DNA of 64,000 bases from an uncultured Chloroflexia bacterium (GCA_963810095.1 CAWEMM010000006.1:1536001-1600000), one strand, 5' to 3'. Shown: positions 1 to 64,000, numbered from the stretch's first letter. Notes: generated by a model from the sequence alone, not told the origin. A program made the numbers and translations.

Positions 1-1159
1 CCACGAGATGCTCGGCGATGATGGGCACGAGCCCGATACCGTTGAGGATGACGAAGGCCACGAGCGCCTCGGGCGAGTTCTTGATGTCGCTCATGCGCTT
101 CTTCATAATCACGAGGCGTTCCACCGGGTCGCGGGTTTCGACGGGCAGGGTCAGGATGACCAGGCCGAACCGGTTGCCGAGCTCGCCTACCTCGTGCGGC
201 TGGCGCAGGTTCACCGGCACCATGGCGTTCATCTCCACCCCTGCGGTCGACTGGCCTGTGTCTTCCAGGTAACGCCGGAGCGCGCCGGCCACTGCCGCGA
301 GGAGCACGTCGTTGACCGTGCCGCCCAGCCGCTTGCCGATAGCCTTGACACTCTCGAGGGGGAATGGCTCGGACCAGGCGGCCCGCTTCGACCGCCCGCA
401 CGCGCCGTGAAACGCCTTGGCGCTATCGGGCAGCGTCAGCAGCAGCTTGCCCGTGGCGGCCACGACGTCCTCGCCTTTTTTCTTCCACGTCTTCGCCAGG
501 TCCTGCCCCTGCCGCGCCAGTTCGAGCCCGTGCGCGGGCCGCGCCAGGGTCGCCCGGCCTTCCTCGAGGATGCTGCCGGCGAGCTTGTGGATGCTCAGGC
601 CGCTGCGTCTCGGCGAGGCGACCCCTTCCTTGGCCAGCAGGTCACGCGCGCGCGCCTTAGGCTGGACGGCCGACAGCGGCTCGGGCACCTCGTCGGTCAT
701 CCCCAGCAGCACGTCGACCAGCGCCAACCCGTCGCCGATGCAGTGGTGCAGCCGGCCGATCATGGCCCCGCCCGCCCCGAAGTTGTCGACCACGTGGAAA
801 TCCCACAGTGGCCGCGTGTAATCCAGCGGGGTGCTCATCAGGTCGCTGACCAGCTCCTGCAGAGCCGCCATGTCGCCCGGCGCGGGCAAGGCCACCCGGT
901 GCACGTGGGCGTTGAGGTCGAAATGGGGATCGTCTTCCCAACTGGGCAAGGTGAGCCCAAGCGGCGTCTCGCGCACCCGCTGTCGGAAGCGGTCGTGCCG
1001 CAGCATGCGTTCGCCCAGGATGTCCTTTACGCGGCTAAAGTCCAGCGGCTGCTCGAACATCATGACGCCGGTAATCATCATCTTGTTCGTCAGCCGGTCC
1101 ATGCGGAGCCAGGTGGCGTCGACGGGCGAAAAGACTGTGCGTTTGAGGTGCGGGGCCAT
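1..1159 (-). CDS. Wax ester synthase/diacylglycerol acyltransferase (WS/DGAT), 3' end beyond window edge
   Basis: Not in the ORF track; translated by hand: MAPHLKRTVFSPVDATWLRMDRLTNKMMITGVMMF...RPLWDFHVV...GRLHHCIGDGLALV...GTVNDVLLAAVAGALRRYL...AMVPVNLR...LGNRFG. HHxxxDG catalytic motif; GGAGG RBS upstream of the ATG. Confidence 0.9.
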   Translation of the reverse strand, partial: MAPHLKRTVFSPVDATWLRMDRLTNKMMITGVMMFEQPLDFSRVKDILGERMLRHDRFRQRVRETPLGLTLPSWEDDPHFDLNAHVHRVALPAPGDMAALQELVSDLMSTPLDYTRPLWDFHVVDNFGAGGAMIGRLHHCIGDGLALVDVLLGMTDEVPEPLSAVQPKARARDLLAKEGVASPRRSGLSIHKLAGSILEEGRATLARPAHGLELARQGQDLAKTWKKKGEDVVAATGKLLLTLPDSAKAFHGACGRSKRAAWSEPFPLESVKAIGKRLGGTVNDVLLAAVAGALRRYLEDTGQSTAGVEMNAMVPVNLRQPHEVGELGNRFGLVILTLPVETRDPVERLVIMKKRMSDIKNSPEALVAFVILNGIGLVPIIAEHLV

Positions 1160-1215
1160 CGATGCCCTCCTTTGGGTATCGCGAAAAAAGAGGCCAGAAA
1201 GGGCCTTTGTAACAG

Positions 1216-1244
1216 AGAGTACACCCTGGGCGAATCAATGTCAA
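1216..1244 (-). promoter_or_regulatory. Sigma70-type promoter for WS/DGAT
   Basis: Minus strand TTGACA (1244-1239), 17 nt, TACTCT (1221-1216). Confidence 0.55.
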
Positions 1245-1311
1245 TGCGACAAAAGTGCGGAGGTGCATGCCAGACCGGGGCAAGAGCAGCGGAGGACTGG
1301 AACGCGTGGAC

Positions 1312-1950
1312 TCAGGACTCGGCGGGCGTGCGGCGAAGAGCGGCACGCCGCCCGCTGCGCCGTGCGATCAGCCACGCGCGGACCTGGGGCAGGCGGATGA
1401 ACAGGCTCAGCGCGACTACCGCGCCCCAGATCAGCGGCCCCCGGATGTCGGCCTTCACCGCCCAGACGTAATGCGTGACGACCAGCGCGCCGGCGAGATA
1501 GACCCAGCGGTGCAGCTTGCGCCAGGTCTTCCCCAGCCGCCGCTGCCAGCCCCTCGTCGACGTGACTGCGAGTGGGATCAGGATCAGCAGCGCGGCGAGG
1601 CCGACAAAGATGTAGCGCTTGCCCGCCACGTCGGCCCAGAGGAACTGGAAGTTGAAGCCGTAGTCGAGGCCGACGAACGTCAGGAAGTGGAGCGCGGCGT
1701 AGCCGAACGCGTACAGCCCGAGCGGGCGGCGCCACCGGGTAACGAAGGACCAGCCCGTCACGATGTTCGCCGGCGTGCACCAGAGGGATAGCACGAGCAT
1801 GATCAGCGCGTACTTCCCCGTCCGCTGCTCGACGTCCTGGATCGGATTAACTGACAGCCGCCCGGAGGCTGCATCGAACAGCAGCCAGGCCAAGGGAAGC
1901 AGCGCGGCTACGTGAACCAGGATTTGCCAGAGGCGAACCTTGCGCATCAA
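1312..1950 (-). CDS. msrQ: Methionine sulfoxide reductase heme-binding membrane subunit MsrQ
   Basis: [43 protein letters not shown] motifs; overlaps the msrP stop. Confidence 0.92.
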
Positions 1951-2957
1951 TAGTTAGCCCGTAAGTCCATGCCGGCATAGAGGCTCGCCACCTGATCCGC
2001 GTAGCCGTTGAACGGCAGCGTCGCGCGCCGGCCTGATTCGCCGATGCGCCGCTCGCTGGCCTGCGACCAGCGCGGGTGTGGCACGTCGGGATTAACGTTC
2101 GAGTAGAACCCGTACTCCTCGGGTGCGGCCTTCATCCAGAGCGACACCGGCTGCTCGGCCACCAGGTCGATCTTCACGATCGACTTGATGCTCTTGAAGC
2201 CGTACTTCCACGGAACCACCAGCCGGATGGGCGCGCCGTTCTGCGGGTAGAGCTGCTTGCCGTACAGCCCGACCGACAGGAGCGCCAGGTCGTTCATCGC
2301 CTCGTCAAGCCGCAGCCCTTCGACGTAGGGCCAGTCGTACCAGTCGGACTTCTGGCCGGGCATGCGCTCGGGATCGAGCAGCGTCTCGAACCGCACGTAC
2401 TTCGCATCTGACTTGGGCTCCACCTCTTTGAGCAGCCTGGCCAGGGAAAAGCCGAGCCATGGAATCACCATCGACCACGCTTCCACGCAGCGCAGCCGGT
2501 AGATGCGTTCCTCGGGCTGGAACTTGCGGACCAGGTCGTCGATCCCGTAGGTCTTCGGCTGGTTCACCAAGCCGCCCACCTGCACGGTCCACGGCGACGT
2601 GACGAATCCTTTGGCGTTGCGGGCAGGGTCCCCCTTGTCCATCCCGAACTCGTAAAAGTTGTTGTAGGTGGTCACTGCCTCGTGCGAGGTAAGCGGAGCG
2701 CCGGTCTCGTCTGCTGTCTTGCCGGCTTGCGGCGCCGCATCGGACGGGGGCAGCAGGCCGGGAGGCGTCACGGCGGTCGGGCTGCCACCTGCGGCCGGTG
2801 TGGCGGCAGGGGTCGGCGCGGCGGGCGCGGCACAGGCCGCCAACGCAAGTGCGCCCGCGCCGATGGCGACCCCCTTCATGAACTGGCGCCGGTTGATGTA
2901 CACCTTCTCCGGCGTAATCTCGGATGATGGAATGCGCGGCCACTTTTGCATTGGCAT
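1947..2957 (-). CDS. msrP: Periplasmic methionine sulfoxide reductase catalytic (molybdopterin) subunit MsrP
   Basis: SEITPE, Tat-like [63 protein letters not shown]; start placed at the ATG after GGAGGA. Confidence 0.95.
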
Positions 2958-3224
2958 GAGTCCTCCAGATCGACCACTTCGAGCATTGCGCCTTCGTGCG
3001 GCATGGAAGCGAACTTTCACCCGGCACGACGAGACGCAAGCTTCGTGAGCAGGGGTTTTTCCCGGGGCTTCACCCGTGCTTTCCCTGTCCTGTGTAGCAT
3101 AAGGCACTAAAATGAGACCTATCTTAAGAGTTTATTACAAGCTTATTACCCCTTCTGTAAGCAAGCGACCCGCAAGGGGGGCGCCGGCTCCTGACAGCGC
3201 CGATCAGTGTGATAGAATGCTGCC

Positions 3225-4275
3225 GTGGTGCGACGTAGGCGCGCGGCCTGGGCTTTGGGCGGGGCAGCTGCGGCGGCCGGTGGGCTGGCGGCCTACTGGT
3301 ACGCGCACCGGGTCGAACGGGTACGCGTCGCGCTCCACCGGGCTACCATTGAGGTTGACAAGCCCGGCCTGCCGCCGGACGGTCTCACCATCCTCCATCT
3401 TTCCGACTTCCACTTTCGGTCGCATGATCCGGTCCAGGAGGCGCGTTTGCGACGGCTGCGCGCTTTGCTTTCAGCTGAGCCTTACGACATCCTCGCCTTC
3501 ACCGGCGACCTGATCCACAACGAAGCGGGCCTGCCGCGCGCCCTTCGGTTCCTCGCAGAGTTCGATCCCCGCATCGCAGCGTTTTCCGTGCCGGGCAACC
3601 GGGACTACTGGGAGTCGAGCTTCAAGGCCCTCCTGGGCACCCCGGAAGAGCGGGCAGGTCTCGGCGTGGTGGGGCAGGTGCGGCTGGTGCTCGGGAAGAC
3701 CCGGCGGATGCTACGCATATTCGCAGGCAATGAGCGCGCGAGCCTCCGCCTCCACAGTAACGACGTGCCCGCCATGAACGCGGCGCTCGCGGCTCAAGGA
3801 ATCGAGCCGCTGCTCAATCGGGCCGTCAACGTGCGAGGGTCGGGAATTGACCTTTGGTTTGCAGGGATCGACGATTGGACACAGGGCGGCCCGGACCTGG
3901 GGGCCGCGCTCGCACCCGTGCCGGACGGGGCCGTGCTGGTTTTGCTGGCACATAACCCCGACGTGTGGCTGCGCGCAGAAGGCCGAGGGCGAGGCGAGCG
4001 CCCGGCGCGCAGACCTGGTCCTGGCGGGCCACACACACGGCGGGCAAATCAACCTGCCGCTGGTGGGCGCATGGTACCGGCAGGGCACGCTGGTGAACCG
4101 GCGGCAGGCTGCGGGCTGGTTTGCGGATGGCGCGAGCCGGATGTTCGTCAGCCGGGGGCTGGGGGAGAGCTTTCCGTTCCGGTTCCGCGCTCCGCCCCAG
4201 GCCGCGCTGATTCGCCTGGTTGCGGCCGCGCCCGGCATAGACACTCACCCCGCGCTGGCGGACAGCGCGGGATAA
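3225..4275 (+). CDS. Metallophosphoesterase (YkuE/YaeI-like), frameshift near 3990
   Basis: HLSDFH, FTGDL, PGNRD, LAHNPD in ORF 3225; continues DLVLAGHTHGGQ...VSRGLG in the frame of ORF 3847. Confidence 0.85.
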
Positions 4276-4279
4276 GGTA

Positions 4280-4381
4280 GGACACTGATTGAAATGATGG
4301 GACTGATCACCATGATCTTATTCCGAAAGGGGCAGTGCGGATCAGTTCAATCAGGCGCATCAGTGTCCCATTTCAGATCAG
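4280..4381. repeat. Palindromic ~100-125 bp intergenic element, copy A
   Basis: GGACACTGATT...ATCAGTGTCCCATTTCAGATCAG; its reverse complement aligns by eye with 59645-59750. Confidence 0.8.
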
Positions 4382-4483
4382 GGCGCAGATGACATCGATG
4401 GTGTGGATTGCCAGGATTCCTTTGAGACAGGTGTGCCGCTCTTGACCGAACAAGACAGGGGTTTCATCAGAGGAGGAAGGACA

Positions 4484-5740
4484 GTGGGGAGAAGTGCCAA
4501 AGGCTGGCTCGCCGGTGGGCTGGTGGGAGTCGTCGCAGCAGGTGGACTGGCGGCGCTCTATGCGACGTCGCTCGCACGCGAGCAGGTGCAGTTGGACCGG
4601 TACACGGTGCATATCACGAAACCCTCATTTCCGCGGTCCGGGCTGACGATTCTGCACCTCACCGACTTTCATTTCCGGGCGGGCGGCGCGGTGCAGGAGC
4701 GCAAGCTGGCGCAGTTGCACAGGCTGCTGGCGGGCGAGAGCTACGATCTCGTCGCGCTGACCGGCGACCTGATCCACGACACCGCCGGCCTGCCAAAGGC
4801 GCTGGAACTGATCCGGTCGCTTGACGCCCGCTGCGGGCTCTACTTCGTGCCCGGCAACCATGACTACGCCGAGTACACGCCTTGGGGTGTGCTGGGCCAC
4901 ACCTGGCGCGAGAGCGCGGAAGGGGGATCGCGCTTTACGGACGTCAAGCACATTGCCCGCGCGCTCGCCGATTTCGTGCGCAAGGTCGTGAAGAACGAGT
5001 TGGTGCGAATGCCGGTGTGCTTCAACGATGTACCGGCGATGATTGCAGAACTGGAAGTTGCCGGGGTGCGCAGCCTGGTGAACGCGTCGATGCGGCTGCC
5101 CGTGGACGGCGGCGAGGTCTGGTTAGCCGGCATCGACGACGAGATGGAAAGCCATCCCGACCTGGCGCAGGCTTTCGACGGGGTGCCGGAGGGCGCGCCG
5201 CTGATCCTGCTGGCCCACAACCCGGACATCTGGCTGCAGTGCGGCGTCGACCGGGCCGACCTGGTGCTTTCAGGCCACACGCACGGCGGGCAGATTCAGC
5301 TCCCGATCATGGGCGCGGTGCACACGCAGGGCACGCACCTCAGCCGCAAGGCGCCGGCCGGCTGGTTCGAGCGGGGGCATTCGAAGATGTTTGTGGGCCG
5401 GGGGCTGGGCGAGAGCATCCCGCTGCGCTTCGGCGCGCGGCCCCAGGTCGCGCTGATCACGCTGCTGCCGGGCAGGGAATCAGCGCCCTCGATTACACGG
5501 TCAGCGTGGGATCGCCGACGTGCGGCTTGTCGACCGGGCCGGCGGCCTCCTGCCATGCGGGGCAGCGGCGCTCGGGCGGTGTGGGCCGGTCCTGGTGGGG
5601 TCCGCCCGGGCAGCGGCAGAAGGCCTGGAGGCGGGCGGCTTGCCCGTCGCCGTTCGAGCGGAAGAAGTCGACGAACGTGCACGTGTCGCAGGAGCCCCGC
5701 GCGGGCTGCCTGCCAAACAGGGAGGCAAGTTTTTCTTTAA
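4484..5740 (+). CDS. Metallophosphoesterase (YkuE/YaeI-like), paralog 2; recognisable domain ends near 5475
   Basis: HLTDFH, LTGDL, PGNHD, LAHNPD, SGHTHGGQ, VGRGLG; GTG start after AGGAGG; C-terminal extension looks non-homologous. Confidence 0.85.
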   Translation: MGRSAKGWLAGGLVGVVAAGGLAALYATSLAREQVQLDRYTVHITKPSFPRSGLTILHLTDFHFRAGGAVQERKLAQLHRLLAGESYDLVALTGDLIHDTAGLPKALELIRSLDARCGLYFVPGNHDYAEYTPWGVLGHTWRESAEGGSRFTDVKHIARALADFVRKVVKNELVRMPVCFNDVPAMIAELEVAGVRSLVNASMRLPVDGGEVWLAGIDDEMESHPDLAQAFDGVPEGAPLILLAHNPDIWLQCGVDRADLVLSGHTHGGQIQLPIMGAVHTQGTHLSRKAPAGWFERGHSKMFVGRGLGESIPLRFGARPQVALITLLPGRESAPSITRSAWDRRRAACRPGRRPPAMRGSGARAVWAGPGGVRPGSGRRPGGGRLARRRSSGRSRRTCTCRRSPARAACQTGRQVFL

Positions 5741-5750
5741 TGGACGTCAT
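5493..5750 (-). CDS. Small Cys-rich hypothetical protein (CxxC...CxC...CxxW)
   Basis: 85-aa ORF with GGAGAGG RBS; SCDTCTF, FCRCPGG, RRCPAW. Confidence 0.6.
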   Translation of the reverse strand: MTSIKEKLASLFGRQPARGSCDTCTFVDFFRSNGDGQAARLQAFCRCPGGPHQDRPTPPERRCPAWQEAAGPVDKPHVGDPTLTV

Positions 5751-5834
5751 GGGCGCCTCTCCAGGTGACTTGCCCGAGCATAGACGGCGGCCGGCCGGCT
5801 GTCAGCAAGCCGCTTTACGGTTAGGGCGGCCCGT

Positions 5835-7004
5835 ATGTCGCTGATCGCCTACCTGCCCCCGATCATCCCGCCCGGCCGGCGAGCGGAGGACCTGGTCCTC
5901 CGTGTCGAACAGATCACGTCGCGCTCGGGCCTCGGCCAGTTTGCTTCGACGCCGCGCCATCTCTACCGCGACGACCCCCGCTGGGTGCCGCCCTTCAGCG
6001 CAGCACGGCGCGATGCGCTCTGGCCCGACCGCAACCCGTTCTTGTCGGGGGGCGCCGTGGGCGCGTTTCGGGTCATAGCGCAGAACCTTGGGCTGGGCGA
6101 CGAGACCATGGGCGTGCTGGCCGCATGGTGGAAGCCCCGCAAGGAGGACGTGGCCGGCGCATGGGGCCGCTGGGGGCTATTGGAAGCGGTGAACCTGGAG
6201 GAGGTCGCAGACCCGCTTTTCTACGAGGCCGAGAACTGGATTTTCGAGCACACGCCGGGCATCGTGGGCATTCGCGGGCCTTGGAGCCCCGAGCCGCTTG
6301 TCGCACCCGGGCTGCTCACGGATGGGTTCGACGCACAGCCTCTCGCCCTCCTGCCCTACAACCCGCCCTACTATCCGGAAATGGTCGAGGGCCAGGGGTA
6401 TGCGCCCGGCTTGAGCTGGCGGGCGTACCGGCTCGATCTGCCCACAAGCATCCCGCGCTACGAACGAACCGAGACCCTCGCCGCCGAGACATGGCGGGCC
6501 GTCGCCTCGGCCTACGCCGTTCAGCCTGACGTAACCGAGCCCCACGAGAGCCTGATTCCGGGGCTGGGGGCATGGCTGAACCACATAGGCGGTGGGGGCC
6601 AGTTCGGGTTCAATCGCTCATGGGAAAGCGCACTGCGTGCGGCATTCCGGTGGGGCGTTGCCGTTACGCCCAAGGACGGGGCGGCCTGTTTTGGCATCCC
6701 CGACCTGGGACCCGCGCTGCGCCTCAGCGGAGGGCGGCTGTTTCCGCTGGCATGGCCGCTGTTCGAGATCGGGCTGCGCCGGACGCGGCGCCTGCACATC
6801 TTCCCGCCCATCGCACCGCCGGAGTGGGACGCCGGGCGGCTGGCCGAGTTGTACGCCGGGGTCATTGAAGCCGCTGCGGCGGCAGGCTACCGGCAGGCAG
6901 TTGTCGCGCCCGTAGCCGACGGCGACGAGCGGACTATCCAAGCGCTTGCGCTTAGCAGGGCCGCGCCGGTCCAGCAGTTCACGGTCTATCAGAAGGATCT
7001 CTAG
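5835..7004 (+). CDS. YghO-like putative GNAT-fold protein
   Basis: LYRDDPRWVPPF, RNPFL, IRGP, PGLLTDGF, PYNPPYYPEMVE..GY pattern typical of this family. Confidence 0.6.
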   Translation: MSLIAYLPPIIPPGRRAEDLVLRVEQITSRSGLGQFASTPRHLYRDDPRWVPPFSAARRDALWPDRNPFLSGGAVGAFRVIAQNLGLGDETMGVLAAWWKPRKEDVAGAWGRWGLLEAVNLEEVADPLFYEAENWIFEHTPGIVGIRGPWSPEPLVAPGLLTDGFDAQPLALLPYNPPYYPEMVEGQGYAPGLSWRAYRLDLPTSIPRYERTETLAAETWRAVASAYAVQPDVTEPHESLIPGLGAWLNHIGGGGQFGFNRSWESALRAAFRWGVAVTPKDGAACFGIPDLGPALRLSGGRLFPLAWPLFEIGLRRTRRLHIFPPIAPPEWDAGRLAELYAGVIEAAAAAGYRQAVVAPVADGDERTIQALALSRAAPVQQFTVYQKDL

Positions 7005-8788
7005 CTGTCCTCGTCGGGCGAGCGCCACAACGCGGGGGGCCGCTCGAAGACGATCCCGCGCTTCGAGTCCATCACCACGTGCATCCCGTCGGCCAGGCCC
7101 TCGATGCCGTCGGAGACGGCTACGATCGCAGGCAGACCCAGCTCCAGTGCGGCAAGCCGGCAGTGGGCATCGGGGCGTGCGTCGGCGCTGATCAGCCCGG
7201 CCGCCCGGTGCAACAGGGGCATGAAACTGCGATCGGTCTTCGTCGTGACGATGATCTCGTCGGGACTGATGTCCGTATCGACCGGCACAGGCGACTCGAG
7301 GCGGCGCACCCGGCCGATCACCTTCCGGTCGCCCAGGCCGTGCCCCCGCACCAAGACCCGCTCGATCAGGTGCACCTTCATCACGTTGGTCGTCCCGCCG
7401 GCCCCTTCCACCGAGCCGCCCGTCACGATCAGCACGTCGCCCTCTTTGACATACCCGGCGGCCTGGGCCGTCTCAACGGCATCGGCAATCACCGCATCGG
7501 TGGATGCGCCGCGTTGAGACAACAGCGGGTATACGCCCCAGAACAACACGAGCTCGCGTTGCGCGAAGGGGCTGGGTGTGACGGCCACGATCGGGCAGGG
7601 CGGCCGGAAGCGCGAGACGGCGCGGGCCGTCGAACCGGATACTGTCGGGGTGATGATGGCGGCGGCGCTCAAGTCCAGCGCAGTTTCGACCGACGCGTGC
7701 GATACCGCCTCGGCGAACGTGCGCCCCGCCTTGGCGGCCAGCTGTTTGCGGGCGCCCAATAGCTGCACCCGTTCGGCTTCCTGCGCGATGCGCACCATTG
7801 TCTGCACGGCCTGCAGCGGGTACTTGCCCGACGCGGTCTCGCCCGACAGCATGATCGCATCCGAGCCGTCGAGGATTGCGTTCGCTACATCCGAAGCTTC
7901 GGCGCGGGTTGGGCGGGGATTGCGGATCATCGAGTCCAGCATCTGGGTGGCCGTAATGACCGGCTTTCCCAACGCGTTGCACTTGGCAATGATTTGCTTC
8001 TGCAGCATTGGGACGGCTTCAGGCGAGAGCTCTATGCCCAGGTCGCCACGTGCAACCATGATCCCGTCGGAAGCCTCGATAATGTCGTCGATGTTCGTGA
8101 TCGCCTCAGGCTTCTCGATTTTCGAGATCACCGGCGTGCGCCGGCCGAAGGCGGAGAGCTGGCGGATGTACCCCTTGAGATCCCACACCTCCTGGCTGGT
8201 GCGCACAAACGACAGCGCCATCCAGTCGATCCCCTGCTCGATGGCAAACGCGAGGTCCTCGCGGTCCTTGTCCGTAATGGCCGGGATGCTCAACGCGGCA
8301 CGGGGCAAGTTCATGCCCTTGTTCGAGTTCAGCACGCCCCCGGTCACCACCCGGGTAACGATGTCGGTCCCGTCGATCTGCTCGACCTTGACTTCGAGCA
8401 GGCCATCGTCGATGAGGATGCGGTCGCCCGGCGCGAGCACCTGGGGGAGCAGCTCGTACTGCACCGGCACCCGGCCCGGGCCGCCTACGAGGTCGTCGGT
8501 CGTCATCACGAGCGTTTCGCCCGCAGTGATGGGCACGCCACCTTCCTGCATGACGCCCACCCGAAGTTTTGGGCCCTGCAGGTCGCCCAGGATGGCCACG
8601 GCCTTGCCCGTCTTGCTCGCGGCCTCGCGCACCCGGCGGATCGTTTCGGCGTGGGTGGCGTGGTCGCCGTGAGAGAAGTTCAGCCGCACGACGTCCATGC
8701 CGGCCTCGATCAACTGGATAAGCTGCCCCGGCTCGCGGCTGGCCGGCCCAATGGTGCAGACGATCTTCGTGTGCAGGTGTGGGACCAT
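7001..8788 (-). CDS. pyk: Pyruvate kinase with C-terminal PEP-utilizer swivel domain
   Basis: TKIVCTIGPAS, RLNFSHG, DLQGPKLR, IMVARGDLG, TATQMLDSM, PTRAEASDVANA, MLSGETASG. Confidence 0.97.
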   Translation of the reverse strand: MVPHLHTKIVCTIGPASREPGQLIQLIEAGMDVVRLNFSHGDHATHAETIRRVREAASKTGKAVAILGDLQGPKLRVGVMQEGGVPITAGETLVMTTDDLVGGPGRVPVQYELLPQVLAPGDRILIDDGLLEVKVEQIDGTDIVTRVVTGGVLNSNKGMNLPRAALSIPAITDKDREDLAFAIEQGIDWMALSFVRTSQEVWDLKGYIRQLSAFGRRTPVISKIEKPEAITNIDDIIEASDGIMVARGDLGIELSPEAVPMLQKQIIAKCNALGKPVITATQMLDSMIRNPRPTRAEASDVANAILDGSDAIMLSGETASGKYPLQAVQTMVRIAQEAERVQLLGARKQLAAKAGRTFAEAVSHASVETALDLSAAAIITPTVSGSTARAVSRFRPPCPIVAVTPSPFAQRELVLFWGVYPLLSQRGASTDAVIADAVETAQAAGYVKEGDVLIVTGGSVEGAGGTTNVMKVHLIERVLVRGHGLGDRKVIGRVRRLESPVPVDTDISPDEIIVTTKTDRSFMPLLHRAAGLISADARPDAHCRLAALELGLPAIVAVSDGIEGLADGMHVVMDSKRGIVFERPPALWRSPDEDS

Positions 8789-8812
8789 GGTTCTCCTCTT
8801 TGAGGGGTGGCG

Positions 8813-9823
8813 CTAGGCGTCAGGTTTTGTTGCGTCGGGTGTTTCGTCGGGCAGCGGGGCCGGCGGGCCGGGAGGCTCTGGCGATTCTGCCGCGGCCTTG
8901 ACCGCGGCCGTCACCGCCCGGCTGATCATCTTGACAAAGCGGGTGATGGGCCGGCCGCTGAACCGCTCGGCCAGTGTGTCCGCCACGTCGCGGTCACGGG
9001 GCATCTCCCCATAGCGTTCCTTGAGCCGCTCGCGGTGATAGGCCACCCAGATGTAAAGGTCGGCCTCTGTGCGCTGGGGGAACGACTTCAGCACCCGGCT
9101 CTCCTCGATCGCCTTGATCACCGGTGAGTAGACGTTGTCGTACCAGCTCGCGGCGGCCTCGGCGAGGGTCGGCTCGTACCCCCACTGCAGGCCAAGATAG
9201 TAGCGGTGGACCTCGACGTGCTCGAGCAAGATCTTGTACCGGCCCGGCTCGGTCAGCTCGATCTTCTGGTCAGGCCGCGTCTCGTCGAGGTGGGTTTCCC
9301 GCAGGAAATGCGCGTACTCCACCTTGATGATCAGGTCGTCGACGTCCGTCTCGGGGCCCAGCGGCACCATCGTCGAAATCTCGGTGACGGAGGCTTCGAT
9401 CAGGTCGAGCCCGTTTGCCTTTGCCACCGAGACCCGGTGATTGCCGTCGCGGACGAAGTAGACCTCGCCGATCTGGTACACGTCGATGGGAGGGAGGTCG
9501 CGGAGTTCGTTATAAGCTACATCGAGTCGCTTCCACCGCTCGCGGTCGGCCCCGCCGAGGGGGAGGAACGCTCGGTCAAAGTCGCGGTAGCGGCCGACGC
9601 TACCGATGATGCTGGCGATGGGGATAAGTTGGGTGCCGCGGTCGATCTCGGTGCGGCTCCGGACGAGTTCCTGGACCTGCTCGAAAGACAGTAATGTTTC
9701 GTCAGGCTTTTCCTTGAACAGCCGCAGCATCTGCCGGATGAGGGGTCTCGAGTGCGCGCGCTCGTACTTCTGCGCGGCCAGCGAAACCGGATACGGCGGG
9801 GTGCGGGGTGGTGCATCCATCAA
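8813..9823 (-). CDS. ParB-like domain / DUF4032-like protein
   Basis: IIGSVGRYRDFDRAFLP, PPIDVYQIGEVYFVRDGNHRVSVA, HVEVHRYYL, WYDNVY.P, FPQRTEADLYIW. Confidence 0.7.
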   Translation of the reverse strand: MMDAPPRTPPYPVSLAAQKYERAHSRPLIRQMLRLFKEKPDETLLSFEQVQELVRSRTEIDRGTQLIPIASIIGSVGRYRDFDRAFLPLGGADRERWKRLDVAYNELRDLPPIDVYQIGEVYFVRDGNHRVSVAKANGLDLIEASVTEISTMVPLGPETDVDDLIIKVEYAHFLRETHLDETRPDQKIELTEPGRYKILLEHVEVHRYYLGLQWGYEPTLAEAAASWYDNVYSPVIKAIEESRVLKSFPQRTEADLYIWVAYHRERLKERYGEMPRDRDVADTLAERFSGRPITRFVKMISRAVTAAVKAAAESPEPPGPPAPLPDETPDATKPDA

Positions 9824-10040
9824 AAATAGTCACTCCAGCGCGTGCTTGCTTGAAAGCTCGCACGTCGCGATGATACGCTTCTGGTTAGGCGCGCGCAAAC
9901 GCACCTGTACCGGTTCCTATGCTAGCACAAAGCAGTGGCAGACCAAAGTAGTCCCGCTTGCCAGGGTGTAGTTCGGGGTTTTGCGCGGGTGGATGGTTTG
10001 GAATGCGGCAGGGGCGGTCTCAGCTCACGCCTAATGACTG

Positions 10041-10104
10041 TTTGGCGGGGGCGCTCTTGCCCCCGCCGCCCCCGACCAGGGGCTGCGCCCCTTGGAACCC
10101 CAAA
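10041..10104. repeat. GC-rich double-hairpin element, copy 1
   Basis: GGCGGGGGC-loop-GCCCCCGCC, linker, CCAGGGGCTGCGCCCCTTGG, AACCCCAAA; same architecture at 13187-13251 and 13424-13490. Confidence 0.65.
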
Positions 10105-10200
10105 GGCAACGCTATCCGTACGCTTTCGCCCGGATAAGTCACTGCACGGGGGATGAGGCCGGGGCGGCAGGAACCATGCGTGTATTTAACGCTTCTTGCG

Positions 10201-10316
10201 TGAAATAGGACGTTGATTCAACTGATTGAGCGGACCGGACGAGTCCTTTGGGTAAAGATCGTCATAATCAGTCCGATCCGTTCAATCAGTGTCCCATTTC
10301 ATCCCGGTTGTCCAGC
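10201..10316. repeat. Palindromic intergenic element, copy B
   Basis: TGAAATAGGACGTTGATT...AATCAGTGTCCCATTTCATCCCGGTTGTCC; same orientation as copy D. Confidence 0.75.
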
Positions 10317-10336
10317 AGCGCAGGGGTGAAGGCCTG

Positions 10337-10410
10337 ATCGCAAAGTGGAAGGGACGCGCCGTAGGGCGAGCTAAAGCTCACCCTACAACGAGTCCTTTCC
10401 ACTTTGCGAT
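10337..10410. repeat. GTAG-type REP-like palindrome nested in a longer inverted repeat; possible terminator
   Basis: ATCGCAAAGTGGAAGGGAC...GTAGGGCGAGCTAAAGCTCACCCTAC...GTCCTTTCCACTTTGCGAT, just downstream of the esterase stop. Confidence 0.7.
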
Positions 10411-10414
10411 TGGT

Positions 10415-11149
10415 TTAGAGGCCCAGGTGATGGAGGAAATAAGGCATTTGGCGGCGCCACCACGGCCAGTCATGGCTCACGTCGTGGCCCCACACGTCGA
10501 TCCAGGCCGAGAGGCCTTTTTCCTGCAGGATGCCTTCGAGCGCGTGCGCGTCGGCCAGCATGTCTTCGTCCCACGGGCCCTGGCCCGCGCAGACGATGAT
10601 CTGGCTGCGACGATAGCGGTCGATGTACCAGGGGTCGGAGAGACCCGGCAGGTAATAGAGGGGCGTATTGAAGAAGACCGTGTCGTCGGCAGCGTCGCCG
10701 ACGAACATGCGCAGCTGCAAGAGGCCGCTGAGACAGATCATGGTGTCGAAGACGTCGGGATGTCGGAAGAAGAAGTTGGCGGCATGGTAGCCGCCCATGC
10801 TGCACCCGGTCGTGCCCATCCCGCCCGCCCAACCCCGGCTGCGGGCGAAGGGAATCACTTCGTCGATGACATAGCGGTCGTAATCATTGTGCCGGCGGCC
10901 GCGGTCGGCGGGGTGCAGGTTCCAGTTGCACCAGGATTGGTTGTCGATGCTGTCGATGGCGACCAAGGTGATGCGGCCGGCGTCGATGGAGGGGCGGCAG
11001 GCTTCCACCATGCCGAAGTCCTCGTACTCGTAAAACCGTCCGCCCTGCGCGGGAAACACGATAAAGGGTTTGCCGCCATGCCCGTAGACCTTTAGCTCCA
11101 TGTCCTGTGACAGGTTGGGGCTCCACCACTTGCAGTATTCGACGTTCAT
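10415..11149 (-). CDS. Putative esterase, alpha/beta hydrolase (COG4947-like)
   Basis: MNVEYCKWWSPNL...VYGHGGKPFIVFP...GCSMGGYH (GxSxG)...DVWGHDVSHDWPWW; start overlaps the upstream stop. Confidence 0.88.
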   Translation of the reverse strand: MNVEYCKWWSPNLSQDMELKVYGHGGKPFIVFPAQGGRFYEYEDFGMVEACRPSIDAGRITLVAIDSIDNQSWCNWNLHPADRGRRHNDYDRYVIDEVIPFARSRGWAGGMGTTGCSMGGYHAANFFFRHPDVFDTMICLSGLLQLRMFVGDAADDTVFFNTPLYYLPGLSDPWYIDRYRRSQIIVCAGQGPWDEDMLADAHALEGILQEKGLSAWIDVWGHDVSHDWPWWRRQMPYFLHHLGL

Positions 11150-12309
11150 TCGGCCAGCTCCTGGATGTAGTGGGCGGCGGCCAGCATTTCGTCCTTGTCG
11201 GGAGTGCGGACGAGGTAGGTGTAGTTGCCCATAGCGAGGCTGAAGACCGGGCTGACGGGCTCGTGGTGCGCGATGCAATAGCCGAACGCGGCCAGAATTT
11301 CTTCGTGGCCGTGGGCATAGTTCTTGTTGTCCTTCCGGCCCACGTAGCAGCAGTAGTACTTGCGGGTGTAGTGGTCGACGAAGCGGTTGTTGACGACGAC
11401 GTTCGCCCAGCCCCAATACAGGTCGACCTCGGCCGCATAATTGTAGACGTCGAGCGCCGCGCCCCCGGGCGGCCGGATGTTGACCTCCAGCGCAATCAGG
11501 CGGCCCTCGGCCGTACGGAAGAACTCAAAATGGAAGAAGCGCTCGCGCACGTCGAACTCTTTCAGCAGGCGGCGCCCCGCTTCTTCCAGGTCGGGCGCAA
11601 TGTCGCGCTGGGCGTAGAAGTAGACGTGGTTATCCGAGTTGACGACCTCCATGATGCCGTCGCTGTAGACGAGCGAGCCGAAGAAAACCGGCTGCCCGTC
11701 GCGATCGGCCAGGCCGTCGAACGTGTGAATTGTGCCCCGGACGTACTCCTCCATGATGTATTCGACGGGCGGCTTCGTGGCGAAGAAGCGTTCGAGGCCC
11801 GCGACGTCTTCGATGCAGAAGGTGTTAGCCGCGCCCACGCCGATATCGGGCTTCGCTACGACCGGGAAGCCGGTCTCGACGATCAGGGCGAGCGCCTGGC
11901 CCAGGCTGTCCACCACTTCGCCCCGGGCCGCGGGCACGCCAGCGCGCTGGAACGCCGCTTTCATCAGCGACTTCCGCTTGTATTCGGCGATCTGATTGAG
12001 GTCGGGGCCGGGGACGTTGAAGTCGGTGCGGAGGCGTGCCTCGGTTTCCATCCAGTACTCCGAGTGCGCGTCGATGCGGTTGATGCGACCGTGCCGGTGG
12101 GTGAAGTAGCCGCACGCCCGCAGCAATTCCTCGTAAGCGTGCATGTCGCCGACGCGATAGTACTCGCTCAGGGACTCGCGCAGCTCCTGGCGCAGCAACT
12201 CGTAGGGCTCGTCGCCCAGCCCGAGCACGTTGACGCCCAGCCGGGAGAGGTGTACGGCGAAAAGATAGTAATTCGGCGGAAAGTGAGGCGATAGATAGAC
12301 GTAGTTCAT
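11146..12309 (-). CDS. ATP-grasp domain protein
   Basis: MNYVYLSPHFP, SEYWMETEA, KSLMK, VAKPDIGVGA, MEEYV, FFHFEFF, LEVNIRPPGG. Confidence 0.88.
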   Translation of the reverse strand: MNYVYLSPHFPPNYYLFAVHLSRLGVNVLGLGDEPYELLRQELRESLSEYYRVGDMHAYEELLRACGYFTHRHGRINRIDAHSEYWMETEARLRTDFNVPGPDLNQIAEYKRKSLMKAAFQRAGVPAARGEVVDSLGQALALIVETGFPVVAKPDIGVGAANTFCIEDVAGLERFFATKPPVEYIMEEYVRGTIHTFDGLADRDGQPVFFGSLVYSDGIMEVVNSDNHVYFYAQRDIAPDLEEAGRRLLKEFDVRERFFHFEFFRTAEGRLIALEVNIRPPGGAALDVYNYAAEVDLYWGWANVVVNNRFVDHYTRKYYCCYVGRKDNKNYAHGHEEILAAFGYCIAHHEPVSPVFSLAMGNYTYLVRTPDKDEMLAAAHYIQELAE

Positions 12310-12357
12310 AAGATCCTCTGCAACCACTAGAGGTTTGCGTGTGTGGGAAGCAGGGCA

Positions 12358-12386
12358 ATTGTACTGTCCTTGCGAGGCCGTGTCAA
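12358..12386 (-). promoter_or_regulatory. Sigma70-type promoter for the ATP-grasp/esterase operon
   Basis: Minus strand TTGACA, 17 nt, TACAAT. Confidence 0.7.
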
Positions 12387-12458
12387 CGCGCCCTGCCGCT
12401 TCTGGAAGGGAAGGGTGAGCGCGCGCGGTATAATGGCTCGGTGCAGGAGGGGGCCGGC

Positions 12459-13139
12459 ATGACTACAGCCTCGACAGAAGATTTGCCGGGATGGGCCGCC
12501 GCGATCTACGAGCGGCTGACACTCGCCTACGGGCAGCCGACCTGGCGGCCGTATTACCGCCCGATCGACGAGTTGGTGCTCACGTTCCTCAGCCAGAACA
12601 CGAGCGACCTGAACTCGGGCCGTGCGTTTGCTGCGCTGAAAGCGCGTTATCCCGACTGGCAGGCGGTGCTCGACGCGCCCACGGAGGAGCTGGCAGAGAC
12701 AATCCGTTCGGGGGGCCTGGCCTACCAGAAGGCGCCGAAGATCCAGAAGGCGCTGCGACGCATCCAGGAGGAGCGCGGGGCGTTCGACATCGACTTCCTC
12801 GCCGACCTGCCCGTCGACGAGGCGATGCGCTGGCTGACGTCGTTCGACGGTGTCGGGCACAAAACCGCGTCGATCGTCATGTTGTTCTGCTTCGGCCGGG
12901 CGGCGTTCCCGGTGGACACGCACGTGGGGCGGGTAACGCGACGGCTAGGGCTGGCGGGCCCGAAGGACAACGAGGAGAAGATCAAGGGCCTGTGGGAGCG
13001 GCTGACGCCGGCCGAGTGGTACTATGCCCTGCATCTGAACTTGATCCGGCACGGGCGGGAGGTGTGCCATGCCGGCCGGCCCGAGTGCGGAAAGTGCGTG
13101 TTGATGGATCTCTGCCGGTTTCCAGATAAGACGGCATGA
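12459..13139 (+). CDS. nth: Endonuclease III family HhH-GPD DNA glycosylase
   Basis: LSQNTSD, GVGHKTA, FPVDTHVGRV, C-terminal 4Fe-4S motif CHAGRPECGKCVLMDLC; AGGAGG RBS; TATAAT at 12429. Confidence 0.85.
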   Translation: MTTASTEDLPGWAAAIYERLTLAYGQPTWRPYYRPIDELVLTFLSQNTSDLNSGRAFAALKARYPDWQAVLDAPTEELAETIRSGGLAYQKAPKIQKALRRIQEERGAFDIDFLADLPVDEAMRWLTSFDGVGHKTASIVMLFCFGRAAFPVDTHVGRVTRRLGLAGPKDNEEKIKGLWERLTPAEWYYALHLNLIRHGREVCHAGRPECGKCVLMDLCRFPDKTA

Positions 13140-13186
13140 GGCGAGGGCGGGCTGGCCCTGCCTCCCCGGCTTAGGGGTTTTCACGC

Positions 13187-13490
13187 TTCTGGCAGGGGCC
13201 GGCCGGCCCCTGCCAACCCCGCCTCGGGGGCAAGGCCCCCGAGACCCCCAATTGCTACGCTCCTGGCGGGGCGCGAGCCGCGCTTCGCCCAAGCCTCCAG
13301 GCGTCAGGGGACTAACAGTTGCGCGTCGCACACAATGAGGATCCAGGGAATCCGTAACTGCCGGTCCACTGCCAGTTACGAGCGACATGCGTTCTCGGCG
13401 GAAGCTCTGCGCCCCCTTAAGCGTTTGGGGGTCGAGGGGGCGCAGCCCCTCGTCGGGGTGTTGGGGCCGGACGGCCCCAACAGAAGAAAA
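13187..13490. repeat. Two inverted copies of the double-hairpin element bracketing ~170 bp
   Basis: 13187-13251 and 13424-13490 share hairpin-ACCCCG-hairpin-ACCCCCAA architecture with different but paired stems; extra single hairpin at 13508-13531. Confidence 0.65.
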
Positions 13491-13617
13491 CTGATGCAGC
13501 GATGCGGCGGCGGGGGCAAGCTGCCCCCGCCAAAAGAAACTCCTGAAGCGGACGTGCCGGGGCCAGCCTGCCCCCAAACAGCAGCAACTCCGGTCACACG
13601 GCTCGCGGCGCGACGCC

Positions 13618-14989
13618 CTACGCCAGGGGGTGCCGGGCCACCATCTCCTGCGCCAAGGCGTTGTGCCGCGCCACCACGGGTTCCAGGTCGATCCCGACCA
13701 GCTTGGCATCTGCTACCACCTGCCGGCCGTTGATGAAACTCAGGTCCACACCGTGCGGTGGGCACAGCAGCAGCGCGGCGACGGGGTCGTGGATCGCGCC
13801 GCCCGCCATCTCGAGCCGGTTGAGCTTCACGCCGATGAAATCTGCCGCCCTGCCGGGGGCCAACTGCCCGATGTCCTCCCGGTTCAGCACTGCGGCCGAG
13901 CCGACCGTGCCGAGCGACAGCGCGTCCATGACGGTGAACGCAGCCGCGCCCTTGGTGACCCGCTGGAGCAAGAGCGCGTTGCGCGCCTCGCCGATCACAT
14001 TGCACGTGTCATTCGACGCCGACCCGTCCACTGCCAGCCCGACCTTGACGCCCGCGTCGCGCATCTCGCGAATCTTTGCGATGCCCGAGCCGAGGCGCAT
14101 GTTGGAAGACGGGCAGTGCGCCACCCCGGTGCGCGTCTCTGCCAGCATCCTGACTTCGGCGTCGCTGAGCCAGATGGCATGTGCCCACCACACGTCGGGC
14201 CCCACCCAGCCAACCCGCTCCATGTAGGCGGCCGGCCGTGCGCCGAACCGGTCGATGCAGAACTGCTCTTCGTCTTGCGTCTCGGCCACGTGGGTATGCA
14301 GCAGCACGTTGTCGTACGTGCGCGCGAGTTTCGCCGCCTCGATCATCAGGTCGGTCGTTACGGAGAAGGGCGAGCAGGGCGCCAAGCCGATGCGTACCAT
14401 CGCATACGGGTTCGGATCATGGAACTGCTCGATGACCCGCTGGCAGTCTTTGAGGATGGCGTCCTCTTCCTGCACGACGTGATCCGGCGGCAGCCCGCCC
14501 TTCGAGCGGCCGAGGCTCATCGACCCACGGGTCGGCTGGAATCGCATGCCCAGGTCCTGCGCCGCCTTGATCTCAGCGTCGATGCTGCAATCGTTCGGGT
14601 AAAGGTAGAGGTGGTCGGTGGTGGTGGTGCAGCCGGTGAGGATCATTTCCGCCATGCCGATGAACGCCGAGGTGTAGACCGCCTCCTGCGTCATCTCGCC
14701 CCAGATAGGGTACAGGCGGACGAGCCAGTCGAACAACTCGGCGTCGTTGGCGCCCGGCACGGCCCGAGTGAGCGTCTGGTACAGGTGGTGGTGCGTGTTG
14801 ATCAGGCCGGGCGCGACGATCATGCCGCGGGCGTCGACGACGCCGGTCCGCTTCCTGCGGCAGTTGATCGGACTCGCCGACCTGCTCGATCACGTTGTCG
14901 CGAATAAAGAGACCGCCGCCGCGGATGGGCGGTTGGCCGGGGGCCATGGTGAGCAGGACGTCGGCGTTCTTAACTAACAGCGTTGTCAT
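13618..14989 (-). CDS. 8-oxoguanine deaminase / amidohydrolase, frameshift near 14845
   Basis: MTTLLVKNADVLLTM N-terminus joined to PGLINTHHHLYQTLTR, DHLYLYP, RGSMSLG, LAPCSPFSV, HTHVAET, AHCPSSNMRLGSG, AVDGSASND. Confidence 0.9.
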
Positions 14990-15060
14990 GGGGCGCCTCG
15001 CAAACGGTGAAATGGAGGTTGTTCGGCCGAATAGTACGGGGAAAGCCCGTGAACGTCAAC

Positions 15061-17929
15061 TTACCTGCCCGAAAGCTGCTGCTCCGCGGCGGCCTGCGCC
15101 TCTTTCAGCGCAGCCGGCACCGGTTGTCCGCCGTCCACGATGCGGCTGAGCGCCTGGCTCAACTGCTCGCTCACGAGATACTCTTCGGGACGCAGCGGCG
15201 CGGGACGCTGCGCATGCTCGAGTGCATACCCGATCGCGTCGCGCGTCGTGGTCGCCGGGCAGTTGCATGTCGTGTTCGAGTTGCCGGCGAGGCGGCAGAC
15301 CGGTGAAGTGAGCCTCGTCCGCCGCCGGGTGCGCCTGGAGGTAGAGCAGCCATTCCCAAGCTGCTTGAGGATGCGGCGTGCCTGCGCTGATGGCGAACGC
15401 GTCGTAATAGTCGAGCGGCGTCGTGGCGCCTGACCCTGGCCCAATTGGGAAGGGGACCAGGCCGATGCCTGCCCGCCGAAGGCTGTCCAGGCCCTTCAGG
15501 TCGAGTGGCGCGATCCACATGGCAGCGTCGCTCGCCCAGCCCGTCGCAGGGGGAAGAACGCCATCGGTGACCAGCTTTGCGTATCCGGCCGTTCCCATCA
15601 CAACTCTTGACCTATCCAATGCCGGCGCGGGCGGGACCGTCGTGTAGTCGACCAGCGGGCCGGTGCGGCTCTTCAGAAGCTGCAAGCCGTTGCCAATCGC
15701 CTCGCTCAGCCCCCACCAGCCTTGGGTGCTGTCGGTCTTCAGCACCACTGCGCGCACCGTACGGTCGAAGTCATCCCATGTCCAACCGGGCTGCGGGTAA
15801 GCCACGCCCATCTGGTCGAACATCCAGCTATTGTAGTGGATCAACTGCAGGCCGATACGGCCGGGAAGCGCGAACGCACGGCCGCGCCATTGGAGTCCTT
15901 CCAGGGTGTTCGGATAGTAATCGTTTGTAGGGAGCGATTTCTCGATCAGGGGCGTCAGGTCGTACAAAATGCCTTGCACCCGCCCGCTCCGTACCAGCTC
16001 TGGTACTTGTTCGTTGGCCATCGCGTCGACCCGGCCCGCCATGACGCGCATCTGGTTCCAAAGGATCTCGGTTCCTGAATGGCTGGGAAGCAGATCTTCG
16101 CTCGCCACGACTTTGATGCGGATGCCGGGATTCGCTTCAGTAAAGCCCGTTGCTGCCTCCTCGTAGGCGGCGCGCTGGTCCCGCGGGGCTGCGAACGTAA
16201 GGGTGAACTGCTCGGACGCCTCGACCGCCTTGCCGGCCCGCGCACCCGCGGTAATCAAGGCGGACAGGCTCGTCTGCCCTCGCACAAGGGACACCAGGGC
16301 GTTCCAGAGCTGCTGCGAGCCGTCGAGGTCCGAGAGCGGCGGCCAGTCGCCGAGGTGTTCGAGCGCGTACGCGTAGGCGTCGTGGTCTTCGGCGGCGACG
16401 GTTTTGAAGAAAGCCTGCAGCTGGGGCACCGAACGGCGGGCCGGAACGGCGCTCCCGTCACCGGCCGGCAGGTTCGTCGACATGTAGGCCACCCAGCGCC
16501 ACGCGGCATCTACGTACTGCGCCTCCGAGCTGATAGCCCAGCCATCAACCGGGCCAAGCGGCGTGGTTTTGTCAAATGCCCGGGCGACCGGGAACGGGAC
16601 TGCGCGTCCGGGAGCCGGCGACAGCCCCGTCGGCCCATCCGTCCACATCGCGAAACGGCCCTGGCGCACCTGGTCCTCGTAGTCCGAGTGGGGGTTATCG
16701 GCACTCGAGCGCTGGACCGGCGCAGCCCGCGCCTGCACGTAGAACGCGTCGGCCCAGCGGAACAGCTCCAGCACATTGCCGTTCTGGAGCGGATTACCCC
16801 CTGCCAAGCCCGGCTCGAACTGGTGCGCGGCGATAGCGCTCCAGAAGCGAGCAAGCAGCAGGTTTCCGTCCCCCTGGCCGAACCCCCAGCGCCGGGTGTT
16901 GGTGCCGTCGCGGCGCGTCAGCGCTGCGGCGGTGTTCAGCAGGTCATCCCAGGACCACCCGGGATGCGGCTCGCGCAACCCCGCCGTCCGGAAAGCATCG
17001 GGATCGTACCGGATCAGCAGCGGGCGAAAGGTGGCAGGGATGAGTGCCAGGGCGCCGTCTTCTGCCCCTTGCTTGAGCACCTCGGGGTAGAACTGGTCGA
17101 CGGCAAACGTCTCGTCGAGCCGGGCCAGCGGGGCCAGGTTCCGCACGAGCCCTTCGCGCAGCAAGTGCTTGTCCCCGTCGCCTGCGCAGAACACGTCGCT
17201 GCCGCCTGCGATGGCGGCCATGGTGTCGCTGTGCGACTGTCCCGCCAGATTTCCGGTTCGATTCTGCCACTCCTGGACGGCCCGCTCCCACGTAATGAAC
17301 TTGACCGTTACATCCGGGTTCGCCTTCGCGAAGGATTGGGCCAAGGCACGGTACTCTGGCGAGGCTATCACTGCTTCGTCGCATGCGAACGTGATCGTGA
17401 CATGCCCGCTTGCGTCGATGGTGAGAGGGGCCTCTGTAGGTGGAACGGGCAGAATGCGATTCCGGACCGCCTCGGTGGCTTGAGGTGCGGGCGTCTCGAC
17501 GCTCACGGGCCTGCGGCTGGGCCTGTCTTGTCCGCGCATCCCGATCCAGAGCGAGCCCATGAACAGAAGGGCAAGCGCCAGGGGCACCAGCATCCGCTGC
17601 CAGCGGCGCGGCCGAGTGCGCTCCTCGGGCGTTTCGTCAGTGGACGCGGGCTTACCCGTCGCCCGCCCAATGGATGGGGATAGCAGGCGCGGGTTAGGGT
17701 GCGATGGGTGTGGCGGCGCGGGCGGGACGGCGGGTGCCTGCGCGGGGGGCTCGACGGGCCTCGCCGGCGCGGCTCCGGCGTCCCGGGCGGCAAGCTGCTC
17801 CGCACATTCAGGGCATTGGGCCAGGTGCGCGTCGACTTCGCTCCGCTCGTCGGGCGGCAGGTAGTCGTAATGCGCCAACAGCGCCTGGATCTGGACGTGG
17901 GTTCTCATCTCGGCGTGCGTCCTCGTCAT
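15061..17929 (-). CDS. zf-HC2 anti-sigma-like domain + TM helix + two sugar-type extracellular solute-binding domains; frameshift near 15250
   Basis: EVDAHLAQCPECAEQL; TM LVPLALALLFMGSLWI; two SBP_bac_1-like repeats (F..ANP.v.ik, L.PL, Y....F...G...P..GWtWDD, AW.W..Y); probable true C-terminus in ORF 15061..15444. Confidence 0.75.
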
Positions 17930-17941
17930 CCGCTCGTCACA

Positions 17942-17993
17942 ACTTTACTCGCGGCCCCAGCCCGTGTCAATGCACTGTGCTTACAATGCACTG
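17942..17993 (-). promoter_or_regulatory. Sigma70-type promoter with an overlapping 10-bp direct repeat
   Basis: Minus strand TTGACA (17970-17965), 17 nt, TAAAGT (17947-17942); CAATGCACTG at 17968 and 17984. Confidence 0.6.
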
Positions 17994-18146
17994 AGCCTAA
18001 AAGTACACAAGCACAAATCCGTGCGGCCAAACCTTTACAGATTAGTGCTTTTCATGTAAAATTCGCTACACGGCGCGAGCCAGACCCCACTTGCCAGCGG
18101 TGTCACACGCCTTAACCAGAGAGCGAGTCGCGCCGATGGAGACGCC

Positions 18147-19670
18147 ATGCAGCGCAACATAGTTGCGCGCAACATAGTTGCGCAGAATTACATCGCCGGT
18201 CAGTGGGTAGATGCGCTGTCCGGCGAAACTTTCGCATCGACCAATCCGGCAAATGGGCAGTTGATCGGCGAAGCGCCTAAGGGTGGGCGTGAGGACGTTG
18301 AAAAGGCAGTTGCAGCAGCGGCAGAGGCTTTCGCGAAGTGGCGAAAGGTGCCGGCCCCCAAACGCGGTGAGTTGTTATTCCGGGTGGCGCGGCTGCTGGA
18401 ACAGAATAAAGAACGCCTGGCGCAGTTGCTCACGCGTGAGATGGGCAAGGTGCTTCCCGAGGCGCGCGGCGACGTGCAAGAGGCCATCGACATGGCCTAC
18501 TACATGGGCGGTGAGGGCCGGCGCTTGTTCGGTTACACGGCGCCGGTGGAGCTGCCCGACAAGTTCGGCATGGCCTTGCGCGATCCCGTTGGGGTGGTCG
18601 CGGTAGTTACCCCGTGGAACTTCCCCATTGCGATCCCGAGTTGGAAGATCCTGCCCGCGCTCGTGGCCGGCAACACGGTCGTCTTTAAGCCCGCCTCCGA
18701 TACCCCCATCCTGGCGATCGAGTTCGTGCGTCTTTTCGAGGAGGCTGGGTTGCCCCCCGGCGTACTGAACATCGTGACCGGTCCGGGCAGCGCGGTTGGC
18801 GAGGCGTTGGTAGCGCACCCGGCCGTCAAGGTGGTCACCTTCACGGGCAGCACCGAGGCGGGGAAGCGCGTCGCTGCGCTGGCCGCGCCAACGCTGAAGA
18901 AGGTGTGCCTGGAACTGGGCGGCAAGAACGCGGTCATCGTGATGGATGATGCGGACCTGGACCTGGCACTCGACGGCATCCTGTGGTCGGCTTTCGGCAC
19001 GACGGGGCAGCGCTGCACCGCTTGCTCGCGGGTGATCGTGCAGGGGGGCGTGCACCGGGAGTTGGTGGAGCGGTTGGTAGCCCGGGCCGAAAAGCTGCGG
19101 CTGGGCGATGGGCTGCTCGAGACGACGGACGTGGGTCCGATCATCAACCGCCGGGCGCTCGAGGGCATTCACGAGTATGTCGGCATTGGCCGGGCCGAGG
19201 GCGCGGTGCTGGCCACGGGTGGGGAGGTCGCCGCGGACGGCGAGCTGGCGAAAGGCAACTTCTACCGCCCGACGATCTTCGACGAAGTGCGGCCGGGCAT
19301 GCGGATGGCACAGGAAGAGATCTTCGGCCCGGTGCTGAGCGTGCTCGAGGCTGCCGATTTGCAGGATGCCATCCGTATCAACAATGAGACGGCGTACGGC
19401 CTGTCGAGCTCGCTCTTTACAAGCAATGTCAATGCGGCTTTCGAGTCGATTCGTGACCTGAGCACCGGAATCGTGTACATCAATGCCGGGACGATCGGCG
19501 CCGAAATACAATTCCCGTTCGGCGGCACCCGGGGCACCGGCAACGGGCACCGCGAGGCCGGCCAGGCCGCGTTCGAAGTGTTCACGGAGTGGAAGTCGGT
19601 CTACGTGGATTACAGCGGCCGGCTGCAGCGGGCGCAGATCGACACGGATGACCTGGTGGACCTGGCGTGA
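18147..19670 (+). CDS. Aldehyde dehydrogenase family protein
   Basis: TPWNFP, FKPA, FTGSTEAG, LELGGKN, GQRCTA, EEIFGPV, YGLSS, PFGG. Confidence 0.95.
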   Translation: MQRNIVARNIVAQNYIAGQWVDALSGETFASTNPANGQLIGEAPKGGREDVEKAVAAAAEAFAKWRKVPAPKRGELLFRVARLLEQNKERLAQLLTREMGKVLPEARGDVQEAIDMAYYMGGEGRRLFGYTAPVELPDKFGMALRDPVGVVAVVTPWNFPIAIPSWKILPALVAGNTVVFKPASDTPILAIEFVRLFEEAGLPPGVLNIVTGPGSAVGEALVAHPAVKVVTFTGSTEAGKRVAALAAPTLKKVCLELGGKNAVIVMDDADLDLALDGILWSAFGTTGQRCTACSRVIVQGGVHRELVERLVARAEKLRLGDGLLETTDVGPIINRRALEGIHEYVGIGRAEGAVLATGGEVAADGELAKGNFYRPTIFDEVRPGMRMAQEEIFGPVLSVLEAADLQDAIRINNETAYGLSSSLFTSNVNAAFESIRDLSTGIVYINAGTIGAEIQFPFGGTRGTGNGHREAGQAAFEVFTEWKSVYVDYSGRLQRAQIDTDDLVDLA

Positions 19671-19918
19671 ACCGGCGCACTCTGCTGCGCAGCATCTTGA
19701 GCGGATCGAAGAACGTCAGGTTCGGCGACATGGTAGGGCTTGTCGAGGGCTTTGGTTTCCGCTTTGATCGGCAAAACGGCAGCCATCACATTTTCGTTCA
19801 CCCTGACATACCCGAGTTGATCAATCTGCAGAATGTGGATGGCAAGGTGAAACCGTACCAGGTTCGTCAGCTCTTGAAGCTTGTAGAGAAGTACAACCTG
19901 GTGCTGGAGGACGCATGA
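19667..19918 (+). CDS. hicA: HicA-family toxin
   Basis: GF...RQNGSHHIFVHP...NLQ...GKVKPYQVRQ; GTG start overlaps the ALDH stop. Confidence 0.88.
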   Translation: MNRRTLLRSILSGSKNVRFGDMVGLVEGFGFRFDRQNGSHHIFVHPDIPELINLQNVDGKVKPYQVRQLLKLVEKYNLVLEDA

Positions 19919-20142
19919 CTCAGAACTACCACATTAACGTCTTTTATAGTGAAGAAGATGAAGGCTGGATCGCGGATATCCCTGATCTCGAGATGTGTGC
20001 AGCTTTCGGTCATACGCCAGTCGAGGCCTTGCAGGAACTGGAGCGGGCAAAGACAGCCTGGCTGGAATCTGCGGCGTCTAACGGGCGTCCCATACCACAG
20101 CCGCGCTACCGGCCGGCTATTTATCAGACATTGGCGGCTTAG
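19915..20142 (+). CDS. hicB: HicB-family antitoxin (short form)
   Basis: YSEEDEGWIADIPDL..C.AFG.TP.EAL......W...A...GRPIP.P. Confidence 0.88.
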   Translation: MTQNYHINVFYSEEDEGWIADIPDLEMCAAFGHTPVEALQELERAKTAWLESAASNGRPIPQPRYRPAIYQTLAA

Positions 20143-20165
20143 CTAATTCGAGAAAGGCACGATAT

Positions 20166-20381
20166 ATGACAGACATGCCCACGCCGACAGTCATGCGGGA
20201 TTCGGAAATCAGCCAAATGAAGCAGGTGACCGTCCGCGAGGACGACGACATCGCCAAGGTCAACGACCTCCTGACGGAAGGTTGGCGGGTGCTCAGCATC
20301 GGGCAACGCAGCGACGCGACCGTTTACGTGCTGGGCCGCACCGGCGAAAAGCAGCGCACTCGTACGGGGTTTTTGCCCTGA
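20166..20381 (+). CDS. Small hypothetical protein
   Basis: 71-aa ORF, AAAGG RBS, host-like codon use; VNDLLTEGWRVL. Confidence 0.6.
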   Translation: MTDMPTPTVMRDSEISQMKQVTVREDDDIAKVNDLLTEGWRVLSIGQRSDATVYVLGRTGEKQRTRTGFLP

Positions 20382-20412
20382 ACCAAGTTTTTCTTAGGAG
20401 GAAGTGCTCCTT

Positions 20413-21079
20413 ATGAAACCCGAGGAAATCGATAACGACCTGCCGGAAGACCTGAAGAAAAGCGTCTTCCTGACCACGGTCGACAATGTTTATAACTGGG
20501 GCCGCGCGCTCCATGTGGCCCATGATGTTCGGCCTGGCCTGCTGCGCGATCGAGATGATTGCCGTCCAGGCCGCGCGCTTTGATCTGAGCCGCTTCGGCA
20601 TGGAGATCATGCGCGCCTCGCCCCGGCAGGCCGACTTGATGATTGTTTCCGGCACGGTGAGCAAGAAGATGGTGCCCAACATCGTCCGGTTGTACAACCA
20701 GATGGCCGAGCCTAAGTACGTGTTGGCCATGGGCGCATGTGCGACGTCGGGCGGCCCGTTCAAAGAGGGGTATAACGTGGTTGCGGGCATCGACAAGTAC
20801 GTCCCCGTGGACGTTTATGTCCCCGGCTGCCCGCCTACTCCTGAAGCCCTGCTTTATGGCGCCCTCCAGGTGCACAAGAAGGTGTTCCGGCAGTCGGTGA
20901 AAACCGCGCCGTGGTATCGCCGCGACAAGCTGAACGAGTCGATCCCGCTGCCCGTGCTCGGGCCCGACCTGTACAACCCGCAGGATCGCGAGGCCCTGAA
21001 GAAGCTGGCCGAGGCCGCTCAGCAGCAGGCGGACGCATCTGCGGTGGCCGAGCAGGGCGCGCTCGCCGAGCGAGCCTAA
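20413..21079 (+). CDS. nuoB: NADH-quinone oxidoreductase subunit B, frameshift near 20505
   Basis: MKPEEID...VYNWGR joined to [46 protein letters not shown]. Confidence 0.93.
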
Positions 21080-21092
21080 AGGGGGAAGTGCA

Positions 21093-22860
21093 ATGACCGC
21101 ACCCACACCAACGATGACCCAACCCGCCGGCGTCCCCAGTGCGGGAGGCGCCCTCCCCTACGGCGACGCAGTGCCGGGAGCCGTGCTCGAACAACTGAAG
21201 ACCGGCCTCGTGGTCGCCCCCGACCGCGTGGTCGAGTTGGCGCGCGTATCTGCGCGACCGGCAGGGGTACGATTACTGCTCGATGGTGACCAGCATTGAC
21301 TGGCCGCAGTACATCGAGGTGGTCTACTATCTTTACGGCGTGAGCCAACCGAAGGACGCGCTCGTTTTGCGCGTGCGGCTGACGGACAAAGCGAACCCGG
21401 TCATGCCGTCGCTGACGCCAATTTGGCCCGGCGCGGACTTCCAGGAGCGCGAGGTTTACGACATGATGGGGGTCCGGTTCGAGGGCCACCCGAACTTGCG
21501 GCGGATTCTCATGTGGGAGGGCTTCCAAGGCTGGCCGCTGCGCAAGGACTACAAAGAGCCCTTCTACGAGGAAGAACTCAAGCCTTTCAAGAGCCGGCAT
21601 CCCGAGGGCCATCACAACTGGGCCGAAGACCGCGTGCCGTGGAAAGACAATGTGAGCTATCCCGTGGCGTGGGACCCTGATCTGTGGACCTCGCCAGAGG
21701 TGGAATACCGGCGCATCATGGCCGTCGACGACGTCAAGAGCGCCGACGCCGACATTCGGACCGAGCGCATCCTGGTGAACATGGGCCCGCAGCACCCGTC
21801 GACGCACGGCGTGTTTCGCATGGTCATCGCGATCGAGGGCGAGAACGTCGTCGGGCTCGAGCCCGAGATGGGCTACCTGCACCGCTGCCATGAGAAGATC
21901 GGCGAACGCAACACCTACATCATGAACATCCCGTTCACCGACCGGCTGGACTACATCAGCTCGATGTCGAACAACCTGGGCTATGTGCTGGCAGTTGAGA
22001 AGCTGATGGGCGTGCAAGTGCCGGAGCGGGCGGAGTACCTCCGCGTGATCATGGCGGAGTTCACCCGGATCGTCAGCCATTTCATTGCCGTGGGCTTCCT
22101 GTTCAACGATCTGGGCGCGTACTTCACGCCGGCGCTCTACGGCATGCGCGAGCGCGAACTGATCCTCGACCTGTTCGAGGCGGTAGCCGGCAGCCGCATG
22201 ATGTGCAACTACATGCGCTTCGGCGGCGTGGCGGCCGACCTGCCCGACACGTGGGTCGAGCGGGCGCGCGAGCTTGTCTGGAACCGGCTGCCGCGGGTGA
22301 TGCGCGACTTCGAAACGCTGCTGGCGGGCAACGAGATTTTCATCAGCCGCACCCGGGGCATCGGCGTGCTGACGGCCGAGGAAGCCATCGCGTACAGCAT
22401 GGCCGGACCGATGCTGCGAGCATCGGGCGTGCCCTATGACCTGCGCAAGGCCGCGCCGTATTCGATCTACGACCGGTTCGAGTTCGACGTGTGCAGCCGG
22501 CCCGAAGGGGACGTCTGGGCGCGGTTCCGCGTACGCATGGACGAAATCTACCAGAGCCTGCGCATCCTGAAGCAGGCGCTCGAGCAACTGCCCGAGGGAC
22601 CGATCATGCCGCCTGGCAAGAAGCAGTACCAGGTGAAAGTTCCGGCGGGCGAAGCGTATTCGCGAATTGAAGGGCCGAAGGGCGAGTTGGGCTTTTTCGT
22701 GGTTTCCGACGGCAAGGCCAACCCGTACCGCTATCACGTGCGCGCCCCGACCTTTATCAACCTGACCAGCCTCGAAAAGATGAGCCTCGGCCACAAGATC
22801 GCCGATTCGGTGGTGATCCTGGGCGCGGTGGATATCGTGCTGGGCGAAGTAGACCGGTAG
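21093..22860 (+). CDS. nuoCD: NADH-quinone oxidoreductase fused subunit C/D, frameshift near 21245
   Basis: [27 protein letters not shown] (NuoC); [36 protein letters not shown] (NuoD); no NiFe CxxC motifs. Confidence 0.93.
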
Positions 22861-22892
22861 GAGCGGGGAAACCGCGCCCGTTGGAGGCAAGC

Positions 22893-24059
22893 ATGTTTGG
22901 ATCTGGCGTGTTCCGTGGCCTGGGCGTCACGCTTAAGCAATTCGTCGGCACCTATCTCGACGATGTCAAGAAGATTCCGAGCCGCTACGCCGGTGGCAAG
23001 GAAGTCATCGATCAGACCGCGGTTGGCGAACAGGAAGGTCTGTTCACCATCCAGTATCCGGAAGAGCGGCGCAAGCTGCCCGAGCGCTTCCGCTACATTC
23101 CGATGTTGATCTACGAGACCAATGCGGAGACGGGGGCGAAGGAAGATCGCTGCACCGCGTGCGGCATCTGCGCGAAGGTGTGCCCGCCGCAGTGTATCTG
23201 GATCGTGCGCGATAAGGACGAGAACGGCAAACCGATCACCCGGCCCGCGGAGTTCTACATCGATTCGAGCATCTGCATGAACTGCGGCCTGTGCGCCGAG
23301 TTCTGCCCGTTCGATGCGATCAAGATGAACCACGACTTCGAGATTTCGGCGTACAAGCGCATGCCGCATCTCGTGTTCGACCTGGAAGAGTTGAGCGTCC
23401 CGGTCAGCTACTACGCGCGCATCCGCCCCACCGACTACGCGGAGGAAGAGGCGGCGAAGAAGGCGAAGGAAGCCGAGAAGGCCGCCAGGCCCGTAGTGGA
23501 GAAGGTGGCTAAGGTTGCGCCCTCAGCGGCGGCAGCTGCCGCGCCGGCAGCCCCGGCCGCCGCTGAGACGGCCACACCGGCTGCGCCAGTTGCGGCCGCG
23601 GCGGCTGTCAAGCGCACGCCTGAAGAGATCGAGCGGCTGAAGGCCGAAGCGGCTGCGCGGCGTGCCGCGAAGGCGGTCGAAGGTCCCGAGGGCGCGCCTG
23701 TCGCTGCTGACACTGCGGCGGCTGCACCCGCGCCGGTGGTGGAAGCCCCGGCCGGCGTCGGCGCGAAGCGTTCGCCCGAGGAGATCGAGCGGCTGAAGGC
23801 CGAAGCGGCTGCCCGCCGTGCGGCCAAGGCGTCTGGCGAAGCGCCGGCTTCTGAAGCTGCACCGGCGGCTGCGCCCGTGCCGGCTCCGGAAGCATCTATC
23901 CCTGCGGCGCCAGTTACTCCGCCGGCGCCGGCCGATGCGCCGGCGGGCGTGGGTGCGAAGCGCACGCCCGAAGAAATCGAGCGGCTGAAGGCCGAAGCAG
24001 CGGCGCGACGCGCTGCGAAGGCTGCCGGCCAGGGCGGGGGCACCGAAGGTCAGCCGTAA
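22893..24059 (+). CDS. nuoI: NADH-quinone oxidoreductase subunit I with a long Ala/Pro-rich repeat tail
   Basis: TIQYPEE, CTACGICAKVCP, CMNCGLCAEFCPFDAI; three KR(T/S)PEEIERLKAEAAARRAAKA repeats. Confidence 0.9.
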   Translation: MFGSGVFRGLGVTLKQFVGTYLDDVKKIPSRYAGGKEVIDQTAVGEQEGLFTIQYPEERRKLPERFRYIPMLIYETNAETGAKEDRCTACGICAKVCPPQCIWIVRDKDENGKPITRPAEFYIDSSICMNCGLCAEFCPFDAIKMNHDFEISAYKRMPHLVFDLEELSVPVSYYARIRPTDYAEEEAAKKAKEAEKAARPVVEKVAKVAPSAAAAAAPAAPAAAETATPAAPVAAAAAVKRTPEEIERLKAEAAARRAAKAVEGPEGAPVAADTAAAAPAPVVEAPAGVGAKRSPEEIERLKAEAAARRAAKASGEAPASEAAPAAAPVPAPEASIPAAPVTPPAPADAPAGVGAKRTPEEIERLKAEAAARRAAKAAGQGGGTEGQP

Positions 24060-24117
24060 AAGGATCGGATGACCACTGTTGTGGGCGAGATAAGGGTGTG
24101 AGAGAGAGAGAAAGTAA

Positions 24118-24828
24118 ATGAGCGTCGAGGTTACCTATCACGGGCATGCCTGCTTCACCATTCGGACGGCCGGCGCGGACTTGCTCATCGACCCGTTTCT
24201 GACGGGCAACGAGATGGCCGATGTGACGCCGGAGCAGGTTAATCCGACCTACATCCTGATCTCGCACGCGCACGGCGATCATCTGGGCGACGCGGTGCCC
24301 ATCGCACAGCGGACGGGCGCGCAAGTGATCTCGAATTTCGAGATTGCCAATTACATGGAGCGGCACGGCATCACGGCCAATCACATGCATATTGGGGGCG
24401 CCCGGCAGTACCCGTTCGGCAAGGTCAAGCTCACCATCGCGCACCACGGTTCGTCGTTTCCCGATGGCTCATACGGCGGCAATCCCTGCGGCTTCTTGCT
24501 CTGGCTGGAAGGCAAGGTCCTGTACTTTGCAGGCGACACCGCGCTGACCTACGATATGAAGCTGTACGGTGAGGAAGGCATCGACGTGGCGATGCTGCCC
24601 ATCGGCGACAATTTCACGATGGGGCCCGAGGACGCGGTTAGAGCGGTGCAGTTCTTACAGCCGAAACAGGTCGTCCTCATGCACTATAATACGTTCGGAC
24701 TGATCACGCAGGACGCTGAGGCCGTCGCCCAGGCCATTCGCGAGCACACGGACAGCCAGCCGGTGTTACTGCAGCCAGGGGCAACCTTGGCCGTACCCCG
24801 TGAGGGGGTCCCCCTGAGCGGGGTATAA
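24118..24828 (+). CDS. Metal-dependent hydrolase, metallo-beta-lactamase fold (UPF0173-like)
   Basis: YHGHACF, LIDPFLTGN, SHAHGDHLGD, AHHGSS, AGDT, LPIGDNFTMG, MHYNTF. Confidence 0.9.
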   Translation: MSVEVTYHGHACFTIRTAGADLLIDPFLTGNEMADVTPEQVNPTYILISHAHGDHLGDAVPIAQRTGAQVISNFEIANYMERHGITANHMHIGGARQYPFGKVKLTIAHHGSSFPDGSYGGNPCGFLLWLEGKVLYFAGDTALTYDMKLYGEEGIDVAMLPIGDNFTMGPEDAVRAVQFLQPKQVVLMHYNTFGLITQDAEAVAQAIREHTDSQPVLLQPGATLAVPREGVPLSGV

Positions 24829-24839
24829 GGAGTCTTCTC

Positions 24840-25316
24840 ATGGATGTTGCCGCACTGATCGTGGCCGTGTTGGCGCTGTTGGGCGCCTTTTTCGCGACCC
24901 GCCGGGTGGCCGGCTTGCAGGAGCGGCTGGAACGCACGGCCGGCGAGCTCCACGAGTTGCGCAGCACGACGAATGCGACGCTGGAGGAGATGCAAGGCAA
25001 GCTCAATGAGCTCAAGCTGCAGGCGCGGCGCCAGGCCGGCCAGCCGATCTTCGACCCGCGGATGACGATTGCGGAGGCCATGAGCGTGCATCCCAAGGTA
25101 GTGGACGTGCTAGCGACGTTCCACCTCGGCGGCTGTTCGCACTGTGCGGTCAGCGACGTCGACACGATCGAGGGCGCGTGCCAAACCTATGGGATCGACC
25201 AGGCAGCCCTGATGAATGCGCTTAACGGATTGGTGACGGGCGGTAGCGGTGGATCGAGCGGCCTGGCCGCCACCATCCAGGGCGCCCGGATTTCAAATGT
25301 AAAGGTGAGTAACTAA
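24840..25316 (+). CDS. Membrane-anchored coiled-coil + DUF1858-like redox-disulfide domain protein
   Basis: N-terminal hydrophobic helix, coiled coil, then MTIAEAMSVHPKVVDVL..FHLGGCSHC....TIEGAC..YGID...L...LN. Confidence 0.65.
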   Translation: MDVAALIVAVLALLGAFFATRRVAGLQERLERTAGELHELRSTTNATLEEMQGKLNELKLQARRQAGQPIFDPRMTIAEAMSVHPKVVDVLATFHLGGCSHCAVSDVDTIEGACQTYGIDQAALMNALNGLVTGGSGGSSGLAATIQGARISNVKVSN

Positions 25317-25322
25317 GTTTCG

Positions 25323-25691
25323 ATGTATCCAAAAGCAGAACTCCTATTCCCGCCCAGGCTGATTCCGGTGCTGAAGACCTTGCGCGGGCCCGAGTGGGCC
25401 ACGCTGGTCGACCGGGTGGCTAAGCTGCCCGAGACAGACCCCGACAGCCTGGCGTTTTCGTTGATGATGATTCGCCTCGACGGCTGCGTGAAGTGTCACG
25501 AAGGCAGCTTCAAATACATGCGCGGCTGTCACCTTTGTGCGACCCAAACAGTCATGCAGTTTAAAGGATCTGATGGCGACCTGTACCAGCTGTACCTCAG
25601 GGCACGACGCGATATCGACTCTTACCTCGCCGGGCAACCGGTGTATGAGGACGACATAGTTGAAGTAATCGAAGAGACTGACCGGATTTAG
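25323..25691 (+). CDS. Hypothetical protein with two CxxC motifs
   Basis: GCVKCH...RGCHLCA; tightly operonic spacing. Confidence 0.7.
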   Translation: MYPKAELLFPPRLIPVLKTLRGPEWATLVDRVAKLPETDPDSLAFSLMMIRLDGCVKCHEGSFKYMRGCHLCATQTVMQFKGSDGDLYQLYLRARRDIDSYLAGQPVYEDDIVEVIEETDRI

Positions 25692-25699
25692 GATACTCC

Positions 25700-27010
25700 A
25701 TGGCTGCCAGACGAATCGCAATTATCGGCGCGGGCATGGCCGGCCTGGCCGCCGCGCATGACCTGAACAAGGCGGGCCACCAGGTGACTGTTTACGAGGC
25801 TGCCCCTGAGGTGGGCGGCCTCGCTTCTGGTTTTAAGGCGCCCGGCTGGGATTGGACGCTCGAAAAGTTCTACCACCACTGGTTCGCGGGGGATAAGGCC
25901 ATGCTCGGCCTGATCGACGAGCTGGGCTGGAGCGACAAGGTCATCTTCCGGCGGCCGTGGACGGTAGTCTACTACAAGGACAAGTTCCAGGCGCTCGATT
26001 CCTATGTCGAGGCGTTCAAGTTTACCCTGCGCAACTTCGGTCCCGTCGATCTCGTGCGCTTCGGGCTGGTCGGCGTATTCCTCAAGCTGACGTCGAACTG
26101 GAAGCGGCTCGAGCGTGTGACTGCGGACTCGTGGCTGCGCAAGTGGGTGGGCCCGCGGGTCTACAACGCCATCTGGCGGCCCATGCTGGTGGGGAAGTTC
26201 GGCGAGAAGAACCTGGCTGTGGTTAACGCGGCGTGGTTCTGGGCGCGGGTGAAGGCGCGCACGACGAAGCTGGGCACGTTTGCCGGCGGGTTCCAGCGCT
26301 TTCTGGACATGCTGGCGGAGAACCTGCGGGGACGGGGCGTCGAGCTTAACCTGGGCACGCCCATCACGGGCGTTCGCAAGCAGGGCGACGGGCTCCTGGT
26401 GGAGACGGCGAACGGCTCGCAGGCTTACGACGCGGTCATCTCGACGAGCTCGCCGGCGTTGATGGCAAAGCTGGCGCCCGACCTGCCCGACAGCTACTCG
26501 GCCGCGCTGCAGAAGCTCAAGTCGATGGGCGCGGTCGTGCTTGTCGTCTCGCTCGACCGCTCGCTCTCGCCCTATTATTGGCACAACCTGCCTAAAGAGG
26601 CCGGGTTCCCCTTCCTGGCGCTCGTGGAGCACACGAACTTCATGGATCGGGAACACTACGGCGGCGATACGATCATCTACTGCGGCGACTACCTGGAAAC
26701 GGACCACGAGTACTTTTCGTTGAGCAAGGAGCAGTTGCTCGATCGCTTCCTGCCTGCGTTCAGTCGCTTCAATCCACAGTTTGACCGCAGTTGGGTGAAG
26801 GACGCATGGGTCTGGAAGACGGCCTACGCCCAACCTGTGCCCCCGGTTAATCACTCGCAGAACATCCCCCCGCTGCGCACCCCCGTGCCCGGCCTGTACT
26901 TTGCCAGCATGAGCCAGGTGTACCCTTGGGATCGCGGGACGAATTACGCGGTCGAGATCGGACGGCGGGTGGCGGGGCTGGCCATGGAAGATTTGAGCAA
27001 GACCGCGTAA
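25700..27010 (+). CDS. FAD/NAD(P)-dependent oxidoreductase (amine oxidase / protoporphyrinogen oxidase-like)
   Basis: IAIIGAGMAGLAAA, YEA...VGGLA, LEKFYHHWF, LVEHTNF, YAQPV, SQVYPWDRGTNYAV. Confidence 0.85.
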   Translation: MAARRIAIIGAGMAGLAAAHDLNKAGHQVTVYEAAPEVGGLASGFKAPGWDWTLEKFYHHWFAGDKAMLGLIDELGWSDKVIFRRPWTVVYYKDKFQALDSYVEAFKFTLRNFGPVDLVRFGLVGVFLKLTSNWKRLERVTADSWLRKWVGPRVYNAIWRPMLVGKFGEKNLAVVNAAWFWARVKARTTKLGTFAGGFQRFLDMLAENLRGRGVELNLGTPITGVRKQGDGLLVETANGSQAYDAVISTSSPALMAKLAPDLPDSYSAALQKLKSMGAVVLVVSLDRSLSPYYWHNLPKEAGFPFLALVEHTNFMDREHYGGDTIIYCGDYLETDHEYFSLSKEQLLDRFLPAFSRFNPQFDRSWVKDAWVWKTAYAQPVPPVNHSQNIPPLRTPVPGLYFASMSQVYPWDRGTNYAVEIGRRVAGLAMEDLSKTA

Positions 27011-27021
27011 GTGCACGCGCT

Positions 27022-27136
27022 GCCGGACAATGGGAGACGAAATGGGACGCAGATTGAACTGATTCCTCTGATTCTTCTTGAAGAAGATCATGTAAATCAG
27101 TCTGATCAGCCAAATCAGCGGGCCCTTTCAGATCAG
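27022..27136. repeat. Palindromic intergenic element, copy C
   Basis: GCCGGACAA...GAAATGGGACGCAGATTGAACTGATT...AATCAGCGGGCCCTTTCAGATCAG. Confidence 0.7.
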
Positions 27137-27151
27137 TGAGGATGGAAATAG

Positions 27152-28251
27152 ATGCTTTTCGGTAAGAAGGAAGTCACGCGTCGAGATGGTGCTTGGCGCG
27201 CTCAAACACGTGCAGGAGCCGGAGCTCCACAAGGACCTCGTGACGCTTAACATGGTGAAGGACATCCAGGTGCAGGATGGCGACGTGGCATTTACCGTCA
27301 CGCTGACCACGCCGGCCTGCCCTTTGAAATCACAAATCGAGACCGAGGCGAAGGCCGCGGTCGCGCAGGTGCCCGGCGTGCGCAGCGTCAAGGTGAACTT
27401 TGACGCGCAGGTGCGGGCGGATCACCGCATCAACGCGAAGCTCGCGGTGCCGATCAAGAACATTATCGCGGTCGCCAGCGGCAAGGGTGGCGTGGGCAAG
27501 ACCACGGTCTCGGCCAACCTCGCCGTCGCGCTGAGCCAGATGGGCGCGCGGGTCGGCATCCTGGACGCGGACATTTACGGTCCCAACGTGCCGATCGTCA
27601 TGGGTGTGAACAGCCCTGGCCGACGTCGAGTCCGACAAGATGGTGCCGCCCTACGCACACGGCATCCAGGTCATGTCGATCGGTTTCCTGGTGCCCGACG
27701 GCGAAGCGCTGGTGTGGCGCGGGCCCATGCTGCACAAGGCCATCCAGCAGTTGCTGACCGACGTGGCCTGGGGCGATCCACAGGGCCGGACGGACGCGGA
27801 ACGCGAGCTCGACTACCTGGTGGTGGACCTGCCGCCGGGAACCGGCGACGCCCAGATGAGCCTGGCGCAGCTTGTGCCGCTGACCGGCGCGGTCATCGTC
27901 ACGACGCCCCAGAACGTGGCGCTGGCCGATGCGACCCGTGGCATCACGGCGTTCAACCGGCTCGAAGTGCCCGTACTCGGCCTGATCGAGAACATGGCCG
28001 GCGACGTGTTCGGGGTCGGTGGGGGTGAGGCGGCCGCGCAGAAGCTCGGCATCCCGTTCCTGGGCCGCGTGGGTCTTGCGACGGTGGTGCGCGAAAGCGG
28101 CGACAAGGGCGAGCCCGTCGTGGCCTGCTGCCCCGAGACGGAGCAGGCGCAGGTGTTCCGTGACATCGCGCAGCGTGTTGCCGCCCAGGTCAGCGTGCTG
28201 AACGCCCGGCGCCCCGCGCCCGGCAGCGTGCCGATCAAGCTCGAACTGTAG
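27152..28251 (+). CDS. mrp: Mrp/NBP35 (ApbC) Fe-S cluster carrier ATPase; frameshifts near 27180 and 27615
   Basis: [69 protein letters not shown]. Confidence 0.92.
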
Positions 28252-28315
28252 AAGCGGTTTCTCGCTTTGGCGCCCGGAACGCGCGGCCTTGCCGCCATCT
28301 CCGGGCGCTTTTGCG

Positions 28316-29089
28316 TTAAGTGACCTGTTTGTTGGGCATCTCATCGACGGCCGGCTGGGCAGGGAGCGGCTTCCGGCCATGGATGAGGTGCATTTTCAGC
28401 CCCATCTTATACAACCCCTTACCCATGGGGGTGGTCTGCAGCGCTTCGTCGAACGACGGCGCGGTTCCTCCCGAGCGAATGATGCGCAGGTACTCGCGGA
28501 TTTCGGGGATGCTGGCGAGGAGGAAAATCGCGTTGACGATCACCGCATAGGCGACGTAGCGCCAGTCCTTCGTGGTGAACCAGAACCATGGGATTAGCAA
28601 CCACATGCCGCCGATAAAGGTGACGAACGCGTCGCGCAGGAGCAGGCCGATGATCGGGCCGCCAAAACCGCACACGACCGTGGCGAGTGGATCGAAGGCG
28701 AGCACCCCGCCGTACACCTGCGAAATGCCCCGGCCCCCTCGGAACCGGTAATAGACGGGCCAGACATGCCCCGCCATCCCCGCAGCCGCGACAACCAGGA
28801 AGTAGGTTTCCCCCGGATACGCGAGCCGGAAAGCCAGCGTTGGGATGAAAATCTTCAGCATGTCCAGCAGGCCGGTCAGCATGCCGATCTTTGGGTTCGT
28901 GCGGAGAGAAAGTGCCGTGGCGTTGACAGACGTGACGCTCAGCGTCTGCTGTCCTTCCTCAAGCGTGTATGTTGTGCGGCTGAAGTCTGCGCCTGGCGCG
29001 ACAAAATGCGCCACCACGCGGGTGAAAGAGATGGCGCCGACGAAGTAACCGACGGCAGCCGCAGCAAACAGGATCGGACCGATCTCCAT
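28316..29089 (-). CDS. plsY: PlsY-like glycerol-3-phosphate acyltransferase (divergent)
   Basis: GYFVGAISF, LLDMLK, AGHVWPVYYRFRGGRGI; multiple TM helices; motif 1 (GSGN.GATN) altered to TSVNATA; GAGG RBS. Confidence 0.72.
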   Translation of the reverse strand: MEIGPILFAAAAVGYFVGAISFTRVVAHFVAPGADFSRTTYTLEEGQQTLSVTSVNATALSLRTNPKIGMLTGLLDMLKIFIPTLAFRLAYPGETYFLVVAAAGMAGHVWPVYYRFRGGRGISQVYGGVLAFDPLATVVCGFGGPIIGLLLRDAFVTFIGGMWLLIPWFWFTTKDWRYVAYAVIVNAIFLLASIPEIREYLRIIRSGGTAPSFDEALQTTPMGKGLYKMGLKMHLIHGRKPLPAQPAVDEMPNKQVT

Positions 29090-29108
29090 ACCGCACCTCA
29101 TGCAAGAT

Positions 29109-31595
29109 CTATTCCAGGTAGACGCGGCCCTGGCCGCCATCCACGGTGAGAGCCTGGCCGTCGTAGATGCGGCGCGTCGCGTCCCGCACGCTGACGACTG
29201 CGGGCAGGTTGTACTCCCGGGCCACGATAGCCGCATGGGACAACTGCCCGCCTGTCTCCGCCACGATGCCGCCGATTCCGGCGAACAGCGGCGTCCAGCC
29301 GACGTCGCTGAACGGGACGACCAGGATGTCAGAGTGACCGAGCGTGGCGGGGGCATCGGCCGGATCATGGATGATCCGTGCGAAGCCGCGTGCCCGGCCG
29401 GGACTGCCCCCGATGCCACTCAGATAAGCCGCGCTTTCCACGGGGCCGCAGGGGGTCGGCCTGGCGGCCGGCTGCCCCGGAAGGCCGACGACCACCTCGG
29501 GGGGTTCCAGCGCTGCGTCCGCGGCCATGTCTGTGCGTCGTCCGTCGATGCACTCGGCCGCCACAGATGCAGGCCATCGGCCGGCCGCCAGCTCGCCCAG
29601 CTCTCGGCGCGTCAGGTAGAACAGGCTCTCGGGCTCCGCAAGGCAACCCTGCTCCACCAGCCGCCGGCCTGCGGCCAGGAACAGCCGGCGCATCTCGTAG
29701 GTGTACTCGGAGATCAGTACGCTGGCGCGTTCCCGCCAGTCGACGGAGGTCGTCGCGCCCGTCATGAGGCGCCGGAAAACCCAGCGGTCGAGCGGGCCGC
29801 CCGACTCGCAGACGCGGGCGGACGCAGCTTCGCGGATGATCCCGGCCTTCTGCTGGCCCACGGATGCTGAGGTAACACCACGTGCGATGGAGCGCCAGAT
29901 CAGTGCAGGGTTCTCGGCCCAGGAGGGGAAGCTGAAGTCCGAGCCGTTGCTGCTCAGATAGCCGTGGCGGGCGAGGAACGCGTCTACGCCCTCCAAGACG
30001 ACGCGCCCCTGCTCTGAGGCGCCGAGAGCGCGCGCAGCGTGCCGTCATCCGCGGCCAACAGCGCAGCGCGTGTTTCCTCGTCCAGGTAGTTTGCCTGCTC
30101 GGCCAGCCGGATCAGGTCCAACGACGGCTCGAGGCTCTTGATACCGGCCACGCCGCGAAGCAGATCACCGAACTCGACGCCCGGCGCCTTACGAGCAACC
30201 CAAGTCCGCAGGACGCGGGCGCGGGCCGCGCTGTTGAACACGCAGCAGAAGAAAAACCAAAAGAGGCTGTTGCGCAGGGCGGTCAGGGTGTCCAGCTCGA
30301 TCAACAACCCGGATAACGGCACTGCCGTCCAATCGCGCGTTCGGAACGGTTCGAGCCGGCTGCGCCCCTCGCGGAGCGGACGCGCCTGCCCGTCCGTGAG
30401 GCGACCCGTCTGGACCACGAGCCGCACCATGCGCAACGTAATTCCGAGTAAGCGCAGGCTGGGGCGCATGGGGACTCGGTCCCTGCGCTCGTCGCGCAGC
30501 ATCATCTCGAACAGGTTCGCCGGCAGTCCCGCCTCGGACAGCAGTTCCGACAGAACCGTCATGTCGGCATACACGCGCGAGTAATGTCTTGTGACCAGGC
30601 GCGCCGTGTCGATATCCCGCCTGCCGAGCAGCGCGGCGAAGAGCGTGCCGAATACCTCGTTCACCTTGGCCAAAGTGTTGACGTCGTACACCATGGGCTT
30701 GACCAGGCCGGGGGCCATGTCGGAGACAATGGCGCGGGAGTATACATGCCGGTCACGCAGCGTGGTGATCGGACGCGCCTGGAGGACGTGAAATGCCGCG
30801 CCATCCCATGCCCACTCGACGTCCTGGGGCACGCCGGCAGCGCGTCGCGATCTCACGGACGAGCCGGGCCAGGGCGCCGACTTCGGCCTCCCCGAGCACG
30901 GCTTGCCCGGGAAGGACCGGCGTCACCTCGGCAAGTACGCCCCGTCCGTCCACAACGTAGCGATCTGTGCGTACGCTGCCGCCGACGACCGCGGCGCCGA
31001 GCCCCGGCGCCGCCTCGATCACAACGCAGGACTGGCCGGTGATGGGGTCGGCACTGAACGCCACACCGGCAGCAGTTGCCGGGGCCATCCGCTGTACGAC
31101 GACGGCCATCTCTTCGTTCGCTTCGAGTTGGCGCTGCGTGAGGTAGGTGGCTGCACGCGGTGCGAACAGCGACGCCCAGCAGGCCCGGACGGCCGCAAGA
31201 AGGGCATCTTCGCCGGCCACGTCGAGCACGGTCTCGAACTGCCCCGCGTGCGAGGCCGCGCTTGCATCTTCCCCCGCAGCCGACGAACGGACCGCCACGC
31301 GGCCGCCCAAGCGGGCGTATGCACTGCAGATGTCCTTCTGAATGGGGGCGGGCAGAGGCGCGGAGCAGACCGCTCGATGCTGGCTCTCCCGGGGAGAGGA
31401 AGCGCCGTCGGGGTTGTCTGCAACCCCGTAGTCGATGCTGGCGAGGAAATCGCGGAACGCGTGCGTGGTGATCACGAAGCCCGGCGGCACGTCGAAGCCC
31501 TGGCGGGCGAGGCGGTTTAGCCCCGCCGCCTTTCCACCGGCAACGCCGGCGTCGCCGGCAGCACGGTTGCGCAAGTTGATTGCGTAGCGGGACAT
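29109..31595 (-). CDS. PEP-utilizing dikinase-like enzyme (PPDK_N ATP-grasp + substrate domain + His swivel); frameshifts near 30840 and 29995
   Basis: GGKAAGL, VPPGFVIT, VAVRSSAAGED..ASHAGQF, VVVQRM, AGVAFSADP, PQDVEWA, LQARPIT; C-terminal DVGWTPLF, ETGGQLSHAAIVAREYNLPAV. Confidence 0.88.
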
Positions 31596-31655
31596 CGAGT
31601 GCTCCCGTCACGGTGGGCAGCCGGCCGGACGATGAGATTCCGGCCGGCTGCGGGT

Positions 31656-33085
31656 TTACCGCACCTTGATCTCCACGAACGTGCTCATGCCCCACCGCAG
31701 CCCCGCATCGGCCGGCAGGTTGAGGTCAACCAGGACGTCGTAGATCTTGTCACCCCGGCGTTCGATGGCCAGCGGCGCGATGCGCGTCACTTTGCCCTCA
31801 AACTCCCGATCGGGCAGGGCGTCGACGGTGACTTTGACGGGCTGATCCGTGCGGACCAGGGCCACGTCTCCCTCTGCCAAATCCTCCGTGCGAACGCGCA
31901 GGCGCGTAAGATCGCCCAGGCGCAGGATCGGCACCTGGGGCGTAACCAGTTCGCCCTGGTCTACCAAGACCTCGCCGATTGTGCCGGCAAAGGGTGCGCG
32001 CAGGGCGCCGTCGTCCAATGCGTTGCGGGCAGCGCTTACGGCAGCCTCGGCCCGTGCAACTTCGGCCTCCGCGGCGGCGAGGTCTTCCACGCGCGTGCCG
32101 GCTTTAATCAGGTCAAGCTGGGCCTGCGCCTGGAGAACCTGTGCCTTGGCGCTTTCAGCCTGGCTCTGGGCCTGGTCTACCTGGGCCTCGGCGATCTTGA
32201 CGCCGGCCTCGGCACGCTGCGCCTGGGCCCGGGCCTGGGCCACCTGGCCCGCGGCCGTCTGCACCCCCGCCTGCGCCTGGGATAGTCCCCGCGGGCGGCG
32301 GCGATCTCGGGCCGGCTGGCGCCGCGCTTCAGGTCGGCCAGCCGGGCGGCGGCCGCGTTGTAAGCATTTGTGGCCCGCTCCAGCTCCAGCGCCTGCTGTG
32401 ATGCCCCGACGTCCGCGCTGCCCCGGATCCTGTCGTAGGCGGCCTGGGCAACCTGCATGGCCGCTTTAGCGTTGTCAACGTCGTTCTGCGCGGCGATCAG
32501 CGCACCCGGCGCGGCGCCTTGCGACACCTTGTCCAGGTTGGCCTGGGCTGCGGCCACGGCAGCCTGGGCTGCGGCTTGGCTGCCGAGTGCGACGTCCACT
32601 GCGCTTGCGGCGGCGAGTTGATCTGCCTTGGCGGCTGTCACGTTGCCTTCGGCAACGATCTTGGCCCGTTCGGCAGTCGTCGCGCCGGCCTCCGCGATCC
32701 GGAGGCCGGCCTGCGCCGTCGCGATCTCTTCCGGACGTGCGCCGGCTTTGGCCTTGGCAAGCCCTGCCTGCGCCAGCTTCAGCCCGGCCTCGGCGTTCGA
32801 CCGCGCTTGCTGGAGGTCGCGGGTGTCAATGCGGGCGAGCTCCTGCCCCGCCTGGACCTCGTCCCCCGCGGAGACGAGGATTTCGACCAGGCGGCCCGAC
32901 GCCTGCATGCTGAGCGCAGCTTCCTGAATAGGAACGACGACACCGGTTGCCGAGACGACGTCCACGTCGGCGGCCGGCGTCGGGGCAGCCTGATCCCCGG
33001 GAGGGGCCGCCGCCGGCGCAGGCTGGCAGCCCGCCAGGCTTGCGATGAGAATGGCGGCCACGACGAAAATGCGTAGTGACGGCAT
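31656..33085 (-). CDS. HlyD/MacA-type efflux adaptor lipoprotein; frameshift near 32285
   Basis: Lipobox LAGC, SGRLVEILV..GD.V..GQ.LARID, long Ala-rich coiled coil, LRAPFAGTI, LRWGMS. Confidence 0.88.
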
Positions 33086-33106
33086 CTTAGTGACTCCTCC
33101 GGTGGG

Positions 33107-35713
33107 CTACTCGAACTGGATGGCTTCGATGATGCGTACCCGCGCTGCGCGGCGAGCCGGCCAGAACGCGGCCACTTGCGACACGACGAGCGCGATGATC
33201 AGGCTGACCAGCACCCCGGCCAGCGGCATCGTGTACTCGAGCTTGAAACCCGCCATTTGATTGATACTGCCCAGCATGCTGCGCGAGACCAGCACGCCGA
33301 ACGCCAGGCCGAGCACCGCGCCGACGATGCCCATGAGTCCGGCTTCGGCCAGGATCATCCGGCCGATCTGCGCCTTGGTCATGCCCAGGCTGCGGAGCAT
33401 TCCGATCTCTCGGGTGCGCTCGAAAACGTTCATGCTAAGGGTGTTGATAACCCCCAGCGCGGCCACCAGCATGGTGATGATGGACATGACGTCGAACAGG
33501 CTGGTCGTCTGGGTGATCAGCCGCAGGGCGCGCGAGCGGATCGCCTCGTTCGACTCGACCGTGAGATGCTGCCGGGCGCCGTACAACCGGTCGATCCGGT
33601 CGCGCACCGTCGCGCGGGCTCTCCCCTGGCTCTGTGCGCAGCAGGAACGCGTTTACATCGTCCACGCCGAAGTAGCGCTTGGCGTCTTTCCAGCTTGTCT
33701 GCATGACAAGGCCCTGGTTGTAGAAGTCCACCACGACGGCCGCGATGGTGAAATCGTGCTGGCCCCGACGGGTGGCGAGGCGGATCGTATCGCCTTGGTG
33801 CAGGCCGTATTTCTCGGACAGCACGCTTGAGATAAAGACCGTATTGCCCGGCGGCGAGCCGGGCGGCCAGGCGGGCGGGGTCCCCCTGCTCGCCGCTGAA
33901 CACAAACGAGGTCACCTGGCGATAGGAGTCGGGGTCGACGGCCATCAACACGAGGCGCTCATCTCCGCCCGTTGCGAGCACCCGTTTGACGTCGAGGTAG
34001 CGGATCGGCGTGACTGCCTCGACCCCATCAACTTCGGCGATGCTGCGCCCTAACTCGGCGCTGCATGGGCAGCGACGAGTGCACGTAGACATCGCCGCCG
34101 ATGTAGCGCTCGATCCACGACTGGATATCGCCGCCGAACGCCGCGGTGATCGCCCGTATGCTGAGAAGCATCGCGATCCCTGTCATCAGCGCGGCGACGG
34201 TCAGCGCGGTGCGCAGGCGGGCGCGCTGGACATTACGGCTCCCAAGTTGGCCTGCGGGCCCATAAAGGCGGTGCAGCAGCGGCCGCAGTAGTCGCTCGCC
34301 GGCCGTCACGGCAACGGGAATGAGGAACAAGCCGCCAAGAAAGAGGTTCATCACGAACATCTGGCGCATCTGTTCCTGCGCTGCGCCCTCGCCGGGCATG
34401 AACGCCAACGCCGCAAGCGATAGGACCAGGACCGCGATGCCCGCAATCCAACCGCGGCGGACGAACCACCCTTCCTTCGAGGCGCCTCGCACCCGCAGCG
34501 CCTCGAGGGGCGAGATGCGGCTGGCCTGCCGGGCGGGGATGGCGGCGGCCGCCAACGTGACGCCTACGCCCACCAGCAGGGCGGAAATAAGGCCGCTCAG
34601 AGGCACCTGGAGGTCCTGCACTTCCTGGGCCACCACGACTTCCATGACCTTCATCAGCCCCTGCGAAAGCGCCAGCCCCGCGGCGAGTCCGAGCACCGAG
34701 CCGGCGACGCCGATCATTGCCGCTTCGGCCAGGATCTGGCCTAGCACCTGGCGCCGCGTCATGCCCAATGCCCGGAGCATGCCGATCTCGCGGGTGCGCT
34801 CGACCACGGTCATCGAGAACGCGTTGTAGACCAGGAAGCCCCCGACGAACAGCGCGATGGCGCTGAACATATTCAACCCCATCTGGTAGCCGGTAAGCAT
34901 CTGCGACACCCGCTCGCCCTGTGCGGCGGGGTACGTAACGGTGTATCTGGGGCCCAGGCGGGCCTGCAGCCGAGACTTGAGCTCGGCCAGGGCCGCACCC
35001 GACGAAGCTTCGGGCCGCGCGACGACGTCGACCTGGTCTAGGTCGCCTGAGCGCAGGAAGATGTCTTCGGCGGTCTGGAGGGGGACCGCGCCGAATGCAC
35101 CGCTGTTAAGCTGGCCGGGGCCGTCTTTGTCCATCAGGCCCACGACCTTCAGCCGGACGGTGCCGGACGGCGTGACAAGCGCGACCTCGTTGCCCACGCG
35201 GATTTTCTTCTCGTCCGCGTAGTTTTTGACGAGCACGATATCGTAGGCGCTGCGGTTTGGCCCCAGGAACTGCCCTTCGAGGATCTTGTAGTCGCGCGCT
35301 TGCCGGTCCACCGTGGGATCGACACCGTAGAGCAGCAGCCCGCCGCCGACGGCGCCGAAGAAGCTGAGGTTGACCTGGGTGGGCGAGGCCTCGTCGGCCA
35401 GGAGGGCTTGGCCACGCATGACGGGGACCAGCGCCCCGACCCCCGCCGCTTGCTCGATCCGGTTAAGCGCGTCGGAGGCGAAGCCTTGCGCGCTCTCGTC
35501 TGCCGCGGTAATTACGAGGTGGGCTTTGCCCGATGCCTGGGTGAAGACTTCGGTGATGGCATGCAGCGTGCTGACGTTCGTGGTGTTGATGGCGAGGATG
35601 ACCGCAACGCCGAGGACGACGCCGAATAGCGTCGGCACCGTGCGTAGCGGCCGCGCGGCAAGAGAGCGCCACGCCATGGCGATCGTGCGACGGGCTGCGA
35701 TGAATCCGGTCAT
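33107..35713 (-). CDS. MacB/FtsX-family ABC exporter permease (duplicated); frameshifts near 34065, 33840 and 33610
   Basis: Two ERTREIGMLR.LGMT..Q motifs, PAR.A.R, large periplasmic domains. Confidence 0.9.
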
Positions 35714-35732
35714 GTCTGCCTATCGTGTCTGA

Positions 35733-36486
35733 CTAAGTCTGCAGGTCTTCCATCGTGGCATTTACGGCATGCAGGCGCTGGCTCATATCCTGCATCCCAT
35801 CGACGCGCAGGTCGCACCGCACTGCGCCATCCCTGAGAAAGACGACGCGGTCTGCATACGTGGCCGCCCGCGGGTCATGCGTCACCATGACGATCGTTTG
35901 GCCCAACTCGTCGCACGAGCGACGAAGGAGCTCCATCACTGCGGTCCCTGTCTTCGAGTCGAGGTTGCCGGTAGGCTCGTCCGCGAGGACAATGGCAGGC
36001 TCGGTGACCAGTGCGCGGGCAATCGCGACGCGCTGCTGCTCGCCGCCCGACAGCTGATCTGGCTTGTGGGTCCGCCGGCCAGTGAGGCCCACGAGATCCA
36101 ACAGCCGGTCGATCCGCTCGCGAAACTTCGCCGCGCTCTGATTAGCGATGAGGAGCGGCAGGGTGATGTTTTCTTCGGCCGTCAGTGTAGGGAGGAGGTT
36201 GTAGAACTGGAAGATGAAGCCGATGTTGTGGCGTCTGGCCAGCGTCGCCTGGTTATCGTCGAGGCCCGAGAAGCGCAGTCCGGCGAGCGTGATGTCGCCA
36301 CCTGAAGGCCGGTCGAGCCCCCCCAGCAGGTGCAAGAGCGTCGACTTCCCGCTCCCCGAGGGGCCCATAATCGCAACGAACTCGCCGCGTTCGACCGAGA
36401 AGTCGACTCCGGCCAGCGCGATCACGACGTGATCCGGCCGACCCGTACTGTTTTTGGAGGTCTGAAGCTTCGAGGATGGACATCAT
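35733..36486 (-). CDS. ABC transporter ATP-binding protein (LolD/MacB type); frameshift near 36430
   Basis: [14 protein letters not shown] joined to [47 protein letters not shown]. Confidence 0.93.
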
Positions 36487-36511
36487 TGTACCTTCCGCCA
36501 CGAATTGTGGC

Positions 36512-36541
36512 ATTGTATAGCCAGTATATAGGTGTTGTCAA
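36512..36541 (-). promoter_or_regulatory. Sigma70-type promoter for the ABC/HlyD/dikinase/PlsY operon
   Basis: Minus strand TTGACA, 18 nt, TACAAT. Confidence 0.6.
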
Positions 36542-36755
36542 CCCGTGACGGTGAGGCAGCATGTAATGCAATAACGCGGCGGGTTTTGTGGAGCGGAGAC
36601 CGGGCGCGGATAGCGAAGCTTTGCATCCGCCCTCACTTGGCGCGATTGTGCCTCTGTGGTACAAATAAGGTCGTGACACAGCGCGGCATGTCTTCTGCCT
36701 GCCACCACGTCCTGACAGCCGCTGCGAATAGTCCTCACGCGAAGGAGCAGAGGAA

Positions 36756-38901
36756 ATGATTCACGAACCGCTATGTACTCCAGGTGTGCCCTGCCGCTAC
36801 GGCTTCTGGAACATTCCTGCCCCGCTCGAGATTGTCTTCTACGCCAGCATGGCGATTGCAGTGGCCCTCCTGATCTGGGGCATCGTGCGGCGTGTGGTGT
36901 TGTGGCGCCGTGCCCAACCTGAGTTCGGCCTCGACCATCCCATCCAGCGCCTGGGTCGGGTCGTCAAGTACGGGGTCGTGCAGGTTAAGATCCTGCGCGA
37001 ACGCTATCCGGGCACGTTTCACCTCGCCTTATTCTGGGGCATGGTCGTTCTCTTCATCGGGACCGTGTTGGCCACGATCGACAGCGACGTCTTCGAGCTT
37101 TTCTTCGACGCCAAACTGCTCCAAGGCCCCTTCTACGTCTTCTACAAGGTCGTTCTTGACCTGGCGGGCCTCGGGTTTCTTGTCGGCCTCGGCATGGCGA
37201 TGTACCGCCGCTACATCGTGCGCCCGCCCCGGCTGAACATCGACTGGCGCTTCAACCTGACGGAGCCGCTCCTTGGCTTCATCATTATCACCGGCTTCCT
37301 GATTGGCGCGCTGCGCCTGGCGGTGATGGATCCGCCCTGGGGCCCGGCGCAGATCGTCGCCTATCCGATCAGCCGGCTGCTGCAGGGCGCGCCGGCAGAG
37401 GCGCTGCTAGTGGCGCACCGGTCGATGTGGATCACGCATTACCTGATCGTCGCCCTATTCTTCGCGGTCATCCCGTACACGAACCTCTTCCACATCTTCT
37501 CGTCGCCCGCCAACATCTTCGTGGCCCCGTTCCGCAAGCGGGGTGCGCTGTGGCCGATCAAGGACCTGGAGCAGGCGGAGCAACTGGGCGCGGCGAAGCT
37601 CACCGACTTTGCGTGGCCCCGGCTGGCGAACTTCGATGCGTGCACCGAGTGCGGGCGCTGCCAGGACGTCTGCCCGGCGTTCGCGGCCCTCGAGCCCCTC
37701 AACCCGAAGTACGTCATTCTGAACCTGCGCGACTACATGACCGAGCAGCAAGCGCAGCTGCGCAAGCTGCCCGCCGCAGAAGCGAGTGGCGACCAGCGGC
37801 GATGGCAGCCAGGCCGCCGAGGCCCCCAAGGCGGCGAGTGACGGAACTGATAAATCCAACGGCCGGCGCATGGTAGGCGACATAATCACCCCCGAGGTGC
37901 TCTGGGCCTGCACCACCTGCATGCACTGCGTGTACGAGTGCCCGGTGCTGATCGAGCACGTGGACGCGATCGTCGACATGCGCCGGCAGCTGGCGCTGAT
38001 GGAAGGCAACGTGCCGCCCAGCCTGGGCACGACCTTGACCAACATCGAGCGCGCCGGCAACCCCTGGAAGCAGCCGAAGCGCAAGCGGGCAGCGTGGGCG
38101 CAGGCGCTGGACTTCGAAGTCCCCATCATGGCAAACGTGGGCGAGGCCGACGTGCTGTGGTGGGTGGGCTGTGCCGGGTCATACGACCCGCGCAACCAGA
38201 AGGTGACCCGGGCGCTGGCGAAGATCATGTATGAAGCGGGCGTGAATTTCGCGATCCTGGGTGAAGAAGAAACCTGCAACGGCGACCAGGCGCGACGGGC
38301 GGGCAACGAGTACCTGTTCCAGCAGCTGGCGAGCCAGAACATCGAGACGATGAACCAGTACAAGTTCAAAACCATCGTCACCCAGTGCCCCCACTGCTTC
38401 AACGTGCTGCAAAACGAGTACCCGCAGATGGGGGGCAACTACCAGGTGCTGCACCACTCGCAGTTTATCCAGAAGCTGCTGGACGACGGCGACGTCCGTG
38501 TGCGGCGCACGGCCGGCGGACACGAGACGCTGACCTACCATGACCCGTGCTACCTGGGCCGGTACAATGACATCTACGACGCGCCCCGCGAGGTCGCGAC
38601 GTCCAGCGGAAAGTCGTTGATCGAGATCCCGCGCTCGCGCGATATGTCGATGTGCTGCGGTGGCGGCGGCGCGCGCGTCTGGATGGAGGACGAGGGCGAG
38701 GTGCGGGTGAACCGCAACCGGATGGCGCAGATCATGGAGACCGGGCAGGAGGATGTCGCGGTGGCGTGCCCCTTCTGCATGATCATGCTGGAGGACGCAC
38801 GGGGCGCGCTAGATGCGGAGAACGTGCAAATCCGGGACATCGCCGAGATCGTGGCCGAGAACCTTATCGAGACGCGGAAGGAACCGGCGCCCGAAGCCTG
38901 A
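36756..38901 (+). CDS. FadF-like membrane Fe-S oxidoreductase (NarI-like TM region + 4Fe-4S + two CCG domains); frameshift near 37800
   Basis: CTECGRCQDVCP, WACTTCMHCVYECP, WVGCAGSYD, EETCNGD, CPHC, YHDPCYLGR, CCGGGG, ACPFC. Confidence 0.88.
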
Positions 38902-38915
38902 CCCGGAGGAGCCAG

Positions 38916-40013
38916 ATGTTCAAGCGGATCTTGTTTCCCGGAAAGTACATCCAGGGTGCGGGCGCTCTGGCCGAGTTGCCGGTGCTCGTCAAGCTGTTCG
39001 GCGCGCAAGGGCTGATCCTTGCTTCGCCCACGGCCCAGCAGAATATTCTTCCCGCGAGCGGCCTCGACCTCGCTGCTCACTGTTTGCCCGTGGAGCGCTT
39101 CGGGGGGGAGTGCAGCGAGAAGGAGCTGGCGCGGCTGGGCGCAATTATCGAGCAGCGCGGCGTCGACGTCCTGGTCGCAATGGGTGGTGGGAAGACGATC
39201 GACACGGCAAAGATCGCCGCGGATCGGGCCAACATCCCCGTGATCGTCGTGCCGACGATCGCGTCGACGGACGCGCCGACGAGCGGCTGCGCCGTGGTGT
39301 ATTCGGAGCAGGGCGTCTTCGAGACGACGTATTACCAGAAGCTCAACCCGGCGGCCGTCCTCGTCGACACGGACGTCATCGTCAAGGCGCCCGTCCGCTT
39401 TCTCGTTTCGGGCATGGGCGACGCATTGGCCACCTGGTTCGAAGCCGCGTCGTGCAGCCAAACGCAATCGCGTAACGAGTGCGGCGGCCTCGGCACGATG
39501 ACCGCGCTCGCCATCGCTAAGCTGTGTTACGACACGCTGCTGCAATACGGACCCGCCGCAAAGATTGCCGCGGAGAGGCAGATAGTCACACCGGCGGTCG
39601 AACGCGTCGTGGAGGCGAACATCCTGCTGAGTGGGGTCGGGTTTGAAAGCGGCGGCCTCGCAAGTGCGCACTCCATCCACAACGGGCTGACGGCGCTGGA
39701 AGAGACACATGCCTATTTCCACGGCGAGAAGGTCGGGTTCGGCCTCTTGGCCGGGCTCCAGCTCACCGACGCCCCCCAGGCCGTGTCGTCCGAGGTCTTC
39801 TCCTTCTGCGAAGAGGTGGGCTTGCCCACCACCCTCCAGGATATAGGGCTCGGGGCTGTCGACCGGGTCCGGCTGATGCGCGCGGCGGAGAAGGCTTGCG
39901 CGCCGGGTGAGTTCATCCACCATGAAGCCGGCGAGATGACGCCGGCGAAAGTGTGTGATGCCATGTTGGCGGCCGATGCCATCGGGCAGTTCCGGAAGAA
40001 GATGAAACACTAA
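38916..40013 (+). CDS. gldA: Glycerol dehydrogenase
   Basis: FPGKYIQGAG, FGGECS, GGGKTIDTAK, PTIASTDAP, GDALATWFEA, GFESGGLASAHSIHNGLT, HGEKV. Confidence 0.93.
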   Translation: MFKRILFPGKYIQGAGALAELPVLVKLFGAQGLILASPTAQQNILPASGLDLAAHCLPVERFGGECSEKELARLGAIIEQRGVDVLVAMGGGKTIDTAKIAADRANIPVIVVPTIASTDAPTSGCAVVYSEQGVFETTYYQKLNPAAVLVDTDVIVKAPVRFLVSGMGDALATWFEAASCSQTQSRNECGGLGTMTALAIAKLCYDTLLQYGPAAKIAAERQIVTPAVERVVEANILLSGVGFESGGLASAHSIHNGLTALEETHAYFHGEKVGFGLLAGLQLTDAPQAVSSEVFSFCEEVGLPTTLQDIGLGAVDRVRLMRAAEKACAPGEFIHHEAGEMTPAKVCDAMLAADAIGQFRKKMKH

Positions 40014-40042
40014 ACGAAGCGTCAGGTGAAAGTGTCCGCTGC

Positions 40043-40077
40043 CACGTGCCCGGCACTGCCAAAGTGCCGGGCACGTG
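40043..40077. repeat. 15-bp inverted repeat downstream of gldA (GTGCC..GGCAC type)
   Basis: CACGTGCCCGGCACT-gccaa-AGTGCCGGGCACGTG. Confidence 0.6.
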
Positions 40078-40147
40078 ACGCAAGCTCATCTTGGGACTGA
40101 CCGGGCACCTGCGGCCCTCCTGCCGCCGGCCCGGTTCCCCGCACCCT

Positions 40148-40180
40148 GACCGCAAAGAGTATTACAGACTCTTTGCGGTC
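40148..40180. promoter_or_regulatory. Perfect 13-bp inverted repeat upstream of E1 alpha (operator or terminator)
   Basis: GACCGCAAAGAGT-attacag-ACTCTTTGCGGTC, 33 bp before the ATG. Confidence 0.5.
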
Positions 40181-40213
40181 TTTACTCTAAGCTTCCTCTG
40201 CTAGGGAGGGAGC

Positions 40214-41242
40214 ATGCCTGCATTGACCGCGCAACAATTCATTACCCGCGACCATGCCGCTGCGCTGACGGCCGAACAACAGCTCGACATGTACGAAGCC
40301 ATGCTGCAAGCCCGCAAGCTCGACGAGCGGATGTGGGTGCTGCACCGGCAGGGGAAGGTCGCGTTTCATATTTCTGGCATGGGCCAGGAGGCGTGCCAGG
40401 TGGGCGCGGCCTTTGCCATGGAGCGCGGCAAAGACTGGCTGCACCCCTACTATCGCGACATGGCCTTTGTGCTGGCCCTCGGCATGACCCCCCGGCACCT
40501 CATGCTGGCGCTGTTCGGCAAAGCAGAAGATCCAAGCTCGGGCGGCCGGCAGATGCCCTCCCATTTCGGCTACGCGCCCAGCCGCATCGTCTCCGGTTCG
40601 AGCCCGGTGGCCACGCAGTGCCCGCAGGCGGCGGGCATCGCCTTTGCAGCCAAGCTGCGCGGGCTGGACGAAGTGGTTTTCGTCTGCCTGGGCGAGGGCA
40701 GCACGAGCCAGGGCGACTTTCACGAGGCGCTCAACTGGGCCGGCATCCACGACCTGCCGCTCATCACGTTGGTGCAGAACAACCAATACGCGATCTCGGT
40801 GCCCCTCGAAAAGCAGATGCCCGTGCCTAACGTGGCGGACCGCGGCGACGCATACGGGATGCCGGGCGTGATGTACGACGGCAACGACATCTACGAGTGC
40901 TACAACGTGGCGCGCGAGGCCGTGCTGCGGGGCCGACGCGGCGAGGGGCCGACGCTGCTGGAGGCGAAAACCTACCGGCCGACACCGCACTCGTCGGACG
41001 ACGACGACCGCTCTTACCGCAGCCGTGACGAGGTCGAGATGTGGAAGAAGCGGGACCCCCTGCTGCGCATGGAGAAGACGCTGCGCGAGCGCGGCATCCT
41101 CGAAGACGCCGAGCAGGGGCGCATCCTGAACCGCGTCATGTCCAAGGTGGACGACGCGACCGAGTACGCGCAGCGCGCGCCCTACCCCCGCGGCGAGGAC
41201 GCCATGCACCCGGTGTTTGGAGGGCTGCCCCATGCCGGTTAA
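40214..41242 (+). CDS. bkdA1: 2-oxoacid (probably branched-chain) dehydrogenase E1 alpha
   Basis: RQGK, GQEA, PYYRD, GRQMPSH, SSPVATQ, GEGSTSQGDFHE..N, NNQYAIS, HSSDDD. Confidence 0.9.
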   Translation: MPALTAQQFITRDHAAALTAEQQLDMYEAMLQARKLDERMWVLHRQGKVAFHISGMGQEACQVGAAFAMERGKDWLHPYYRDMAFVLALGMTPRHLMLALFGKAEDPSSGGRQMPSHFGYAPSRIVSGSSPVATQCPQAAGIAFAAKLRGLDEVVFVCLGEGSTSQGDFHEALNWAGIHDLPLITLVQNNQYAISVPLEKQMPVPNVADRGDAYGMPGVMYDGNDIYECYNVAREAVLRGRRGEGPTLLEAKTYRPTPHSSDDDDRSYRSRDEVEMWKKRDPLLRMEKTLRERGILEDAEQGRILNRVMSKVDDATEYAQRAPYPRGEDAMHPVFGGLPHAG

Positions 41243-42216
41243 GAGCAACATCGAGGCGTTGCGCGAGACGATGGCCGCGGAAATGCGCCGCGACCCGACG
41301 ATCATCATAACCGGCGAGGACGTTGGCCAGCGCGGCGGCGTGTTTCGCGCGACCGAGGGCCTGTTTGCCGAGTTTGGGCCGAGCCGGGTGATCGACAGCC
41401 CGCTTTCTGAGCTATCCATCGTCGGCGTCGGTATCGGCATGGCGCTTAACGGCATCCGGCCGATCTGCGAGATCCAGTTCGCCGACTTCATCCACCCCGC
41501 GTTCAACCAGATCGTCAACGAGGCCGCCAAGATGCGCTACCGCTCGAACGGCCAATTTTGCGTGCCGATGGTGATCCGCGCGCCGTACGGCGGTGGGATC
41601 AGCGGCGCGCTGTATCACTCGCAGTCGATCGAGGCGATCTTCTGCCACACGCCCGGCCTGTATGTCCTGGCGCCGAGCACGCCGTACGATACTGCGGGCC
41701 TGCTGCGCAGCGCGCTGCGCGCGCCCGACCCCGTGCTGTTCCTGGAGCACAAGAAGCTGTACCGGGCGGTCAAGGGTGAGGTGCCGGACGGGCGACTTTT
41801 TTGTGCCCATCGGCAAGGCCGACGTCAAGCGGCCGGGCGAGGACTTGACCATCATTGCCTACGGCCTGATGCTGCACGAATCGCTGAAGGCGGCCGAGGT
41901 GTTGGCACGGGAGGGCGTGAGCGTGGAAGTGCTCGACCTGCGCACCCTCTCGCCGCTGGATAAAGAGGCGATTCTGACCTCGGTTAAGAAGACGGGCAAG
42001 GTCCTGATCGTATACGAGGACAACTACACGGGCGGGCTGGGCGGAGAGGTTGCGGCCATCGTCGCCGAGAACGCGTTCGAGCACCTCGACGGCCCGATCA
42101 CGCGCCTGGCCGGGCCGGATATCCCCGCGATGCCGTTCAGCCACCCGATGCAGGATTTCTTCCTGCCGAATGCGGAGAAGATCGCCGCCGCGGCCCGCAC
42201 GCTGGCCGCGTACTAG
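41232..42216 (+). CDS. bkdA2: 2-oxoacid dehydrogenase E1 beta; frameshift near 41790
   Basis: GEDVG..GGVFR, DSPLSE, EIQFADF, YHSQS, FLEHKKLY, DLRTL.PLD. Confidence 0.9.
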
Positions 42217-42225
42217 GAGCCTGCC

Positions 42226-43784
42226 ATGCCAACGAAGGTCATCATGCCGCAGCTCGGCGAGTCGGTTGTCGAGGGCACCGTCGGCCATTGGCTGGTCCAG
42301 GAGGGCCAGCCCGTCAAGGAATACGAGCCCCTGTTGGCCGTGACGACGGACAAGGTCGATACGGAGATTCCCGCGCCGGCCAGCGGCATCCTGCTGAAGG
42401 TGTATGTCGGCGAAGGCCAGACCGTCGCGGCAGGCACGTTGTTGGCCGAAATCGGGACCGCCGAGGAAGCGCCCGCGGCCAGCCCGGAGCAAGGCAACGG
42501 CCACGCCGGCGGGCAGCCGGCGCAGCGCGACGGGGCCCTCACGCCCCAACCCGCGGGTGCAGCGGAGGGCCGATCAGGTTCGACGCCTGTGGCGCAGCGC
42601 ATGGCGGCCGAGCACGGCATCGACCTGGACCAGGTGCCTGGCACGGGGCCGGGCGGGCGGGTGACCAAGGAGGACGTCGAGGCGTTCTTGGCCGCGACGG
42701 AGGGCGTCGAGGAGCAGCGCCCGGGAGCGAGTTCGCTCGCGGGCGGGTTCATTTCGCCGGCCGTGGGACGCCTCGCGGCCGAGATGGGCGTGGATCTCTC
42801 CGAGGTCGTCGGAACGGGCGCGGGTGGGCGCATTACCAAGAAGGATGTGCTCGCGTACGTGGCGACGCCGTCGCCACGAGGTGAAGCCGCAGCCGCAAGC
42901 GACGGGGAGCTCGCGCCGTGGGAGCGACCCGGCACAGGCGATCTCTTTAAGCCCACGGACGAGATGGGGCGGGAAGAGTCACAGCCCGCTGCGCCGCAGC
43001 CAGTGCGGCCGCTGGCCCAGTCGCCCACATCGCACCCGCGCGCCGTGTCGGCCGCAACGGCCAGCGCGACGCTTGACTCCGAGCTGGTGCCGATGTCGGC
43101 CGTACGCAAGAGCATCGCGAAGCACATGCTGCGTCAGCAAGCAGACATCGCCCCATGTGACTACGGTCATGGAGGCGGACCTCACGCGGGTCGTCGAAGG
43201 CGCGCGAGCGGCTGAAGGGCGAGTTCGAACGGCAGGGCGTGCGCCTCACTTTCACCCCGTTCTTCGTGCAGGCGATCGTGGCGGGGCTCAAGGCCCAGCC
43301 CGAGGCGAACAGCACGTTTAGCGAGGATGGCTTGCTCGTTCACCGGCGGATCCATGTCGGGATGGCGGTCGCGATCCCCGACGGACTGATCGTGCCCGTG
43401 ATCCGTGATGCGGACGAGCGCAGCTTGCTGGGGCTGGCACGGGCTGTGAACGACCTGGCCGAGCGCGCTCGCATGAGGAAGCTTGCGCCGGAGGAGGTTC
43501 AAGGGGGCACCTTCACGCTCACCAACCACGGCACCGCGGGCAGCCTGTTCGCCACGCCGATCATCAACCAGCCGCAGGCCGGCATCCTGGGCGTCGGCGC
43601 GATCGAAAAGCGGGCGGTCGTGCTCAGCCAGGGGCACCCGCTGCTGCCGGATGCGGACGACGTAATCGCCATCCGGCCGATGGCCTATCTGAGTTTCACG
43701 TTTGACCATCGTGTGCTCGACGGGCGGGGCGCGGACGGGTTCCTGGCCGCTGTGAAAGCGTTCCTGGAAGCCTACAAGGATTGA
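42226..43784 (+). CDS. bkdB: Dihydrolipoamide acyltransferase E2; frameshifts near 43135-43205
   Basis: MPQLGESV, lipoyl TDKVDTEIP, two E1/E3-binding domains, GGTFTLTN, PIINQPQ, FDHRVLDG. Confidence 0.9.
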
Positions 43785-43803
43785 GTTCCGACAGAGAAGC
43801 GAG

Positions 43804-43854
43804 GAGAAACCAGGCTTCGTGCGAGCTTCGCTCGCTTCGAGAAACCTGGTTTCT
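43804..43854. repeat. GAAACC-N-GGTTTCT short palindrome pair
   Basis: GAGAAACCAGGCTTC...GAGAAACCTGGTTTCT; related copies at 52759-52791 and 53986-54000. Confidence 0.65.
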
Positions 43855-44017
43855 GCGCGGTTCCGGCCTCTCACTGCGGCTGACGCACGTCATTGCATCG
43901 CGGGCGCAAACACGTTACACTCTTTCCGTTTGACTAACTGCAGTCGTTCCGTCACGGGCCAGGCGCGGCAGCGCCCGGCCAAACCCGGAACGGAACAACA
44001 AAGGAGATGGACTAATC

Positions 44018-45463
44018 ATGGCTGACGTTCCTTCTTACGATGTCGTGGTGATTGGCGGCGGACCCGGCGGCTACGTTGCAGCGATTCGTGCCGCCCAGCT
44101 CGGTCAAAAGGTGGCCGTGGTGGAACGTGAGTTCCTGGGGGGCGTCTGCCTCAATATCGGCTGCATCCCGACCAAGTCGCTCTTGCGGAACGCGGAGCTG
44201 GCGAACATCCTGACCGGCGAGAGCAAGGATTTCGGGTTCAGCTTCGAGAACTTGTCGCTCGATTACGGCGTGGCGCAGAAGCGCAGCCGCCAGGTTAGCG
44301 ACCGGCTGGTCAAGGGCGTCGGCTTCCTGATGCGCAAGAACAAGATCGACGTGTACCAGGGGACGGCGACGCTCAAGTCGGCCAAGCAGATCGAAGTGAA
44401 GGCGACGGCCGAGGCGCCCGCGGTAAACGGCCAGAAATACGACGGGCTGATTGAAGCGAAGAACATCATCATCGCAACCGGGCACCATCCCCGCTCCCTG
44501 CCGGGCATGGCGCCCGACGGCAAGCGCATCATCACTTACCGCGAGGCCTTGTTCCTGACCACCGCGCCGAAGCGCATCGTCGTGGTCGGCGCGGGGGCGA
44601 TCGGCATGGAGTTTGCCTACGTGTTCCGGGCGTACGGGGCCGAAGTCACCGTGATCGAAATGCTGCCCCACGTGCTGCCGCTGGAGGACGAGGAGACGGC
44701 CGCCGAGGTCGCAAAGGCATTCAAGAAGCAGGGCATCAAGGCCCTGGTGAACACCCGGACGGAGGCGATCGAGCCGGCGGGCGAGGGCGTGCGGGTGCGC
44801 GTGAAGGACCAGGGGACCAGCGCCGAGCAGACTATCGAGGCGGACATGGTGCTGGTCGCCGTCGGCGTGGCGCCGAACACGGAAGGCATTGGGCTGGAAG
44901 CGGCGGGCGTACAGACGGACAAGCGTGGGTTTATCACGGTCGACGAGCAATTGCGAACCAACGTGCCGGGCGTCTATGCGATCGGCGACGTGACGGGCAA
45001 GCTGCTGTTGGCCCACGTGGCGAGCGCACAGGGCATCGTCGCGGCTGAGACCATTGCCGGCCACGAGACGCGGCCGCTCAAGGACGCGGACTATGCCTTC
45101 ATGCCCCGCTGTACTTACTGCAAGCCGCAGGTCGCTTCGATGGGCTACACCGAGGCGCAGGCCCGCGAGAAGGGGTATGAGCTCAAGATCGGCAAGTTCC
45201 CCTTTGTGGCTAACGGCAAGGCCCTGGGGTTGAATGAGAAGGAAGGGTTCGTCAAGATCATCGCGGACGCGAAGTACGGCGAAATCCTCGGCGCGCACAT
45301 GGTGGGCCCGGAGGTCACCGAGCTGCTGCCCGAGATGGTGCTGGCCCGGACGTGGGAGCTGACGACCGAAGAGATCGCGCGGACGGTCCACGCACACCCG
45401 ACCCTCTCCGAGGCGCTGATGGAAGCCGCTCACGCCGTCGAGGGCCAGGCAATTCACATTTAG
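44018..45463 (+). CDS. lpdA: Dihydrolipoyl dehydrogenase (E3)
   Basis: GGGPGGYVAAIRAAQLG, GGVCLNIGCIPTK, GAGAIGMEF, AIGDV, HAHPTLSE. Confidence 0.97.
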   Translation: MADVPSYDVVVIGGGPGGYVAAIRAAQLGQKVAVVEREFLGGVCLNIGCIPTKSLLRNAELANILTGESKDFGFSFENLSLDYGVAQKRSRQVSDRLVKGVGFLMRKNKIDVYQGTATLKSAKQIEVKATAEAPAVNGQKYDGLIEAKNIIIATGHHPRSLPGMAPDGKRIITYREALFLTTAPKRIVVVGAGAIGMEFAYVFRAYGAEVTVIEMLPHVLPLEDEETAAEVAKAFKKQGIKALVNTRTEAIEPAGEGVRVRVKDQGTSAEQTIEADMVLVAVGVAPNTEGIGLEAAGVQTDKRGFITVDEQLRTNVPGVYAIGDVTGKLLLAHVASAQGIVAAETIAGHETRPLKDADYAFMPRCTYCKPQVASMGYTEAQAREKGYELKIGKFPFVANGKALGLNEKEGFVKIIADAKYGEILGAHMVGPEVTELLPEMVLARTWELTTEEIARTVHAHPTLSEALMEAAHAVEGQAIHI

Positions 45464-45588
45464 GCAGGAAAAGCTCGCGCTCGGTGGTGGTGCCCGCATC
45501 GCCACCGAGCGCGAGCCATCGGAAGCTTCCTCCCTTGTTCCCCAATGTGCGTGATGTTATACTCAACTCTTAGGAAGGCTATGGTCCA

Positions 45589-45864
45589 ATGACGTGTCCG
45601 GACCTTCTTGACTTTATCTATTCCGACCATGCCACGTGGGAGATGGAAAGACGTGGAATCTCGGAAAGTCACGTTGCAGAGGTTCTGCGTTCAGCCGAGC
45701 AGCGGGAAGAGGTCCGTCACGGGAGGTGCGTTTATCAGGCTCGTCTCTCTTTTGGAGCATTGCGGGAGATGTATCTCCTGCGAGTGTTAGAAGACATAGA
45801 CCGTGTTCCGGCCGTGGTTGTGACGGTATATCGCACGAGCAAGATCGACAAGTACTGGAGATGA
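45589..45864 (+). CDS. DUF4258-family protein (RelE-like putative toxin)
   Basis: YSDHA..EMERRGI....V..VL, VVVTVYRTSKIDKYWR; lower GC than neighbours. Confidence 0.75.
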   Translation: MTCPDLLDFIYSDHATWEMERRGISESHVAEVLRSAEQREEVRHGRCVYQARLSFGALREMYLLRVLEDIDRVPAVVVTVYRTSKIDKYWR

Positions 45865-45867
45865 ACG

Positions 45868-46074
45868 ATGCGTGTAGTCTATGATCGCACTACCGACACG
45901 CTCACGATCATTCTCAACGAGACTCCCATCGTCGAGAGTGACGAGGATAAACCCGGCATCATTCTGGACTACGACGCGACCGGGAACATTGTTTCGATGG
46001 AAGTGCTGGACGCTTCTGAGCGGGTCTTCCAGCCAACAAGCCTGACCTATGAACTGGCCGAACAAGGAGCGTGA
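45868..46074 (+). CDS. DUF2283-family protein (putative antitoxin)
   Basis: MRVVYD..TDTL.I.L......ESDE..PGIILDYD..G.IV..EVLDAS. Confidence 0.85.
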   Translation: MRVVYDRTTDTLTIILNETPIVESDEDKPGIILDYDATGNIVSMEVLDASERVFQPTSLTYELAEQGA

Positions 46075-46131
46075 CTTCTGGTGCCGGTGCCTGCTCAGGG
46101 CGCCGGCCCGGCGTTACGATTGGTGATAAAC

Positions 46132-47103
46132 ATGCAAGGTAACGTAAAAATCGACCCCACGCCGCCCGAGTTGACGCCGCGCAACGCGCCAAAGCGGGCG
46201 CGGCTGCGCGAGCGGCCGGAGGCGCCGGAGGCGACCACGGGCCGGCGGCCAGAGTGGTTGCGGGTCAAACTGAACCAGAACGAGAACTACTGGGAACTCA
46301 AGAAGCTCATGCGCGGGCAGACGCTGCACACGGTCTGCGAAGAGGCGTTTTGCCCCAACCTGGGCGAATGCTGGAGCCGCGGGACGGCCACGTTCCTGCT
46401 CATGGGCGATATTTGCACGCGCGCCTGCCGGTTCTGTAACGTCCTGAGTGGGAAGCCCCTGCCGCTGGACGAAGACGAGCCGCGGCGGGTTGCCGAGTCG
46501 GTCGAGCGCATGGCCTTGCGGCACGTCGTGCTGACGAGCGTCGATCGTGACGATCAGCCGGACGGCGGCGCGCACATCTTCGCCAACACAATCCGCGAAA
46601 TCCGGGGCCGGCTGCCAACTTGCACCATCGAAGTGCTCATACCCGACTTCAAGGCCGACCCGGATGCCTTGCGCCTGGTCATGGATGCGCACCCGGAGAT
46701 CCTGAACCACAACACGGAGACCGTGCCGCGCCTCTCTCGCACGGTGCGGCCGCAGGCGAGCCCGGCGCGCAGCTTGGCCGTGCTGAAGATGGCGAAGGAA
46801 ATGGACCCGGGCGCGCTGACCAAGAGCGGGGTGATGGTAGGCCTCGGCGAGGCGTGGGAAGAGTTGTTGGAGGTGATGGATTCGCTGCGTGCGGTGGACG
46901 TGGACATCCTGACCATCGGGCAGTACCTGCAGCCGACGAAGGACCATCTGCCGATCGAGCGGTACTACCATCCCGACGAGTTCGACGAGCTGGCCGAGGA
47001 AGGCTACGCCCGCGGCTTCAAGTGGGTCGAGTCGGCGCCGCTCGTGCGCTCGTCGTATCATGCCGACGGCCAAGCGCGCATCATCGCGCCCCGTGGTGTC
47101 TGA
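46132..47103 (+). CDS. lipA: Lipoyl synthase
   Basis: [67 protein letters not shown]. Confidence 0.97.
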
Positions 47104-47109
47104 ACGCAG

Positions 47110-47153
47110 TGCGGTGTGGGGTTGCCCGTCGGGCAACCCCACACCGCATTTTT
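47110..47153 (+). terminator. Rho-independent terminator-like hairpin after lipA
   Basis: TGCGGTGTGGGGTTGCCC-gtc-GGGCAACCCCACACCGCA followed by TTTTT. Confidence 0.7.
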
Positions 47154-47164
47154 GATGCTAGACC

Positions 47165-48292
47165 ATGCAAATCCTCACTATCGACGTCGGCACGGGCACC
47201 CAGGATATCCTCCTTTTTGATTCGGAGCGCACGCCCGAGAACTGCCTCAAGCTGGTTGTTCCTTCGCCGACGCTCCTTCTCGGCCGGCGCGTCAGCGCAG
47301 CCACGGCCGCCGGCCAACCCCTCCTCATTACGGGTGTGCTGATGGGCGGCGGCCCGGTTTCATGGGCGGTCGAAGCTCACCACCGGGCGGGCTTGCCCAT
47401 CTATGCCACCCCGGCCGCGGCCCGCACCTTCAACGACGATCTGGAGGCGGTGCAGGCCGACCTGGGCGTGATCCTGGTCGACTCGGCGGAAGCCGGGCGG
47501 CTAGCGGAACGGGACTCCTGGGCGCACGTCGAGTTTCGCGACTTCGATTACCCCGCCATCCGAGCGGCTTTTGCGCAATTCGGCCTGGACCTGGAGCCAG
47601 ACGCGCTGGCCCTCGCCGTGTTCGATCACGGCGCTGCGCCGCCGGATGTGAGCGACCGGCAGTTTCGCATGGACTACCTGGCCGGGCGCCTACGAGAGGA
47701 TGCACGGCTCAGCCGCCTGGCATTTTACGCTGCCGACGTGCCAGAAGCGATGACCCGGCTGGCGGCGCTGGCGAGAACGGCCCAGTCCGCCCTCGACGTG
47801 CCGGTGGTCGTCATGGACACCGCGCCGGCCGCGGTGCTCGGTGCGCTCGACGATCCTGTGGTGGTGCGCGCGCCTGCGCCCATCGTGGTTAACGTCGGCA
47901 ACTTCCACACGCTGGCGTTTCAGTTCGCGGGGGGACGTTTCCTGCGCCTGTTCGAGCACCACACGGGCGAGTTGACGCAGGCCGAGCTGACCGGCTGGCT
48001 GCGAGCGCTGGCCGACGGGTCGATCAGGCATGAGGCCGTCTTTGCCGACAGCGGGCACGGCGCGCTGGTTCTCGACAAAGCCCCTCAGCCCCTGGCCCAT
48101 GTCGCCGTGGTGGGCCCGCGGCGCGCGCTTCTGAAAGATGCAGGGCTGCCCGCGTATTTTGCCGTGCCGCACGGCGACCAGATGCTTGCGGGATGCTTCG
48201 GCCTGCTGCGCGCGTGTGCCGACCTCGAGCCGGGGTGGCGCGAACCGATCGAGGCTTCCCTCGCTGGCGGCTCAGACCGCAGTCTGTGGTAA
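47165..48292 (+). CDS. DUF1786-family protein (ASKHA-like fold)
   Basis: ILTIDVGTGTQDILL, ENC.KLV.PSPT, G.LMGGGP, AA.TFNDDL, DHG, SDR.FR, MDT..AA..GAL, NVGNFHTL, FEHHTG, GHGA, PHGD.ML.GCFGL. Confidence 0.85.
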   Translation: MQILTIDVGTGTQDILLFDSERTPENCLKLVVPSPTLLLGRRVSAATAAGQPLLITGVLMGGGPVSWAVEAHHRAGLPIYATPAAARTFNDDLEAVQADLGVILVDSAEAGRLAERDSWAHVEFRDFDYPAIRAAFAQFGLDLEPDALALAVFDHGAAPPDVSDRQFRMDYLAGRLREDARLSRLAFYAADVPEAMTRLAALARTAQSALDVPVVVMDTAPAAVLGALDDPVVVRAPAPIVVNVGNFHTLAFQFAGGRFLRLFEHHTGELTQAELTGWLRALADGSIRHEAVFADSGHGALVLDKAPQPLAHVAVVGPRRALLKDAGLPAYFAVPHGDQMLAGCFGLLRACADLEPGWREPIEASLAGGSDRSLW

Positions 48293-48311
48293 AGTAGGGG
48301 CTGGAGGCGAG

Positions 48312-48797
48312 ATGGCTGAGTCAGAGACGTTCAGGTCAATCATGCGCATGTTTGACTACGGGTTATTCATTCTGACGTGCGCGGGACACGGGACGCCGCG
48401 GGCTGCGACCGTCAGCTGGGCGATGCAGGCATCGTTCGAGCCGAAACAGGTGGCCGTCGCGCTGCGCAAGCGCACGAGCATCTGTGACGCGGTGCAGACG
48501 GAACGCCGCTTCGGGCTGCACGTCGTGGGCGAGAACCAGCCGGAGCTGGCGCGCGCGTTCTTCAAGGTCCAGCAGAGCGGCGAGGCAGAGATGTCGGGGT
48601 ACCAGTACGGGCTGCTGGCGAGCGGTGTGCCCATCCTTCATGCGACGGCGGCATGGCTGGAGTGCGAGGTGGTGGAGCAGGCGGGCCAGCGAGGCGACCA
48701 CGCCATCTTCATTGCGACGGTCGTCGACGGCGCGATCCAGGTTCCCGGCATGCGAGCGCTCGCTCTTCGTGACACTGTCTGGCATTATGGCGGTTGA
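48312..48797 (+). CDS. Flavin reductase family protein
   Basis: YGLFILT, TVSW.MQASFEP, AWLECEV, GDHAIF, WHYGG. Confidence 0.88.
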   Translation: MAESETFRSIMRMFDYGLFILTCAGHGTPRAATVSWAMQASFEPKQVAVALRKRTSICDAVQTERRFGLHVVGENQPELARAFFKVQQSGEAEMSGYQYGLLASGVPILHATAAWLECEVVEQAGQRGDHAIFIATVVDGAIQVPGMRALALRDTVWHYGG

Positions 48798-48814
48798 ACC
48801 GATTGGAGGTTGTG

Positions 48815-49324
48815 ATGTCCCCCGAACCGGCGACCACTGATGTTCGCACCGAAGCGTTGAATCTCCTTTCCAACGGCGTTTATGTCCTGACCGCAGCAAC
48901 GGCCGACACGCTCCACGCCGCGACGGTGACCTGGGCGGTCCAGGTTTCTTTCCAACCCGCGCTGGTGCTGGTCGCCTTGCGACGCAACTCGCACCTGGCG
49001 CAGGCGGTGCGAAAGGCGCACCGTTTCGCACTCAACACGCTCGCGGCAGATCAGCCGGAGCTGGCGCAGCGGTTCTTCTCCCATTACACGCTCCCGGCCG
49101 AGCCCCTTCCCGGTCCCGACTCGCCGTTCCGGCTCACCGTCGGCAAGTGCCCGCTGCTGACCGAAGGGATCGCCTGGCTCGAATGCAAGCTGGTTGCCGA
49201 ACCGGTGTCGCCGGGCGATCATGCGCTGATGCTCGGCGAAGTTTCGGGGGCCGGCGTACGCCGCCAAGCGCGCCCCATGGTTCTTCATGACACGCCGTGG
49301 TCCTACGGCGGGATTAAAGGCTGA
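48815..49324 (+). CDS. Flavin reductase family protein (paralog 2)
   Basis: NGVYVLT, TVTW.VQVSFQP, AWLEC, GDHAL, WSYGG. Confidence 0.88.
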   Translation: MSPEPATTDVRTEALNLLSNGVYVLTAATADTLHAATVTWAVQVSFQPALVLVALRRNSHLAQAVRKAHRFALNTLAADQPELAQRFFSHYTLPAEPLPGPDSPFRLTVGKCPLLTEGIAWLECKLVAEPVSPGDHALMLGEVSGAGVRRQARPMVLHDTPWSYGGIKG

Positions 49325-50529
49325 TGGCACCTACTACCTCACCCAACTTCAAGGCCGAGGCGGAACTGCTCTCGAGCCAGCTCATTGCGTGGCGCCGGGA
49401 CCTGCATGCCCACCCGGAGCTTGGTTTCGAGGTTCACCGCACCGCGGGCATGGTCGCCCGGACTCTGGCCGAGCTTGGCTGCGAAGTTCGGACGGGCATC
49501 GGTCGTACCGGCGTGATCGGACTCATTGCGGGCGGCAAGCCGGGACCTACGGTTATGCTGCGTGCCGACATGGACGCGCTGCCCATCCAGGAGATCAACG
49601 ACGCGCCCTACGTTTCGCAGGTGCCGGGCGTAATGCACGCCTGCGGACACGATGGGCACGTGGCGATGGGCCTTGGCGCCGCGACGTTGCTGGCCCGGCA
49701 CGCTGCGGACCTGCCCGGCCAGATCCTGCTCGTCTTCCAGCCGGCAGAAGAAAGCATGGGCGGCGCGCGTGCGATGATCGACGGCGGCGCGCTTGACGAT
49801 CCCGCGCCCGCGGCGGCCTTTGGCCTGCACCTGTGGAACACGATGCCATTAGGGCGCGTGGTGGCGCAGGCGGGACCCATCATGGCGGCGGCAGACGTGC
49901 TGCGCATCCTGATTCGGGGCAAGGGCGGTCACGGCGCCTTGCCGCACGAGGCGGTGGATGCCATCGCCGTCACCGGCCAGGTGCTATCGGCGCTGCAAAC
50001 CATTGTGAGCCGCAACGTCGACCCCCAGGAAACGGCCGTGCTCACCATCGGGACGGTGCACGGGGGGACGGCGTTCAACGTTATCAGCGAAACGGTCGAA
50101 ATGCAGGGCACAATCCGCACGTTTTCGCCCGCAGTCCGTGAGACCGTGCTCACCCGCCTCAAGGTGCTTCTGGACGGTGTCACGGCAGGCATGGGCGCCC
50201 GGTACGAGTTGGAGATTCAGGACGCGACGAGCGCGGTCGTCAACGATTCGGTGATCGCGGAGATCGGCCGGTCGGCGGCGCTGCAAGTCGTGGGTGCAAC
50301 GAATGTAGCCTGGCAGCCGCCGTTCATGGTCAGCGAGGACTTCTCCGAGTTCGCCAACCGGGTGCCGGCGTGTTTCATGCTGCTCGGCTCGGGCAATCCC
50401 GAGCTCGGGCTCAATGCACCGCACCACAACCCCCGGTTTGATATCGACGAGCGGGCGCTTCCGTTGGGCGCGGCGCTGTTGGCGACGGCGGCAGCCAAAT
50501 TCCTGGTCGAAAGGCAGCCTGGTTCTTGA
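49324..50529 (+). CDS. M20 family amidohydrolase
   Basis: RRDLHAHPELGF, LRADMDALP, MHACGHDGH, FQPAEE, GGHGA.PH, SEDFS, HHNPRFDIDE. Confidence 0.93.
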   Translation: MAPTTSPNFKAEAELLSSQLIAWRRDLHAHPELGFEVHRTAGMVARTLAELGCEVRTGIGRTGVIGLIAGGKPGPTVMLRADMDALPIQEINDAPYVSQVPGVMHACGHDGHVAMGLGAATLLARHAADLPGQILLVFQPAEESMGGARAMIDGGALDDPAPAAAFGLHLWNTMPLGRVVAQAGPIMAAADVLRILIRGKGGHGALPHEAVDAIAVTGQVLSALQTIVSRNVDPQETAVLTIGTVHGGTAFNVISETVEMQGTIRTFSPAVRETVLTRLKVLLDGVTAGMGARYELEIQDATSAVVNDSVIAEIGRSAALQVVGATNVAWQPPFMVSEDFSEFANRVPACFMLLGSGNPELGLNAPHHNPRFDIDERALPLGAALLATAAAKFLVERQPGS

Positions 50530-51188
50530 CCCAGTTGGTCGCGCTGTACGGCACCTTTATGCTCGTGACGCTGTCGGGCGCGCTGTCGCCCGGCCCCCTG
50601 ACGGCCATCTGCTTTAGCGAAGGCGTGCGCGCGGGGCGTTGGTCGGGCACAGGGTTGGCTATCGGGCACGGACTGGTCGAGTTTCCGCTCGTTCTGGCGA
50701 TCGCCTTCGGCCTGAGCAAGTGGCTCCAACAGCCGCTGGTCAACGGCGTGGTCGCGCTTTTCGGTGCGAGCGTGCTGTTGTGGATGGGTTACGGATTGGT
50801 GAGCGGGGTGCTGCGGCGACAGATGAGCCTCGCAGCCGCCACCAGTGCAACCGCGCCGGCCATGCTGAAGTTCGGCCATGTTCCCGGCGGCATGGCACTC
50901 ACCGTGACCAATCCCTACTGGTCGCTGTGGTGGGCCAGCCTGGGCGCAGCATACGTGGCCCGCACGACCGCGCTGGCCCCGGGGCTCGCCTCCGTGAGCG
51001 GCCTGTGGGCCACCCACTGGCTCATCGACCTGGCGTGGCTTGGCGGGCTGGCGTTTGTTGCCGCGTCGGGCCGCGGGTTCATCACCGACCGGGTTTATCG
51101 CGGCGTTCTGTTAGCGTGCGGGGTGTTCGTGATCGGGTTCGGGTTTTACTTCATGTGGTCGGGGGCGCAAACGCTGCTCACACGCTAG
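50526..51188 (+). CDS. LysE-family translocator
   Basis: SGALSPGP, GHGLVE, NPYW.LWW, six hydrophobic segments; TTG start overlaps the upstream stop. Confidence 0.85.
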   Translation: MTQLVALYGTFMLVTLSGALSPGPLTAICFSEGVRAGRWSGTGLAIGHGLVEFPLVLAIAFGLSKWLQQPLVNGVVALFGASVLLWMGYGLVSGVLRRQMSLAAATSATAPAMLKFGHVPGGMALTVTNPYWSLWWASLGAAYVARTTALAPGLASVSGLWATHWLIDLAWLGGLAFVAASGRGFITDRVYRGVLLACGVFVIGFGFYFMWSGAQTLLTR

Positions 51189-51234
51189 CATCTTCGCCGT
51201 GGTGTCTAGGAGCGCCCAAACCCGTGTCGGCAAA

Positions 51235-51272
51235 GTAGGAGCGAGGCATCCCTCGGGGTGCCTCGCTCCTAC
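51235..51272. repeat. GTAG-type REP-like palindrome
   Basis: GTAGGAGCGAGGCATCC-ctcg-GGGTGCCTCGCTCCTAC. Confidence 0.7.
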
Positions 51273-51287
51273 ACGACTGTCTCAGAT

Positions 51288-51316
51288 TTGTAGGAAGAAC
51301 CACAAAGCAGTATAAT
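51288..51316 (+). promoter_or_regulatory. Sigma70-type promoter for gdhA
   Basis: TTGTAG, 17 nt, TATAAT. Confidence 0.65.
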
Positions 51317-51495
51317 GCGCGCGCCTGAGGACAAAGGTGACCTTGGCTTGCCTCCATGCGCCCTCGCAAAACGCAGCTCCAGGTCCCGGTTCATCTTGTC
51401 CAGATCGGTCTATCTCCTTCAGGCAGTGCTTGTGCCGTTCTACGCGGGCGAGGCTCGTCACCCCGCCTGGATTTTACACGAAGGAGTGATCCCAG

Positions 51496-52746
51496 ATGTC
51501 AACACTTAATCCCTTCGAGATTGCCCAGCACCAGCTTGACGAAGCTGCGGAACTGTTGGGACTCTCGCCGGCCATGCACGCTTTTCTCCGCGTGCCCATG
51601 CGTGAGATGCATTTCAGCATCCCGATCATGATGGACGATGGCTCGTACCAAACTTTCCAGGGCTTCCGCGTGCAGTATAACGACGCGCGCGGTCCTGCCA
51701 AGGGCGGTATTCGCTTTCATCCGGATGAGACGATCGACACGGTCCGGGCGCTGTCGGCCTGGATGACATGGAAGACGTCGGTCGTCGATATCCCGCTTGG
51801 CGGCGGCAAGGGCGGCATCATCTGCGACCCGAAGAGCCTGTCTGTCACGGAACTCGAACGCCTCAGCCGCGGCTATATGCGACGCATCGCGTACTTCATC
51901 GGCGAGGACAAGGACGTGCCGGCGCCGGATGTCTACACCACGCCGCAGATCATGGCCTGGATGATGGATGAATACGAAACCATCAAGGGCCGCCATCTCC
52001 CGGGCATTATCACGGGCAAGCCGGTGCCGCTCTTTGGCTCACTGGGCCGAGGCGATGCGACGGCGCGGGGTGGCATTTATGTAACCCGCGAGGCAGCGAA
52101 CTGCCTGGGTATGAAGCTCGAGGGCGCACCGGCCGCGATCCAGGGCTATGGCAACGCGGGCCAGTTCGCGCACCAATTGGGCAAGGACATCCTGGGCCTG
52201 AAGATCGTCGCCATCAGCGACTCGAAGGGTGGGATCTACAAGGCGGACGGCATCGAGTTCACGAAGGCAGTGCAGTGGAAGGAAAAGACCGGCAGTGTGG
52301 TCAACTTCCCCGGCGCCGAGAACCTCACGAACGCCGAGTTGCTGGAACTGCCGGTCGAGGTGCTCTTCCCTTCCGCGCTCGAAAATGTCATCACGGAAAA
52401 CAACGCGGACAAAATCAAGGCCAAGATCATCGCCGAACTGGCGAATGGTCCCACCACGCCGGAAGCGGACAAGATCTTGTTCGATAACGGCAAGTTCGTC
52501 CTGCCTGACTTCCTGTGCAACGCTGGCGGCGTCACGGTAAGCTACTTCGAGCAGGTCCAGAACGCGTACAACTTCTATTGGCCCATCGAGGAGGTCCAGG
52601 CGCGCTTGGACGCCAAGATGACGAAGGCCTTCCATGCGGTCAACGACATGTCGGTGGCCCACAAGACGCACAACCGCCTCGGGGCATACCTGGTGGCGGT
52701 GAAGCGGGTGGCCGACGCGGTTGCGACCCGCGGGTGGGCAAAGTAA
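51496..52746 (+). CDS. gdhA: Glutamate dehydrogenase (Glu/Leu/Phe/Val family)
   Basis: [61 protein letters not shown]; AAGGAG RBS. Confidence 0.95.
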
Positions 52747-52801
52747 GACGGGAGATGAGGAAACCCGGTTTCTGCGGAAAGACTGGTTTCTGATCGAACG
52801 C

Positions 52802-52843
52802 AAAAAGAAACCTCCGAGGGCTGTGAGCCTTCGGAGGTTTTTC
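52802..52843. terminator. Bidirectional Rho-independent terminator between gdhA and korB
   Basis: AAAAAG-AAACCTCCGAGGGCT-gtg-AGCCTTCGGAGGTTT-TT between convergent genes. Confidence 0.8.
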
Positions 52844-52869
52844 ATGCGTCGGCGAGAACACCGATTCCG

Positions 52870-53928
52870 TTACAGCTTCGCCATGACTTCTTCGAGCGCC
52901 TGCCGGCTCGGCCGCAGTTTTTCGTCGGGCAGGAGGGCCAACGGCGTGTCCGCGTAGTGCAGCAGTTCGTGCAGGTCGGGACGCTCTTCCTGGTTGATGT
53001 AGATCAGCCCGGTGATAAACTGCTGCTTCTGCCGCGCCTGTTCGAGCGTGATAAAGGCGTTCAGTTTGCTGGTCGGGTCATAGTCCGGGTCCAGCTTCTT
53101 CAGCACGATGCGCGAGCCGTCGTGCATCGCGACTTCCATCTCGCCTTCGTAATAGCCCACGCTGATCTCCTCGAAGGGCGGGATGAAGTTCAGCTCGTTG
53201 AGCGCGGTCTCCTTCTGTTTGCCCCACGTGTAGCTCTTGGTCGAGTCGTCGTGATTGTTGAAGGTGACGCACGGGCTGATGATGTCGAGCACGGCGATGC
53301 CGCGGTGGCTGAACGCGGCCTTGAGCAGCGTCTCCACCTGGCGGGGGTCGCCGGCGAAGGACCGAGCGACGAAGGTGGCGTTGGCGGCGAGCGCCTCGAG
53401 GCAGATGTCGAGGGGCGGCAGGTTGTTAACCCCCGCGTACTTAAGCCGCTGGCCCAGGTCGGCCGTAGCGCTGAACTGGCCCTTGGTCAGGCCGTACACG
53501 CCGTTGTTCTCCACGATGTAGACCATGGGCACGTTGCGGCGCACGGCGTGCTTGAACTGCCCGGTGCCGATCGATGCGGTGTCGCCGTCGCCCGAGATGC
53601 CGATGACGGTCAGCTCGCGGTTCGCCACCGCCGCGCCGGTCGCCACCGCCGGCATGCGCCCGTGCACGCCGTTGAAGGCATGGCTCTGGCTCATGAAGTA
53701 CGCGGGCGATTTGGACGAGCAGCCGATGCCGCTCATCTTGATCAGCTGCGTCTGGTCGAGGCCGAGTTCCCAGGCCACATTCATGATGCGCTGGCTGATC
53801 GTGTCGTGGCCGCAGCCCTTACACAGCGTGGACGGCGCACCCTTGTACGCGGCCTTTTCGAGGCCGAGAGTATTCACTTTGACCGCGGTGGCCGGAGCCG
53901 GCCGGGCGGTTTGAGTCGGGGTTGTCAT
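52870..53928 (-). CDS. korB: 2-oxoacid:ferredoxin oxidoreductase beta subunit
   Basis: LCKGCGH, SGIGCSSK, HGR, SGDGD, NNGVYGLTKGQ, SPCVTFN. Confidence 0.92.
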   Translation of the reverse strand: MTTPTQTARPAPATAVKVNTLGLEKAAYKGAPSTLCKGCGHDTISQRIMNVAWELGLDQTQLIKMSGIGCSSKSPAYFMSQSHAFNGVHGRMPAVATGAAVANRELTVIGISGDGDTASIGTGQFKHAVRRNVPMVYIVENNGVYGLTKGQFSATADLGQRLKYAGVNNLPPLDICLEALAANATFVARSFAGDPRQVETLLKAAFSHRGIAVLDIISPCVTFNNHDDSTKSYTWGKQKETALNELNFIPPFEEISVGYYEGEMEVAMHDGSRIVLKKLDPDYDPTSKLNAFITLEQARQKQQFITGLIYINQEERPDLHELLHYADTPLALLPDEKLRPSRQALEEVMAKL

Positions 53929-53999
53929 ACTAGTGTCTCCTGATCCTACGGAAGTCGTGGTTCTGGCGCCGGCCGTGCCGGCCCCGGAAACCGGGCTTC

Positions 54000-55829
54000 T
54001 TATAGCGCCTGCGAAATCTGCTGTGCGACCCATGCCGCGGTCAACGGCATCCCGTTGCAGCGGGCAACCGAAACCAACTGGCCGCCGCAGACCGGTTCTT
54101 CCGACAGCAGGATCTGGTGCAGTTGGCCGTCGAAGTTGTTCTCGACCACGAACACCCGGTCATAGGCCGTCATGAACTCGCGTACCGTCTCGTTGATTGG
54201 CAGCGCCCGCAGCCGCATGTAAGCCGTCTCGATGCCCTGCTGGCGCAGCAGATCGCGCGTCTCGACAAGCGCCGGATGGTTCGAGCCGATGCTGATGATG
54301 CCGATTCTGGCGCCCTCGGGGGCGTCGACGACGGGCGCCGGGACGAGCGTGCGGGCGGTGTCGAACTTGCGGCGCAGGCGGCGCAGGTTATTCTCCCAGT
54401 CTTCGGGCCGCTCGCTGTAGGTCGCCATTTCCGTGTGGCCGGTGCCGCGGGTGAAGTAGCCCGCCGCGGGGTGCCGCGTGCCGGGCAGCGTCCGGTAGGT
54501 GATGCCGTCGCCGTCGGTGTCCTTGTAGCGCCCCCACGCGTGGCCCAGCTCATTAAGCTGTTCGGCTGTCAGCACCTTGCCGCGATCGATCGGCTTCTCA
54601 GGATACTCGAAACGCGGGCTGATCCAGATGTTCATGCCCAGGTCGAGATCACTCAAGACGATGACCAGCGTCTGTAGCCGGTCGGCCAGGTCCAAAGCGG
54701 TGATGCCAAATTCGAACGCCTCGGCCGGGTCCGCAGGGAAAAGCAAGACGTGCCGGGTGTCGCCGTGGCTCAGGAAATAGGCCGCCGTGATGTCGCCTTG
54801 GCTCGTCCGGGTGGGGAGCCCGGTCGACGGGCCGATGCGTTGGACATCCCAAATGACCGAGGGGACCTCGGCGAAGTAAGCGAGGCCCGCGAACTCCGCC
54901 ATCAGGTCGAGGCCGGGGCCGGCGGTAGATGTCATGGCCCGGGCGCCGGCCCAGCCTGCCCCGACGCACATACCGAGCGCGGCGAGCTCGTCTTCGGCCT
55001 GCACCACGGCGAAGTTGGCCTTGCCGGTGTCGGGGTCCGTCCGCAGCTTGGGCAGGTACTTGTTGAGCCCGTCCACCACGCTGGATGCCGGGGTGATCGG
55101 GTACCAACCGACGAAGGTGACGCCGCCGAAGATGGTGCCGAGCGCAGCCGCGGTGTTGCCGTCGGCCAGGATCTTGCCCTCGTTGAAACCAGTCATCCGT
55201 TGGACGCGGTAGGGATCGCCCTTGGTCAGGTTTTCTCTGGCCCAATCGTATGCCCGGCGCACCATGCCCATGTTGAGCTCGATCGGTTTCGGCTTGCCGT
55301 CGAAATTCCACGAGACCGCGTCCGCGATTTCTTGCATATCGATGTCGAGCAGATAGGTCAGCACGCCGACGTAGACCATGTTGGCGATGTAGTCCTTCAG
55401 CTCGAACGGCACGCCGGCTTCTTTGACCAGCTTGTTAACGGGCATGGGGTAGTAGACGACGTCGGGCCGGCGCGCGGCAATGGGCAGGGAGTCATCGTAC
55501 AGGACGATGCCGCCCTCGGCCACCTTGGCCATATCTTCCGCGGCAGTCCGGCCGTTGAGACACACGGCGATCTCGTAGGCGTCGCGGTGTGCCAGGTAGC
55601 CTTCGCTGCTCAGCCGGATCACGTACCAGGTGGGCAGGCCCTGAATGTTGCTGGGGAACAGGTTCTTGCCGACAACGGGAATGCCCATCTTGAAGAACGC
55701 CCGCAGCAACACGCCGTTGCTCGTCTGGCTACCTGACCCGTTGATGGTGGCGATGTTCAGCGAGAAGTTGTTAACCACTTCTGGCCGGTCTGCCACTGGC
55801 ATGGGCGCCTCTTGTACTGCGATACTCAT
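54000..55829 (-). CDS. korA: 2-oxoacid:ferredoxin oxidoreductase alpha subunit
   Basis: NGSGSQT, FPSNIQG, WYPITP, QAEDELAA, TAGPG..LM.E, QRIGPSTGLPT. Confidence 0.92.
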   Translation of the reverse strand: MSIAVQEAPMPVADRPEVVNNFSLNIATINGSGSQTSNGVLLRAFFKMGIPVVGKNLFPSNIQGLPTWYVIRLSSEGYLAHRDAYEIAVCLNGRTAAEDMAKVAEGGIVLYDDSLPIAARRPDVVYYPMPVNKLVKEAGVPFELKDYIANMVYVGVLTYLLDIDMQEIADAVSWNFDGKPKPIELNMGMVRRAYDWARENLTKGDPYRVQRMTGFNEGKILADGNTAAALGTIFGGVTFVGWYPITPASSVVDGLNKYLPKLRTDPDTGKANFAVVQAEDELAALGMCVGAGWAGARAMTSTAGPGLDLMAEFAGLAYFAEVPSVIWDVQRIGPSTGLPTRTSQGDITAAYFLSHGDTRHVLLFPADPAEAFEFGITALDLADRLQTLVIVLSDLDLGMNIWISPRFEYPEKPIDRGKVLTAEQLNELGHAWGRYKDTDGDGITYRTLPGTRHPAAGYFTRGTGHTEMATYSERPEDWENNLRRLRRKFDTARTLVPAPVVDAPEGARIGIISIGSNHPALVETRDLLRQQGIETAYMRLRALPINETVREFMTAYDRVFVVENNFDGQLHQILLSEEPVCGGQLVSVARCNGMPLTAAWVAQQISQAL

Positions 55830-56599
55830 ACCGCTTCTCCTTGGAGTTGTTGGAGGATGACAGGAACGGCTGGCCCGCCGTTCGCAGACGCGCCATTGCG
55901 GGGCGCACCGCTGTTCGGGGCGATGAACTCGTGCGCAACGCCCATGCGGTCGATCAACTGCATGTGCTGGATGAGCAGTGTCTTTCCCAGCTCGTAATCG
56001 CCCGCGCGGACGGCTTGCGCAATCCGCTCGTGGTAGGACCAGACTTCCTGAAGATACCCGTAGTCTGCGTAGGTGTTCAACTCGACCGCTTCGTAAGCGT
56101 CCCAGTAGGCCTCCAGGAGGCCCAGGACGAAGGGGTTGTTCAGCCGCCGGTAGATCGTCAGATGGAACGCGCGGTGTTCGGGATAGGGGATCTGAACGCG
56201 CTCGGTCGTAAGCTTGGCCTGGGCCTGTTCGACCAGGCGGAGCAACTCGGCTTGATCCTCGCCGGTCAGCAGCACGACGGCCTCGTCCCAGAATGCCATC
56301 TCCAGGTGGATGCGCAGGGTGCTGTAGGCGCGGAACGCCCCGGGGTCGAGCGCCAGGCTGACCATCAGGCCCAGCCGCACCGTGTGGATGAAGTTGTACG
56401 GCAGGCAGCGGATGCCGCGGCGCGGGCTGGCCTCGACCAGGCCAAGCACCCGGGCCACCTCGAACTGCTCGCGGAGCTTGCCGACGCTGATGCCGATTTC
56501 GTTGGAAATCTCGTAGAGCGACGGCAGCTTTGCGCCCGGCTCACACCCCTTCGTCAGCAGGTAACGCAAGAACTCGGAATCGATGCGGTTAATGATCAT
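55826..56599 (-). CDS. GntR/FadR-family regulator (FCD domain)
   Basis: KLPSL..IS..IGIS...LRE....R.LGLV...PRRG; HRAFH..I....NP; H..I..A; stop overlaps the korA start. Confidence 0.85.
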   Translation of the reverse strand: MIINRIDSEFLRYLLTKGCEPGAKLPSLYEISNEIGISVGKLREQFEVARVLGLVEASPRRGIRCLPYNFIHTVRLGLMVSLALDPGAFRAYSTLRIHLEMAFWDEAVVLLTGEDQAELLRLVEQAQAKLTTERVQIPYPEHRAFHLTIYRRLNNPFVLGLLEAYWDAYEAVELNTYADYGYLQEVWSYHERIAQAVRAGDYELGKTLLIQHMQLIDRMGVAHEFIAPNSGAPRNGASANGGPAVPVILQQLQGEAV

Positions 56600-56997
56600 G
56601 GAAATTCCTGTCACGCCAAGTATCACCTTCGGCCGCGCCGGTCTTGACGAAGCTGACGTCTTCGAATATTCGGATTTATCGAATCAATCGAATTGTTGGC
56701 ATTATACCCATTGCCCCAGCGAATGCAAATCCGGGCTTCGTGCCTCGGAGTATCAATGTCGGTTCATATTTGCGTGAATGTCCGCAACGCTACATAAGTC
56801 TCCTATGCATTGTGACTACCTTATTTCTGATCGTGTGTCGACCGTGAGCGTCGGGCCGGCATTTGCGCGGTTTGCTGGCGAGAGTGTGGGCTGGACGCTG
56901 CATAAACGGGACACTAGCTGGTCTCACAAGGATAGAATGCACATGTTACAGCTAAATAGCGGGTGGGCGGCCGCGCATCACTCGCAGGGGGTGCGCG

Positions 56998-58191
56998 GTG
57001 GCTGACCGTGAAATGCGCACGGTATGGACGGTCGCCGAGGGCGACCTGGGCGGTAAGGGCCGCGTCCACGTGTTGGAGATCATGGGCAGCGCCATCGTTG
57101 GCGGCATGGAGACCTATGTAAAGAACCTCCTACGCCGGATGCCACCCGACCGGTTCCGCGTTACATGCCTGTGTCCCTATGAGAGCGAGGTCACCGAGAT
57201 CCTCCGTGCGATGGGCGTAGCCATCTTCATTGCCCGCATGGACGACGACCCGCCTTGGCGGTCGATCCAGACGGCCGTCGAGATCGTCCGCAATTTCGAC
57301 GTCGACCTGATCCATGCGCACATGCCCAAGGCCCACGTGCTGGCAGGGCTCGCCGGTGCGCTTACCCGCACCCCCGTCCTTGCCACCGTGCACGGCAACA
57401 GTATCACCACGCACGAGCTGGGGATTCACCGGACGACGGGCTCGCACCTGATCGCCGTGTGCCAGGAGGCATACATTCAGGCGCTGGCGATGGGGGTGTC
57501 ATTGGACCGGGTCAGCCTGATCCGCAACGGCGTCGACGTGGAGTTGTTCAAGCCGTCGCCCGCCGCCCGAGACGGGTTCCGCAACGTCATCGGCGTTGCG
57601 CCCGAAACTCCGTTGATCGGCTTTGTCGGCCGCATCGACGTGGAGAAGGGGCCCGACCAATTTCTTCAGGCCGCACAAGTCATCCACGCCGAAGTGCCAC
57701 AAGCCCACTTCGTATTGGTGGGAACCGGGCATCAATATGATAAAATGCAGGGACTAACCGGAGAGTTGGGACTCGCAAGCTGCGTGCATTTTGCCGGGCT
57801 CTGGCCTGACACGTCGCAGGTTTATCCAGGGCTCGACCTGCTCCTGCAGACGTCGCGCATCGAAGGTCTCCCACTTTCATTGCTCGAGGGTATGGCGTGC
57901 GGGCTGCCCGTGGTGGCGCTTGGCGTCGGGGGCGTGCCTGAGATCGTGGAAGAGGGCCGCACGGGCATGATCGCGGGGCCGGGCGACTGGCGGGGCGTGG
58001 GCCAGCGGGCCGTCGACCTGCTCGAACATGCCGACCGGCTGAAGGCAATGGGCGAGGCCGGGCAGCGCCGAGCGCAGGCGCAGTTTGACCTGCGGGTGAC
58101 GGTCAGGCAGACGACGGATCTCATGGAACGCCTGGTTCAGGCAGCGCACCTCGCGCCGAATACGCACCGGGCCAGGGCACGGAAGGACTAA
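56998..58191 (+). CDS. GT4 family glycosyltransferase
   Basis: GGME, DLIHAH, TVHG, IRNGVD, FVGRI..EKG, S..EGLPLSLLEGMACGLPVV. Confidence 0.92.
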   Translation: MADREMRTVWTVAEGDLGGKGRVHVLEIMGSAIVGGMETYVKNLLRRMPPDRFRVTCLCPYESEVTEILRAMGVAIFIARMDDDPPWRSIQTAVEIVRNFDVDLIHAHMPKAHVLAGLAGALTRTPVLATVHGNSITTHELGIHRTTGSHLIAVCQEAYIQALAMGVSLDRVSLIRNGVDVELFKPSPAARDGFRNVIGVAPETPLIGFVGRIDVEKGPDQFLQAAQVIHAEVPQAHFVLVGTGHQYDKMQGLTGELGLASCVHFAGLWPDTSQVYPGLDLLLQTSRIEGLPLSLLEGMACGLPVVALGVGGVPEIVEEGRTGMIAGPGDWRGVGQRAVDLLEHADRLKAMGEAGQRRAQAQFDLRVTVRQTTDLMERLVQAAHLAPNTHRARARKD

Positions 58192-59648
58192 TGACCCACG
58201 ACGATGAGTTCAGCAGCGTTGCGACTCAACGTGAGACCAGAGACGCAAACCGTTTGAAACCGGGGTTGAGTGCCGGGGGGGCGGACGATCTCGCTAACCG
58301 CATGCCCGCCGCCGCCGAACTTGTGCATTTGCCGGGCGCCCCAGGGGGTGGCTCGGACCAGCGGCTGCAGACGATGTTCGAGATCGCCCGCATCCTGGCA
58401 ACCGAGCACGACCCCGAGGTCACCGCGCCTCGGCTGCTTGCCGTCTTAATCGACCACCTGCGGGCTGCCGATGCAGGGATGTTCGTCCTCTACGACGCCG
58501 TCGAAGGAACCCTGTTGGTAAAGGCGGCGCAAGGTTATGACCTCGACATCTTGCAGCACCTGCGCCTCGCGCCGGGCGAGTCGATCACCGGGCGCGCCTT
58601 CTCCACCGGCGTCGCGGCACTCTACCCCACGCAGGAAAGCACCACGGCCGCGATGAGCTCGATGTCGCCGGAAAACCTGGCGATTTTCCGGGCCGCGGCG
58701 ACCGGTATCTCGGAGCCGCAGAGCGCGGTTGCCGTGCCGCTCGACACCAACGGCACCCGCGTCGGCGTGCTAGTTCTCGAGAGCCTTCGCTCGCCGGCCC
58801 AGTTCGACCCAAGTGACCTGAATTTCCTGATGCCCGTCGCCGACCTTCTGGCGCTGTCGATCGAGAACGGCCGCCTGCGCGCCGAACTCGACACCGTCCG
58901 CTCCCGGTCCGAGGCGAACCGGCTGAAGGCGGAGGTGATCTCGACCCTGGCCCACGAGCTGCGCACCCCTCTCACTTCGATCAAAGGCTATTCCAGCGCG
59001 CTCCTACTCGAAGGCGCTGCATTCGGCGCGGACACGCAGCGCGAGTTCCTGGAGATCATCGACGAGGAGTGCGACGTGCTGCAGGACTTGATCCACGACC
59101 TGCTCGAGTCTTCGATGATCGATGCGGGTTTCCTGCGCCTGGAGATGCAGCCGGTGCGGCTGCCGCGGCTTGCATTAGGTGTGCTCGAGGATTTCGCCCA
59201 CCTTGATTCTGGGCACAGGTTCGTCGCCGATTTCTCGCCCGATTTCCCCATCGTGGATGCCGACCCGCAGCGGGTAACGCAGGTGCTGCGCAACCTGATC
59301 GACAACGCGGTGAAGTACTCGCCGGACGGCGGGCTGGTCGTGGTGCGCGGCATCGCGCGGCCGGATGAAGTCGAAATGAGCGTGGCGGACCAGGGCGTGG
59401 GCATCGCGCCCGAACACCTTAACCGGCTGTTCGAGAAGTTCTTCCGGGTGAAGTCGGGCCTGGGCCGGCACGTGGTGGGCACGGGCTTGGGCCTTCCCAT
59501 TGCCCGGGCGATCGTCGAAAGCCACGGCGGGCGCATCTGGGCCGAGAGCGCCGTTGGGCAAGGCACGACCCTGTTCTTTACGATCCCAATCGAGGCGGAG
59601 CATGCCGACGCGGCGCGTCCCGGCGGCGCGACCCGTCTCGTCGACTGA
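58191..59648 (+). CDS. Soluble GAF-domain sensor histidine kinase
   Basis: GAF (GESITGRAF, AVPL, GVL.L), AHELRTPLTSIKG, QVLRNLIDNAVKYS, DQGVGI, GTGLGL.I..IVE.HGG; no TM segment. Confidence 0.93.
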   Translation: MTHDDEFSSVATQRETRDANRLKPGLSAGGADDLANRMPAAAELVHLPGAPGGGSDQRLQTMFEIARILATEHDPEVTAPRLLAVLIDHLRAADAGMFVLYDAVEGTLLVKAAQGYDLDILQHLRLAPGESITGRAFSTGVAALYPTQESTTAAMSSMSPENLAIFRAAATGISEPQSAVAVPLDTNGTRVGVLVLESLRSPAQFDPSDLNFLMPVADLLALSIENGRLRAELDTVRSRSEANRLKAEVISTLAHELRTPLTSIKGYSSALLLEGAAFGADTQREFLEIIDEECDVLQDLIHDLLESSMIDAGFLRLEMQPVRLPRLALGVLEDFAHLDSGHRFVADFSPDFPIVDADPQRVTQVLRNLIDNAVKYSPDGGLVVVRGIARPDEVEMSVADQGVGIAPEHLNRLFEKFFRVKSGLGRHVVGTGLGLPIARAIVESHGGRIWAESAVGQGTTLFFTIPIEAEHADAARPGGATRLVD

Positions 59649-59769
59649 TCTGAAATGGGACGCTGATGCAACGGATTGAACTGAGCTGCACTGTCCTTCC
59701 GAGAAGAGATCGTGATAATCAGTCAAATCTTTCCAATCAGTGTCCCGATTTGATCCCGCGTTGTCCGGC
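59645..59769. repeat. Palindromic intergenic element, copy D (between kinase and regulator)
   Basis: CTGATCTGAAATGGGACGCTGAT...AATCAGTGTCCCGATTTGATCCCGCGTTGTCCGGC; begins in the kinase TGA stop. Confidence 0.8.
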
Positions 59770-59814
59770 GTAGCGGGATGAGTGTCAAGACTGAATGGGC
59801 AGAAGAAGCAAAGC

Positions 59815-60562
59815 ATGACCAACAGCGAAACCGGCCAATCCATCCGATCAGCGGCCTATGCGGCGCAGGAGAAGGCAAAAGTCCTCGTCGTCGACGACGA
59901 ACCGCGGCTGGTGCGTTTGGTCAGCGAGATCCTCAAGGCCGCCGGCTACCGGGTGATCTCGGCTGCGAACGCGAAGGGTGCGACCGAAGCCGTGGCGCTC
60001 GAGCAGCCCGACCTCGTGTTGCTCGACGTGTTGCTCGGCGCGGGATCGAACGGCTACGACGTGTGCCGCACCGTCCGCGAGTTCTCCGACGTCGCCGTCG
60101 TGATGCTGACGGCGAAGGCGACCGAAGCGGACGTCTTGGCCGGCTTCGAGGCGGGCGCCGATGACTACCTGACGAAGCCATTCAGCGCCAAGGAACTACT
60201 TGCGCGGGTGCAGGCGGTGCTGCGGCGAACGCAGCGGCCCGGCGACGCAGTCACATCGGGTGTCGTCTGCGGCGACCTGGAGATCAACTACGCACGGCGG
60301 ACCGTGCGAGCTGCGCGGGCATCCCGTGGCCTGACCCGCACCGAGTTCGAGCTGCTTTACCAGTTGGCGCGCAATCTCAACAAGGTCATGTCGCATGTCG
60401 ACCTGCTCACGAACGTGTGGGGTCCAGAATACCGCGACGATCTCGAATACTTGCCGCGCCTATATCCGTTACCTGCGCAAGAAGCTGGAAGCGGACCCGG
60501 CCAATCCTCAGTACATCGTGACTTCCCCCGGTGTGGGCTACATGCTCGCGTGTCCATCCTAA
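59815..60562 (+). CDS. OmpR/KdpE-like response regulator; frameshift near 60450
   Basis: [28 protein letters not shown]; alternative frame gives [27 protein letters not shown]. Confidence 0.92.
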
Positions 60563-60686
60563 GAGTCTAAATATTCTCATAAATGTAATAATAATTGCTG
60601 CCTCCTCTAGCCATGGGACTATGATCTGATCCTAGCCCCGGCGCGCCGAGACGACGCACCGGGGCAAAAGGATTAAGGAGGACAGA

Positions 60687-63481
60687 ATGCCACAGAGAAG
60701 GAAGGTGCTGATGGGTGCGACGACGGTTGTCGTCGTGATCATCGTAGCGCTTGTGGCGACCGCATGCGGCAAGAGCAGCAATGCGGCCGAGACTCAGCCA
60801 ACATCGAGTGCGAATATGCCAACCACCGCCGCGCCGTCAGGCGCGGCGGTTTTGTCAGGCGGCAACTCGACCGGCAGCAGTGCAGCCGGTAACGGTGCGA
60901 CCGGCAACCTCGGCACCGGCGTCGCTACGGCGGCGCCCGGAAGCAGCAATGCAAATGGAGCCGGGCAGGCCGCGGGCGGCGCGGCAGGTAGCGTCGCGGG
61001 TTCGGCGGGCGTGCTGGCCCAGGCAGCAACCCCCGCGCCCTCGACGGGCTGGCGCCGACTGACCGGCACGAATGCGATGACCGGCACCAATGCGGTGACC
61101 GGAACCAACGCGATCACGACGACCAACGCCGTCACCGGAACCGGCGCGATGTCAGGAACCGGGCAGACGAGCGCAAACGGTGCGGCCATGGGTGCGAATG
61201 ACGGGGCGCGGGCCAGGCTGAAGGGTCGCCGACGCCCCGGCCGCCCCTGCCCACGCCCCGGCCCACTTCCAGCCGCAGGCCGCGCAGGGCCCGGCGCCTA
61301 CCGTCTCGGCCGAGGCGGCCCAATTGGGCGCGCAGTCCAAGCCCGCGCCGGCTGCCGGGCAAGTGGACGTTCGTTCGGATACGACTTCGAGCAAACTCGG
61401 CACGTGCCGCTGGCTCAGATCACCAAGGATAACGTGCGCACATCTGGGCCGGGTGTGGTCGGTCGATTTCCAGGACACGGACAAGACGATCCCCGGGGGC
61501 CAGGAAGGCTACCCGCTGGTGATCAGCGGCACCGTGTACGTCAGCACGAGCTTCAACCATGCCTTTGCGATCGATGCGGCGCACTGGCAAGGTCAAGTGG
61601 CACTTCTCGCCCGGCGAGATCGGCAAGTTCCAGAATTTCGGCCTCAACTTCAACCGCGGCCTGGCGTACTGCAATAACACGCTTTACATGCTGACGCTGG
61701 ACATGCGGATCATGGCCATCGATCCGGCCTCAGGCAAGCTTGTCAAGGAGGTCAACATCCCGGACACGGTGCCCGACGCCAAGACCGAGTACGGCTACTA
61801 CGAGACGGCCGCGCCGATCTGCTACAACGGCACGCTGCATCATCGGTTCGTCCGGCGGCGACAACGGCTTCCGCGGCTTCGTGATGGCTTACAACGCCAA
61901 GGACTTGACACCCGGCGTGGCCGAATCCCTACTGGACCGTCCCGCCGGTGAACCAGGACTGGCGCAGCCAGGGCGTGTTCCATGGCGGCGGCGCGGTCTG
62001 GATGCCGGTGTCGATCGACACGACGACGGGCACCGCTGTACTTCTCTGTGGGCAACCCGTCGCCCGACTTCTACCCGCAGCTGCGGCCCGGCAACAACCC
62101 GAAGACCAACTCGCTCGATCGCGGTCGATGTGAAGACCGGCCAGGAGAAGTGGTGGAAGCAGCAGCAGGCCGGCGACCAGTGGGACTATGACACCTCACG
62201 CCGCCGATGATCTTCACCGGCCGGGTGAACAATCAGCCGCGCCGGGTCGTCGCGGTGGGCAACAAGGCCGGGCACTGGTTCCTCTACGACGCAAAGAGCG
62301 GCGACCCGATCTACGAAACGGTCAAGGTGCTCGACACGGATAACCATCCGCCGCTCGAACAAGGCAAGGCGGTCGAGGTCGTACCCGTCCGCACTGGGCG
62401 GCTTCAACTACGGGCCTATGTCCTACGATCCGGGCACCAACTATGCGCTGGTTGACGGCGATCGAGTCGAAGACGGTGCTGGTGCAGGCGCGCTCGCCTG
62501 AGGAGGTGGACAAGGCCCGGGCCCGCGGCGACGTGGACACCGGCACGCTGAACGGCTTCGGCACGACACCCGCTCGGCTGGCACGATTACGGCAGCATCA
62601 GCGCGATCGACATCAACACGGGCAAGGTCGCGTGGAAGTTCCGCACCTCCGAGCCCGAACGCGGCGGCGTGACGACGACCGCGTCCGGCATTGCGTTTGA
62701 TCGGCGGCGGCGACGGCTTCCTGCGCGCGCTCGACACGACGACCGGCGCAGTGCTGTGGGAGTACCAGACCGGCGCGCCAATCGCGGCCGCGCCGAGCGT
62801 CTACGAGCTGAACGGCATCGAGTACGTCGTCGTGACGGACGGGCGGCACGAGCACCTCGTCGCAGGGCGGCAAGGTGACGCAGATGCAGGCCTTCGCGCT
62901 CGGCGGGGATCCGATGCAGTTCGGCGCCCCGGGCAACCAGACCAGCGGCACCTCGCCCGAGGACATTCTGAAGCAGGCCACGAAGCCGGCAGCGAATCAG
63001 GCCGCGCGAGTTCATCTCGCATCGACAAGGCACGGTGAAGAACCAGGTCGACCTCACGGTCGTCGCTTCGCTCAGCCCGGCGAACGGCGGCTTGAACTTC
63101 AACGGCTACGTCAAGGGTGAGGCGGCTTACCACGTGCCCGAGGGTTGGACGGTGAACGTCACCTTCCGCAACCTGAGCACCCAATCGCCGCACAGCGCGG
63201 TCGTCGCGCCCGACGGGGAGCAGAACAACGTCCGGATCACGCAAGACCGCGTTCGAGGGCTCGGCCATGCCGAACTACGAATCGGGCATCACTTCGGGGT
63301 CGCAGCGTTTCACCTTCAAGGCGGAGAAACAGGGCAAGTATGTCCTGATCTGCGGTTTGCCGGGCCACGGCCAGGCGGGCCAGTGGATCTGGTTCTACGT
63401 CGACGCGCCGGACTCGCAGCCTTCCTTCCAGGCGGGCAACGGGCAGCCATACGTCCCGCAGCCGCCGGAAACGGAGGCTGA
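60687..63481 (+). CDS. Lipoprotein: low-complexity linker + PQQ-dependent dehydrogenase beta-propeller + C-terminal sulfocyanin-like cupredoxin; many frameshifts
   Basis: Lipobox VATAC; PLAQITKDNV, EGYPLVISG, NRGLA, GFRGFVMAY, GGGAVW, GNPSPDF, DQWDYD, GAPIAAAPS.YE; then LNFNGY..G....VP.GW.V...F.N...PHS and LICGLPGH. Confidence 0.78.
61061..61163 (+). repeat. 18-bp coding tandem repeat (TGTNAM/V/I, about 5-6 units)
   Basis: ACCGGCACGAATGCGATG ACCGGCACCAATGCGGTG ACCGGAACCAACGCGATC ACGACGACCAACGCCGTC ACCGGAACCGGCGCGATG. Confidence 0.8.
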
Positions 63482-63485
63482 TCGC

Positions 63486-64000
63486 ATGCGCAAGGCTGAT
63501 CTCGGACGCAAACTGCTCCTCGCTGCGACAGCGGCTGGCGTGCTCGGGCTCGCCCTGTTCGCTGCAGGGAGCGGCGGCGCCGGCTTCGCCGGGTCAGCCG
63601 CCGCGCAGGCCGCCGGCGGGGTCGACATTTCGGCCCCGCCGGTGACCGTCGCGCAGTGGTCGACGAGCGGCGGCGACCGGGCCGAGCCCGTGACCGGCAC
63701 GGTGACGCTCGACGGGCTGCCGGTTTCCGGCGCAGTCGTCGTCGGTCGGGGGGTTCCGGCTGGCTCAGCCGACGGACCCGCAGGGGCGTTTTGTCTTCCC
63801 GGTCGACCGCAACGTCGTCGCAGCGGTATCCTGTGAAGGTGGTGGACGCGGGCGCCGCGACGGCGGGCGGGAAGGCGCTGTCCGAAGAGCAGCGGGCTGC
63901 CCTGCTGGCTGGCCGAGGGCGGCATCGACGTCTAGTACCAGGTGCGCGACGTGTCGACGGCGCTGCGTCCCGACGGAACGGTGGCGGTGAGCGGGACGCT
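63486..64000 (+). CDS. Secreted hypothetical protein, frameshifted and truncated at window edge
   Basis: GGAGG RBS; MRKADLGRKLLLAATAAGVLGLALFA signal-like peptide; VTGTVTLDGLPVSGAVV resembles a prealbumin/carboxypeptidase-regulatory-like fold. Confidence 0.55.

Follow-up and report, generated by a model that had tools for sequence, protein, structure and literature searches.

Five closely spaced genes at positions 28316-36541 of the window (the whole stretch of 64,000 nucleotides that was analysed, recorded as Chloroflexia DNA and coming from a member of the Anaerolineae group) are best read as a conserved accessory lipid module, probably yielding an unknown envelope lipid. The module pairs a dikinase of the rifampin phosphotransferase (RPH) type with a PlsY-like membrane protein and sets both beside an ABC transporter. 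In the reading that we hold tentatively, at close to even confidence, the kinase would activate a lipophilic carboxylate, the PlsY-like protein would transfer it to an acceptor other than glycerol-3-phosphate (G3P), and the product would be exported. The features of the locus, in order along the minus strand, are as follows.

36512-36541, minus strand: sigma-70-like promoter candidate, TTGACA-18 nt-TACAAT, 11/12 matches, 25 nt 5' of the ATG at 36486
35733-36486, minus strand: ABC ATPase, MacB/LolD type; Pfam ABC_tran 123 bits (piece 35733-36425); frameshift near 36437
33107-35713, minus strand: duplicated FtsX permease, about 870 aa; Pfam MacB_PCD and FtsX, twice; three frameshifts
31656-33085, minus strand: HlyD-type membrane-fusion lipoprotein; Pfam Biotin_lipoyl_2, HlyD_D23 and HlyD_3; one frameshift
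29109-31595, minus strand: RPH-type three-domain dikinase, about 830 aa; Pfam PPDK_N and PEP-utilizers, without the barrel; two frameshifts
28316-29089, minus strand: PlsY-like integral membrane transferase, 257 aa, intact; PF02660 53 bits

An earlier note, made from the sequence alone, had described five co-oriented, closely spaced genes, and both the layout and the Pfam identities agree with it. The intergenic gaps are 19 nt (ABC ATPase to permease), 21 nt (permease to HlyD), 60 nt (HlyD to enzyme) and 19 nt (enzyme to PlsY-like gene), the last matching the spacing of about 20 bp given for the final two genes, with a GAGG 6 nt ahead of the ATG at 29089. The single sigma70-like promoter that had been proposed is present as a site, but a scan of the region gave 2 promoter-like sites where shuffled sequences gave 1.1 +/- 1.0, a count that does not by itself make the match significant. 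The transporter genes encode the parts of a MacB/LolCDE-type (type VII) system (ABC_tran, MacB_PCD, FtsX twice and HlyD domains), the permease pieces lying at 34028-35713 (MacB_PCD and FtsX) and 33107-33607 (second FtsX) and those of the HlyD-type protein, whose N-terminus closes with a lipobox-like ...ASLAGC (LAGC), at 32177-33085 and 31656-32264. The permease matched the NCBIfam models for lolCE, MacB and ADOP, every one under its cut-off; since no curated equivalog was reached, the transporter is assigned to the MacB/LolCDE-type superfamily only. It resembles MacAB, LolCDE and DevBCA in combining an ABC ATPase, an FtsX/MacB_PCD permease and a periplasmic HlyD adaptor or LolA-like carrier, and differs from them in its duplicated single-chain permease of about 870-920 aa, for which all curated models score under cut-off.

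Seven single-base frameshifts, absent from the earlier note, are spread across four of the five genes. Relative to the intact five-gene operon of locus L016, the frame changes near 36437, 34062, ~33860, 33611, ~32350, 30839 and ~30029. The N-terminus of the ABC ATPase (73% identical to the L016 ATPase) sits in a different frame from the remainder, the permease is colinear with the 922-aa L016 permease through frames -1/-2/-3/-1, the HlyD-type gene occupies two frames with the change between 32432 and 32285, and the enzyme gene is interrupted at 30839 and ~30029. Single-base differences from metagenome contigs were listed at four sites, all coinciding with frameshift sites, with one base left out at 30839 (runs X1 and X2), 33611 (X5), 34062 (X2 and X6) and 36437 (X6). 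As these independent contigs, which are of low depth and come from four runs and three studies, lack one base at four of the seven sites, the window carries an assembly insertion at each of those four. Next to the module, the Mrp/NUBPL gene (27186-28251) is likewise divided between two frames. The PlsY-like gene is unbroken, its 257-aa product sharing 90% identity with a 256-aa homologue (P0001).

Conservation of the pair was assessed over the best 80 of 203 matching stretches, in which related genomes are not independent; 52 of these loci are labelled Chloroflexota and 28 Aminicenantes/Acidobacteriota, Actinomycetota, Cloacimonadota, Calditrichia, Bacteroidota and others. The pair turns up again in many uncultured bacteria. 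The enzyme gene lies within 10 kb of a PlsY-like gene in 77 of these best 80 loci, across several phyla, at a distance of at most 300 bp in 62 and at most 2 kb in 74. The two are on the same strand in 71/80, with the enzyme first in 43 and the PlsY-like gene first in 28. Among 31 related genomes, the PlsY-like gene was found in only seven, all seven of which have the enzyme alongside, and the module is missing in the other 24 that were searched. In a FastTree phylogeny, a single branch with a support of 100 lies between the 42 linked enzymes and 14 paralogues from related genomes that are not linked. The earlier note had named two grounds for abandoning its proposal, a lack of conserved linkage between the two genes and an enzyme that is a plain rifamycin kinase or PEP synthase; the linkage proved to be conserved. 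The PlsY/PEP-utilizer fusion proteins that the earlier note mentions for cyanobacteria were looked for twice, one search giving none and the other none among the best 150 protein matches listed, and a literature search found no paper on the dikinase/PlsY-like pairing and no studied member.

The proposed coupling of the pair to exporter genes is also supported, ABC or FtsX genes of a MacB/Lol-type transporter being located near the pair in 57 of the best 80 loci. HlyD genes were present in 20/80 and LolA-like genes in 15/80, a cytoplasmic DUF676/PGAP1-like serine esterase adjoins the module in 19/80, and a membrane methyltransferase of the ICMT/PEMT type is near the pair in 6/80. The transporter was not found in 23 of the best 80 loci, many of which are short contigs; five (L053, L059, L065, L066 and L073) have long flanks without a transporter and carry a HupE/DUF6512 or chelatase-like gene instead. 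The chelatase-like protein, encoded within the module in 15/80 loci that span more than one phylum, is predicted to be membrane-anchored, with three N-terminal helices ahead of a CbiX/ferrochelatase-like domain, and its matches are weak (24-30 bits to Ferrochelatase/CbiX; 32 bits to the CfbA nickelochelatase model against a cut-off of 120). HupE/UreJ and DUF6512 genes each adjoin the module in 7/80 loci, and genes for chlorophyllase/PETase-like hydrolases are found in 4/80.

The PlsY-like protein has the seven-helix PlsY membrane fold by both Pfam and structure prediction. It scored 53 bits against PF02660 (gathering score 24.1) and 44.9 bits against TIGR00023, far under the equivalog cut-off of 137.2, and its model (pLDDT 91) gave Foldseek matches only to Aquifex aeolicus PlsY (5xj5-5xj8; TM 0.76-0.82 by target, E 3e-7 to 1e-6). 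Homologues are publicly named 'glycerol-3-phosphate acyltransferase PlsY'. Positions were mapped onto PlsY (5XJ5-5XJ9) by alignment and tallied over 48 sequences, with the residue roles (loop 100-107 of the acyl-phosphate hole, His92 and Thr41; the G3P pocket) as given in the available text of the PlsY structure paper (PMC5700162). The equivalent of His92 is His in 48/48 sequences, the GG pair of the GGxG phosphate-hole loop and Gly121 are each kept in 48/48, the D..K motif is retained, and Thr41 is Thr or Ser in 37/48 and Asn in 11/48, a pattern which indicates that the predicted acyl-phosphate 'phosphate hole' is kept. The Lys104 equivalent is Arg in 40/48 and Lys in 0/48. The G3P phosphate clamp, by the same alignment, appears to be lost: Arg45 is Arg in 1/48, Asn37 is Asn in 0/48, His177 is His in 0/48, and Asn180 is Glu or Asp in 46/48 and Asn in 0/48, while the equivalents of Ser35 and Ser142 have no confident placement. 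In place of motif 1 of PlsY (GSGNxGATN..R), the PlsY-like protein has a VSAT-type stretch behind an inserted beta-hairpin. The earlier note had taken the altered motif to be that for G3P, an identification consistent with the corrected assignment in the available text, according to which motif 1 mainly binds G3P and mutation of the phosphate-clamp residues costs >92% of PlsY activity (PMC5700162). Unlike PlsY, the protein also bears an extra conserved C-terminal tail (IPEIR...MGRG). Further conserved residues (R24, 48/48; W110, 47/48; D133, 46/48; W168, 46/48; N186, 44/48; Glu/Asp196, 46/48) look like a second, acceptor pocket.

The partner enzyme consists of an ATP-grasp domain (PPDK_N, 30753-31595, 191 bits), a helical substrate domain and a swivel-histidine domain (PEP-utilizers, 29109-29996, 76.6 bits), after which the protein stops; no match was found in it to the PEP-utilizers_C barrel (PF02896) that marks PEP synthase and PPDK (TIGR01418, TIGR01828). 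This is the three-domain RPH architecture, and the order read earlier from the sequence, without a pyruvate barrel, holds in the Pfam matches, the alignment and the model. The catalytic His motif (GGQLSHAAIVARE) was found in the enzyme, and the strings SHAAIVARE and TSVNATA quoted previously both occur in the translations. An intact orthologue (L016:7449-9989) aligns to RPH-Lm (5FBS/5FBT/5FBU, 5HV1) over its full length (E 2e-68), and the top fold match of the enzyme model (pLDDT 88) is 5hv1 (E 3e-43). Scores fell under every curated cut-off: 322 bits against 999 for rifampin phosphotransferase (NF041857), 234 against 740 for PEP synthase (TIGR01418), and 319 against 1300 and 331 against 1350 for PigC/RedH (NF052631 and NF052632). 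Identity to RPH-Lm is 21-25%, whereas the validated RPH clade shares >42% with it in the available text of PMC4844700. A plain rifamycin kinase was ruled out by the NF041857 score and the low identity, and a PEP synthase by the TIGR01418 score and the missing pyruvate barrel, so that the second ground on which the proposal was to be abandoned did not hold either. The enzyme keeps the His motif, the ATP-grasp residues and the substrate-domain Arg-Glu pair (R628/E629, in at least 90% of 42 sequences), and from these residues looks catalytically competent; the same pair is kept even by distant RPH clades that retain phosphotransferase activity, as stated in the available text (PMC4844700). In contrast to RPH-Lm, the Lys of the REYPK block is aligned to Gly in L016, and the enzyme has a membrane transferase and a pump as partners.

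The genome was also found to hold the canonical genes for which a check had been suggested: plsX, two better (canonical) PlsY copies and seven DegV/FakB-like genes. With these present, the five-gene module is an extra system. No PEP-utilizer matches were found near the canonical PlsY genes of this genome.

From the genes present, the folds of their products, the residues kept or lost and the conservation of the linkage, we infer a substrate, an acyl-phosphate intermediate, an acceptor and an export step. The soluble dikinase would charge its swivel histidine from ATP (which ends as AMP + Pi) and phosphorylate a lipophilic substrate in the helical middle domain, with a fatty acid or similar carboxylate the likeliest candidate and an acyl-phosphate the product. 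The PlsY-like protein would take the phosphorylated lipid into its retained phosphate hole and, freeing Pi, pass its acyl group to an acceptor other than G3P that is probably not a phosphate ester. The MacB/Lol-type ABC transporter would then extract the product from the cytoplasmic membrane, through an HlyD adaptor here and a LolA-like protein in the Acidobacteriota-type loci. PigC and RedH, which activate an oxygen by phosphorylating it and thereby allow a nucleophile to displace the phosphate, follow the logic proposed for the dikinase and PlsY-like pair; they belong to the same superfamily as the enzyme and their models scored in the same range as its best NCBIfam matches. PigC carries out both steps in one protein, whereas here the second step would fall to a separate membrane protein. 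In E. coli, the Aat secretion system couples an acyltransferase gene to a MacB pump and offers a precedent for this arrangement. A soluble enzyme also supplies the phosphorylated acyl donor to the PlsY membrane acyltransferase in the PlsX/PlsY and FakAB/PlsY systems, as described in the available text of PMC5700162 and PMC9136124. The proposed module shares that division of labour with them and differs in its acceptor site, which is not that of G3P, and in coexisting with the canonical pathway; its dikinase also comes from a superfamily other than that of Dak2-type FakA and uses a His relay with ATP -> AMP + Pi.

Counted for the acyl-transfer reading were the linkage, the kept donor site, the lost acceptor site, the competent enzyme, the lipid context and the presence of the canonical pathway. 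Counted against it, we know of no RPH/PEP-synthase-group enzyme that phosphorylates a carboxylate, the known substrates of the group being hydroxyls, an enolate or an aldehyde oxygen. The Asn at the Thr41 position in 11/48 sequences, the Lys104 equivalent that is never Lys, the 23 of the best 80 loci without a transporter, and the chelatase-like protein in 15/80, which is hard to fit into a fatty-acid scheme, also weigh on that side.

An alternative, unlikely but to be taken seriously, is that the pair is a lipid kinase, in which the PlsY-like protein presents a membrane lipid (polyprenol, diacylglycerol or another lipid alcohol) to the phospho-His domain and transfers nothing, the phosphorylated lipid then being handled by the ABC system. 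A phosphate hole kept with the G3P clamp gone could accommodate a lipid-phosphate product just as it could a donor, the close 1:1 association of the two genes suits a two-subunit enzyme, and the characterised relatives all phosphorylate oxygen nucleophiles of small molecules (for RPH, available text of PMC4844700). However, the substrate domain of the enzyme is complete and RPH-like, including the Arg-Glu pair, so the enzyme seems to have a second active site of its own and to need no membrane partner for holding the substrate, and the further conserved residues of the PlsY-like protein resemble an acceptor pocket.

A variant of the acyl-transfer reading, which we consider improbable, has a non-fatty carboxylate (a tetrapyrrole propionate or other metabolite) activated and esterified or amidated for membrane anchoring. 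Heme and porphyrin are known cargoes of MacB-family pumps, and the chelatase-like protein with its weak CfbA match, the HupE/UreJ and DUF6512 genes and the chlorophyllase/PETase-like hydrolases would fit; but the chelatase-like gene is absent from the window's operon and from 65 of the best 80 loci, its Pfam and NCBIfam matches are weak, and the only CbiX match in this genome, although on the same contig (C6:1335982), lies at a distance of ~230 kb.

Drug or xenobiotic defence is slightly less probable still; on this view a hydrophobic antibiotic would be inactivated by the RPH-like kinase and removed by the MacB-type pump, with the PlsY-like protein in an accessory role. Rifampin phosphotransferase is the nearest relative by structure and sequence, MacB pumps export macrolides, and the module is patchy among relatives (7/31), as resistance islands often are. 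Against this stand the distance of the enzyme from the validated clade in score and identity, and the result for a distant RPH clade (clade N), whose tested member gave no rifampin resistance in the available text of PMC4844700. Defence also gives no reason for the enzyme to be accompanied, in 77 of the best 80 loci, by a transferase of the PlsY fold whose phosphate hole is conserved, and does not account for the esterase, LolA-like and methyltransferase neighbours. Ordinary phospholipid synthesis, with a third PlsY isozyme and its own fatty-acid kinase making lysophosphatidic acid, would fit the PF02660 score and the public names but is very improbable given the TIGR00023 score, the replaced clamp residues (one by an acidic residue), the plsX, two canonical PlsY and seven DegV genes already in the genome, and the 24/31 relatives that lack the module.

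Returning to the acyl-transfer reading, its more specific form is a two-enzyme lipid route, a proposal we regard as possible though on balance doubtful: an RPH-superfamily His-relay dikinase would make an acyl-phosphate or other phospho-activated lipid without PlsX or FakAB, and a PlsY-fold transferase with its clamp swapped for an acidic residue would join this donor to a neutral or cationic acceptor. If true, the product would be an unknown class of envelope lipid, exported by a dedicated MacB/Lol-like machine, and the route, now mis-annotated as PlsY and PEP synthase, would be common across uncultured anaerobic phyla.

The five-gene, minus-strand operon proposed in the earlier note (28316-36541) was borne out in its genes, their order, their coordinates and its promoter-like site, and both strings quoted there, the His motif of the dikinase of the rifampin phosphotransferase (RPH) type (hereafter the enzyme) and the motif of the PlsY-like protein, are present in translations of the window. 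The features are as follows, with the type of match in brackets.

36541-36512, minus strand: promoter-like candidate TTGACA-18-TACAAT (promoter scan)
36486-35733, minus strand: ABC ATPase (sequence/domain matches)
35713-33107, minus strand: duplicated FtsX/MacB_PCD permease (domain matches)
33085-31656, minus strand: HlyD-type protein with a lipobox-like LAGC (domain matches)
31595-29109, minus strand: enzyme, PPDK_N and PEP-utilizers domains without a pyruvate barrel (domain matches)
29089-28316, minus strand: PlsY-like protein, PF02660, 257 aa (domain match)

The intergenic gaps, from 5′ to 3′, are 19, 21, 60 and 19 nt, and a GAGG lies 6 nt upstream of the start codon of the PlsY-like gene, the last of the operon. 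No Rfam match was obtained for the window, and a terminator scan gave 4 sites (4.3 expected), none of them downstream of the PlsY-like gene. The source genome comprises 6.1 Mb in 16 contigs and is 88.5% complete; the window has 65% GC and its closest public relatives are MAGs labelled Anaerolineales. GC content across the operon (0.66-0.69, compared with 0.61-0.69 in the window) shows no anomaly, and a genomic island was rejected on composition.

Divergent from the operon lies a NarI-like membrane domain with a 4Fe-4S motif (36756-37841, plus strand), overlapped by a CCG-domain, HdrD/TfrB-like protein (37786-38901, plus strand); these two frames may be a single gene broken by another frameshift. 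The Fe-ADH gene that comes next (38652-40013) was considered as a glycerol-1-phosphate dehydrogenase (G1PDH), a possible supplier of the acceptor, and was rejected because NCBIfam scores identify a glycerol dehydrogenase (NF006941, 454 vs 336 bits; G1PDH, 94 vs 413) and the gene is not conserved with the module. An amine-oxidase-family flavoprotein at 25700-27010 (plus strand) corresponds to NCBIfam PRK07233, named "hypothetical protein" (456 vs 252 bits) and matches HpnE and protoporphyrinogen oxidase weakly. Like the Fe-ADH gene, it lacks conserved linkage to the module.

In the window, frameshifts disrupt four of the five operon genes, and alignment of the proteins of an intact five-gene operon, locus L016, placed seven frame changes in the operon. 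Comparison with low-depth metagenome contigs, drawn from three studies and four runs, gave four single-base differences in all; each is one base left out relative to the window, at positions 30839 and 34062 (two runs each), 33611 and 36437, and all four coincide with predicted frameshift sites. The frameshifts at these positions are therefore insertions in the window assembly, the genes being intact in near-identical natural populations. The other three of the seven predicted frame changes lie at about 33860, about 32350 and about 30029. Frame breaks were treated as consensus errors and not decay, because the Mrp/NUBPL-type ATPase gene at 27186-28251 (plus strand) is also split over two frames (27186-28028 and 27640-28251), and the orthologous enzyme of the same-genus genome G001 is likewise broken over two frames. 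Single-base frameshifts are frequent in the assembly, and gene calls of the genome will be fragmented. One contig of metagenome run X2, from a relative about 97% alike, lacks three bases at window position 29058, an in-frame codon change near the N-terminus of the PlsY-like protein.

Linkage of the PlsY-like and dikinase genes in other genomes, on which the earlier proposal hinged, is conserved. A pattern scan that took one genome for each species returned 203 stretches encoding PlsY-like relatives, the best 80 of which were taken as loci and compared with the window's own protein pieces by tblastn. Among these best 80 of 203, the enzyme lies at most 10 kb from the PlsY-like gene in 77 loci, at most 2 kb in 74 and at most 300 bp in 62, and the two are co-stranded in 71 (enzyme first in 43, PlsY-like first in 28). 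Two of the three loci lacking the enzyme end 129 and 140 bp past the PlsY-like gene; at L072, tblastn found no enzyme despite 2.5 kb on either side. By the submitters' MAG labels, 52 of the best 80 of 203 loci are of Chloroflexota type, and the other 28 include Aminicenantes, Acidobacteriota, Actinomycetota, Cloacimonadaceae, Calditrichia, Krumholzibacteriia, Bacteroidota, Spirochaetaceae and others. Only 7 of 31 related genomes carry the PlsY-like gene, so the module is accessory and patchy, and in all seven the enzyme lies within 1.5 kb.

In an unrooted FastTree phylogeny, a single branch (support 100) separates 42 linked enzymes from 14 unlinked paralogues taken from the source genome and 10 of its relatives, a split matched by none of 500 label shuffles. 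The linked enzymes form two groups, 12 rows at 39-58% identity to the L016 enzyme and 30 rows at 27-34%. A second RPH-like paralogue (locus L096, G000:C6:1505493-1508120; 875-aa open frame) lies on the operon contig about 30 kb before the window start; it shows 33% identity in its C-terminal part, lacks a neighbouring PlsY-like gene and groups with the unlinked paralogues. Further partial RPH-like matches occur in the same genome on contig C5 and at C6:1832426. No fusion was found when the PlsY-like query was compared with proteins of 451-2000 aa, a search that is weak as evidence. A PlsY-like profile searched against 1.84 billion representatives matched 170 clusters at E ≤1e-30, which are the clade itself, and 10,813 at E ≤0.001; among the 150 best matches, the longest cluster representatives (P0146, 622 aa; P0158, 381 aa) carry PF02660 only. 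Cluster look-ups in Atlas returned unfused clusters only.

Recurrent neighbours were counted from clustered ORFs of at least 90 aa over the best 80 of 203 loci. Within this set, an ABC ATPase occurs in 48 loci, any FtsX permease in 52 and either in 57, HlyD in 20, a LolA_like protein (PF17131) in 15, a DUF676/PGAP1-like serine esterase lacking a signal peptide in 19, an ICMT/PEMT-type methyltransferase in 6, and HupE/UreJ and DUF6512, flanking the module, in 7 each. Intact copies with all five genes in order are present at loci L016 and L006, and Acidobacteriota-type loci have the order ABC, FtsX, FtsX, LolA-like, enzyme, PlsY-like. Locus L074 has PlsY-like, enzyme, ABC and permease genes in order, and its record is titled MAG: Anaerolinea thermophila, the name of a cultured species, so a cultivable carrier of the module may exist. 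A second, tandem PlsY-like gene is present in three of the best 80 of 203 loci; two PlsY-like genes were seen in tandem at L057:9974-11467 and L010:9749-11461, and with a chelatase-like gene between them at L083:9965-12706.

The intact orthologue of the enzyme (L016:7449-9989) shares about 49-54% identity with the window's enzyme pieces, and its full length aligns with the rifampin phosphotransferase of Listeria (E 2e-68). Its AlphaFold model (pLDDT 88, pTM 0.86) has RPH structures as best fold matches (5hv1, E 3e-43, 21-25% identity). The enzyme falls under every curated NCBIfam cut-off, including RPH (322 vs 999 bits), PEP synthase (234 vs 740), PigC (319 vs 1300) and RedH (331 vs 1350). Residues conserved across 42 enzyme sequences include those of the catalytic His motif, those of the ATP-grasp and the middle-domain Arg-Glu pair R628/E629.

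The model of the PlsY-like protein (pLDDT 91) has Aquifex PlsY structures as its only significant fold matches. In PMC5700162, the "phosphate hole" for the acyl-phosphate is formed by loop 100-107, His92 and Thr41, and the glycerol-3-phosphate (G3P) pocket by Ser35, Arg45, Lys104 and Asn180, plus Ser142 and His177. Residues were mapped by HMMER against Aquifex aeolicus PlsY (aaPlsY) and by hhalign of 42 PlsY-like with 9 canonical PlsY sequences drawn from the source genome and its relatives (probability 99.7), and were counted over 48 PlsY-like sequences.

aaPlsY His92: His in 48/48
GG of the aaPlsY loop: 48/48
aaPlsY Lys104: Arg in 40/48, never Lys
aaPlsY Thr41: Thr/Ser in 37/48, Asn in 11/48
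aaPlsY Arg45: Arg in 1/48
aaPlsY Asn37: Asn in 0/48
aaPlsY His177: His in 0/48
aaPlsY Asn180: Glu/Asp in 46/48

From this mapping, the donor side appears to be kept and the acceptor-side phosphate clamp to be replaced, once by an acidic residue, which would make a phosphate ester an unlikely acceptor. Unlike canonical PlsY, the PlsY-like protein adds a beta-hairpin before the motif 1 remnant and a conserved C-terminal tail, and has its own invariant residues (R24, W110, D133, W168 and N186).

The best-supported scheme, for which we infer the chemistry, is activation by the dikinase followed by transfer by the PlsY-like protein. The dikinase would phosphorylate a lipophilic substrate, most simply a carboxylate, the PlsY-like protein would transfer from the phospho-activated lipid, its donor, to an acceptor that is not G3P, and a type VII ABC system would extract the product; the cytoplasmic esterase could suit a cycle of deacylation and reactivation. 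The main rival is that the enzyme and the PlsY-like protein together form a two-subunit lipid kinase. A variant in which the activated substrate is a non-fatty carboxylate is suggested by a membrane-anchored CbiX/ferrochelatase-like protein found inside the module in 15 of the best 80 of 203 loci, in more than one phylum. In this protein (411 aa), three hydrophobic helices at the N-terminus accompany a weak CbiX/ferrochelatase/CfbA-like domain; examples are:

L027:6261-7496, chelatase-like protein
L073:6298-7521, chelatase-like protein
L057:6240-7466, chelatase-like protein
L083:10735-12024, chelatase-like protein
L084:13205-14455, chelatase-like protein

The window operon is without chelatase-like, HupE/UreJ and DUF6512 genes.

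An ordinary PlsY function is unlikely; the PlsY-like protein scores 44.9 bits against TIGR00023 (cut-off 137.2), and the check for canonical lipid genes called for in the earlier note found plsX in the same genome, together with two PlsY copies that score better (one at 129.6 bits, the other broken into two pieces at 78.8 + 38.9 bits) and seven DegV/FakB-like genes, of which one adjoins plsX. Bulk phospholipid synthesis therefore does not require the operon. No canonical PlsY gene has a PEP-utilizer match close by. Drug defence is also unlikely; validated RPHs are >42% identical to the Listeria enzyme RPH-Lm, compared with the 21-25% identity of the present enzyme to RPH structures, and distant RPH clades keep the catalytic Arg-Glu with other, unknown substrates, as set out in the RPH paper (PMC4844700). 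The present enzyme belongs among these distant clades.

The module is real, conserved and unstudied, with known folds in a new combination, and full-text literature searches found no paper on PlsY paired with a PEP-utilizing, RPH or dikinase-type enzyme. The window carries an ordinary bacterial example of it, as seen through an error-prone assembly. PlsY-like homologues are publicly named "glycerol-3-phosphate acyltransferase PlsY" and the enzyme "phosphoenolpyruvate synthase"; very probably neither name is right for the clade, and the misnaming skews metabolic reconstructions for Chloroflexota, Acidobacteriota and further uncultured groups. Its compact size (two to five genes), the intact copies and the label of L074 make the module amenable to direct testing. 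If true, the scheme would provide the first acyl-phosphate, or phospho-lipid, from a swivel-His dikinase and the first enzyme of PlsY fold whose acceptor is not G3P, and would suggest an unknown envelope lipid served by a dedicated exporter.
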